Shown here: one piece after another, positions 1 to 64,000 of the stretch | How positions within the stretch are numbered: position 1 is the first letter of the stretch | Layout: each line of letters starts with the position of its first letter | NCBI GenBank assembly: GCA_965649765.1 | Contig: OZ287749.1 | Span: 58,590,001 to 58,654,000, forward strand | Reading direction: 5' to 3' | DNA: 64,000 bases | DNA from: Bispira polyomma | Taxonomy: Eukaryota | Notes under the pieces: model-generated | Database searches by the model: none | What the model saw: the letters and a program-made list of their open reading frames with translations, nothing else | Told to the model about the DNA's origin: nothing | Made by a program: the position numbers and the translations under genes

Positions 1-155
1 GAGATTGTTTTGTTTAAAAAAAACAATTTAGATGTTTCTTTGCAAAAATTCCAGTGATACCACCTACCTACTAACACTAACAAGAATATCCATTGCATCA
101 TTCACAAAGGACTAAGAGAATCCCAACTGCCATTAATAGGTGTGGCATAAAATAC

Positions 156-371
156 CTTGTTAACAAATTCTTTTCCATTATCAGTTATGATCTTCTTTGG
201 AGGGCCAAAAGTACACAGGAGGTCCTCAATTACCATGGATACCTCCTGAGCAGTTTTTGTCTTTACGGGCGTTGCCCAGACAAACTTGCTAAAAAGGTCT
301 GTTGCTGTGAAAATGTGTTTGTTGCCGTCTTCTGTTTCGGAGAGTGGCCCTGTGAGATCAATTCCAATGAT
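156..371 (-). CDS. Gypsy-integrase-like gene exon 4 (rve catalytic core with the first two catalytic Asp)
   Basis: ttgaag|IIGIDLTGPL...ATDLFSKFVWA...PKKIITDNGKEFVNK|gtattt, 216 nt. It joins exon 3 to give the canonical PWQ-IIGIDL motif. The gene continues beyond the window start. Confidence 0.92.
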
Positions 372-1159
372 CTTCAAGAAAAACCACAAATGATTTATGA
401 TTAGTACTTATAAATTATAAGATATTTTGCATAATGTGAATGGTTAAACGACTTAAACCTGGATTGTTGAAGGTCATTCAGATTAACTGTGAATGACTAA
501 CTCACATTGGATTGCTGGCCACTTACCTTGAACATTTATATCATGGTTAGTTCATAGCCCTCCTTATGATTCCAAATGTGACTTTTCGGTGTACAAATAA
601 CACCTGAATGTGCATGAAATCTCACTCAGTCCTACAAGTTTGGGATACGAAAAATATTCTTAGGAAATCATCATTGGAATTTTTTTTAAATGTCTACCAT
701 AAATTACTTTTAGACTTACAGTAACACTCTATGGATGATTCCATGGCTGACCTTTAAAGAGCTTCAAGGTCGAATTTCTGTCAATTTATAAAGGACATTT
801 ATATGTATTCAAAATATTATTCATAAGAACATCCAACTATCATATGGGAGAATAGGGCCAAAATGTGCGCAAAAAACCTACAAATGGCAAAATGGTTATC
901 ATTGACCTTGAAATAGAAGCTCAAGGTAAAAAATGCATAGGCTTCCTGTCCTTGCCCATCGGCGCAATGAGATTAAACTACTGTATCCCTGACTTTGTCC
1001 ATGGATAAAACTATGGATATTTTGTCCTGCTATACAAGTAGCATAACTGCTGGCTAATAAAACATACTAACTTATTATTAAATAAATATAGTGAAAATAT
1101 TGAAAGATCAATAAACCTTAATGTCAAAAATAAGTAAGAATAAATTTTGGACAGCAAAC

Positions 1160-1249
1160 CTGCCAGGGCTCCTCTGTGACAATTGGACGCAACTCCTTGC
1201 TAGCCGTTTTCAACTTCTCCAGCTTCTGACATCTGTCACAAAGTTTAAT
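1160..1249 (-). CDS. Gypsy-integrase-like gene exon 3 (CxxC of the zinc finger)
   Basis: Not in the ORF track. tttcag|IKLCDRCQKLEKLKTASKELRPIVTEEPWQ|gtttgc, 90 nt, phase 0/0. Confidence 0.9.
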
Positions 1250-1439
1250 CTGAAATGAATCTTTAAATGTTATAAAATACTATAAATACTACTTTAAAAT
1301 CATTTAGCATGTGATACCTCACTTTTTTTTGCAAGGAATCAAAAACATGTTGTAACATAAACACAAATCTATTTGCCTATTACTGCTATTAACTATTGCC
1401 AATGTGTCACACCCATAAATGGAAAAAAAAATTGATGCA

Positions 1440-1850
1440 GTTTACAGCCTGGGTTCTTCCAAATGTCAACCAATTGTTCACTCTCAGTTCCCTAAGGGAG
1501 AATACTAGCCATGCTGCCACATACGGCACACAAACTGACACCGACTATCAATTTTGAGCTTTAAAAATGCTTCTATTATTATTACATTAGCAGCCAGATA
1601 CCCATGTATAGACCTGGGTGAAGAGGGCCAACTTTGTGTGAAGTACCTTGTCCAATGGTACAATCTCCAGGGCCAATATTCATAAAGGGACTTAGCCAAG
1701 TCTTAGGCTTAAATCTAACACAAAAGTATACTGATTTAAACCTAAGACTTCACTAAGTCTCTTTGTGAATTCAGGCCCTGGCCTACAGCGAGGCTCTAAC
1801 CTAGACCCTCAAATCCAAAGTTAGACATTCTAAACGCTGGGCCACAGACA
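1440..1850 (-). mobile_element. tRNA-derived SINE interrupted by a MITE
   Basis: A/B-box-like head at 1850-1782. Body ttggacaaggtacttcacac...ctcttcacccagg...atgggtatc is typical of conserved-domain SINEs. Confidence 0.55.
1668..1780. mobile_element. Palindromic MITE (GG(G/C)CnnTATTCA-type TIR, CWG flanks; Harbinger-like)
   Basis: Near-perfect fold-back. Family copies at 21731-21845, 23400-23466, 40031-40144 and 40160-40225. Confidence 0.75.
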
Positions 1851-1991
1851 GCTCTGTCGATTGGCCACAGAAACTAAAAGTATATTGAATATAATAAGTA
1901 GGTAATTTGCCTGAAAAACCCATGGCTTCCTATACCTTCATTAACAGACTAACCCAAACATATATGCACTAACACAAGAAACTCAATTTAC

Positions 1992-2176
1992 CCAGTTTTT
2001 GACATCATTAACCATCATCCTCCAAAAGTAGGCACTTTCCAGACGTTGCAGCGTCTTAGTGATACCTGAATGGTTACTGGCATCATGACATTCACACAAT
2101 GCCTTTTCTATTTCTTCTACGGTGGTAAGAACCATCCTCGACCTCCCCTTCTTGTCTATATAAAACAGTCTGCTAC
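1992..2176 (-). CDS. Gypsy-integrase-like gene exon 2 (first half of the H2C2 zinc-binding domain)
   Basis: Acceptor tcag|GT in phase 1. Translates as GSRLFYIDKK...CHDASNHSGITKTLQRLESAYFWRMMVNDVKNW. Donor TGG|GTAAAT in phase 0. Confidence 0.9.
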
Positions 2177-3073
2177 CTGACAGTAAAAAGTTTGCTTTGC
2201 AAATCATTTTTTTTATTGAGAGGTAAAAAAACTAAAGATTATAAATCTTTAAAAATTTAAACTCAATTAAAGCAATTAAATAGGGAAAGAAGACACATTT
2301 ATGGCCTGATCCTACTAACAAAGAAACACTACATAATACATGACAGATTTGAAAAAAAGACGCATCTAAATTGTATTATATAACAGATTCATGAAAAGGT
2401 AACACTGCATACACTGACAGATTCCACAATGAATGGTCATGGAATATTAAAGAAACTTAACTTATTATACAGGCAAGGCTATGGGTAACAGACTACCAGT
2501 TGTAAAAGGTTTATAAATTATTATGGGCTGTACTTGTCAAGTACTTACACGGACAGACATTACAAGTTGTAAATAAAGTTCGGACTTCCTTCTGTCTACT
2601 ACCAATGATTTTTAGCTCTGGCTGTGATTTTATTTGCGTTATAATGAAAATAAACTCTAAAAAAAGTCTAGATATATTATATAAGGGTCTATTAGTATCA
2701 ACAAAGCCATGACCTTGAAGGGACAAAAAACAACAAAAAAAAAACATGAATAATGTCACCATCACCTTCAGTATAAACTAATTTCAGTAAGATATAGTCA
2801 CAAATACAGCCGTAATAAAGATTGAAATGTATGGAGAAAATTAACACCCCACCACCAGCTTCAGTGTATCAGAGAGTTAGATGAAATAAAATTTTCAAAA
2901 AAGACAACCTTAATTAAATTTGAAATAGTGTATAAAAGTCAAATCTTGAAAAACAAAAAAAAAATAAGGTCACCACCACCTTCGATTCAAACACAAAAGA
3001 CTGCAAAATGGCAGAAAATGAATCTGCTTTAAAGAGACTCCCTTTCATACAATTTTAAAAAGTGACAGAAATA

Positions 3074-3164
3074 GCATTTCCAGCAAGTATGCTCTACCGC
3101 TAAGCTACAGGAATAAAATGACATCCCGGTAGGAGTTGAACCCACGACCTCACTGCTGGAATGC
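3074..3164 (-). other. Circularly permuted tRNA-like sequence
   Basis: Minus strand order: AGGTC, T-arm (GTGGG-TTCAACT-CCTAC), acceptor 3' strand, 7-nt linker, acceptor 5' strand, TA, D-arm (GCTT-AGCGGTA-GAGC). It is closed by a terminal inverted repeat that extends the anticodon stem. Confidence 0.65.
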
Positions 3165-3351
3165 AAGCTCCAGAAATATATACCACAATTAAATTTACAC
3201 CAAAAGTAGTTTGAAAAGTTAATTACTTTTCAGGAATATGATTCACATAACAATCTAAAAGGGTAACAAAATGAAAAGTCAAAGTCTCCAACAGCATCTT
3301 CATCATATAAATAAAGTTACATCAAATAGTTATTCATAACAATATAATCTT

Positions 3352-3925
3352 AACTAGAACTAGTGCATCAGAGAAACGATGCATATTTGTATCCACCAGA
3401 AAGACAGAGCACCCTATGTATGAAGCACCTAAGCTATGGCTACCTTCATCTGAGCTTGAATGAGGGGTCCAAGGTCAAACCTGACCACATCAGAAGATTC
3501 CTAGCCCATGATTTCTTATAGGTAGACTTCACATGCCAAACCTCTAGGACCAATAATAAGGAAGATATAGGCACTTTTAAAGTTTGCTATGTGGGGTACT
3601 TTGACACTCTGTGGATGCTTGTAGAGGAAATATATATCTGTTATACATATCACCTATGAAGAGATTAAACCTTCTAGTTACGACAACCAGACAGTAGAAA
3701 AAGATGGATAATTTTCAATGAAATGCTCATAGCGGTTATCTTGTTCTTCAGAATGAGGTTTATTTTAGTGGCAGAGAAGCTTACCCCTCAATAAAGATAA
3801 CCTGCAAATTTGGTGAAGCTAGCTGGTCTAGTTTTCTGCTGAAAGTGTTAAGGGCGAAAAGCTCTTGGCGGCGGCAGCGTAGCAAACGCTAAACCAAAGT
3901 ATCCACCAGATCGGTGAATACAATT
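3352..3925 (-). mobile_element. Non-autonomous Helentron-type element (HINE/DINE-1-like)
   Basis: Subterminal repeat GTATCCACCAGA at 3389 and 3899, with an inverted partner GGTGAATAC at 3913. Short (GCC)n microsatellite near the 5' end. 3' hairpin TGCATC-N8-GATGCA followed by CTAGTT on the minus strand. Inserted in AT-rich sequence. Confidence 0.7.
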
Positions 3926-4886
3926 AATATTAAAATAATTGATGAAAGTAAAAGCTTGCAAATGAAAAATAATGTCACCACCAGCATAATTACATAATAA
4001 AGTTAACTAAAATACAAAAGCAGAAATAAATCTAAAATTAAGGTTGAAATAAATGATGAAAGTCAAAGCTTGCAAATTAAAATAATGTCAGCACCACCTT
4101 CATTATACAATAAAGTTAACTAACTAATATTAGCAGAAATAAATCTACGATTAAGATTGTTAAAATGTTACAAAATTCTTTAAATAACAAGACCACCCCT
4201 TATTATCTCCCACCCAAAAAAAATGTAAAACAAGCTTAGAATACAGTTCAATACACATGTTAGATTGAATGTCTACTCAAATTACTTCTTCATAACACAC
4301 TGTAGCTAAAACAAATGTAGAAATAAAGTCCTCAAGCTTGTACTTTGTTGGTGCTTAGACTTAAGGACCACCAGACGCTAGAATAGCAAGCTTGTAAGCT
4401 CAAGCTGACAAAAGCTTAACTAGTTTAAATTTTATGAATCCCATTTTTGTCATAAAATGCCAAGATATATAAAACTTTTTTGGTAAGGCACTTGTAGCTC
4501 TGTAACAGGGATGAAATCATGACATCAGTCAGCCACTGCGCATGACCTCAGGATTTAGTAAGACCTATAAATGAAAACAAAGTCTACATATTAAATGTAT
4601 ATTATATATATTTATACAGAATCGTGATAGCCATATTAAATAATTCATGTGTTATAGTAAAGCTACACATGTCATTACAAGGGTGTGCAGATCCTTACCT
4701 ACCAAGAAATAGTATGCCTTGTTTACATTTCAAAATGTCACTGCAAAGTGTGCTAAGAAGCATGTCATCTAGTATTTTATGATGTAATTATAGTTAAGTA
4801 TTAAAGAGGCGTTATATTGTAACAATCGATAATCACTAAAAAGTGGCCGAAGTAACATCCACTGATGTATAAGGAATGAGGGGATG

Positions 4887-5129
4887 TATCCTCGCACCTC
4901 CAATTATCGATCACGTAAGCGGAATAATATATAAAATGTATTTTAACAAGTTAATATCTTTTTTTACCTCCCATTTTCTTAATTTTTGTTGGAGATTACT
5001 GAAGTTTTGTTTTTATTTCGAACTGCCAAATGATCAACGCTAAATTGCGGTCACATGACCTAGTATAAAACGGTTATTTTGTTGCTGATCAATAATAGAA
5101 AGTGATCGATAACAGGAAGTGTGACTATA
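4887..5129. mobile_element. ~243-bp MITE, copy 1
   Basis: Imperfect ~28-bp TIRs (tatcctcgcacctccaattatcgatcac / gtgatcgataacaggaagtgtgactata). Near-identical copy at 11895-12138. Confidence 0.8.
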
Positions 5130-5304
5130 TTTATTTTTACCAGATTCTATCTCTATATATGCCGATTTTGATTTACAACGTTTTGCTTATGGAGGCCGTC
5201 AGTATATCAAAGCATCAGCGAGGGCTGAATACTCGGTCTGTCCCTTTTCGTGATTCCATCGGCAAAATGTCAGCAAGGAATCACGCTAAATAGGGACAGA
5301 ATAT

Positions 5305-8300
5305 CTAATCTAATCTAACTTTTATAGCACTTAATCTTTGTACAACAAATTCTAAGGCGCAACAAACCCAAAACGTTAATCGAAAATCAAAAATAGTGGG
5401 CGGATGGAAGTCGTAACCAGGGAGACTACCGTAAATGGTTGCGACGGCTAAGGTGGAAAAGCCTGTTCAAAAAGATGGGCCTTCAGCTTACTCCTGAAAG
5501 AGGAGAAAGTTTGAGCCAGGCGAACATGATCAGGTAGGCTGTTCCAAATGAGGGGGCCGTCATGAGCTAGGCAGTGATTGAACTGAACTTTGGATTTGTG
5601 GATGCGAGGGTCGAAAGTGGGAATGTTAAGGTATAATTTATCAGGGTTACTGCGCCTTGTCCTGACTGAGCATGTATATTTGGATAGATGGGGGCTAAAA
5701 TAAGTGGGTAATCCAGAATTTAGAAATTTATATATTATTGTTGCTGTTTTGAAAGCAACACAATATTTAATTGGAAGCCAGTGCAGTGACTTTAGTACAG
5801 GAGTAATGTGGGAAAATTTAGAAGTTTTGGTCACAATACGTACAAACGAGTGTTGGATATTCTGAAGGCGTCTGAGATCACTACGAGATAACGAATGAAA
5901 CAAAGAGTTGCAGTAATCAAGCCTGCTGCTGACCAAAGCATTGGCAACAGTGATTGCAGTGGATTTGGAAAGATAGCGTCGAATCCGCCTGAAATCAGTG
6001 AGGCCAACAAAACATGATCTACACACCGCTGTGACATGGTTAGAGAAGGAGAATTCAGAGTCGAACACCCCACCCAGGTTTCGTACTTTGTCAGCTGGAG
6101 AAAACCTGCTGCCAAGAATGTCAAGTGGAAAACAACAGGACAATTTTTCCCGTTGCGACTTGGAGCGAAACAAAATAAACTCAATTTTCTCAGGGTTCAG
6201 CTTGAGTTTATTTGCTGCCATCCAGTGTTGTACATCAACAAGGCAGTTCTGTAAGGAAGTGAAAGCTGCCTTGGCAGAGTCAGGTGTAAGGTGGATATAC
6301 AGTTGGGTATCATCAGCATAGAAGTGAAAGTTTATGTTTTTGTATGCAGCAATAATCTTGCTGAGTGAAGTGATGTACATGGAAAACAAAATGGGACCCA
6401 GGACGGAACCTTGGGGAACACCAAATTTTAACCATGTTGGGTCGGATAAGATATTGCCAATTTTGACTGATTGGAATCTATCAGACAAATATGCAGTGAA
6501 CCACTTAAGCGCCATACCGCTGATACTGAACCAAGACGATAGGCACTCAAGAAGAACTTTGTGATTAATAGTATCAAAGGCTGCTGACAGATCCCGCAGT
6601 ACTAAGGCAGTAGGCATACCTTTGGATAAAGCTGTATGAACATCATTTTTGATGCAGAGAAGTGCAGTCTCAGTAGAATGACCACTTTTGTACGCTGACT
6701 GATACTTGTTGGACAGATTGCTGATGTCAACATGTTGTTTGATCTGTAAGGCAACCGCGCGTTCTACCAACTTAGAGATATAGCAAAGGCCTGAGACAGG
6801 ATGGTAATTTTTCAAGTCAGCCTTTGGTAGAGAAGGTTTTTTTATTAAAGGAGTGACAATGGCCTTTTTAAAATCATCTGGAAAGACGCCATTTACCAAC
6901 GAGAGGTTGATAAGTTTTGTGATTGAGGGCAATAAAATGTCAATACATTCCTTAACAAGGAATGTGGGCCACGGATCTAGCAAGCAAGATTTTACGGGTG
7001 ATGCCAGTATAGTTTTCCTGACTTCATCAACAGTTACTGTGGAGAAACAGTTGAAGACGGTTGGTGGAGCTGTTGGTAAAGGGGCATTTGGGGCGGCTAA
7101 TGTAAAACCGTCACAGATTCTGGTAATTTTATCAGTGAAAAAAGTACTAAAAATGTTTGCCAGTGATTTGGTATTGCAATTTTCGGGTGGTATAGTCTGT
7201 TTTTTACGGTGGAGGGTGCTATTTAGCTTTTGCCAAAGTTTCTTCGGGTCACCCTCGCTTTATGATATCATGTTGGCATAGTAGGCACGTTTTGAGTCAT
7301 TTATAGTGTTGTTGCACCGGGTGATCCATTGGCGTAGTCTAGATCTATTTGCAGTAGGTTTGTTTCGGCGCCATGTTCGTTCGGCTTGTCTGCGCAGCAT
7401 CTTCATTTCACGATAATTACTGGTGATCCACTCAGGTGTCAGCTTCTTCAATGTCTTTGATTTACATGGCGCATGGCGTTCTATAAGAGACTGCAGGTCA
7501 GCACAGTACTGTGTGTATAGGTCAGTGGCATTATCAGCAGGAGACTTGACGAAGGCCGTATCTGCCAACTCTCGTCTAAGGTCAGACATATTGATTTTTT
7601 GAAATTGCCGAAAAGTGATTTGTGTGACATCAAAATATGGTGGGGAGGGAGCATCAATTTCACAGGATATTGAAAAATGATCACTGATGCAACCAATGTT
7701 TTTTATGTTTCTGATACTATTGAAATCAGTCGGAGTTAGCAAGCAGTCTAGTGTATGCCCAGGAATATGGGTAGGGAAATTTATGTGTTGGATGAGATTG
7801 CAAGATTCCAGAACTGTGGAAAACCGATTACTAATTCCAGATGCGGTGTCTATGTGAATATTAAAATCCCCACAGAATACAGTAGGGAGGGTAACGAGCA
7901 AGTAAACCCAACAAAAGACATGAATTCTTCGAAAAATGTAGTGAGATTTGAGCCAGGAGGCCGATAAACTGTTGCAAAATTTAAACAGTGGTTTTTCCAG
8001 TGAGCAGAGACAATGATGAGTTCGAAAGATGTAAAAACTTGGTGGAGCAACTAATCGACATTCATAGTTTTTCTTAATAAAAATCAACCCCCCCCCACCC
8101 TGTTTACCTACACGAGGGGTATGGAATAGCTGAAAGTCAACTGGAGTAAGTTCAGAGAGGAATGATGGAGTATCAGAACTCCTAATGTGTGTTTCTGTGA
8201 TGCCAAAAATATCTATGGAGGATGAGTCGATCACATCGGCTATGACAGGGCCTTTATTCCGCAATGAGCGGGCATTTCCAAATCCGAACTGGATTGGGCC

Positions 8301-8349
8301 AGGGTTGCTAGCGATATCACCTGCCAGTAGGATTGTAATAAGTTTGAAT
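5305..8349 (-). mobile_element. L2/CR1-group non-LTR retrotransposon (family A): APE + RT ORF, 5'-truncated and disrupted
   Basis: APE motifs GNARSLRNK, GITETH, GDFNIH, HTLD and SDHF. RT motifs DLSAAFDT, GVPQGSVLGP and YADDTQLY; C-terminal HITPVLKSLHWLP. (TTAGA)n tail. Candidate 6-bp TSD GAATAT at 5299-5304 and 8350-8355. Premature TAA at 7260-7262 where copy 2 has CAA, and frameshifts near 7900-8050. Confidence 0.93.
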
Positions 8350-8376
8350 GAATATTCGATCTATTATTCATCATAC

Positions 8377-8511
8377 CCTTCTCCACATAATTTTTAGATG
8401 CCTTTTTGATCGTATCTCGTTGACTCAGAGGCAGTTCTTCTGGAAATGTCTTAGAAAGCAAGTACTTCCGTACACAAGCAAAATAAAAAGCACTTTCTAG
8501 TTTTTTCAACA
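8377..8511 (-). CDS. Gypsy-integrase-like (Ginger1/GIN-type) gene, coding exon 1
   Basis: Translates as MLKKLESAFYFACVRKYLLSKTFPEELPLSQRDTIKKASKNYVEK-G and ends at donor G|GTATGA in phase 1. It resembles the YL...P......R..I...A..Y N-terminus of GIN/Ginger integrases, and the phase matches the exon at 2176. Confidence 0.75.
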
Positions 8512-10679
8512 TCTTTGTCAGTGTGGTAGATCTCTCAAAATAACCGCCCAAACTTGGGTCTATTTTATACGATTAAATGTGAACAAATGTATCATATAAT
8601 GACAGTTCATTGATATAATTACCAAAATCCGAATGCGTAATATACCAAATTATCACATATCTGTACATATATAACCAATTCATCGTTCTAGCTTGAAAAT
8701 CAATTTATTAAATTAGCAGAATAAAATATTATCAATGATTAATCAATCGGGTTCACTTTTACAATTCGGCTGTTTTGACCAAAAAATATCCCCAGACAAT
8801 ATAAGTATTAGACATATTGGTGACATGCGCAAGAATCCCTTTTCAGTAAGAAACCATTCACGTGACAACGGCGAGCTAGTTCGGGGGACTTTTTAAAAAT
8901 ATCAAACATGTTTGATATTTTTTTCGACCTCTATGTTTGCCCCGTTTTCGCCCCGGACGTAGATGAACATGCCCTGGTCCTCAAAATCGGGGCAGTCGGG
9001 GACCAAAAAACCATAGTGGAACACCCACGTTAGATAGGACTCAATGACATAGGACCGCCATTATAAGTGCCCATTCAAGCCACTATATCTGTCCGTACTT
9101 GGGTACCCAGACTGGGATAAAACCTGGGTTCCTGAATGAATGTTTTGCCGACAAAGCACACTGGTACAATAGTTTTGTCATTGTAGATATCATATTGATT
9201 AAACGTTTGGGCCATTGTTACTAAAACTAGTACATACTGGGGGTCTTAATATAAAATAGTGACCTTGTGGTTAAATCCATTTACTAAACTAATCACTTGA
9301 TTGTGATTGCAGTACAAATCCTACTGACCAGTGATATTTTACATAGGAAAGTATGGCATCTACTTGCTGTAGGTCGAGTGGTTTATAATAAAAAATATAT
9401 TAGAGTCAAGTATATTTTTATAGCATCAAGAAATATTGCATAGCGACATACTACTGTTACTACCTAATATACCACAGGTTTCAAAATTTCTCAATTGAAT
9501 ACTCAAGGGCTGCCTCAAATCAATAATAAATTAACTAAAGTTTTTGTACCATATAATCCCTGAGCACAGACATATTCTTACATGTTGCATGACTGTTTGG
9601 GAGCTCTACCAGTCATAAACCTCTAGTATAAACTGTGGCGTTAAAATAAAAAAAATTTAAACATTAAATAAAAGCTTAAAAAATCATATATAATGTACTC
9701 ATGTACTTCGCTTTCTTAATTCAGGCCACTTCCGTTATTAATACATTTTCAATTTGAGAGTAAACATTTTAAGTTGACCGTACAACTTGGGCTTAAGATA
9801 ACAATCAATCTATCAGTTAAAGTGATCTTAAATTAAAATTAAACTCCAGTTTGAGTCAAAACATTGTAGATTGATGGTGATCTTAAATTAGTTTTTGTCT
9901 TCGGTTTAATTCAGAATCTAGTGACATTTAACTCAGCTTAAGGCTCACCTTAAATTTATGATATATTTTTTGATATACAATGCTCATATATGTTGCTAAG
10001 GTGTGTTTTAACATATTTTATAATTAATATTATATTATTAATATTATACAGATGTGAAAATATATTTATTAGTCTTAGATGCATAACTTTTTAAATAAAT
10101 GTATATCGCACATTCTTTGATTTTTTCCTGTGTCCTTGGGTTGCGATCTTGTTTAACCCTGAAACTGTGATTGCTGTTACTCATGGTGCTTGAGTTCCAT
10201 GTCTACTATAATTATTTATTTTAGTTTAAGCTCTTTCTTGTTGTATCATTCAAATTCCTACTTGTTGTGGAGTCTGTGAATGGTGTTTGCTAAGTCTATT
10301 CATTTTATATTAGCTACCCTCTTCACCCCCCTCTTCCTAGACTTGCTTACAAGTCTTTACTGTTGGTGAAGCACTGTATGACTGCATTTTAAACAGTTCC
10401 TATTCCATTCAAAAGGTGTCAGCACTAGTGTTTTTATAACTGTCAGTTTCTTTATTTTATCCCATACAGGGATATAGAGTAAAAGTCATAATGCTCTCAT
10501 TGAAGGACCTTGCACAAGGTCAACCCTTGTCATCTATTTCCGAATGCAAAGGTCTCCTACTGTACATAAATTTAGTATTATTTATTAGTAATGACAAATA
10601 TATACAACAAATGCGATTTATTGCCCATAAAATTACATAGCTCTCATCAAAATCAAACTGTTCATATTAATATATTTTC

Positions 10680-11200
10680 CAGCTTTCCAAGCTACTGCAC
10701 CATTTGGTGAGGTATAATATTGTTTGAAGAACTGTCTCTGATGCTTTCCCACTCTGGTTGCTGAATTTCCCTTGGTACATGCTTTAGGTCAGCAAGTAAA
10801 GCCCTCCATTCCGTGCCAATAACATTAGTCTTTGGGCAGCGTCCACATCACTCCTCTTCCGCATGAGGTTATGTGAAGCAACACAGGCAAGCACAATAAA
10901 GGTGAAACTTTCTGAGCTTGTTGCATGGTGGACACTCTGTAGTTGAACATAAGTTCTTCATCAGAGAGAATTCAGCCAGAGAAATGCTAAGAAACAAAAT
11001 GTGATGGCTATAGCTTCATTTAAACCAGAAGCTAAAAACTGCCTGAAGCTAGAAACATCTTTTAAACGCAATTCATGCATTAATTTCTCATATTGTCCCA
11101 ATCGTGGCCTCCTCTGCAGCCGATGCCTAACCAAACACGTTCTTCTTCTATGTCTCGTCTCCTGTTGTGCTTTTTGCCGAAATAGTAAAGTACAGCTAAA
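10680..11200 (-). pseudogene. PIF/Harbinger transposase relic with internal deletions
   Basis: Minus-strand pieces in order: RRRTCLVRHRLQRRPRLGQYEKLMHELRLKDVSSFRQF (N-terminus), LSDEELMFNYRVS, IVLACVASHNLMR and RQFFKQYYTSPNGAVAW (C-terminus). These match conserved DDE_Tnp_4 blocks. Confidence 0.8.
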
Positions 11201-11894
11201 TTATTTCTCATTATAGCATAATTTTAAGTCTCTGCACCCCTGTTTAAATTGAAACTGATGTTCTACCTGTAGATTAATCTTGCTCTTCTCACCATGACAT
11301 GCCATGAAGTAAATGATGTCCTGAGCCAAAATCAAGTTTTTTATATATGAGTGTACTCCATCACCCTTAAGATGGATCACCGAAACACAACCGTATGGCA
11401 ACCTTGTATTGTCATATCATAACTTCAGAGTAACTGTGTTTTTTTTCTGCTAACACCTTTTGACTTAATTGTAATGTACAAACTCCATCCCCGAAGGTTT
11501 TTTTTCCGGTGAAACTGATATAGCCGTAAAAATACGCCCAAGGTTGTGCATCTAGATTTGGTAAATGTTACAGTGAAATTTACTGTATAAGTTATAATGT
11601 TCACCAGTTTATTGATTTATAATATATACTATGTATATCTAGCTATATTTGGTGGTCGTTTGAACACATTTAATCATTGAAAGTCGCAAATATTATGAAT
11701 TTATTGAATTATCGCCCAGACTTGCTGCCTATGGTTGTTGCTAAAACTCGAAGCTGATCGCCTACTGCTCAAACCGATTGGGAGAAATCTGCTAATGTAT
11801 ATATTATGCACTTTATTTAGGAGAAATCGTATAATTTGATAAATTTCACTCCGGGCTAATCTACTGAATGTGGACAATGAATTGTCTATTTTAT

Positions 11895-12138
11895 TATCCT
11901 CGCACCTCCAATTATCGATCACGTAAGCAGAATAATATATAAAATGTATCTTAACAAGTTAATATCTTTTTTTTACCTCCTATTTTCTTAATTTTTGTTG
12001 GAGATTATTGAAGTTTTGTTTTTATTTTGAAATGCCAAATGATCAACGCTAAATTGTGGTCACATGACCTAGTATAAACCGGTTATTTTGTTGCTGATCG
12101 ATAATAGAAAGTGATCAATAACAGGAAGTGTGACTATA
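11895..12138. mobile_element. ~243-bp MITE, copy 2
   Basis: Direct, highly similar copy of 4887-5129. Confidence 0.8.
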
Positions 12139-13210
12139 CTAGCAGCCTTAACAAGCCAGTTCATAGATCTGATTGTGTAGCTGTATATATATATATATAT
12201 AGTTACAATCTTCCGGTCTTATATATTGCACATAAACAACAAGCACCAGTATATAGCAAACATGCAGTCAACAACGAAGTAAATATAGCTACAGTACCCG
12301 TATTGAAAATTGAATATCTTTGTTATTTCCCAAAGGAATTTTGATGAAAATAATACCATAGTAATCGCAATATAATAAGCTTTCTTATCATATTTTTGCA
12401 AAATTATTACTTACAGTATTTTCGAGTTAATAACAAATAATCATAATTTTTATTTCGTAGCTGTTTTTATTTTGCAAAATATGGTGCTTGTATAAACGTT
12501 AAATGGGAATGTTATCCTTTAACAATGAAGTAAATATATTTACAAAGAACCAATACTTATGCTTCATATATCTAAATTTGAGGCTATTATTTGGTATAAT
12601 AACTAAGAATTAACATTTTGATATATTCTGGCAGCTCATGTAAGTTCATTTGTTTATGTGTTCTTAAGATTTTCACTTCTGTTAATGATGCATGCACTGT
12701 TATCTCCCAGACCCTTTATGATGGGAATTTTTTAGCCACACAATATATCTGGTGATTTTACTCCCAGATCCCTGGTAGATTTTATTGCTACCTTCCAGAC
12801 TCTTGGGTGATTTCGAATAGACCGCCTAGACCTTGGGGTGTTTTCTCAAACTATTTTAGGTAATTCAGGCTAGATAAGCTGGGGAGCATTGAGTTTTAGT
12901 AGCTATTTGTCGACAAAATTTCCAACAAATGATGCCTTTACAGCATATATAACAATCTTAATTTGGTTTTTAAAAGAATGATTAGTTAATCCTACCGATT
13001 TTGAAATAGTTATGGCTTGATTACCTTTTGAGCTGATTCCCTAGTCTTAGCTTTTAATTAAAAATAAAAAAAGGTAAAAGAATATTAATCTAAGTGTAAA
13101 TTTGTTTGACAAACAAAGCATGCTTTTGTTTTAAAGTTGTAAGTTTAGTGAAAAATATCTACTATTAAATATATGTTGCTATATATTTTGTTACAGTGAA
13201 ACATTGGAAG

Positions 13211-13266
13211 ATGTTTGCAGTTTTTAGCAAGATCCCTTCCTTTCAGGCTGGGGTGAAGGCATTCAG
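13211..13266 (+). CDS. MRPL14: Mitochondrial ribosomal protein L14, coding exon 1 (targeting peptide)
   Basis: Acceptor ttacag at 13196, ATG at 13211, MFAVFSKIPSFQAGVKAF, donor AG|GTTAGT in phase 2. The peptide has no acidic residues, as expected of a presequence. Confidence 0.8.
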
Positions 13267-14432
13267 GTTAGTTATTTTAGTGTCCGTGTTAGTTTGCATG
13301 CAGTACACACTTCAAAGGAACCTCTATTGTCTGAAGATTTTTTTTCAGATAATAGAATGTTCATATAAAATTAAAAACAAATTGTAAAACATAATACAAA
13401 AAACAAACCCCAAAATTATGAGAGTAAAAAACAGAAACAATTTTTTAAAATGCTTAAAATACTTGGATAAAATAGAACTATAAAACAAAAGTTCGACAAT
13501 TATCTGTTGTAAAGGTCAATGGTTATTCCGGGACCAAGTTAAGTGATAAATGTAATCAGACATAAAATACTGATGCACGATTGTAATGGACTATTGCTAA
13601 TGAGATATTTGTGGAATATTGTTTCTGTGACCACTAACCATGTGCAGCCAAATTCAAAAGACAACCTGAAAAGATGATGTTGTGGATTTGGTTTGTCAAA
13701 AAATAATTGACTTTCATATTTGTAGTTTGAAGCATCTGCAAAGATAATGCTGTGCAGTGTCGTCCTTAACACTGTACTAAGGAAGTTGGCCAGTGATATA
13801 CAACTGTAATATAATATGTGATTATAAATTGCTGTGTGTTTATGAGTAAATATAATGGTACAAAAAGAATAGTTTACCAGGCAAAGTAAAAATAACTCTA
13901 CTGAGTGAATGGCCTGCTATCAAGTAAACTGGCTCACATGTCTTTGTATTTTATCCTTATCCACCATGCAGGAAGTCATTATGATGCCACTATATGAATT
14001 GGGCCAGTGGTCTCTGCACAAATACAAACTTAGCACCTGTATATATTTACAAAGTAAAACTGCTCTCATATAATGCTTGAGAGAAAATAACTTGAAGAAA
14101 GTGTAGCTATTAAGAAGCTTTAGTACAGTAAAAAAGCACACCTTTGTAATGGTTCCTATTTTGTAAAGCTAAAATATCAAAGTGGTAAGCACTAAAAAGT
14201 CAAACACTAGAAATTGATTTCAAATGGTCCACAAGTTTATCTAAATATGATTTTTTACAAACAAAAAAAGTTATTTTAAATAACATGTAAAAGTGGGATC
14301 GCATTCAATAGAGCCTATTTGGCAGCCCCTTCAGATAATAAGGTAGATGTAAAATATTTCAAAGTCTATTAAAGTTTACTTTACTGTGTTTTCTTTTTTA
14401 AACAATCTCTATATAATTTTCTATGTTTTTAG

Positions 14433-14814
14433 CACCAGCTCAACACTGAACGAAATAAGAAAGTTGACTAGACTTCGGGTGGTAGATAACAGTCGCATGG
14501 GTCATGTTGCCAACACTTCAGGGAAACCTGCCAAATGTATCCACATCTACAACAAAACTGGGGTGGGCACCTTGGGAGACAAGGTTCTGGTGGCCATTGG
14601 AGGGCAGAAGAAGCGGGCCTATATAGTGGGTGTGGTGAAGAAACAGAAACCCTTTATACCTAAATTTGACACCAACAACATTGTATTGATAGAGGACAGT
14701 GGGATGCCGACAGGCACACGAATAAGGGTACCAATCCCTTCAATGCTACGGAAGAAAAAGGACGCTAGAGCAGAATTTACAAAAATACTCTCTATAGCTA
14801 CCAAATTTGTGTAA
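14433..14814 (+). CDS. MRPL14: Mitochondrial ribosomal protein L14, coding exon 2
   Basis: tttttag|C completes phase 2. Carries the uL14m signature LTRLRVVDNS...IHIYNKTGVGTLGDKVLVAI...FDTNNIVLIEDSGMPTGTRIRVPIP...KILSIATKFV*. The spliced product is 145 aa. Confidence 0.95.
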
Positions 14815-14868
14815 TGTTGTTTGTAATACTTTGTATCATGTTAAAATTATGAGAAAGTTATGTGTTCT

Positions 14869-14874
14869 AATAAA
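14869..14874 (+). promoter_or_regulatory. Candidate polyadenylation signal of MRPL14
   Basis: AATAAA 55 nt after the stop codon. Confidence 0.55.
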
Positions 14875-17800
14875 TATGTGTAATACACATGTACGTATAT
14901 CATTATATCCTGTTGTCAAGTCCATGCTTCCAGCCAGAGAATTTAGTCTTGGTCACATCCAAGTAACTACTGACCACAAATCAAATGGCATTTGTGGCAT
15001 GGTTGTTGGAAAAATTGGTGGGTAGGTGTATGTGTCAGCTTTTTGTCCATCTCGGGCAAGATTCCTTTTGTCCAGTTGAAATTTGTCTTAGCTGTATCTT
15101 AATAACCAAAAAGTTGGGGAAAACTACATCTTTTATTTTTGCCCAATTCAAAAAAATAGTTCTTACTCAGACATAAATTATCAAAACCATGTTATATCAG
15201 TAACTGAAAATTACAGAAACTTTGTGTGATGGTAATTGTGAGGAAATAATGTGTTATAATGAATTAAGTATTCACGACTCGGAACAATATCCATCTTGTA
15301 AATTATCCTTCTGTGATTATGTAGTGTACTTTTGATCTATTTTTGGTCAGTCAGGAATTCAATTCAGTTGATTGTTTCTGGACATCATTAGGTCCAAATA
15401 TAAACTTATACCACACCAAAAATTGAATTTTCTACACAACAGCATAAAATAATGCTTATATTTAGTATTTGTCAAACATTTTAAACAGATTATGGATTAA
15501 TTTCTTTACTATAACAATATTAAAACAACCTAAAACTCTATAAACAGGGCTGTGTTTGTTTATGTTTCAAAACCTTCCATTATGACGTCACATTGCAAAT
15601 CTGAAAGCCAAGAAGTATAGATTTGGTACCTTGAAGAATTAAATTAAAACACATCTTTAGTAAGTGCCAAAAATCAAATTTTGTGTACCCAAAAATTCCT
15701 ATGACCACTATAATTTTCATATACACGTTCACGGCGCTGTGCATACATAAAAAATATTCTCCTGTCTGTATTCTCTGCATGCTCTGTATACGTACCAAAG
15801 TGGAGAATAAAAGAGTGCCCACTTTGGCAGGCATTAACTAAAGAAAAAAAGAAAGCTTTCTTAATGCTTTAATCTTTTGAAAACCATAGACATGGAATAT
15901 CTGGTATTTCTAAACTATCTTTCTTGTTTAAGCTCCTTGAGATGCCAGGTTAAGAGTGTTGGGACATTTAGAATTAATAAAACATTGGGTTTACTCATAG
16001 TTGGCCATTGCCACAGTTTCTGAAACTGTGTTTTTAACAAAGAAAGCGGGTTTTTTGCTCAAAACACAGTAAATCCTCACAGGACTTTCATATCTGATAC
16101 CCATATCCTGTAAGGGATATAGATGTTTTTGCTTTCACGGATACATAGTGCCACTATTAAACCCTGTGGCATTTCTCAAGCTATGTTTTTTCTTTGTCAC
16201 TCATAAAAGTGGCTGTGGTAAAGTTGCGATATGGCCACTTTGCTCTAAGTCTTCTTAGTAGTTGTAACATTTTCTGTTTACAGAATAAAGTTTACATCAT
16301 TGCATGAAATAAAATTGTAGATTTTCTCTTGATATTCTGCTGTAAATGTTTACCTGGAAATGACTCCACATTAAAATACCAATCATTTTATGAATCACAT
16401 AAAAAGAAACTTGGCTCCATATTGATGTTTTCTAGGATGATGTTCTTACATGTAAAAAGAGTTGTAGATCTCTCTTGATATTCTGCCATAAGTTTTATCT
16501 GCAAGTCACTCTAAACTTTACAAACGCCTAAAAGTAGATTCTATGCTAATAGTTGAAAGGATAAAGATATGAAGCTATGTTTATATACTTTTACTTCTTA
16601 CTGTACAAGTCATGTTCTAATTGTTTGATATACGAGAAAGGATACACAGTATTTCCCTAGTGTAAATATTTCCCAGGGTAAAAAGCAATATTCTTGAAAA
16701 ATAACATTTATTCAGGATAATTTTATGATTGATTAAACAATGTATACATTTAAACATGATAATGAATATTTTTGCAGCCAAACAGGTTCTCATATTTCTA
16801 AGAATAGCATAAAATTCCGGAATAAATTCAGAATTTTAATACTTAAATTATTACCATGACAACCAAGGCAAGACTGTTCCCAGGTGAACATAGAAAGTTT
16901 GACATAATACCTGATTGAATTTCTAATAAAAAATTTGTTAAAAAAGTAAAAGGGTTAAACATAAAATATATTCAAATATTTTGGTCTACTAAAACTTTTA
17001 TATACCCACAATGGCCAAATCTGTACTTGGCTATGTACAAGTAAAAATCAATCCATAAGAAACCAGTTCCTATATAGATATACATGGGGCGCTGTGTGAT
17101 ATTAAAACATTGCTGTTGATTTCTTCTCTTTTAAAAAACCCCAGTATGTTTAGCAGACTGTCAAATTGATGGCCATGCATTCTCTAAAGCATTTGTTTCA
17201 ATATCCAATATGGGATAGTTTTCCAACACCAGCGTTTGTTGTTATCTAATAAGGGATAGTTTTACAACACTAGCATTGGTTGTTCTCAGAAGGCTATTTG
17301 AGTGTTCACTTCTTGCCTAATAAAGATATCTTCCGGTGATGACCATTTGAGCCTCGGCAGGAATTGAACTAGGATCCTCCTCTCACTTGACCAACTCTCA
17401 AACAAAAAAGGCCACATAAGACCACACGATTCAACAGTTCATTGTAGTGTAGTATTTATCTGAGTTGGTAAAACATTGGTAATACTATGTACTATTGTAA
17501 ATGAAATTATGCTGAAAATGTCACAACAGGGTAAATCTGAAATAAGTTTTAACAAGGTACATTTTCTCTTAAAATCCTTTTAGGAGAGTTATACCCACTA
17601 GAGTACATAGGAACTAAAACCTAAAATATATATCCAGCACATCAAACATAAAAGGTACTGCCCAAAACTCAGGTCAATTGGTGTGCTTTTTGCTAAAAGT
17701 TGATTTTTAAAGCACTTTTGTCACTTTACAAATAAAGGTTGTTGAGAAGTATCAATTATATTTGCAAATAGACTGAATGATTTATTGTTCTTTGGTATCT

Positions 17801-19628
17801 TAAAGTCATTTACAAAACCTAGACAAGATTTGATGACAGTTTTAGAGCAGACAAAGTTCATTCTTGCGATTGCCATCATTCTGTTGATAAAAGTAAAGGG
17901 CAGATTCAGATCTCAAGAAGTCATTGAAAAACTACAACAAAAAAATTGGTCATTATTGGCTGCAGACAAATCCTTGGAAGATCTTTCCAAACAACAGCCT
18001 TTTTTAAAAATTCTGCTCACTTTCATTAGCTAAGCTCTTAATCTGCATACTTAACCTTGATGTGGTTAGTCATGGCGTGTACAAAGAATATATTTTGCAC
18101 AAGAAATAAATGTCAATATCTGTACCGGTCATGCAGTTCTCTTTTTTCATTCATGTTCAGTTTCCTGTTCTTAATGTTATTAAGGGGATGTTGATATAAT
18201 CATTCATATTAGTTGTGGATTTTAATCTGCAATAAAATAGAGTAATGAATCTGTATCTTATTGTACAGAAAATTTTAGATCATAAATACTTTACATTTGC
18301 ATTTGACCTACTTTATGACACTTCAATTATAGCTGACTATTAGTGACAGATTTATTGGAAAAAATCTTGATGTAATTCCCTCCAAGTGTCAATAAAAACC
18401 ACTTTTAGTATTCTTCCATTGAAAAAGAAAATCAAGCATACAAGTGTCATAAGACATTGATTGTAGCAGTTTATCTCCACCTTAGGGGATGGAAAGATCT
18501 CTTCTTCTATTACATTAAAAGAGTAACTAGGAGCTGTATATTCCCTGACTTCTCACAGTAACCGTTTTCTTTTTAAAAAAACTCAAAAATTACACATAAA
18601 TATCTCAAAATTTGTACTTCTAACTTTAAAACCTGACAAAAAAACAACAACAAATACCTTATTAAAATCATTGAACTGCTGTATGTATTACTTCATAAAA
18701 CCATAATGTAGACAGAATACGTAGGAGTGTTTAAGTTTGAGGAGGAGGATCTTGTAAACATTTTTGCCATTGCCCCTCACTGTTACCAATGATTTATGTC
18801 TGTCCTAACAGTTACAAACATAGATTTCCACACCGATGACTTCATTAATTTCCTGTAGAAGTGAAGTGCGAGGCCATTGAGTATGTGTTATCAGTCAAAC
18901 AACGTTTATAAACATTTAGGAGTGTGGCTGTCTCTGCACATTGTTCCAGTTGAGGTTGACCTTTTTTTCGTGAGCTGGAAATTCATGTACACAATTATTA
19001 TTAAGGAGTTATATTTGGTTCACATTTGTCAAACATTTTAGCCTTTTTATAAATAAAAGAAGTTTAAAAAGAAACCGATTTATTGTGCCTGAAATACCAT
19101 TACCATGGTACAATGACAACACAAAAAAGAACAGTTACACAGAGAGATATACAGTGGTATTATTACTATTCTTATACATATTGACAAAAGTAGTAAAATT
19201 TACTAATTGGTTAAAAGGGAATGTTAATGAAATGGTCAACAAAGCATGATTGATTTAAAATATTTCAACTGTGGCCTTTTTGCTATACTCGTTTGCAATA
19301 GTTAATGCCTTCTTGAAAAAAGAAGCTATGATGGAAACAATAGGTACAATACATATAATTGATACAGTATAGGAGTGATGAGCTTAATGAATATACAAAA
19401 TAATCGACATCAGTTCTGAGCTGTTCACCAAAACAGCACATAGGACAAAGGCTGGTAGGATTGTTCAGCAGGATAATACATGTATATATATATAAAAATA
19501 ATTTACTAAATGGAAGAGGAATTTGTAAAAAAAAATATGATTTAACAATGAATGTAGATCAGAGTTTATAAATTAGAATATTTGGATGGCAGAATTTCTG
19601 ACCAAAGTGGTTCTAATGTAGTTGAAAG

Positions 19629-20060
19629 ATGCATGTTCACATTAATGATGTCTATTTGGAGCTGGCTTTTCTCGGCCATTTCCAGGAACTTCGTACTCTA
19701 CTACTGTCGACTGGAGAAGCCCTGGATTTACAGCATGTGACTCCTTCTGGACAAAATGCCATCATACAATGTGTGACCGGAGCTGACCACAGCAACATGG
19801 AGACTTTGCCGGCATTCCTGGAATGTCTCCACTTTCTGTCTGAGAAAGGCGTAGATGTGAATGCCCAGGATATAGATGGTAGGACTGCACTCCACTGGGC
19901 TGTGGCTCTTCGTGTAGATTCTATAGTGACTCAGCTGATCAAGGACAAAGCTCATTGCCATAAGGAGGACAACATGGGGTATACACCTGTTCACCTGGCT
20001 ATTCAGCTAAATGCTACAGCTTGTCTAGAAGCTCTTCTATGTGGTATCAAGTCACCAAAG
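19629..20060 (+). CDS. Inversin-like ankyrin-repeat protein, coding exon 1
   Basis: In-frame ATG at 19629 (an alternative acceptor is possible at 19685). Ankyrin motifs DVNAQDIDGRTALHWA and DNMGYTPVHLA. Donor AAG|GTGAGG. Confidence 0.85.
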
Positions 20061-21730
20061 GTGAGGTGTAAAATATCTGTATTGAGAATATAGGGATCCA
20101 GTAGATTTCTACATACAGTATAACCTTTATTATCTGAACATGTTGCGAGAGCAAGATTTCGTTCAGATAAAAGAAGGTTGATAAAACTATTGAAAAACAT
20201 CACTTTGAGAGATTGAAAATCAGTTGATAAAATCATATATTTGGCTATTATACGAGTTTGAATAATGGACGTTATACTGTATGTCAATTTAATTTAGTAT
20301 TTAATTTCTTTCACTTTTTTGGGGGAAGTGGTGGTTGCGGGTGGACTAAGAATGTGTATTTTAGTATAATTCTGTTTTTCTAAGGTTTGATGGTCCAGGT
20401 CCAATTCATAGATGTGGTGAAGTTTTATTTGTCCTGTCATGTGTGAGTTTTTGCATCTATATACTATCTAAAAAAGATGTGTCATGTAAATTTGACAGTT
20501 CAAAGCTCTCTCTTGTCAGTAGAGATGTTATGGAAAATATTTTGTATGCAAGGAAATTTTCTCGTGTTGGCTATGGTTATTTAGTTTGAAGATTATGAAG
20601 TGTGTACATGTAGTATGTTTGGTCTAAAATCTAATATTTCATGTGATCGTGCATGAGTTATACTGAATTAAGTATCAGGGAGAAGTGGTATATGCATTGC
20701 AGAATATGATAATTAGATAACAAATATAGCCAAAATGTACACATATCAGTGACACATGGAATATATATGTCTTGTCCTGTAAATATTTTAACATATGATC
20801 TAAAGTATACCTGTGCACTTAGTTTGGTTAGTTTCTATATACAGTACAAGTATATTCTGTATAAAAATGACCTGTGGCAAAATTTTATGCAACATTTGGT
20901 TACTGTGTACATCCTTACAAAATGTCTATTAGGCGACAGTGTCTATGACAAGAAAGTGTGCCAGTCTTTGCCTCTCCTGGGGGCCGTATTTACCCAAGGC
21001 CTAAAATTTAAACTCACAATTAATGGTCTCAAGGTCTGTCCTGCTGTATCTCTATTTCTGTGTACAGTAAAGATTTCTAAAATATGAATACTTATTTGAG
21101 TTCCTCACTAAATGCTCCATTAAATCAAATTGTGACATGTCTCGGTAAGTCCCATTAATACAAAACAATTTCTACAAGTGCAAGTTTGAGTTTAAGCATC
21201 AGTTTAAAACCTTTTGATAAATGCTCCCTATTATTTGTACAGTAAAGTGTATAAAACTTCCCACATATCTGAAATTCCCCACTTGATAAAATCCTTATAA
21301 AATAAATGTAATGGGCCCAAATTAAGTAAGGAATGAGTAGACCATCCTTATTATGAAAAAATATCTATGATTTTTAGAACCAAAGAGTAACCTTTTTTTC
21401 TCAGAATTGTCCAAGATTTTAAAGAGGCGCAGGGATTTTTGGATATATAGAAAATTGGAGATTCTTTACTCTTAGGTTTTCCACATAATTGAGTGTTTAC
21501 AAATACCCCCTATATACCAGATATAATAACCAGGTTAAGGGTAAAATAGATCAAAAAGATGATCATATGCCAGTGAATGGTTTAAAATAACTTTCTCATG
21601 ATACTGTAACATAAAAGGCAAGGGCACCACACTGCAAACAAGTGAAAAAAATCCTGGATATGCCCTTCTACCTTGCCCTATGTCCCCTCCCGAAATTTAT
21701 GTAAATCAGTTCAGCATTATTTGTGTAATC

Positions 21731-22327
21731 CTGGGCCTGTATTAACAAAGGGACTTACCCAAGTTTTAGGCTTAAAATCAAGCACAAAAGTATACTTATT
21801 TAAGCCTAAGACTTGGCTAAGTCCCTTCATGAATACTACTTGCCCAGGGCCCTCATTTACTAAAGTTCTTATACTTAGAATATTTCTTATACTTAGAATA
21901 AAAATCATTCTTATACTTAGAATAAGAATCATTCTTATACTTAGAAAATTTACTATTCTAAGAATATTGTTATTCTTATTCTTAGAATAAGAATTTTCTT
22001 AACTAAGAATTGTGAAAAGCAACACATAAGAATGCCAGGGGCCGTATTCACTAAAGTTCTTATAATTAAAATAAGAATTTTTGGTATTTACTGAAGTTTT
22101 TATTCCTAGAATAATTCTTATATTTAGAATTTTTGCTTATTCTTCGAAAATCTTCAAAGAATGAGCTTTGATTCTAAGAGTGGTCAAGACCTTACTTAAG
22201 TTAAGAAAAAGACATGACATTCTTTTGTGCAACTCTTAGCTAAGAAAATTCTTAGAATAGAAAATTTTCTAAGTATAAGAATGATTCTTATTCTAAGTAT
22301 AGGAACTTTAGTGAATACAGCCCCTGG
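21731..22327. mobile_element. Cluster of adjacent or nested Harbinger-like MITEs with internal TTCTTATACTTAGAAT repeats
   Basis: TIR ends at 21731, 21844, 22035 and 22327. A related element lies at 23867-24495. Confidence 0.7.
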
Positions 22328-23866
22328 TGACAAACAAACTAAAACCAACCAATAAAGATGGGCAAAAGCAAACAAAAAGTAATAAGTGATAACCAGTGAA
22401 ATAAATATGATTCACACTTTTAGATTAATAATAGAGATATACTGAACCATTAACATAACATAAAAATGATTTATTTGTGGTGAGCACCCTATTTATGTGA
22501 AGTGGATTAATCTATCATATGTGCAGCATTGTAAAAATAGTGGTAATATATTCAATGGAGAAGTCATTTTTCATGCATTATTAACTTTTTATAAACTATC
22601 TACACAGAATAGATGTCAAATCTATTAAATTGTACAAAGACTAATGTATGTCTTAATAAAACTGTTTGGTGGTGCTTCATAAACTAGTAAACTTTACTAT
22701 GTTTAGCTTTAAGAAGGGGTGAACATGTTGATTACCTCATGTAAGGTTACATGTTGTCTAATGTCTGTTGTTTTGTTGATTAGCTGGATCACACAAAAAA
22801 ATTAAAAACTAATTTTGATCAAACTTTGTCAAAGACCTCAAAACTATTAGGAATTGGAAGTTTTTGTCAAATAAGCTACTTCCTGATACAGATGGTCTAT
22901 GTGGAGGTTAGCGCTCAACTGAGTGCTTTTAAATCTTGTTAGGTTTACAACAAGGTATTTTCTCATTGACGAAAGTAACCTCTCTTGCATTAACCAAACT
23001 GTCTTTAAGAGAGATTAAACCCACAATATCCCCATCTATCAGTGGCAAATTGTAGATCTTTGTAACAAATTCAAAGGGGCGTTTTTTTTCTTTAATGTCT
23101 GTGTTTAAAAATGCAGTGGTAATATGATCTTAGTATTTGCTAGTATGGAGAGTAATCTTGTCTAGATTCATACTGTAGAATTCATACTCTGTGATGTAAC
23201 CGATAGACCCCCTTCATAAAAGTGATTGTATTTGCGGTTGCCTTAAACACAGTGAAACCTCTGTTATATGAATATGTTGGAAGAAAAATATCTGGTTTGG
23301 ATAGTAGAAGAGAGAAAGAATGTATATGGATTTATGTCATTTTTAACCACCTAACCCATCTCTCTAAACCCTCCCCCCCACACCCACTGACACAAGGGTC
23401 AGTATACTTTTGTGCTAGATTTAAGCCTAAGACCTGGCTAAGTCCTTTTGTGAATACAGGCCCAGGATTGTAGAGGTTCAGATAACAGAGGTTCTACTGT
23501 AGTGACCTTATCCGGATTTAAAATGTAAATATATTGATACATCAGAAAAAACTAGATTATGCAGTGGAATCTCTTTTATCCAAACATGCTGGTAGAGTAA
23601 GGTTTTGTTCGGATAATAGAATGTTCATAAAAAGAAGTGCAATTTTAGTGTAAATAAATGGGAAATTGAAAATTTGGAAGAATGAAACTGTGTTCATGAA
23701 ATCAAATACATTTGTATTTCGATAATAGAAGTTAGAATAATAGAGGTTCTACTGTAATTGATTATACTTATCTTATTCTAGCAGGACAAAAAATCCCAAA
23801 AATGAAAAAAACAATTAGTACCTATATTTGAAACCATGATATTCTTTAATTTCAAGGCTCTCAGGC

Positions 23867-24495
23867 TGGGGCTGTATTCACTAACATTGTTATACTTAGA
23901 ATTATTCTTATACTTACAATTATGCTCAGAATTGTAGTCACTGCTCGCAAGCATGGCAAGTCAGTCGTGAAGTTTAAGCATTTTACTGTAATGTTTACCT
24001 CCTTAAAATTATTTACCGAGTCACACCAATCACAGTGTAGAACACTTATGGTTCACAACCTATCAGATTCCTTAATTATAAGTCGATTCCCGCATTTTCC
24101 TCTATTTTGGTATTATTTAGTTGCAAGTCATTAAGGCAACATTGAAAATTTCAAGATTCAAGGTCAAAGTTAACTTGACCTCCATTATCACTTATTAAAC
24201 TTAAACGACTGAACCCAGCATTTCTAACAATAATTATAAGTATAATCTTATTCTCCATATTTGGAGATGAGAGTATTGTAAACAGTGGTGACATGATTAT
24301 CATAAAACATGTGTGCCTACATTTCTATTCACAATTCTTAGCAAAGAAAATTCTTAACTTAGCTAAGAATTGCTTTGTGAATACCATTTCATCCTAAAAA
24401 TAAAAAAAAATTCTTAAATAAGAAAATTTTTTTGTTTAAGTATAAGAATAATTCTTATTCTAAATATAAAAATGTTTGTGAATATGGCCTCTGGT
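23867..24495. mobile_element. Harbinger-like MITE
   Basis: ctg|gggctgtattcac ... gtgaatatggcct|ctg, with CTG duplicated on both sides. Confidence 0.65.
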
Positions 24496-24589
24496 GCTCC
24501 TTGAGAATATAAATTGTGAATATGGCCTCTGGTGCTCCTTGAGAATATAAATTAAACAATACAAACTTGTCTGGTTTCCCCCTTTTACA

Positions 24590-24905
24590 TTTTTGTATTA
24601 TTGACTTAACAGTTCTTTACATAACCTTATTACAGTTAAAGTAACCCCCCAAAATGTTTAATTCTATATAAATTCTAGTCGTTTTCTAAACCAGTTATGG
24701 AACAGCTCTACTCACTGATATAAATTAATGACGTAAAACATATATAATTCTAATTCACATGTTTGTATTATTGACTTAACAGTTTTATACATAACCTTAT
24801 CACAGTTAAAGTAACCTCTTTTTTTTTTAAAGTAACCAAAAAAAATGTTTAATTCTACATACATTTTGGTCATTTTTTAAAATAGTTATGTGATTTTTAT
24901 TGATA
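24590..24905 (+). repeat. ~170-bp diverged tandem duplication
   Basis: tttgtattattgacttaacagtt...ataaccttat.acagttaaagtaacc occurs twice. Confidence 0.75.
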
Positions 24906-26405
24906 TAGGTGAGGCATTTGGCAAACAAATTTGATGGTTGACTGCTTTGTCAACAAAATGTGTCAATTTGCATACCAAGTGTCAAGTTGCATCACTTCCT
25001 TTGCTACAATCGGAGTTGAAAAATGTAACCAAAGACTTGCTTAAATGTTAAACTTAAAAACCAACAATTTCTTAAGTTGATGATGCTTTTAAAAGCAAAA
25101 TCTGGCACTTAAATATATTCAACTAGGAAGCTATTAATAATTTAATACATTTGAAAATCTAAGTTATAAATCAAAATTTAAAACAAATATTTATTTACTT
25201 TTTCTAGTCAAATATACTATGGTTGTTACAACATATTTAATTAAGTAATCTTCTGATAAAACTGGGTATCTGATCTCAAGGCAAATAGAAAGGTATTCAA
25301 ATCAAAGATTCTGCAAATATACTGGTAGACACTGTTATTGACTGGGCCACAGTGGGGACACTGCATTACAATCAATGGTGGCTGTGTAACTATGGCATCA
25401 ATCAATTCTGATACACTAAAAAACAACATACACTTTCCCAGTAGTATTTGTATTAACACATCCTGAGAGATAAAAACAAGGTGTCACAAATATTAAGAAG
25501 TAGGAAGACAAAAGATCTAGATAAATATACTGTAAAACTGTATTTAATTAGTGTTATAATTTTAAAATGAGGTACGGATAATCAGTGTAGAGTGTATGAG
25601 TGAAGAAGTGGATACAATTGCAGTTGCAATATTCAATCACTAAAAAGCTGTCATTCAGTGTGTCAATTAAAGCTTTGTATTGCTCACATTTGAAAGGTGA
25701 GAATCATTGTTTTTTGTGGGTTTTTTTAAATACGGGTACTTTTTTTTAAGAGGTTTTTTCAGGAAGACTGAAATTCACATGGATTAATTTCAGCATTATT
25801 GTATTGATATTTAGTTTAAAAGAACAATAGTTGTTTGAATTTTCACTGGGAATTAGTTTTCACTGGCCAAGAACGAAATTAATTCCAAGAGAAAATAGCT
25901 GTTCACAAAACATATCTTTGAAGCTAATTGAATTTTACAGTACGTATTTTAACTGAAAAAAGAAGACTAAGGAATTAGTTTCTATGGAAATTTTTGATTG
26001 TTTAGTGCTAAAATAATAGGGAGGATATAATTAGAACCTGGCTGATTTTATCCATGTAATACCGATAATACACAAGATTATAATAACTGATTCGCTAAAG
26101 TCTGATTGATAGTTTGGGCCTATTATGTGAAATAAACTGTGACTTATTAACTACTTTTAAAGTATTTTAATTAAAGCACTATCATATACATGGTGTCAGG
26201 AGTTTGTCTACTATAAAGGGGACATTTCTTAACTTTCTTTTATTCTAAATGTAAACAAAGTACATGTAAATTACACCTTTATATGGTTATTACCAGACAT
26301 TGTTTAAAGTTGGTTGCATAAACAATTTATTTTGTTGATGTTTACATCAGATAAAACTGTAAAACCTGAATTGGTCTTGACTGGAACTTTCGCATTTTTT
26401 TTCAG

Positions 26406-26474
26406 GCTTTGAATGAATACAATTCACAGGGCAATCAGCCATTAGTGTATGCTGTTAGACTGGGACAAATTGAG
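26406..26474 (+). CDS. Ankyrin-repeat gene exon 2
   Basis: ttcag|ALNEYNSQGNQPLVYAVRLGQIE|gtaaat, phase 0/0. Confidence 0.85.
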
Positions 26475-26877
26475 GTAAATGTTTAGCGGAGATCTTGGAA
26501 AATTTATGCTTATATACTGGCATTTTTACTATCTAAATTTCCCACTTGTACAAATGGTGTTTAGAAAGTACATTCTGGAAAATGAGAATCATATTTCGTT
26601 GAAGTCAATTACTAAAACATTCAAATACCACAAAAAGGTTTTGCTTTTATTGTTGTTGTCATCATATATGGTTAAAAACAAACCAGTCTGAATCTCTCTC
26701 AAAAAAATAGAGTACATGTGTATGTATGTCTACCTCCTGGTGGTTTACAGTGGCTTCAGCACTGGTTTCTCGCACCATTCTATCTGGCTGTCGTTGTATG
26801 ACCTAAGATGTTGAAAGCAACGTAAAGCCCTACTAAATTGAAATTCACCTCCCTGCTACATGAGTGCATGTATTGGT

Positions 26878-27045
26878 GTTAATGTCAATGTGTTTACTTC
26901 TATAGCGCCACAATCGATGAACAGGCATTCTCTGTGGGACTTATCCTAATAAGTGTGCAAAAGGATAGTCCAGTAGACGGAAAAAGGTTTGTGATCAGAG
27001 ATTCAGTCGTGACCAGCAGAAGTCTGCTAGAGTGGGAAAGCCGTG
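26878..27045 (-). mobile_element. 3'-UTR-only copy of LINE family B
   Basis: Reverse complement of 43210-43375 (ctgctggtcacgactgaa...gatcacaaaacctttt...ttgcacacttattagga...ctatagaagt). Confidence 0.8.
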
Positions 27046-27469
27046 AACCCTGTGATGCTTGTTTCGGTCTGAATGTATTGTAGCTCTGTTCACAATTACT
27101 GCAGAACCACTGTTATCTGATGAATTGTTATGAAGTTTTAACTTTGTACAAAGAATAGGAGACATTACAGACATTAACCAGTGCATCCTGAATAGTAAAT
27201 GCTTTTTACTGGTCTTTTTCCTCGTAAGGAGTATACAGGTGGGAAAAACTCAAGATGGTTTAAATTTGGGACGCTGAACCAGCATTATTTAACTTCCCTG
27301 AACCAGGATTATTTAATGAATGCCTAAAGTGTCTAATCTATGCCACAGAACCCATTTTCTTAAAATATTATGTTTACCAGCTTTACCCTCAGGTGTCCTA
27401 AATTAAAACCGTCCTGAGTTTTGGAGCAGCTGTGAACCTTTGGTATTAATTATCTTGGTGTTATTTTAG

Positions 27470-27594
27470 GCTTGTAAACTTCTCTTAGAAAAAGGTGTAG
27501 ATGTAAACAAACCTGATGCTAGACAGTACCACAGGACTCCATTACATCACGCCATCTATGGGGATAACTTGGAACTTTTCAGACTTTTGCTGAG
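27470..27594 (+). CDS. Ankyrin-repeat gene exon 3
   Basis: ttttag|ACKLLLEKGVDVNKPDARQYHRTPLHHAIYGDNLELFRLLL-R|gtaata, phase 0/2. Confidence 0.9.
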
Positions 27595-28911
27595 GTAATA
27601 CCCGATTTTTTATACAGTCGTCATTGACTTGACTTGTGAGTACAATATGGCATTTAACATTACACTACACAGTCACATGACTCACATCACACAGTCACAT
27701 CAAGATTAATATTCAAACATTTTCCCTAATTATAGCTATTGGACATATACAGTATATATATACTTATACAGACATATATTTGTAATAGTGTGAGTGACTG
27801 ACAAGTTCTAACGAATTACCTCAACGACATCCAGCAGTTTATGTTCTCAAACAAATAAAAGTTAGGAAGATGAATTAACAACATCAGACACAGTTGTCCA
27901 AAGCTTAAGTTTCTTCAGGTTCCTAGTTTTGATAAGTAGTGTCTCATAAGTAGTCCAAAAGGAGCCAATTATGTCTTTTAGCTACTAGGCTCCAAGCTCT
28001 TTTTTTATTTATTTACATTTATATATTAGATCTAGTCCAACTACTCTATTTAACCCTTCCCATGTCTACGGTTGTGTCTCCCCATATTTATGACCCTTTT
28101 ATGACACTCAGTTTTTGATTTTCGCCTAATGATTTTTGGGTTTAGTGCATTCCTAGTGAGTTCCTCTTTTTGAGGCAAATATTGGGCTACAAATACTCAG
28201 ATTTATTTAGACATCATGCAATTAAAATAGAAGTACAAAACATAACTGTGAATGTAATATATCATAATGAAAATCCTAGGATCTGTCTATGCTCCTTTCA
28301 GATTCCTCACTTGCATGGTTACTGTTTTGCCGCTGTAACTAACGCTATTGTAATGGCTGATGTGATATCATTGTATCGTTATCTCCTCATTGAAGTTTGT
28401 AAGCAAACATGAAACCTGTCTGCCAGGCACTGAGACACTGGATTAATCTTGCTTTACTCCAGTGTTGAAATGTTTATGGCTGAAATTTACACACTTCAAC
28501 CATCAAACGAGTGTTCAAGGTCATAGTATGTCTTTGTATACAAATAAAGTGAACATTTAAAGCCAGGAGAAAAACACTTCTTTATAGTATATTATATGGA
28601 AGAGTACTTATTGCCATGCACATGATTGTCATGTTTTAAATGGGTACATTGTGGCCTTCTATCTTTCCTACCTCTTCAGTACCTATGTTGAATCCATAAA
28701 AGTGCAGGCTTTACGTTTGTCATTCACTCTCAGATATGTGGGTCACCAAAACAAAAGATACATATACACTGTTTAAGTTTAACTATTTTTGCAAATGAAC
28801 TTTAATTGTGACAATAATTTTCATTGCATCTGTCTGGTAACTTACTGAGCCCCCACTGTGTGTGGCCGGGATGAACCAGTGTGATAATTTAGTTTTAAAC
28901 TTAACGAGTCG

Positions 28912-29027
28912 TTTCTTGGTCAACATTATTTTCCACCCAGCCAGTGAATTTACTAAACTTTTATATCTTTTCTTGGTCAACATTATTTTTCACCCAGCCA
29001 GTGAATTTACTAAACTTTTATATCTTT
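28912..29027 (+). repeat. ~58-bp tandem duplication
   Basis: tttcttggtcaacattattttccacccagccagtgaatttactaaacttttatatctt x2. Confidence 0.85.
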
Positions 29028-32000
29028 AGCACTGTGTGTTTCTTTTTAAGCCTGGATACTGGACTTATTTTTCAAGTTGCATACAAATGCTTTGCATTGT
29101 AGTGGCAATAGCAAACCTTCTTTCTATACAAAGTCTTGGTCTTAGCGGCCATATTGGATTTATGCAAATTAGGCATATTTCCGAAAGGTGTATTTGGTGG
29201 ATTGTTAGAATAATGATCTGGGGACCTCTCTAAGATGCATGGCAAATAAAAATTTTGGGGTGCAAGTTATGGTGGGTCAGACCTGAAAATGCCATAGATT
29301 GACTAGATCAGGAGGTAGACTTGGTCTCAGGTGGGTATCTTTCTCTACTGACACTTTGTTCTGAAGGGGGAGGGGGATGTCTTCTCTAATTCTCACAATA
29401 TTTAGACATAGTGCCAAGTGGGAGATTAGTGTGTCTGGTACATTAACGTCGCCTCTGAAACAATTCTGACCGGTGTAAATTGTAGATCATGTAGGTTTGC
29501 CTAGTAGTCGCTGGAGTAGTCGTGAAAGTGGTCAGAGGCCTTTACATAAGGAATAATTATACGTTTGACCACTTGATCAATAATAAATACGTCAAACTTA
29601 TAAGTTCTAACTGATAAAAGTCCACTTTACAGTTAAAACTAAAAGTTATGTACATGTATATCAATAAGAAATATAATTACACAATTTCCATATAAGAAAT
29701 GGAACTTTACACAATTTAGCATATAAAAATAGTTGATACAAGAAATAGATTGTTTAAGTTTAAAAAAATGTACATAGATTATTGTTTAATTCCGATCTAC
29801 TTTGGCAATCTTTGCTTGGTAAACATCACTTTCTTACATTTTGCATAACCAATATAATTCATGCAAGAATGATACCTTTGTAAATACGGTATCAGTTGAA
29901 CCTTTTAACAGGACCCATGTTTAGCTATGTTTACTAATGATCTTAAATAATGAAAGTATTTTTGGGGGGGTGAACAGTTAACTTTATATCAATCAAAGCA
30001 TTATTGCAGTAAAAAAGCTAAACAGTAAATGTATAGTTCTTGCAATTCTTAAAAAACAGTAAACAGTAGTGATATATTTTTTCTGCTCATTTTCAACCTC
30101 ATACAGTAATTTGCCAAAGAAACATTTGAAAGGTGCTCAAGAGACACTTTATACTGGTCATTGATACCTGAAGATATAAATGATCATTAGGAAAAAAGAC
30201 TGGTATTCTCAGGTATAGGTTCCATTAAAACATTCTAAAATTGTTTGCTGAAGAACTCTTCTTATTGACCTTTTAAATGGCACCTGACACATATGTAAAT
30301 ATTATGGATAATCATTTTTTGTTTTTGAAGTATTAATTGAAAAAAAAATCTAGTAGTTTATCTCCCACAGAAAAAAGTAAATATCTTTATAATGATTAGT
30401 ACTGAAAGACCTCCGTTAATAAATATTAAAAATTATCGTTGTTTTATGTCTTTTAGGTATGATTTGTGGTAGAAATGCACCATCATTATTTCCAAAAAAA
30501 ACAAGACAATCAAAGATTGTATTGAACCCCTGCCAAAATACAATGTTTTAATGAATGTGTCTGAGATAGTCAGATATCTAAAACTGAAAGCTTGATTTTT
30601 TTTCAAAGAAGTGATTAGAATTAGTGAATGTTTTCATGCAGGCTGTACATATGCTTGCATGGAAACACAAAATTGCGGATTGCTGTCGGCAGCTTTTTAC
30701 CTTTTTCCTCAAACCAGAAAGTGTTTAAAGTAATCTAAGCTCCACAGGGAGACTATTACATAACATAGGGGCAGGAATAGAGAAAGCTCTAGATCCTGCC
30801 CTCTTGGTAGGTTTAGGTTAGTAGTGGGGTCTATAATTTAGTTGAAATCACGCTCTTGCACCATTTCAAAGATATGAGTGATTTTCAATAATCAGAAAAA
30901 AAAATCTTTGGAACATTTGTTTATGACTTAGTAGTACCTATAGAGTTATCAAAATACAAGATGGCTGCCATAAATGTAAAATTGGTGACATTTGTCCACG
31001 ACTTTGGAGTACAACCTTAAGTTGGGTACAGCATTCATTGAAAATTGCTCTATTTTTTTAATATCAAACCATTTGGCTTTAGGGTCATAATGATATGTGT
31101 ATGTTTTAAAATTAAGAACTCCACAACATGTGATTGTTATGAGTTTGAAGTAGATTTTTACCATTGATGAAGATATGTATTAGCTTTTATCAGGTACACA
31201 AAATTTATTCTGATGCAATCTTGTTATTTCAAGCTTTTTTGTAATTAAAGATTTGTCTTTATTGAAACAGACACTCTTTCACTTTAGAATAACATGTTTT
31301 TCAGTTGCCACCATGAAAACAAAGAAATAAAAATTATCGCAACAAAGATCTAAGGTACTAACAAGTCAGAATACTATGTTATATTCTATAGTAAATCTTT
31401 CTTCACTTCATATTTTATCTTGCCAAAAATGTGCCTTACATTTCACTTGGTACTTAATGAGTCATTTAATAAATAGATTTATTTATTGATGACATAGTTA
31501 CAAAAGAATTGATTAATTAATCAATAGCCACTTTCTGAAAATTTTTGTTACTTCCTTGAAGAAAGACAGTAGTTTGGAGCCTTGGAGGTAGTCTAGTTGT
31601 CACAGTGATTGCCAAATTTTTTAAATGTATCTGTCTTTAGTCAAACTCTAAGCTACAGCATATGATCTGTTTTGTTACCTGGCTCCTGTGTCAATGAAAA
31701 ATTCAACTAGTACTCAGGACTTTTACACCAGGAAAGTATTGTGAGGAAACAAGTCACTCAAAGGTTATCAAAAAGAGCTGTAGACATGTATGAATTAAAA
31801 AGTTAAAATTTCTCATAATTTTAGTTGTACTTGGTGTCCTTTTTTATCAGGTACTGTCTGTTGTTGTTTTCATTCTAAAAAGGGCATCTTCAATAAAAAG
31901 GGCGCCGCCATCTTAGAAATATTATGTAAGGCCTTCATGGATTTCTTGAAAGCAATCTACCCGTCCAAACTAAGAGGAGTCGGAATTATTTTTATCAGGC

Positions 32001-32949
32001 ACAGCCTGCCTGAATATATCAACGTTAGTGTATTTCAAACTGTGCGTCTGAGTCTTTTTTAAAAGACCACTCTTGTTATATTTCTATCCACTTGTTATAT
32101 CAGTATTTACTCTTAGATATTTCATAAAAGTGTTTTTTTTTATTTTGTAGCCTAATCTTTGAGGTTGAATCAAAACATAAACTACCGGGGTGGTACATGA
32201 ATAATTATAAAATGAGATTTAAATCTGGTAATAAGGATTCCATTTAGATCAGATTTAATATTGGTTTCTTGTATTGACGGTGTATTAAATAAATATGTCA
32301 AGATGTCTCTATGGTATTATGAATATTCACACATTCAAACTTTAAAATTGTTATTATTTGAGGTAGGGGTATGTGAATTATGACTAAAATTTGAAAAAAA
32401 TCTTACTACATAATTATTTGATTAAGTTGATGGATAGACACAAAATCTCTGCATGAATTTCCAATTCTTCACTCATAAGAAAATGTTTATCTTTAGACGA
32501 AATAACCGGTCATTAACTCGTCTCAGTCAGTCTATCAAAACTGGATTTCCTAATTATATATTAACTGTTTATAAGTTGAAAGCAGGGTCATCTGGAACAG
32601 GACTTCTGTCAACGTGTGCCTCACTGTTGTTAGTCAGAACTCCATTTACTCATAGATTTTATTGGGGGATTCTTTCTGCCAGCCTTTGGTAATCTGGAAT
32701 CGTCAATACTGAAGGATTTAGACGTACAAGGGAAGGCTCTGGATCCATTAATTCTGTTTTTGAATAGACACAAATAGGACAGTGTTCTGTCCTTAACATT
32801 TAAGGGAGATTACTAAACAGTGGAAATAGTTGATTGTAAACATGTAAGAATGTATATTCCAATTGAATGTAGAAGATTTTATACTATATTACATTATATA
32901 AGTACAAGTATGATATTGTGTGATTATTACCAGTTGGGATGTAGTTTAA

Positions 32950-33246
32950 CCCTTTCAACCCTTAGAAGAAACTATTGCCTGTAACTGAAGGAAATGTTTT
33001 GGGTAAAAGGTTACAGATAGCTAGATTAACTAAAACACACACCACAGTATATTTCTGAGATTCAATAACGGCCTCACAGATTAAATTTTAAACAGGGATT
33101 CTATTGTACTAACAAAATTCCTATTGCAATGAACTGAAGGAACAAAAATTAATATTTTGGGGGTGTTGACTGCTTGCCGACTGATATAGGTTCTGGGAGT
33201 AAGGAATGCCTTCGGCTGCTACCCTACAACCTTGGGGTCAAAAGGG
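32950..33246. mobile_element. piggyBac-like MITE
   Basis: TTAA|CCCTTT...AAAGGG|TTAA. Confidence 0.65.
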
Positions 33247-35251
33247 TTAAGTATGTTAGGGTCACTAAAATGGAACCTAACCATAGTGCACATGTCGTTC
33301 AAATGAACATTTTGGCTAAGTTGCATCAATGATCACCAAATGGAGGTTTTACTATAGATACATTTACACATGTAGTGAATTGTAATGACACATGTTTTTG
33401 CTGCTGAACAAAGTATTTCTTTCATTTCAACATAGATTTGTTGCAGTCAAGTAACATTGGCTTGCATTAATTAGACTGAATGATCACATCCATTGAAAAA
33501 GACTACAGCATAGACTAGGTTATTTCTCTGTTTTCAGAACAAACCTTCTTGACGCATTTATTAGTTTAATTTTTCCTGTCAATTGGAAAACTGTTTTCTA
33601 ACGTTTAATGATAATTAAACGGTTAATATTTTACATCTATATAACTTAATATAGAATTTACTCAATAATATGTTATGAATTAACGCTTAAAACTTTGCTC
33701 TTCTCCCTAATAAAACAAATTTTTAAGCTGGTGTGGCCTATTATTCTGTACTGATTTAAACAAACTGTCACTGAATGATTCTCAGCCTAAGGTTTGTGTT
33801 AGCGATATACCTGTTAACATAATTGCCTCCAGAAAAAAAAGATTTAAATGATTTGTGTTAAACTTGCGATGATACTTATTTGCTAATAACATATATATAC
33901 ATATATGCTAATGAATCTGAGTGCTTTTCTAACACATTTCTGTGCATGTCTCTTCCACGAAAGCTTGTAATCCTAGTCTTGATTAGCACAGGGTGATTGG
34001 CACTCTGGCTCAGTTATTCTATGTGTGCTGTGTAATTGACTGACAGGGATCCGCTCTATAGCTAGGGACTGCCACTGAGATTTTTAATGTATATGTATTA
34101 ATTCCACCCGTTTAGCGGCAATCAATCCCCCCCACTCCCTCTGCATAAAAAAAGCTTGCACCATAGAAAAATGTGGGTATGTCAATACAGGTTTGATCTG
34201 CAGATAAATTGAGTGTTTTAATGTGCAGGGATAATGCCTCTAATATTGTATGCTTTATTATATATACATATAAATCTAAAGAGGATTATGAAGCAACCCA
34301 GGCCTAAAGTGTGGACTTTGTAGAATAAGCTAAAGAGACTTCTTCTTGTATATGGTTTTTGAATGTCTACATCGATCATTTTGTATATACATCTATATTT
34401 GTACATACACAATATACACACTGCTACAACAAATTCCCTGGTTACTGGATAATTTAAAATAAACACTTGGATTTCACTTGTAAATAGTTGTACTTGTTTA
34501 ATTTTTATCAGAGGAATTTAAACTCTAAACTTTAAAGTAAGTCTTGATGAACATGTTATTTGGATTGATGAGTTATTTTTGAAGATATTTCAACAGTCAA
34601 TGTGTAATCCATCTAAGTGTACTGTAACACATTTTTGGGGGTTCAAAATGGCTAGAAACTCATCCGATATTGATGAAATAAATTTAAAACACAGACATTT
34701 ATATATTTCAGATGTATTATGTAATCATGGGTCATATATGTATAATTTGTCTTGGTTTGTTAATTTTGTTTAAATTTAGGTTTAGTTGTAACTTGTACTT
34801 GACAAGACTCAGTTTCATATGGTGTGCGACATATAAATTGATTTAATTTTAATTAAGCCTCCTTTTAAAAGGTCAATCTAAAATAGTCTTATTATTTTAC
34901 TACTTAAAAATGTTCAAGCTTATTAATCAAATTAATGTTTTCAATAAAGTAATCCAGATGCCATACATTGCAAACGGAGAAACAGTTCTATTTGAGGTAT
35001 AAAAAAATGGTAAACTAGGTATCAGACATGTTACCCTGTACATTGTATAATGATTTTGACTTACTTTTTAAACCCAGATTACAGTTAAATGTGTGACTCT
35101 GTTTCCTGTTAATTTCAATGGCAGCCTGTTAGACATATAATGTTGTGGTTCTAAAGTCAACAAACCAGGAACTTGGTCACAAACATAGTATATGGTACCA
35201 GTGCATGTAAATATGGGTATAAGTTACTGTAAGTAGTAGTAAATATATATA

Positions 35252-37003
35252 TGTTACAGTAAATATCTGAAATCAGTAAATACACGTATTTACTGAAAAT
35301 TTCAGTAAATACGCGTATTTACTGATTTGGTCAGTAAATACGCTTAATCCCTAAAAATTTCAGTAAATACGCGTACTTACTGGTTTTGGGCCTGCATTAT
35401 TTCACAAGTTTACTGGTGGTCATTTCAGTAAACATGTGTAATGTGAAAATTTTACTTAAGGGTTTTATTAACATTTAAAAGATAAATATCATTGTTTGAT
35501 GAATTTATAAGTCTGTCTTATGCATATGATATACATGTAATATTATTTGGTGGTTTGTGTTTAAAGTTTTTAAAGTACTGAGTATCTGGATTTCGTTAGG
35601 TCACTTTAAAGCATTCAACATCACATGTATTTTGTATTTACATTATTGTGTACACAAGTGTATACAAATTGAACACTCTTATTTATTTTACATTTAAAAT
35701 AGAATAATGATAAAACTGTGAAAATTAAATATAATTTCAAATTACTATTTTATTAAATTAAGATTAAAGGTTATAAGGTACTAGTTTATAAAACTTTTTT
35801 TTGATATTTTGATATTATTGTAACCAGTTAACTGTGGCTTCTATAGCATCCAAATATCACCAAAGACTCAATTACATGTCTGTACTAGCTTTGAAAGTAA
35901 TGTAATGATTAGATAAACAGAACCTTTTACAAACACTTCTGATGTACCTGAAACTGTAAAATGTGGCTTCTGTGTAAGGTAAATCTCATGGAAGAGTCAC
36001 AATTGCCTATATTGGATGCTGGTCATCCAATTATTTATATGATATACGGGAAAGTTGAGATGTGGCTTATCAGTTTGAGAAATCTATTGGCCAGAATAAG
36101 AAGGTTCAAAATAATCACCCATTGGATTTGAAGTTAGCCATTAATTGTAATTATCACATACTATTGTCTATAGGTAAAGACTGCTTGCCTGCTATCAATT
36201 CTTTTACGATTTGTACATGCCATTTTGATTCAGTTGAACATAGATTCACTGCTAGTGCACATTTTCAACCACCTAATTTGACCCCAGCAGGAAAACTCAA
36301 GAAGTGGTGGACAAGGATTTACAAAATGTAACTGTAGTGAAAATTAATGCAAAAACAATATGCAAGTGTTATAAACCTAAACTGAAATGCAACAGCAGGT
36401 GCCACTCTAGTTTATCCTGTAAAAATAAATAATGAACTTACTATTACCAACCACTTATACATGTACATATTTTCTGTAATAATGTAATTAATTCATTGGT
36501 GTCATTTACTGCATGAAATATACCACATAACATGTAATGTATGAGAAAATGTCATTTATATGAGCAAATCTATTTCAAAAGTCATTTTCAGGTGTAAATA
36601 TATATTTTGAAGACTACTTGTAACGTATTGGTGTAATAAATTGAATGATATGTATAACATACAACTAGGATAGACAACATAATATATATGTATATGTAAT
36701 GTGCCTAAATAAATTGACCTAAATAAAGATGGACTCTTTAATAACTTAAAATCACCACTACCACATAATGATACATCATATGGATGAAAAAGACTTAATG
36801 TGGCTAGTTAATCATCACTTGAAGAATAATGAGACAATTCAGTAAATGCGCAAACTTACTGGACCCAAAAACCAGTAAATACGTGTATTTACTGAAATTT
36901 TTAGGGATTACGCGTATTTACTGACCAAATCAGTAAATACGCGTATTTACTGAAAATTTCAGTAAATATGCATATTTACTGATTTCACATATTTACTGTA
37001 ACA
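35252..37003 (+). mobile_element. Internally deleted Ginger2/TDD DNA transposon
   Basis: ~140-bp TIRs TGTTACAGTAAAT...ATTTACTGTAACA and a 4-bp TSD TATA on both sides. The relic at 36306-36432 (SGGQGFTKCNC...CKCYK..LKCNSRCHSSLSCKNK*) matches the Cys-rich C-terminus of KRBA2/SCAND3-like Ginger2 transposases. Confidence 0.88.
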
Positions 37004-38581
37004 TATACACTATGCATAGGATATGGATTTAGGGATACATCATCCTGATATAACACGATTTTGAAATACATGCAGTACATTTAAAAAAAAGTCACTTTTT
37101 TACGTTTACAATTTCAATGGAATTTACTTTCACCATTGGTCAATAACTACATGAAAGAACAACTGAAATTTTCACTTGGAATTAATTTTCAATGTTCAAC
37201 TATATCAGCGATAACAGATAAAAGTAAAATTTCCACAATTTTACATAGTATTTCATTGTTATTCGTCAATACTGTAATGGATATACAACTGTAACTTAAT
37301 ACCATTGTCCTCGATATTGAGTGTAATAGAATCAGTTGTTTAACCAATGATTAGAGTAACAGGTTAATAATGTTCATTTGCTGGAGAATTCCGATTAGTT
37401 CAAACATCAAGGTGATTAAACTTTAAGGGTAGAACACTATGGTGCATACAATATTTACAGTGTCAAAAAGCACGTTACTATGAGTCGTAAAAGTCTCTTG
37501 CTTTACCTACAGTGTTAACTAAAGATTCAGCAGATTTATTGCGTAAGTGCAAATTTTAGCTAAAATATAGGTAATTTACAATTTTCCTGAAAGGGTTAAT
37601 AAAATTTTTTAATCACTTGAGGTTAATTTCTGTATTTAAGATCATTAGTGACAATAGGTAACATTAAATGGTAGTGAATATTATCACATACATTTAACCT
37701 CCTTTAAGAGACCAGGAAAAATACCTCTTTCTACTTAAGCAGGATTTTCACTTAACAGAGTAGATTTTTAATGATAAAACCATTATGTAACTAAAAATGT
37801 TTCTCCACATAAATTTAGAAATTGAGTTAACAGTTTAACTTAAAGCGGTTTGACTGTTTACAATATTAAACAAAACTCATCACTCTGTTCGAGATGTATT
37901 TCATGTATTTTCAAGGCTTATGTCAGCTTTATATTCAATTTAAATGTTTGTAATGGTAATTCTTTTCAAATCAGTCTCAAAGTAAACTATATTGTAATAC
38001 AGCTAAATGTTTGTTTTCTTCTTATGGTTGAAACCAGTGCTTAATTTTCTGAAATTTATTAAGAATTCCATAAATTTTATCGTAAAATTTTATATTAAAG
38101 TTTAAATTCAATTTAACAATTATGAACACACATACACTTACTGTTCAAAGTGTTTCAGATAAGTAGTGTTATCCTGTAATGTAAAACTATTACACAGTTA
38201 CACCCATCAGAGTAAACCTATGTTAACTCGATTTTACCATTTATTTGGAGACAAATCTGTAATAGAACAAAAGCCTTTTTCTTTTAAAATCCTGCTTAAG
38301 TAGAGATCTTTTTCCTACTCCCTGAAAGTTTGACTTAAAGGGGTTCAACTGCATGTGTCATCTTATGTTAGTGACAAAAGTGACTTTCTAGGCCAATATT
38401 CTCCAATTATCTCAAACTCAATTCAGACACAACTCTGAGGTCTCCTTACCTATCTAGTGAGAACAGAGACACATGAGATCTGACTGTATATATACGAATT
38501 CAGCACTAAAAGCTCCTATAAAATGAATGGTCACTTTTACAGGTTATTTCTCTAAAAATACAGAGTCAAGACGGTTACATA

Positions 38582-38761
38582 CAGTCAAACCTGCTCGAAA
38601 GACCACCTCTATAGACAGACCACCACATCTGTACAAAGACAACAATTACATATCTCAAGACTAAATGTTTGGTAATATTTAACATCTATTATAAAGACCA
38701 CCTGTCAATAAAGATCCCTTTTGGGGTCACCTTGGTTGGTCATTATATGCAAGTTTCACTG
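38582..38761. mobile_element. Tc1/mariner-pogo-like MITE with internal AAGACCAC repeats
   Basis: TA|CAGTCAAACCTGC...GCAAGTTTCACTG|TA. Confidence 0.7.
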
Positions 38762-38783
38762 TAATTGTGTCATTATTTGTCAG

Positions 38784-39015
38784 ATATGGAGCCCGTGCTG
38801 ATGTTGCAGATAACAACAAGAAGTGTGTGATCCACAAAGCCGCCTGTGTTACTGATATTTCCTACTTAAAAGCAATCCTCGACAACATGGTTCAGGAGGG
38901 AGGGGCCAAAAATAAAAAGGGCAAAGGGGGGAAAAAAGGCAAGAAAGGAGAGGGTGATGGGACGTCACAGGCCTCTGGGACCGGAGCCGACAAGGATGAA
39001 ATGATGGCTGTACAG
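38784..39015 (+). CDS. Ankyrin-repeat gene exon 4 (with a Lys/Gly-rich insertion)
   Basis: gtcag|A completes Arg. YGARADVADNNKKCVIHKAA...KNKKGKGGKKGKKG...AVQ|gtgaat, phase 2/0. Confidence 0.88.
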
Positions 39016-40030
39016 GTGAATTTATAACTCTACAACAAGTGGACATTTAAGCTGAAAGAATATATTCACTTATTTTGAATTTTTTTGAGAAGTTCACTGA
39101 AATACTTTTCATATTGTCTTCATATTTTGCTCAAATATTATTTATTACAAGTTCAATATTCACCGTTTAATTATTTTTTACTATCCTAACTCATTAGCTA
39201 AAGTAAATTCCTGTTGAAAATTTTCACTTATACAGTAAAATGTTCTTGAAATTAACCAACTCAAGACATGAATTGTTTTGATGTAACAGTCAGTAGATTG
39301 TATTTTCATTTCACATGTTGAACACATGTTTTATATATGAATGTACATAGCCGGTAAATCATAATTCGATATATCTCATTACGTCCATAAAGGCTTTCCA
39401 AATAATGTGGCTACCAGTTTACATTATTTGAAAAATAACTATATTTCTTATAACATGTATATTTGGGTAAATTTTTTAATAAATGGAGCAAAGTGTATTT
39501 GTTGGAAATGTATACAAGTAGAAATGTACATTATTTTTCAATTAATTGCAATATGTGGCTAACTTTATTACCTATAGAGTTAAAATGTAGCCACATTATG
39601 TGGAAAAGTCTGTATTAACATATTCAATCAGTCAAAATAACTGGTAAATCTGCCTTAAGTTTGTTGTGTCCAAATACCAGGGAAGTAAGTACCAGTTTCC
39701 TGTATCTCTGTTGTTAGAACGAAGAGGGCGCCACTGCTCTGATGTTGGCATGTCAGAGGGAAGAGGAAGACCATGTCAGGGCCTTACTGGAAAAAGGGGT
39801 GAAAGATGCTGTGTTTTCATTATACCTTTATACGGCAGTGTGATAACCTTGCTCGAAGTGCCAAGTTATTCTTATTTTGACTGCACTTAAAGTACTCCTG
39901 ACCTAGTAACAGTATCACTGTCATTCCCCTAACCACTAGGGTTTTGGCACAGTCGGTACATGTATAAGTATACAGGTTATTCCCATTTCCCATATGTGTA
40001 CTTGATATTAGTTTTTGAAGAATACAGACC

Positions 40031-40225
40031 CTGGGGCAGTATTCACTAACAGACTTAAGCCAAGTCTTAGGCTTAAATTTAGAATACCTCTGTGCTTGAT
40101 TTATGCTTATGACTTGGCTAAGTCAGTTAGTGAATATGGGCTCTAGGATGAAATCTGGTATGCTTTTGTGCTAGATTTAAGCCTATAGAAGACTTGGCTA
40201 AGTCAGTTAGTGAATACGGCCCTGG
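40031..40225. mobile_element. Palindromic MITE plus a duplicated half copy
   Basis: Same family as 1668-1780. Confidence 0.7.
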
Positions 40226-42175
40226 ACTTACGGTATATTCTTCAATGAAGCTCAAACTCTGAACTCAAGTGAAGGCTACATGTAACTCCTGTATATGGGA
40301 GAACCTCTATTTTATGAACATCTTGGGAGAGTGAGAATTTGTTTGCATTTTAGTATGAAACATAGCAAAAAAAAGTTTAGCAGAGTGAAATTGAGTCCGT
40401 AATATCAAATATTTGGATAACAGAGGGTCAGATAATAGAGGTTCTGCTGTACTTGTGACTATTTATTTAAACAGAGCTTTCAGTGCTGAATTCCTATATG
40501 CATTCAGTGAGATTTTATGTGTCTTCCATCTCACCAGAGATATGGGGAATGTTAGAGTTGAGCTTGACCTTTTTGGAGCATACATTCCTTTAAGTCTTAA
40601 TATCTCTATAAGCAATAGTCAGTATGTTAATGTTGCACTGTTTTCCATTTTATCAGTGTTTTATATCTATCTATACCAATTAGCATTACTTTGCAGCTTC
40701 ATTTTATAACAAGGAACCCATTTTTTAAAGTTAGTAACAAGGGTTAACATTATATTAGGAATACTTCATGTTAATTGATAATGTAATTGATTTTAGTTTT
40801 CTGACTGGTTCAAAAAAAAAATGCTAGTCATACTACAAGTCATGCTATTATTAGGTGATTCTTGTCCTACATTCCTTGTAAATAATAGGTCCATCAAAAA
40901 AGGGTGAAAACAATGTTAAATAGCATGGAAAGTAAATATTTACCACATGTAAACTTTCTGATGAAATCAGAACAACCAATAGCTTGAAACCAATGGGCAA
41001 ATGACAGTGGTGTTTACTGAATAGTAACATGATCAAATAAGAACAACTCTCTCTCTGTCCCCTGCAGTGTCCATTACAGACTACATCCAATATTTGGCAT
41101 TGAAACAAGGAAGTGCAGTAAATGCCCTTCCTTCTGTGATTTTACCTACAACAAGGAAGGGGTCCTTGACAGACCTGTTTATGAACAAATAAAACTGTGT
41201 ATAGTTAATCAATGGTCATGATGTTTCCTAAGATACACATTGGACTGTAGTTCACTGTAAACAAATCATTTTCCTATGGCACTTAAATTGCTTGTAACAG
41301 AGCTAGATACCAGATAGTGTGTATATAGTTATTGTTTAGTGATGGCATATTTGTGTAACTGGGTAACAACACAGACTCCAGCCCTGTAATAAAGAATATC
41401 TTAGACTAGTGGAAAATACACTCGCTTAGGAACACAGAGGACCTGGGTTTAATCCCAGCCTGATGGAAAACCAGATACAGGCAGATAAATAGTGGCTCGG
41501 ATGAAAACGTAAAATGGCTGGCCTCTGTCATTGGGTCCTATCCCCAGTGTGGCAGGCTGAGTAATATATAGTTTGGGGACATTGATAAATGGTCATCCTT
41601 AAGCCCCTAGCTCTCTTCAGTTAGGAAAATGCCAGTTACTGATGCTGGTTGGCTGTATTTGGGCAGTCAGGAACAGGTTAATTAGAGTTTTGCATGGTAG
41701 ATAAAGATAGATAAATGCATTATTTATTTGAATACAAAATTGTAACAAACTTGATTCTAGCATGCACCATTCTTGACATTCTAAGATAGTGATATATTAT
41801 AAATATATACTGTGTATGTGTAAATCTTTCTATTCTATTCAACCTTGTGGGCACTAAACCTCCCACACATTTTGGAACTCAAAGTGCTGACAGTGCTTAT
41901 TATCAGTATTGCAGTTAATATGAGCTTAGTTGGTAAACTTTAATTAACATTTAAAAATACATATTTTCTAATAATTACATACAGTAGGACCTCTATTATC
42001 TGAACATGTTGGGAGAACAAGACTTAGTTGGGTAACAGAAGGTTTATAAATTAAAAAGAAGAGCTTTTCAGTATAGACGAACAGGATAGAGTGTAAGATT
42101 TGAAGAGTGAACATGTGTTCAGAAAATAAATATTGGTATAATTAGAGGGTATATTCTACATTTTGTTTTTTTCAG

Positions 42176-42431
42176 GGCGCTGTGAGAATGACAGATTATT
42201 CCGGAAAGACAGCATTACATTACTGTGTTGAAAACAGCAATCCAGAGATTGCAAAAATGGTTATCGCCAAAGACCTTTCTCTGTTGGACCGTAAAGACAA
42301 TGAAGGCTATTCTCCCCTACACCTCAGTGTGATAGCCAACAATAAAAAGATGATCGATAGTTTAATAGAGGAGGGTGCTGATGTGGGTATTCTGGACAAC
42401 GAAGGACACAATACAATACACTGGGCTACTG
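42176..42431 (+). CDS. Ankyrin-repeat gene exon 5
   Basis: ttcag|GAVRMTDYSGKTALHYC...DNEGYSPLHLS...DNEGHNTIHWAT|gtgagt, phase 0/1. Confidence 0.92.
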
Positions 42432-42459
42432 GTGAGTGATAATATAAGAAGTTATGGTT

Positions 42460-43385
42460 TCAAGCTGACTGGCTTCGATTGAATCTTGGATGAGTAATTC
42501 AAAATTGAAACTCAACCCTGACAAAACTGAATTCCTACTTTCTGGTTCCAAATATTAGAGGGAAAAGGTCCTTCACTTCTTTCCTACTACTCTCCTTCAT
42601 AATAGCACTGTTCCTGCTGACAGTGCAAAAACCTAGAAGTTACTTTTGAATCTGACTTCTCTTTAAAAAAACATGTCTCAAATATCTGTCGTTCCTGCTA
42701 CTGCAACATTCGTGACATTCGTAGGATTCGACAGCATTTAACTTTAGATAATGCCATTGCAGTGGCAAATGCCCTAGTATCAAGTCGACTAGATTACTGC
42801 AACTCACTACTATATGGAATTAGACAGGGCCAAATAAACAAGCTACAGAAAATTCAAAATAACCTGTGCAGAATAGTAAGCCATGCTGGTCCTCGCACTT
42901 ACACAACTCCCCTGCTTAAACAATTACATGGCTACCTCTTCAGTTCTGTATTAAATTTAAGGTAATTGTCCTCATTTTTAAGACAGTCCATGTACATCAA
43001 CCTGCCTACTTATCATCCATGCTATCTCTCAGCAATCTCACCAGAGGTAATTATCTCTTGACCTTCAGTTTCCTACCCAAAAAATCAGCTGGTTTAAAAT
43101 CATTCTTTGTTGCAGCACCTGCTGAGTGGAAAAGCCTACCTACAAGTCTTTGGACTGAGACAAGCATCATAGGTTTCAGAAAAAAGCTCAAAACACATCT
43201 GTATCAGCCACTTTCCTACCCTAGCTTTCATCTGCTGGTCACGACTGAACTCTGATCACAAAACCTTTTTCTGTCTACCAGACTATCCATTTGCACACTT
43301 ATTAGGATATGCGCCACAGAGGATGCCTGGTCAGCGATTGTGGCACTATAGAAGTAACAACATTAACATAACATAACTTAACATA
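42460..43385 (+). mobile_element. Older L2-like LINE fragment (family B): RT C-terminus plus 3' UTR
   Basis: KLKLNPDKTEF, ANALVSSRLDYCNSLLYG and FRKKLKTHLY motifs, with stops and frameshifts. (TAACA)n-like tail. Confidence 0.85.
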
Positions 43386-45409
43386 GTGGTCACCTGGTAT
43401 AGATACCCTTCAGAAAACAGTGAACAAATTAATACACTGGGCCAATGGTGAGTGAAAATAAGAGAACTGATGGTGGTCACCTATTAGAAACCTCTTAGGT
43501 GACAGAAAACAATGTAATAGACTAAGCCAACGCATGGTTCGAGTGATAATAAGAGAACTTATGGTGGTCACCTGTTAGATACCCTTCAGGAAACAGTAGT
43601 TTCTCATATGATTCCCCCAAGTTGTGGAAGAACCTTCCTAAAAATATACATACAGACTCAGCCTGCACCCTAACTGGTGTGGACGACCACTTAAAATGTT
43701 GGTCATCTGTCATTACTTCCTATCCCCTCTGGTCAGGCCTAAAGAAAGTTGAGGATATTGGTAAATGGTCATTGTCAAATCTGTTTTCAGTTAGGGAATA
43801 TAGACAGTTACTGGTTAGTTTTTACTTGTTCAGTCAAAGAAAGGTTTATTAGTGCTTTGAATACAAGACAAAAATAGGAAAATGCACTCAGTATAAGTTC
43901 ACATATGAATACAAATTCTGTATTTAATTAATGATTTGAACTTTGTGACAATGGTTGGAATGTTCCAAACACTTACATCTCAAGACACCAGAAAAAAACA
44001 ACAAAGATAAGTGACAAATAAGATCTTTCAGACACAATGCAATAGCTTCTATCAAAAAAAAATATCCTAATACTCTATGTCCAGGAAGTATGGCCAAGTC
44101 AATATGGTCGCACTCATACTCTTGTGCAAGATCAAATGTTTGTTATTCCTTCAACTTGGTTCTCCTTTACAGTAATACGACCTGCATATCTAGTAATTTA
44201 GCTGAGACAAAATGTTGAGGTAATTTCACAAGGCAAAAGGTCACATTCAGGTTATCTACCCGTTTCCATAGTTCAGACCTGCTCCTGTTGTGATTATTAT
44301 TGAAATAAAGTTTGTGAGCATGTTCTTTTTGTGGTAAATGAAGCACAAACAATGAACAGGGGCTGATAAGCTGTCCTTTAATCACCAAATAAAAGATGTG
44401 TATGTGCTCTACTAAGTTCTTTTCTAATTTATAGATGAGATTTTTTAACCTTAAAGTTGTTGTGTAATAAATGCATATACATGTAATATCAGAAAAAACA
44501 CAAAGCAATAATTATAGTTCATGTTGGATCTATGTTTGTTCAATAGGTTGGCTTAAATCATCCAGATCTAAGCTGTTTCTGCATGATTAGTTGCATAGGT
44601 TTTATGTTCGTGTATACAATTTGTCACGGTCAATAGGATTATCTGGCTGGGAGCTTTTCTATAAACTTTGTTAAATCTCTATTTTAGTAATCGGTGTTTA
44701 CTTGTAATATTAACCATGTTTATAAAAACAAACCTAACATACAGGTAATACATGTCTGGGAATATTAAAAACTCTTTTACAATTAAGTATAAACGGATGG
44801 TTGCATTAATTCCTGTATATTATTATACACACTACATTACATATAAAGACTTTATTAGTAAAAACAATTGGAGTTTTGTTTTAAATTAGCTATTGTCATC
44901 AACTTGCTAAGCTATATGGCCAGAGGTTTATTAAAAATTTTAACAAGCACCAAATTTGGACAATACCTTTTTTTAATCACTCACAGACTGAAATAAGACT
45001 GATGTATATTTTCCCTTTTAGATTATCAGAATTTTATCTAATTACTAACTTTGACATTTCAATCAAACCCCTTTAAGTAGCTCTCTGATAAATGGAATTA
45101 CCTGTTAAGTAGAAGTTAGTTTAAAGTCTCATTGCTACATTTGTAATGATACCTAACACTGTTAGGCAGAATTCCGAGTAGAACAATTTTTTTTGGTCCC
45201 TTCAGATTCAACTTAACAGGATTCCACTGTATATACAGTCAAACTCCTTTATGTAGAGCTCTGCAAAGTCAATATTTCTTTTATTTTATTTTTTAAAATC
45301 TACCTTATTGACTGGAAATCATAGTAACATAGAAATATTTCTGGTGATCCCTTGAGGTTCAACAAAAAGGGTTTAACTGTATATATATATACATGTATGT
45401 GTATTTCAG

Positions 45410-45646
45410 TTTGTGGACATGTAGAGTTGATAGACTATCTCCAAGATCGGGGAGCTAAACTGAACCGCCCTGATGCCCACAATGCCTTTGCCCTTCACTA
45501 TGCCGCTCAGATGTGTGGGGTCAAGGCCGGGGACACCGACCCCAGGGTTGGAAGGAAGATGTTGTCCAAACTACTGCAGAAAGATATAGATGTGGACTGT
45601 CGGGATCAGGACAAGAGGACGCCATTGATCTGGGCAGCTAGCTCAG
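45410..45646 (+). CDS. Ankyrin-repeat gene exon 6
   Basis: ttcag|VCGHVELIDYL...ALHYAAQMCG...DQDKRTPLIWAASS|gtaaat, phase 1/1. Confidence 0.92.
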
Positions 45647-46775
45647 GTAAATGACAGGTGTGAGTGGTAATAATGTCAGGTACATACAGGTGTGACCAGT
45701 AATAATGCAAGGACGCCATTGATCTGGGCAGCTAGCTCATGTAAATTATTAGATGTGAGTGGTAATAATATCAGGTACATACAGGTATGACCAGTAATAA
45801 TGTAAGGACGCCATTGATTGGCCAGCTAGCTCAGGTAAATGATAGGTGTAAGTGGTAATAATGTCAGGTACATACAGGTGTGACCAGTAATAATATAAGG
45901 ACGCCATTTATCTGGGCAGCTAGCTTAGGTAAATGATAGGTGTAAGTGGTAATAATGTCAGGTACATACAGGTGTGACCAGTAATAATGTAAGGACGTCA
46001 TTGATCTGGCCAGCTAGCTTAGGTAAATTATAGGTGTAACTTGTAATAATGTCAGGTAAATGGTAGGTGTGAGTGGTAATAATGTCAGGTAAATGGTAGG
46101 TGTGAGTGGTAATAATATCAGGTAAATTTTAGGTGTGACTGGTAATAATGTCAGGTAAATAGTAGGTGTGTGTGGTAATAATGTCAGATAAATACTGGTG
46201 TGAATAGTAATAATGTAAGGACACTATCGATCTGGGCAACTAGCTCAGAAAAGTCATAACTGTGCTTAGTAATAATGTAAGGTAAATAAAGGTGTAGATA
46301 GTCATAATGTAAGGATTCGTATGAGTAGTGAGAATATAAGGTCAATGATAGATATGAGAAGTGAGAATACAAGGCAAATTATAGATGTTTGAAGTAATAA
46401 TGTCAGGTTTAAATACAGGTGTAAATTGCGATGATGTCAGATAAATAGGTGTTGATAGTTGTAATGTCAGGTAAATACAGGTGTGAGTAGTAAAAAGTCA
46501 GTAAATAGAGGTGCGATTATTAACAATGTCAGGTAATTACGGGTGTGAGCACTAATAATGTCAGGTAAATACAGCTGTGACTAGTAATAATATCAGGTAA
46601 ATACAGGTGTGATTTATAAAAGTGTCAGGTAAACACAGGTATGAGTAGTATTAATATCAGGTAAATAAAGGTGTGATTAGTGGGTCAGGCAAATAGATAG
46701 TAATAATGTCAAGTACATACAGGTCTAAGGTAAAAAGAATTGTGATTAATAATAGTGTCGGGTAAATACAGGTAT
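45613..46775 (+). repeat. Tandem array (~94-bp unit containing a ~31-bp subunit) derived from the exon 6 3' end and donor site
   Basis: aggacgccattgatctgggcagctagctcag-gtaaat recurs at ~45616, 45710, 45804, 45898, 45991 and 46217. The tcaggtaaatacaggtgtgagtagtaataatg subunits decay distally. Confidence 0.9.
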
Positions 46776-46917
46776 TGATAGAAATAGGATCACCTATAAC
46801 ACAAATGTGGCTATTATTAGTGAGATGAAATTAGGGGCATTAGATGCTGGAACAGTCATTAAAACCATACAGACAGATATGTACAGCTCAAATATATATG
46901 TTTTGATGTGTGTTTAG

Positions 46918-46992
46918 GGAGCAAAGATGCTATGGAGGCTTTGATTGGTGTTGGTGCTAATTCACAGTCAGCAGATAAAGATGGACTCACAG
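46918..46992 (+). CDS. Ankyrin-repeat gene exon 7
   Basis: tttag|GSKDAMEALIGVGANSQSADKDGLT|gtataa, phase 1/1. Confidence 0.88.
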
Positions 46993-48459
46993 GTATAAAC
47001 AAGCCAGATACTAATAATCATTGATTGGGAAAATGACTGTAATTAACCTTGCCCTTTGGGAGAGGTTATTGTTTTTGGTCTGTGTGTAGGTGTGTGTATG
47101 AAATGCATTAAAATTTACAGATATGTTTTACAATGGGGACCTCTACATTTGTGCCACATTTCATATAAATCAGTTATGAACTGTAGCTTTAAGCCGAGAT
47201 TTCCTTTTTTTATACACAAAAATACTACTGAAGATTTCTTCACTTGCGCGCCATATATAAGAACCAAAGACAGCGTTCGGCAAACCAAAGCTACACCGAC
47301 TTTGAGATCAGGGATCATTTGCATGATATAGAAAACGAAGACAGCGTTCAGCAAACCAAGGATACACCGACTCTGAGATCAGGATCATAAGTATGATGTC
47401 ATATACCATCATCATAAGTATGACATCATATGACGTCATCAACACGTCATCAACACAACACAAAAATGGCGATAAGTGAATATTTCTAAAAATTAAATAG
47501 AAATGGGGTATATATTCAACATAATAACCCTAATTTCATATTTGAAAGTAAAGTACACATTGTGAGTATATCAGCCAGAAACGGCTCATTTTATTGCATG
47601 TGAGGTGTACCTTACTTTAAAATAGGAAGTCAGGGTTATTATGTTGAATATATACACCCGCGGTGGCCGAGTTGAACGATAAATGAAAGAAAAACTGCTA
47701 AAACTAACCATTTATTTCCGTAATACTATACTTTTTGGTATCGTTTTGAAGAGGACAGTCTTATCCATAAAATGCAGACCTTTTTAAAATATATTTACAA
47801 CCCGTAGTAATCTATGATGATAAATAAAGAAACTGTCCCCAAAATTTTCGTTTTTGGAGTTGAATGACTGGCAAACGGCCATTACTTGTTTTGGTTGGTT
47901 CGCGCTAAATCCCATAGGGGATTCGCGCTAAATCCTGTAGTGGATTCACGCTAATTCCCGAAAAATTAGGAATACAGTAAAATGTACATTACACATACAG
48001 AACATATTTTATTTCATAATAACAAAACAAAATCAGAAATACAGTAAAATGTAAAAAAAAGAGAATTTAACTTTTATTTCAAAATGTTATATATAGTCAA
48101 TATTGAATATATTTTCAGTTTTAAAAAAATATTTCAAACTAGGACATATTGTCTTTAATATCATATGTGTGTTATATTTGTAGGTTATATAGTTTCTGAG
48201 CTAGAAATATCATGCAAATCAATTGCCTTCCTCACAATATTGTGAATTTTTCAAATTTCTCAGGTAGCGACTCTTTGAACTAATCTTTCTCGGCTATTAT
48301 ATAAAATATTTTTATTCTGTAAAAAGTCCCAGAAAGCCTATTCATCTAGCTTTAAGAATATGTAATTTGAATAATATGAAGACATATACTCACTGATATA
48401 TGAGCATTTAATCAATAACCTCCACTCTGAAATCTGCCATTTTTAACAATTTTGGATAT

Positions 48460-50548
48460 AATCTAATCTAATCTAGTCGTACTTTTATAGCGCTTAATCT
48501 TTGTACAACAAATTCTAAGGCGCAACAAACCCAAAACGTTAATCGAAAATCAAAAATAGTGGGCGGATGGAAGTCGTAACCAGGGAGACTACCGTAACTG
48601 GTTGCGATGGCTAAGGTGGAAAAGCCTGTTCAAAAAAATAGGCCTTCAGCTTACTCCTGAAAGAGGAGAAAGTTTGAGCCAGGCGAATATGATCAGGTAG
48701 GCTGTTCCAAATGAGGGGCCATCATGAGCTAGGCAGTGATTGAACTGAACTTTGGATTTGTGGATGCGAGGGTCGAAAGTGGGAATGTTAAGGTATAATT
48801 TATCAGGGTTACTGCGCCTTGTCCTGACTGAGCATGTATATTTGGATAGATGGGGGCTAAAATAAGTGGGTAATCCAGAATTTAGAAATTTATATATTAT
48901 TGTTGCTGTTTTGAAGGCAACACGATATTTTATTGGGAGCCAGTGCAGTGACTTGAGTACAGGAGTAATGTGGGAAAATTTAGAAGTTTTGGTCACAATA
49001 CGTGCCAATGAGTGTTGGATATTCTGAAGGCGTCTGAGATCACTACGAGATAAGGAACGGAACAGAGAGTTGCAGTAATCAAGCCTGCTGCTGACCAAAG
49101 CATTGGCAACAGTGATTGCAGTGGATTTGGAAAGATAGCGTCGAATCCACCTGAAATCACGGAGGCCAACAAAACATGATCTACACACCGATGCGACATG
49201 GTTAGAGAAGGAGAATTCAGAGTCGAACACCACATCCAGGTTTCGTACTTTGTCAGCTGGAAAAAACCTGCCGCCAAGAATGTCAAGTGGAAAACAGCTG
49301 GACAATTTTTCCCGTTGCGACTTGGAGCCAAACAAAATAAACTCAGTCTTCTCAGGGTTCAGCTTGAGTTTATTTGCTGCCATCCAGTGTTGTACATCAA
49401 CAAGGCAGTTCTGTAAGGAAGTGAAAGCTGCCTGGGCAGAGTCAGGTGTAAGGGGATGTACAGTTGGGTATCATCAGCATAGAAGTGAAAGTTTATGTTT
49501 TTGTATGCAGCAATAATCTTGCTGAGTGGAATGGTGTACATGGAAAACAAAATGGGACCCAGGACGGAACCTTGGGAAACATCAAATTTTAACCATGTTG
49601 GGTCGGATAAGATATTGCCAATTTTGACTGATTGGAATCTATCAGACAAATATGCTGTGAACCACTTAAGTGCCATACCGCTGATACCGAACCAAGACGA
49701 TAGGCACTCAAGAAGAACTTTGTGGTCAATAGTATCAAAGGCTGCTGACAGATCCAGCAGTACTAAGGCAGTAGGCATACCTTTGGATAAAGATGTATGA
49801 ACATCATATTTGATGCAGAGAAGTGCAGTCTCAGTAGAATGACCACTTTTGTACGCTGACTGATACTTATTGGACAGATTGCTGACGTCAACATGTTGTT
49901 TGATCTGTAAGGCAACCGCACGTTCTACCAAGTTAGAGATATAGCAAAGGTAATACAGGACGGTAATTTTTCAAGTCAGCCTTTGGAAGAGAAGGTTTTT
50001 TTACTAAAGGAGTGACAATAGCCTTTTTAAAATCATCTGGAAAGACGCCATTTATCAACAAGAGGTTGATAAGTTTTGTGATTGAGGGCAATAAAATGTC
50101 AATACATTCTTTGACAAGGAATGTGGGCCACGGATCTAGCAAGCAAGATTTTACGGGTGATGCCAGTATAATTTTCCTGACTTCATCAACAGTTACTGTG
50201 GAGAACCAGTTGAAGACGGTTGGTGGAGCTGTTGGTAAAGGGGCATTTGGGGCAGCTAATGTAAAACCGTCACGGATTCTGGTAATTTTATCAGTGAAAA
50301 AAGTACTAAAAATGTTTGCCAGTAATTTGCTATTGGAATTTTTGGGTAGTATAGTCTGTTTTTTACGGTGGAGGGTGCTATTTAGTTTTTGCCAAAGTTT
50401 CTTCGGGTCACCCTCGCTTTGTGATATCATGTCGGCATAGTAGGCACGTTTTGAGTCATTTATAGTGTTGTTGCACCGGGTGATCCATTGGCGTAGTCTA
50501 AATCTATTTGTAGTAGTTTTGTTTCGGCGCCATGTTCGTTCAGCTTGT
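48460..50548 (-). mobile_element. Second, more 5'-truncated copy of LINE family A, in ankyrin intron 7
   Basis: Near-identical to 5305-7389, including the 3' UTR and (TTAGA)n tail. The RT is broken by frameshifts (ORFs 49933-50559, 49359-49931 and 48646-49383). Confidence 0.93.
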
Positions 50549-50708
50549 ATACACTCCAACTTTAATAAATAATATCTTCATAATGATTTTAGTGAATTAA
50601 AATTTGTAATTTTCATCACAAAGTACATAATAAGAGCTTTCTGGTAATGCAAAAACGAAAATTTTAGGTCAAGTATTTATATAGAGACAGCCATTTAAGC
50701 AATTAACT

Positions 50709-50915
50709 GGAGCCGCGGTGGCCTAGTGGTTAGCAAGTATTGCGCTTCACAATCACTGGTCTCTCACCTCTGGGCGGCGTGAGTTTGAATCCTGTCGATG
50801 CCTGTCTGGGAAAGGTGGTAGTTCCTTACTGCAGAACCTTGATCAACTGTTTCCTCCAGTGTTTCCAACTACACGTCCCAATTTTACCTGAACAGGTACT
50901 AGAGTGGAAGTTAAG
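50709..50915 (+). mobile_element. tRNA-derived SINE
   Basis: GGAGCCGCGGTGGCCTAGTGG (A box) ... GAGTTTGAATCC (B box), followed by a non-tRNA body. Confidence 0.65.
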
Positions 50916-50959
50916 GATCCTTTTGGCCTGCCTCTCTTCCTACATTTTAGGGCAAAGGA

Positions 50960-51245
50960 GACATCTGGCAACATATCTGAAAACGAAGGGGTATTTTCTG
51001 GGATGGTCACCTGTGGCTGGACATTATCTGCAACAAGAAGGGTATTTTCTTGGGAGGGTCTATTGTGGTTGGACAACATCTGCAGCAAGAGGGGTATTTT
51101 CCTTGAGGGTCTCATGTGGCTGGACAACATCTGAAACAAGAGGGGTATTTTCCTGGAGGGTCCATTGTGGCAGGACAACATCTGCAAAAAGAGGGGTATT
51201 TTCCTGGAGGGTTTCATCTAGCTGGATAAACTTCTGAAACAGAAG
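50960..51245 (+). repeat. 51-bp minisatellite, ~5.5 copies
   Basis: Unit gaggggtattttcctggagggtctcatgtggctggacaacatctgaaacaa. Confidence 0.88.
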
Positions 51246-52661
51246 GTGTATGGTCTGACTCCAGCTAGGTCATCTCAAGGATTTGAACTCCCTTGTCATT
51301 TCTCCACATATTAGTGAGTTCAGAAAATGCCCTACACCTGGTTATGTTTATGTATGTTTGTCAAAACTATGATCTTAAACATGAAAGTATAATTTGATCT
51401 TTGAATCCCATAAAACAGAAAGAAATGCAATTATCTTTAAAACTATAGATTGTATCCAATTATAAGGGTATACCCTGCATTAGCATTTATAATAGCCTAA
51501 TTGGATTGCTTTTTTATGATAAGGTAACTAATGTTGAACACATAATGAAGATGACAAGTTAGGCTTAAACATATAAGGGACAATATAGATGTATCAATAG
51601 ACAAAACTTGTGTCCACCAAGTTTAAGGTTGAGACTAAAGGTTGATAGAGGTAAAGGGAATTTACAAGATGAAGGGATTTGAAATGATAATAAAAGACGG
51701 TTTTATTTAGTTAAATAGCTGTATCTATATAAATACTTGACCTAAAATTTTCGTTTTCATATCACCAGGAAGCTGTTATGATGTACTTTGTGATACAAAT
51801 TTAAATTCAATTAAATCATTATACCCGATCTGACATCAGCTTTCGCGTACCACTAAATCAGGCTATAATGCCTTATCACACCTGCACCTGCAGGAATTTC
51901 TACAGACTCACTTGAGTCTTGCTTTATCCCAACTGGATCACCAGGAACCTTCAGGACATCTCCGAGTGCTAAAAGAGATTCACTACTGAATCAACAGATG
52001 CATTTCTAGGATATCTCCAAGTGCCAAACAGGTTCACTGCTGAATCTCTGACACCTGTAGGATGTCTCCCAGTATTAAACAGATTCACTGCTGAATCTTA
52101 CACACAATCAGAAGGTGTAAGACCTCAACCACTTCGGTATGGACACTGATTAGGCAATCTTCCAAGGGCTTATTATGTAAACTTAAATATGTGAACTAGA
52201 TGAGACAGCAGATAAGCAAGCAAGACAAGTAAACTGTTAACATTTATTGACAGTGCAAATAATAATATTATTAAATTACAAGAGAATAAAGGATGCACAA
52301 ACTACAGCTAGTTAAAAATCCATTTTTACATCATACTAATTAATTCCCATCACCAGTTAGTTGGGACTGCTTTAGGCCGCTACTGTACTGGATAATTGAT
52401 AGTTGTCTTTTTAGAAGTATATGTATGTTGGTCAAAAATATGATCTTAAACATGACAGGATAATTCAATCTTGCATAGCTACTGATTGTAATAAATATAA
52501 ATTGATCAAAAGTTTAATTTTTAGTTTCATTGCTACAATAGATTGCTGCACCTAATTGTGCACTGAGACAGATATTTAAATGCCAACAAGAGGAGAATAT
52601 ATTGGTGGCTAATTTAGAATTGTGGTACTAATCTTAGATTCGTTCCTTTAAATCTGTTTCA

Positions 52662-52872
52662 GGTCCACAGTGGCCTATTGGTTATAAGCACCTGCTTTAA
52701 AATCACTGCCCTCTTACCTCGAATCCCACAGATTTGTTCTTTATGTGAGAAAGTTTGTCAGGTACTTGCCGTAGGTTGGTGGTTCACAGTGCTTCAACGC
52801 TGGTTCCCCTACCACTAATCCTGGCCATCACAATATGACCAAAGCTGTTGAAAGCGACATAAACCTATAAAA
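52662..52872 (+). mobile_element. tRNA-derived SINE
   Basis: GTGGCCTATTGG ... TCGAATCCC head. The 3' part (tatgacc..agctgttgaaagcgac.taaa) is shared with the fragment at 26738-26840. Confidence 0.6.
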
Positions 52873-52904
52873 ATTCTAAATCTGTGTTGTTGTTTTTATC
52901 TCAG

Positions 52905-53100
52905 CCATGCACTGTGCAGCCTCCAGGGGTCACTCTAAATGTGTAGAACTCCTGATAAGTAAAGGGGCAAATGTAGACGCTATAGACAAGAATGGCTGCA
53001 CCCCACTCTTCTATGCCATCACCCTCGGCCATGACAACTGTGCCAAAACCTTACTGAAGAACAATTCTAACCCCAGTCATAAGGACAACCGAGGACGCAC
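52905..53100 (+). CDS. Ankyrin-repeat gene exon 8
   Basis: ctcag|AMHCAASRGHSKCVELLI...DKNGCTPLFYA...DNRGR-T|gtgagt, phase 1/2. Confidence 0.93.
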
Positions 53101-53232
53101 GTGAGTGGTTCACCTGTATTCATTAACTAGGATTCTGAAGTGTCGTAAACTTAGGGCTTGCCATCCATGCTGCAACACGCTGTGGGGGATATGGGAACAG
53201 ACTCTAATAGTGGGAGCAATAATTCGGATCCA

Positions 53233-53767
53233 TACAGTAATTTGTACTATGTAGTAATATTAACTGACACCTTTTTGTCACAATATAATCTTTATACCTG
53301 ATATTCTTCTTTCTCCCACAGTGAACGTGACATTTATTGAAATAAATATGGTAATTGGCACTATATATTAACTGACAATATTCTGTCAGTATATTATAAT
53401 AATCTTCATACCGATCTTGCTTCTTAAATCAGAGATAGACGGGCAATATATTTAAATATATTATATACATGTATATTTAAATAAACACAGTCATTAGTGC
53501 CATGTAGTAATATTAACTGACACCTTTTTGTCTTTATAATATTCATACCTGTTAATGCTTCTTTCTCCCAGAAGTGAGGGACATTTTCTCATATAAATAC
53601 GGTATTTTGTACTATGTATTAATATATAATATATAGAATATTCATACCTGATATTGCTTCCTTCTAGAAGCATTTATTCATATAATACAGTAATTTATAC
53701 TTGTTCCAACTACTCCTTTTTGTCCATACATAATCTTCATAGCTAATATATTTGTTCCTTCTCTCAG
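53233..53767 (+). repeat. Diverged ~110-bp tandem array ending at the exon 9 acceptor
   Basis: ttcatacctgatattgcttctttctcccag-like motif recurs ~5 times, and the last copy is the real acceptor. Confidence 0.75.
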
Positions 53768-53901
53768 ACCAGCTCACTGTGCTGCAGCCAAAGGCTCTCA
53801 GACAGCTCTGAAGATGTTAATATCTCACAAAGCTGATGTATGGATGCCCAACAATAAGGGTGAACGACCAGTTCATGAAGCAGCACTGGCTAAAGAGACA
53901 G
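53768..53901 (+). CDS. Ankyrin-repeat gene exon 9
   Basis: ctctcag|PAHCAAAKGSQTALKMLISHKADVWMPNNKGERPVHEAALAKET|gtaatt, phase 2/1. Confidence 0.9.
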
Positions 53902-54823
53902 GTAATTTTGTTAAAAGTGGCAACTTTTGTGAAGCACACATAGATAGTGCTTTGTGTAATCTATTCTCTTCTTCATTAAAGGTTAATGTTGTATTGGTAA
54001 ATCAGTTATAAGATGTAAGTTATGTGTTAATTTTTTAAACTGGGAAATAAATAAAAAAACCAAATGTTTGAAAAAAAGAAAAGGTGAATTTATATCCAGA
54101 TTTCATTAAAGCATTAAATAGAACTTTTAATTGATATGATATGATAGATTCGTAACATGCCTAATTGATGCCAGGCATCTTCTAAAGCGCAATTATTTAA
54201 CTCTAAAACTGAATATAAGGAGGTATAATTTTCAACATCTAAAAATCTTTTGTGGGTTTTACATTTAATTGGAAGATACAGCTGAAACCACTTATATTAA
54301 AGTCATTTTCCCATTTATGTAGAGACCAACTTACTTGTCACACATTTTGTATTACACTGCACACTAAGAACAGGAATTAAGCAGAGGTATTTCTAGTGCC
54401 AGTTCCACAAAATTCTTAGAATCCATTTCTTATAATTTTCTTAGTCTCAGCTAATCATATTCTTTGAAACAATATTTGTAGCAAGTCAAATTGATTAAGA
54501 CAAAAATTAAAAAAAAAAATCATTAGGGTTCTAACTGTTCTACACTCAGTCTTCTCCATTTATAGAATGTTGTGTGCAATTAGTTCTGTCGAAATGTAAC
54601 TAATGTAGGGAGCCCCTTTGGCAACATTCAGATTTGTTGACACCAATTTTCTAGTAATCATAATATTTTTCCTTTTGCATGAATTAATAGAAGCTTGTTC
54701 CCAAATTGAAAATTATGTGTGCTTTGCAATTTTCTTCCGCCTAAGATTTTCAATAATAAAGTTTTCTTTAGCTAAACCGTTCTACCTGTGATAACTTTAT
54801 AATTTACACACATATATCTACAG

Positions 54824-54990
54824 ATGCTGTGAAATATTTACTGGACAAAAGCAAAGAGAAGGAGAGTGTGAATGTGTCTAACAGTGACAACAGGAGTGTA
54901 ATGCACATTGCTGCCATCACCAACAACCTGGCACTGTGTAAGCTATTGGTAAAAAAAGGGGCCAAGAACAATACCACAATGAAGCACAAG
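54824..54990 (+). CDS. Ankyrin-repeat gene exon 10
   Basis: tacag|DAVKYLL...VNVSNSDNRSVMHIAAITNNLALCKLLV...MKHK|gtaaga, phase 1/0. Confidence 0.9.
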
Positions 54991-56886
54991 GTAAGAACTC
55001 GGATGTACACCCATTTAACAGTTAATAGATAGGGAGTAAGGAATCTAAAATTCACCACTCTATCTCAAATTCGCCACCTCCTAAAATTTATGCTGAATCA
55101 ATAAAAAAACTGGTGCAAAAATAACAGGTATTTAGGTAAGCTACAGGGAAAATCGTCACAAAGATCTCAATTTCAGCAAATATTAACCACAATTCTACCA
55201 CAAACACAGCACCTTCTGAATAGATAAATCACCTGGCCAGTTTTTGTCTTAAGACAAGGATTACAGGCTTTCTGAAAAAACTTATATTATTTTGGGTGGT
55301 TACAGCCGTAAAGGGACGACTGATACAAATGTTTTTCTTCTGTTAGATGGTTGTATGGTTAAACAAGCAAATAAGTTTTTGTAGTCTATTCATGGATATA
55401 CTACCAGTGTCGATATTCAATCATATACATGTGACCTGTATAAGGCAAGATCTCAAAATAAATTCTTTTATTTAAGTTTACTTTTTTTAGTTGATTATTT
55501 TGCATTTTAATTTTAATTAATGTCTCTAGACTGATGTATATTAAAATGTGTACTATATATTTATCTATGTACATCTATGTCTGTGAACTGACATTTTGCA
55601 TTGTATTAAGTCAACGTTGTGTCCGTTAATTTCTTTTATCGTCTTTTTATTATTATAAAGTACCTTTTTTACTTATTTATGTGTAATTTTATGATTTGTT
55701 GACAGCAAGTAAGGTGTGAAAAATGTTGTCATTCTATGGTAAAAATCGGTAAAATTAAAGAATATTTTTGTTTAAATTTTACAATTCTATTTCACAGAAA
55801 GTTAAGGTAATGCAGGTGCTCTTTGTCATATGCCTCATTCCTATGGCTTGCTGTTATAACTTGTAATAAACTTGTAAAAAAAACTGATATTTACATATAA
55901 AATGTAATCTTCCATTATTAACAACTAATAAATGAACATAAATGAACCTTATCTGGCTTTTTGTTAACACTTAAATCATCTCTAAATATTTACACTGATT
56001 ATGGAAATATAGAATATTATTTTAAATACCCAAACACAAATGAAAATATCTCAGAGAAAATTACAAATACAATTAATTTATCTTGATGTGCTTTGACTAA
56101 TAATTGACTTATCTATAGAAATTATGAGAACTGAGTTTTGAAAAGGAAAGGATAGTGTTCCCTTTTATATCCATCACTCTGTTTCTCTCTAACTGATATT
56201 CTGTTTTATAGTAAAAACATGTAGTTTATTGAATGGAAACATCTCAAAATATCTTGTTTTTACTGCATTTTAAGCCTAAACAATAACAATTACACAAATT
56301 AGGAAAAAGTATGATACAATAAATATTATATTTAACCTTGCTTTGCTAAAGAACGTAGGAAATAGTTTCCCCTTTTACAATAAAATTGTGATTTTCCTCT
56401 TGGCCCATCAAATACTAATCACTAAATTCTAATCCTAGGAATTAAAATCAAAATATGTATAAGTTTGATCCACAGTATTCAGATTATAAAGATCGTAACC
56501 AAATGTGCTTTTTTTTTTCAAACTTGATTTTATCATTAACCTTGATATGTACATACTAACAATTGTAGGATTATTTTAAGTTTATTTTAATGAAAATGTG
56601 TGTCTGTAAATACTATTCTTATGTACTGGTTGCCCTATTTTTTTAAAGTTTTTTTAAATTATATATATAGATGTGTGCATATATCTTTATTTCAAAAGCG
56701 AGCCCAGAGTTTTACTGTAAGTATACCGAGTCAATGTCAATGTTCTTTTATGCTGTTATAGGTAGCCTTCTATGTTCAATTTTTTGGCAGCTATCTTGTC
56801 AAACCAGTATGTACATATTTGGGGCATTTGAAAGGATGGCCTTTTGTTAGAGTTCAGTGTATTGTCAAGAAATTTTTTAAGTTTAA

Positions 56887-57116
56887 CCCCTTCGCCACCG
56901 ATAGAGAGTAATTCCACTATGCCAAGGGAAAATACTTTGACTACTTTGATGGCATCACAAATGACGTTTTTGCAACAGCTGACTATTTCATTTATGAAAA
57001 AATTCATTTTTTTAATGTCAAACGCAGTGTACCAAATAGAGTTAATTCCTGTGTGCTGAGGGGGTCTACATAAAAATAATATATACTGCTAGTCGACGGA
57101 CAAGGTCGTCCTGGGG
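56887..57116. mobile_element. piggyBac-like MITE
   Basis: TTAA|CCCC...GGGG|TTAA with weak subterminal complementarity. Confidence 0.5.
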
Positions 57117-58194
57117 TTAATATTGCACACTAGGCGGTGGTCCCAGGGAAAGGGGTCACATTGTAATTAAAACAGTGTTTTTATGTTCTATTTACTATTA
57201 CTGTGATTGCTGTGTGATGGTACTGTGCATTTTTAATTTTGATTTCTTTTTCATAACAATTTTTTTCTTGCAGGTCATATGACATCCTTTTTGCCAGAGT
57301 ATTCCACAGCTTTTGAACTATGAGACTTTTTACTAATCCAAAGTCAACTGTTTTTATATACTATATATCTCATTCAACATACATATATTACATATCATAT
57401 TACAAACATATGTTAGCTTTTACTGAAGATATGCTGTTTTTTTTTTGGCTTAGTTGCTTTGCAATTGTGTTATTATATTGATATAAGCCCAGATATTTAT
57501 TATTTATACATGTAAGTATATTCTTTTCAAACATAATATATAATCTCTATATAATATTTATATACACTATATAATCTCTATATAATAATCTCTAAGTAAT
57601 TTCCATAATGTTTGCTTGTGCAACTTGTAGACTTTGAGAATCTCTATTAAATTTTTTTTCACATACAATGTAGGTACTGGTACAAGTTATATGAAAAGAA
57701 TTATGAAACATATTTTTTTCCAAATAATTACATATTTACAATATATATAGCATCTCACTGTGTTATTCATTCTGATTGTGTCTCTTTTCAGTATGAACAT
57801 ATAAATTATGTGTGATAAGGATAAGAATTGGTACTTATTTTTTTTTGTCTTAAAAATTGTAAATTAGTGAAAGTTTCTTCCCATATAAAATTTCAACTTA
57901 CTGGTATACAGTTCACTGTTAATAATAGTGAACATACAGCATATTAAGTGTAAATTTTAGCTGGTAAGAAAATTCAGTAATCTAATTTTGTAAAGTTTAT
58001 TGGAATTAATTTTTACTATTCCAAATTATCAGCTAAATTAGTTCAAATGTTCACTATTGGTCAGTATATAGTTAAACATGTAAATAGCTAAAAAAAATAT
58101 TCATATACTCAAAATTAATTCCCACGGGATATTTCCACCTGATAATGTTCACTAGTATTAAGATAGTATTTGTGACCTTCGTTTTACCATCCAG

Positions 58195-58395
58195 GACAAG
58201 AAATTATCCCCGTATCAAGCAGCTGTACTTAAAGGCAGTATGGACACAGCAGAGTTCCTGGCCCCGATCACAGACCCCCCTTCAGACATCGATGACGAGG
58301 AGTGGGAGGACCGTCGCCGCCGGGAACGAGAGAAAGAGACAATCCGTCAGAGGGAGCGGGAGTTACAGCTCAAACAGGAGGAGGAGGAGAGAAAG
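58195..58395 (+). CDS. Ankyrin-repeat gene exon 11 (last ANK repeat plus charged coiled coil)
   Basis: tccag|DKKLSPYQAAVLKGSMDTAEFL...EWEDRRRREREKETIRQRERELQLKQEEEERK|gtaagt, phase 0/0. Confidence 0.87.
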
Positions 58396-58668
58396 GTAAG
58401 TAGGATTATTAGAGTGGAGAAAGAGAAAGCGTAAACAGGAAACTGTCTGAGTGTACAGCACACACTTGTGTAACAGGCGAACCTCTATGTCTGAGTGTAC
58501 ACCACACGCTTATGCAACAGCAGACCCTCAATATCTTAAAAATACAGTTTAAACCACAGTGTCATAATAGCACCATAGTCCACCTCTAAGTCTGAACTGA
58601 AAGCCTATGGTATAATTTACTGAGTGAAAGGTCGGATTAGAATGGAGAAAAAATCTAGGTTGGTAGTA

Positions 58669-58835
58669 CAGTAAAAACCTCTATTATCCAAATATTCAAT
58701 TTGGTGCATTAATTGTAACTCTCCCATATTTATGATTTCTCTATTGTTTTATACAGAAACGCCTCTTCTATTTTACGATCCAAAGAAAATCTTAGCTCCC
58801 CCTCCCAACATGTTCGGATAATAGAGGTTTTACTG
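58669..58835. mobile_element. Tc1/mariner-pogo-like MITE (CAGT-start TIR, TA TSD)
   Basis: TA|CAGTAAAAACCTCTATTATCC...GGATAATAGAGGTTTTACTG|TA. Related copies at ~20116-20279, 23250-23499, 23562-23754, 40300-40450, 41982-42159, 58870-59027 and 59889-60100. Confidence 0.75.
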
Positions 58836-59888
58836 TATTTTAGTAATCCATGGTCACAATATTATTATACAGTAGAACCTCCATAATCCCAAGTTTGAAT
58901 TAATTCAATTCATTAAGCGCTGTCCTGTTTTTCTCACAGAATTTGTACTAAAATACCTCATTTATAGTTTATAGACTTTCAAAAAGTATGTTGCACCTAC
59001 CAGATGCTCAGATAATAGAGGTTCTCATTTGATCTTGTGTATCACATAGTACGTTGTATCTTGGTAACATTGTTTTCTATTCTATCTGTTGTATTAAATA
59101 AAGTTTAAAATAAACACACAAAAAAACGCCACAAAGACATTTCCACAGTCTGAGTATAAAGCACACTTTTAGCCACAGCCCACCTTAATTATCTAAAAAT
59201 ATAGTTAACATTTTAAACTCAAAATTACAGTGTCAAATAACTCCATACCCTATTAAAAGTCTAACCTAAAGCCTATGGTATATAGTTTACAGAGAAAGAG
59301 TGTTTAGGGTATAATGCCATACACTGTAGTATTTACTACTTAAATGTCAGCAATATTGAAAAGTAGTAGAACCTTTCTCAACGTTTAATGGTATTCAGGC
59401 CCCAGTTTCACAAAGTCTTCAGTCATTCCTTTATTAGTCGAGTCATAGAAAAAACGCTGCTACACTGTTTCACAAGGCACCTACTTAGGAGTAAAGGCCT
59501 ACTAAATTTCATAGATAGTAAATTCACTGGTTTAATGGTGGTATGCCATTCTTTTTGGTAACATCAGGTATACTAATTAGTAGAATAATTACAAGTAGTT
59601 ATAGTATATCCTTTTAAGTATTTAAGTGGGTCTGTGTTAAACAGGGGGCCAGAAGTTCAATACATTTTGATGTTATTTCTATAGATATCTTGATGTATGT
59701 TATTGTTTTTTATAACCAGTAGATATAAACAATGGCTCTTCCATACACTTCTGATATAGAATGTTTTAATGTCATGGCATTGCATGGTGCAAACCCTCCC
59801 AAAAGTTTGTGTTGCAAAATTTGTATTTGCAAACATATTTGAGATAAACCATAAAGTTCTAGTTTTAAACATTCTATTACACAAACTA

Positions 59889-60100
59889 CAGTAGAACTTC
59901 TACAATCTGAACTTCTAGTATCCAAAAATTTGATTTCACACTGATTGATCATTTTTACTTGGCTTTACTTTTAAATTTACATGTTTCTATTGTTTTTTTA
60001 ATATAAAGCCTCTTTTCTAAATTTTTTCTATTGTCTTGTAATAAAATGCCTCGGAATCTTGCTCATCATACAATATGTTCAGATAATAGAGGTTGTACTG
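59889..60100. mobile_element. Tc1/mariner-pogo-like MITE
   Basis: TA|CAGTAGAAC...AGATAATAGAGGTTGTACTG|TA. Confidence 0.7.
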
Positions 60101-61878
60101 TAGTAGTATTAACACTTGATTCACTGACAGTCTCTCTAATTCATGCATACTTGTACATATGTAAATATATCTACTTGTAAAATACACAAATGTCTATGTT
60201 TGTATTGTTGCACACATATCTGCATGATTATACACAACTGTTTGCGTTAGTTGTAGCACATTGAACTTATTGATGGTATATATATTTTTATACCTATTGA
60301 TACTCAAGCCTATCCCAAGTGTATAACATGCTGAGGATAAATTTGAGTACCAATAACTATGTTGTCTTGTTAATTGTCATGTTGTGTTATTTTAGTTCTA
60401 TCCTTTGCATTCCGATTTTGTTTCCGTGCTACTTTAGCAAAATATCATGTTAAGCTGTGGTAGTTCTATACCTTAATTGAGAGGTAAAGTTTAGCATATA
60501 TCTTAGTTAGAAATGGGATATTCCTAGTCTAATGCCACAAATGCTTTAGTTTTGGAAAATAGTTTCCTATATATATATCTCACAGTTTTTCCCTTACATT
60601 TTAAAAGTAACAATCAGTGGGATCCAGTAAAATATTTGGATATATGCTGATTTATAACATAGTAAATCAACCAATGAGAAGCAAGGACACAGACTTGTCA
60701 TATTTTAACCGGTTACAGTTTCTAGTCAGAAAAATATATATTTTCAGCTTCTAGTCTTTTTGATTATTCTGATATAATAGCGTTTTGCTCCTAGATGTCC
60801 TTTCATTTGATATAATATGTCTATGATAATTCAGGTATCAAATCATTTATTGGTTCTAAAGGTAGGACAAAGCTTTCACTACTGTTAGTATTATATGTCA
60901 GTTATATAATCTGGTAAAATAGATGTATTTCCCTTCCTCCATTAGTTTTAATATTTTTTATGGATATTATAGGCTAATAGATGGAAGCTAAATACAAAGT
61001 AAATTGAAAATATTAACTAAACTTGAGAAAAAATTTAACCATCACAATAAAATGTACTTATTATTACTCAGTATGAAACATATATATAAAATTATCAAGC
61101 TAATAAAAAAGCTTTTTAGTCAATAGTTACCCGACTTATTTTTATGCTAGCCTTTTTTGCTACCAGTAATTTAGACTCTCTGTAAAAACCACTGTAAAGA
61201 AATAATATGTCAATAGGTTTGTGGCAGAGATCTGTCATCCAGTTTATCTGTATGTAATGATCACCATTGGTTTACATGCACCATGTAATCGAATTTTCCT
61301 TTTTAAAGAATCACCTGCTTATTCCCCATGAAAAGAATTGTTTATGACTAAGTGAAAATCAATCATTTTTTACAATATATAAATCACAGTGATCCATTGG
61401 TAAATATTGGCCCTAATTCATAAAATACCATTCAAACCAGAAAGATTGTATTATTTTAAGGGAATTTCACAACTGATTTAGTGTGAAGTTGTTTATAACA
61501 AGTTATGCATGATCCAATATAAAGTCAAAAGTAGGCACAATAAATCCTTATCAAAAACATTTTGAATGTCTAAAGTCTAGATTCATTAAGGTTTTATGAT
61601 TAAATGAGAAAATGTAAACATAATGTTTTCGGACATTACCACATAAATTTACATACCATTAAAATCAAAGTAATATTATTAAAGTTGTTCCATTTTGAGA
61701 TGGTATACAGGGAATACTGATGCAACAACTGGCCAAATGAATATTACGTTTATATAATACAAAAGTGGCTTGGTATATGATTGTAGTAACTTCCTGTAGT
61801 TCCAACAGATTTGACTGTGCAAAGGTCGGCTCTAATTAAAACAGAAAGCACACAATGCCCCACAATGTTGCTTTTCAG

Positions 61879-62352
61879 GATGATTTTGTTCAAACCCCAC
61901 GAACACCAAGACAGGATTACACAGACCGTGGAGCACGCCATGCATTACGGGGAAATGAGTCCTCAAGATCCTATACCCCTCAACCAAGTCCAAGTATATC
62001 CTTTGATCTGAACAGTCCCGAACCATTAGCTGAGGTAGAAGAGATTGGTTTTGGGCCTGATGGATTGAAAGACATCAATGCAGACCTGGTGAGGGAACCA
62101 ACATATTCAACCTTTGGTACAATAACCCCAAGCCGCTTCAGGTCACCTTCACCAACATCAACCATCATGGAAGAGGAACCTCTGGAAGATCAACTTCCTA
62201 CTCCCCCTGGGGTGAGAGAACAGGATTCATCCACCCCAACACAGCAGTGTTTAGATGATGCAGAGCAGCCAGAAGAGGGACAAGATCCTGCTGGGGAAGC
62301 TGAGAAATTAGTGGATGAAGAACAGGACAATCCTCAGCTGAATGGAGACTAA
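61879..62352 (+). CDS. Ankyrin-repeat gene terminal exon (acidic, Pro/Ser-rich disordered tail)
   Basis: cttttcag|DDFVQTPRTPR...QLNGD*, phase 0 and compatible with exon 11. Extra small exons in between cannot be excluded. Confidence 0.72.
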   Translation, partial: DDFVQTPRTPRQDYTDRGARHALRGNESSRSYTPQPSPSISFDLNSPEPLAEVEEIGFGPDGLKDINADLVREPTYSTFGTITPSRFRSPSPTSTIMEEEPLEDQLPTPPGVREQDSSTPTQQCLDDAEQPEEGQDPAGEAEKLVDEEQDNPQLNGD

Positions 62353-62420
62353 ATTTAAAAACATTCTTTTTAAATTTAAAAACATTCTTTTTAAATTTAA
62401 AAACATTCTTTTTAAATTAA
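62350..62420 (+). repeat. 21-bp tandem repeat starting at the ankyrin gene stop codon
   Basis: taaatttaaaaacattctttt x3. Confidence 0.85.
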
Positions 62421-64000
62421 AAATCAAGACTGATGGATCACTCCAATGTTTGTGTGATTAGTAGGTCTCTGCACCAAAAAGAAAGGCAAATATACATACT
62501 GTGCAAATAGAATTTAAAATTTCTAGCATATACTCTTCAGTATTTTTAGAAATATTTTAAATAAATATATGTCTACATAGACGTTGAATTATAAAAAAAT
62601 AATACAGCTCTTGAAGGAATAGTATGTAGTCAGAAACAATAGTCAAAATGTATCATATAATGAGTTGAATATAATGTTTTGACTTTTAGAATTATTTATT
62701 GTAAGAAATTGCAAGAAGATACTATTATATATAATACTGATCTGAAAAGACAACAACTGGTAAACTATATATATTGAGTAAGCTAGATAGAAAGTTGCAA
62801 TACAACTGCTAAATTGTCCTAAATTTAGAAATTCAAGCCACATACTACATTTAAAATTGTGTGTTTTACAATTGTATATATGAAGTCTGTTTCAGCGTTA
62901 GAAGCATTTAAACGTTGTCGTTTTGGTGTAGGTATCTTAATATATCTAGTTGGTGGGGGTCCAGAAATAGCCCTGTTAGCATATTATTGACATATGAATG
63001 GTGTAATGTAGTAATGTAGTAGTGTAATGTAGTAGTATCGGTCGTATTGACTAAAAGGGGGCAAAACAGCAGAACATTTAACCTATTACACAAAATCAAG
63101 ATTACAAAATTGGCTTCATTTTGTGGAAACAGCGAAGATTATTCACTTCAAGTCAAATATAAATGAACAAATGACTATCACTGTGATTTCCAACAAAATT
63201 GTTTGCACTAATATAAAGTTATTACTTTCTAATAATTTCAGTAGTTTTTCACATTTAGAGGTACAACCTGAGTGCATCAAGCATTTAAGAATGAACATTT
63301 AAGACTGAGAGATTTGTCGGGATGTTATTTTGCATTTGTAACAAAAACAAATACACCTTTAGATTGCTTGTCTTGTATCAAAATGAGAAGCTATTTCAAA
63401 ATTTAAAAAAATCTGGCATATGAGACCTCATTAATACCATTTTCAAAATATATACCACAGTTTTTGTAGCTTTACAATGGTACATGAGCTAGGCCTACAA
63501 TTCTGGACCCCAAGCTGCCTAAATATGTAGAATGTAGTGAGATTCTAATACCACAATCTGTCTAATAGCTAATGATCCAAACACATAGCCGGCTGTGTGC
63601 CTTTGTGCTTTGTAGTGATTGGCTTCACACACATCTCCTAATCTGTATTAATATTAGTCTTGTGTGATGTGTCACTTTGACATTTCTCCATTGAAAAAAT
63701 CATTCATTCAAAATTGTTTATTAAAGCATATATTGTATCAAATAGACATTAAACAGCTTGTGGTACAGCATCACACTAGGTATATTTTAGTTTCAACATC
63801 GCGGGGCTATGTGACACTATGAAATGGTGCATGAATATATATTTGTCATAACTATTCTATTACAGCCAATCCCTTTTCTGACTGATATTTTAAATTTATT
63901 TCTTGACTTCTTATTGGATGAGCACGATTCTCTGTCGTTGTGAGTCAGTCCCATGATATTGTGGCGAGAATTTATTGTGTCAAATTATTTCCGAGAATTT

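What the first reader, a model, noticed from the sequence alone, without database searches (positions are those of the whole stretch)
3074..3164. Circularly permuted tRNA-like cloverleaf (3' half before 5' half) in an intron
Seen: the minus strand reads GCATTCCAG-CAGTG AGGTC GTGGG-TTCAACT-CCTAC CGGGATG tcatttt ATTCCTG TA GCTT-AGCGGTA-GAGC A TACT(T)G-CTGGAAATGC. The T-arm, variable loop, D-arm and U8-A9 spacer are canonical, and 5-6 acceptor pairs form, but the B box precedes the A box. The acceptor stem is closed by a 7-nt linker. The anticodon stem has no loop and instead continues into ~9 more base pairs formed by the two ends. Known: permuted tRNA genes broken at the anticodon loop occur in Cyanidioschyzon, some green algae and an archaeon; I do not know of them as an animal feature. 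Inference: this may be a permuted-tRNA-derived mobile element or a tRNA-mimic processing signal (RNase P/Z or TSEN substrate). It lies sense to the integrase gene's first intron. The two ends are complementary rather than direct repeats, which argues against a simple junction between two tandem SINE heads.
Basis: partly seen in the sequence, partly recalled or inferred. Interest (0 to 1): 0.8.

Follow-up and report, generated by a model that had tools for sequence, protein, structure and literature searches.

The report
Swapped-half tRNA module in animal transposons
An invertebrate genome carries at least 150 copies of a tRNA-shaped sequence with its two halves in swapped order, mostly at the joints of repeat units in mobile DNA, where it may mark cut sites for the cell's tRNA-trimming enzymes; such swapped tRNAs are known from algae, an archaeon and bacterial Y RNAs, and no RNA evidence could be obtained here.

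Summary
The 91-nt module is real: T-arm, acceptor stem closed by a 7-nt loop, then D-arm. It lies in the inferred first intron of a young Ginger1-like DNA transposon (about 55 copies, 98-99% identical). It is not a one-off: the genome holds at least 150 matches in several sequence families, most outside this transposon, typically as direct repeats (pairs 1.7 kb apart at 10 sites, 227-nt tandem arrays, 620-nt units). Both flanks of the window copy are pieces of the 620-nt unit, so this copy is the junction of a decayed head-to-tail array whose unit starts with a tRNA 5' half and ends with a 3' half. It is not an algal-type permuted tRNA gene (no bulge-helix-bulge, no canonical anticodon arm) and not a YrlA Y RNA (no Ro60 motif, no Ro60 gene nearby), though it has the YrlA topology. 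Best reading: an RNase P/RNase Z cut site that releases unit-length RNAs, decaying in this copy (45%); main rival: a passive joint of Pol III-type repeats (30%). No reads, no second animal species, no double-sided covariation. No earlier scan finding matched it. Side find: candidate permuted tRNA genes in phage and giant-virus-like contigs.

The parts
3074..3164 (-). Permuted tRNA-like module (family F1): 3' half, 7-nt linker, 5' half, closed by a 14-bp terminal stem
   Evidence: (57.9 bits)
3129..3145 (-). T-arm, B-box
3108..3128 (-). Acceptor stem (5 of 7 pairs) closed by linker 3121-3115; inferred RNase Z and RNase P cut region
   Evidence: the cutting is inference
3091..3107 (-). U8-A9 and D-arm, A-box
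3156..3162 (-). Anticodon-loop remnant on the 3'-half side (UCC in anticodon position, non-canonical loop), paired by the downstream arm
2749..3114 (-). Start of the downstream, truncated 620-nt unit (81% to unit bases 1-336 of L012)
3115..3353 (-). End of the upstream 620-nt unit (97% to unit bases 381-620)
3922..4148 (-). Diverged middle of the upstream unit (80-84% to unit bases 255-466), with about 113-nt sub-repeats
2177..8376 (-). Inferred first intron of the transposase gene (GT-AG, phase 1); holds the module, a LINE at about 5300-8360 and other insertions
   Evidence: no RNA data
8377..8512 (-). Inferred first coding exon of the Ginger1-like transposase
   Evidence: weak match to N-termini of homologues
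1992..2176 (-). Exon with integrase H2C2 zinc finger
1160..1249 (-). Exon completing the zinc finger
156..371 (-). Exon with integrase core (rve)
8854..8871 (-). 5' end of the transposon: 14-bp imperfect terminal inverted repeat (starts TGT at 8867) and 4-bp target duplication CCGT; the other end lies about 17 kb left of the window

Best explanation
The module is the joint between two head-to-tail repeat units, each of which begins with a tRNA 5' half and ends with the matching 3' half around an insert in the anticodon arm (shown for this family). In a read-through transcript the adjacent halves can fold into acceptor stem, T-arm and D-arm, so RNase Z and RNase P would cut on either side of the 4-7-nt linker and release unit-length, tRNA-bracketed RNAs; copying such RNAs back into DNA end to end would give the terminal direct repeats and tandem arrays seen (inferred). 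The role would be that of the hammerhead ribozyme in retrozyme repeats, played by host tRNA enzymes. The window copy is a passenger in one Ginger1-like family, with a partly decayed acceptor stem, not a part of the transposition machinery.
For: Unit structure: a whole 620-nt unit between two modules in L012; three more F1 loci have the same spacing; both window flanks match parts of the unit. Direct repetition in other families: F3 always two modules 1690-1722 nt apart (10 of 10 sites), arrays of period 225-229 nt with up to 6 detected units, groups spaced 488/1602 and 339. In the part of the pattern left free, the stem-side bases are shared by F1-F3 while the linker differs; F3 has a 7/7 acceptor stem with discriminator plus CCA in the loop, which animal tRNA genes do not normally encode (own knowledge). 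Precedent: M. smegmatis YrlA, same topology with a 7-bp stem, is cut by RNase P and gains CCA (PMC4201824); RNase P and Z need mainly acceptor stem and T-arm, and a tandem-duplication origin of permuted tRNAs has been proposed (PMC3978253). Passenger status: no model hit near the sister Ginger family at 51% identity and none in fish or metagenome homologues.
Against: No transcript or cleavage data. No change on both sides of an acceptor pair among the animal families; F1 has two broken pairs, F2 a bulge, F4 a shifted register, which fits decay as well as selection. The cloverleaf is a minority fold in prediction. Box conservation is inflated by how copies were found. CCA at that place can be chance (1 in 64 per family) or a prokaryotic or viral legacy. 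No reverse transcriptase partner, primer site or target duplication was shown for the units, since the flanks of F2-F5 could not be read.
Confidence: 0.45

Rival explanations
1. Passive joint: the units are tRNA-derived Pol III-type repeats (A box at the start, B box at the end) amplified at the DNA level; only the boxes matter and the permuted fold has no function.
For: Boxes are better kept than acceptor pairing in F1 and F4, and both have a T-run in the linker that could end Pol III transcription. This animal keeps ordinary tRNA genes in tandem arrays. Ordinary close tRNA-tRNA joints score as high on my model as true closed modules. Helenus elements keep tRNA boxes without tRNA function (PMC10886601).
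Against: Linkers are uniformly very short; single joints with B box before A box are no promoter yet persist in several families; the 620-nt unit holds long internal T-runs that Pol III could not cross (sequence).
Confidence: 0.3
2. A captured viral or bacterial permuted tRNA or Y-RNA-like RNA, kept by large mobile elements as a tRNA-shaped decoy against host defence.
For: The same topology occurs in phage contigs, next to Ro60 (TROVE) genes in three, and in a giant-virus-like contig found with an F2-type pattern. In both the viral and the animal copies the anticodon-loop sequence lies on the 3'-half side. F2 and a further family share an element spanning 13-75 kb.
Against: The viral hits were selected by pattern and the shared letters are common tRNA consensus. 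No Ro60 motif in F1 or F2, no TROVE gene near any copy, no viral polymerase or packaging ATPase hit in the F2 or F3 sites (best candidates only).
Confidence: 0.15
3. A DNA-level signal: B-box sites that bind TFIIIC and insulate or position the carrier transposon.
For: The B box is intact in every family and single modules lack promoter order.
Against: Does not explain the D-arm, U8-A9 spacing or paired acceptor strands.
Confidence: 0.06
4. A true permuted tRNA gene matured by the splicing endonuclease through a circular intermediate, as in algae.
For: Gene order and a short intervening sequence match the algal arrangement; the rejoined halves pass ARAGORN.
Against: No bulge-helix-bulge; no break point yields a canonical anticodon arm; acceptor end mismatched.
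Confidence: 0.04

Closest known systems
YrlA bacterial and phage Y RNA, tRNA-like domain (Rfam RF02553; PMC4201824)
   Same: T-arm, loop-closed acceptor stem, D-arm in this order inside a longer stem; full-model match (31 bits here, up to 41.6 for F2).
   Different: Below the gathering score of 69; no Ro60-binding motif; no Ro60 gene nearby; sits in animal mobile DNA as repeats. The paper states the domain is not apparent in metazoan Y RNAs.
Circularly permuted tRNA genes of algae and Thermofilum pendens (PMC3978253)
   Same: 3' half, short intervening sequence, 5' half.
   Different: No bulge-helix-bulge, no canonical anticodon arm, multi-copy in transposons, animal host (the review lists six algae and one archaeon).
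Retrozymes
   Same: A processing site repeated once per unit in terminal direct repeats or 170-400-nt tandem arrays.
   Different: The site is a tRNA mimic needing host enzymes, not a hammerhead ribozyme; mobility of the units is not shown.
Helenus tRNA-containing TRIMs (PMC10886601)
   Same: tRNA-like sequence in repeated ends of a mobile element (F3 pairs).
   Different: The paper describes promoter boxes A and B and mentions no permutation; its elements are under 1 kb; LTR features of F3 were not testable.
Ginger1 DNA transposons (PMC2836005), the carrier
   Same: TGT ends, CCGT/CCGG target duplication, H2C2 plus DDE integrase, protease-like and PHD tail, introns.
   Different: 19-26 kb long with only a 14-bp inverted repeat (published: 2.6-7 kb, 40-270 bp); the paper mentions no tRNA.

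Membership tests
Permuted tRNA gene (algal/archaeal) | 3' half before 5' half with short intervening sequence | tested here: met
Permuted tRNA gene (algal/archaeal) | Bulge-helix-bulge at the joined termini | tested here: not met
   continuous stem with single-base bulges
Permuted tRNA gene (algal/archaeal) | Rejoined halves give a canonical tRNA | tested here: not met
   ARAGORN calls a tRNA, but no break point 26-38 gives a paired stem with a canonical loop; no Rfam tRNA score could be computed on the rejoined form
Permuted tRNA gene (algal/archaeal) | Circular intermediate and mature tRNA in vivo | not testable with these tools
YrlA Y RNA | tRNA-like module with closed acceptor stem | tested here: met
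YrlA Y RNA | GNCGAAN(0-1)G Ro60-binding motif | tested here: not met
   absent in F1; F2 at chance level; F3 not tested
YrlA Y RNA | Ro60 gene adjacent | tested here: not met
   TROVE hits on C4 and C6, nearest copy about 540 kb away
YrlA Y RNA | Rfam gathering score | tested here: not met
   31-41.6 against 69; phage copies beside TROVE also reach only 39-44
Retrozyme-like mobile RNA | One processing site per direct or tandem repeat unit | tested here: inconclusive
   periodicity shown; processing not shown
Retrozyme-like mobile RNA | Self-cleaving ribozyme | tested here: not met
   no ribozyme family among Rfam matches at window 1-8000
Helenus TRIM | LTRs with primer site, polypurine tract and target duplication | not testable with these tools
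Ginger1 (carrier) | TGT ends and 4-bp CCGG/CCGT target duplication | tested here: met
Ginger1 (carrier) | H2C2 and DDE integrase with Ulp1/OTU/PHD tail | tested here: met
   Pfam H2C2, rve, weak PHD; the Ulp1-type catalytic motif was seen by eye only
Ginger1 (carrier) | 40-270-bp terminal inverted repeats | tested here: not met
   14 bp, imperfect

The most novel reading that the evidence does not exclude
A family of animal mobile RNAs whose ends are the two halves of a tRNA, cut to unit length by RNase P and RNase Z and copied back as terminal or tandem repeats, possibly descended from permuted tRNA genes of viruses.
Probability: 0.3. Interest if true: 0.85.

Novelty: new variant of a known kind. 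Interest (0 to 1): 0.58.

Why it matters
The papers read list permuted tRNAs only in algae and one archaeon and say the YrlA tRNA-like domain is not apparent in metazoan Y RNAs; my searches of the paper library found no report from an animal, which is limited to open-access text. If the module is cut, it is a new way for mobile DNA to borrow tRNA end-processing and a natural, compact processing cassette. If it is inert, it still shows the duplicated intermediate proposed for the origin of permuted tRNA genes, in many copies. The question is directly testable with short in vitro transcripts.

Tried and rejected
Chance or one-off truncation: rejected. General Ginger feature: not found in fish, metagenome or same-genome sister elements; the closest outside relative (L176/L181/L182) could not be read as far as intron 1, so it is untested. 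Y RNA-Ro60 module: motif and gene tests negative. Host elements of F2 and F3: searches for this family's ends (listed for C1-C6 only), integrase, protease exon, H2C2, MULE, KDZ, two polymerase families and A32 gave no hit assignable to them (only best candidates are scored, so absence is not shown). My phage-trained model does not tell Y-RNA-like modules from ordinary tRNA-tRNA joints, so its scores are not evidence of viral origin, and covariation in its alignment is inflated by selection. Zero variable sites in the module among 29 copies was discarded, because those copies were picked for identity there. A first constrained energy of -19.4 came from a wrong constraint and was replaced by -27.6.

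Full report
Observation. ARAGORN sees no tRNA in place but accepts the rejoined halves. The only Rfam family over these bases on this strand is YrlA, 31 bits, E=0.0012, gathering score 69. The four-arm fold costs 3.3 kcal/mol more than the best rod, so the cloverleaf is plausible but not the predicted main fold.

The carrier. The module lies in the inferred first intron (8376-2177) of a multi-exon transposase with H2C2 and rve domains and a protease-like/PHD tail. The element has TGT...ACA ends, a 14-bp inverted repeat and a CCGT target duplication, which fits Ginger1 except for length and repeat size (PMC2836005). About 50 copies of its exons are 95-100% identical, and the 30 module copies fetched all sit in the element. 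The large protein search was used once, because the word search returned one fragment and full-length relatives were needed. Those relatives, mostly fish GIN-like genes, have no module in the DNA read, and no model hit lies near a sister family in this genome. Earlier scan notes call the host an annelid; I did not test that.

A family of modules. A B-box-then-A-box pattern gives 86 matches and none for the control: 55 of this type (F1), 12 F2, 17 F3, 2 F4. T-arm and D-arm are nearly the same, the linkers differ. F3 has a perfect 7-bp acceptor stem with CCA right after the discriminator base; F1 has 5 of 7 pairs; F2 has a bulge; F4 pairs only in a shifted register. No pair changes on both sides. 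F2, F3 and F4 are not near this transposon's ends or integrase exon. Spacing is the striking part: F3 comes as two modules 1690-1722 nt apart at all 10 sites; other copies form arrays of period 225-229 nt; F2 sites have a further family 13-75 kb downstream on the same strand at seven loci, so they ride in a large multi-copy element.

The window copy is a joint. Four F1 loci have two modules 620 nt apart. In L012 the unit runs from the tRNA 5' half to the 3' half plus linker. The window's downstream flank matches unit bases 1-336 (81%), and its upstream flank matches bases 381-620 (97%) and 255-466 (80-84%). The unit's first 253 bases differ by 10% from the next unit in L012, far more than the 1-2% between transposon copies, so the repeat predates the spread of the transposon.

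What it is not. There is no bulge-helix-bulge, the defining signal of algal permuted tRNAs (PMC3978253), and no break point restores a canonical anticodon arm. It is not a YrlA member: no Ro60 motif in F1 or F2, and no TROVE gene nearby. These two motif tests used a gap pattern; one chance-level match printed 40 genome letters at C10, which I used only to note that the anticodon-loop remnant lies on the same side as in F1.

How it most likely works. Shown: topology, copy number, periodic arrangement, joint structure in F1. From published work: a YrlA with a 7-bp closed acceptor stem is cut by RNase P and gains CCA, while those without 7 bp are not cut; RNase P and Z read mainly acceptor stem and T-arm. 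Inferred: such joints let host enzymes cut read-through transcripts into unit-length RNAs bracketed by tRNA halves, and copying those RNAs gives terminal and tandem repeats, as hammerheads do in retrozymes (own knowledge). By the 7-bp criterion F3 is the best candidate and the window copy a poor one, so it is probably decaying. I put this at 0.45 against 0.30 for a passive joint of Pol III-type repeats, 0.15 for a captured viral decoy RNA, 0.06 for a TFIIIC site and 0.04 for a real tRNA gene.

Outside relatives. An F1-F4 pattern found nothing in metagenomes; an F2-type pattern found one contig, giant-virus-like, with a permuted module that rejoins to tRNA-Lys. Phage contigs hold more, some just upstream of Ro60 genes. 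They show that the architecture is widespread in viruses, not that the animal copies came from them, since ordinary tRNA-tRNA joints score equally.

Limits. After that I sent from the window only letters outside 2600-3700; patterns were F2-type and share generic tRNA box letters with F1. No second animal species was obtained.

Verdict. Real, non-random and, as far as the open literature searched shows, undescribed in animals; function unproven. New variant of a known kind; interest 0.58.

Noticed in passing
L183:128-185, L125:9570-9628, L055:5847-5906, L074:5882-5947, L113:1417-1476, L134:9018-9077, L154:976-1037: Permuted modules in phage and giant-virus-like contigs that rejoin to canonical tRNAs (Lys, Thr, Ser, His) with the break near 28/29-29/30 in the anticodon stem: candidate permuted tRNA genes in viruses; none of the 20 papers listed for that search used the term.
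   Followed up: partly
L134:9285-10670, L154:2-913, L160:3818-5563, L091:9919-11364, L074:4373-5755, L055:6211-7602: Such modules lie just upstream of TROVE genes, or near DUF2828+DUF7788 genes, and score only 35-44 bits on YrlA: likely missed Y RNAs; DUF2828/DUF7788 proteins may be Ro60-like partners.
   Followed up: partly
L037-L044 (G000:C4:34650400-34723540), L045-L050: Ginger copies often occur as direct-oriented pairs to quadruples 54-65 kb apart with a shared spacer of about 35 kb holding actin-like and DIRS-like sequences; on C4 one CCGG duplication flanks the whole transposon-cargo-transposon unit, as in a composite transposon.
   Followed up: partly
G000:C4:39033406-39034455: Intronless TROVE (Ro60-like) reading frame of 566 codons.
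   Followed up: no
G000:C5:17839237-17888210, C11:3632558-3680079, C12:34324307-34371661: Unidentified multi-copy element of at least 45 kb carrying two families of permuted modules; one copy lies inside an intron of a host family-B DNA polymerase gene on C10.
   Followed up: partly
window 1659-1787, 21724-21849, 23399-23472, 40029-40226: Dispersed palindromic element of about 115 nt with several copies in the window.
   Followed up: no
window 5300-8360 and 48466-50548: LINE with endonuclease and reverse transcriptase frames, present in intron 1 of the transposon copies read; a second copy at 96% identity in the window.
   Followed up: no
window 14353-14811; 19626-54008: Ribosomal L14/L23-family frame and ankyrin-repeat exons of host genes on the plus strand.
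   Followed up: no
G000:C2:38240520-38323324: Tandem array of 14 units of 6317 bp, each with two integrase H2C2 domains in a 1645-codon open frame.
   Followed up: no
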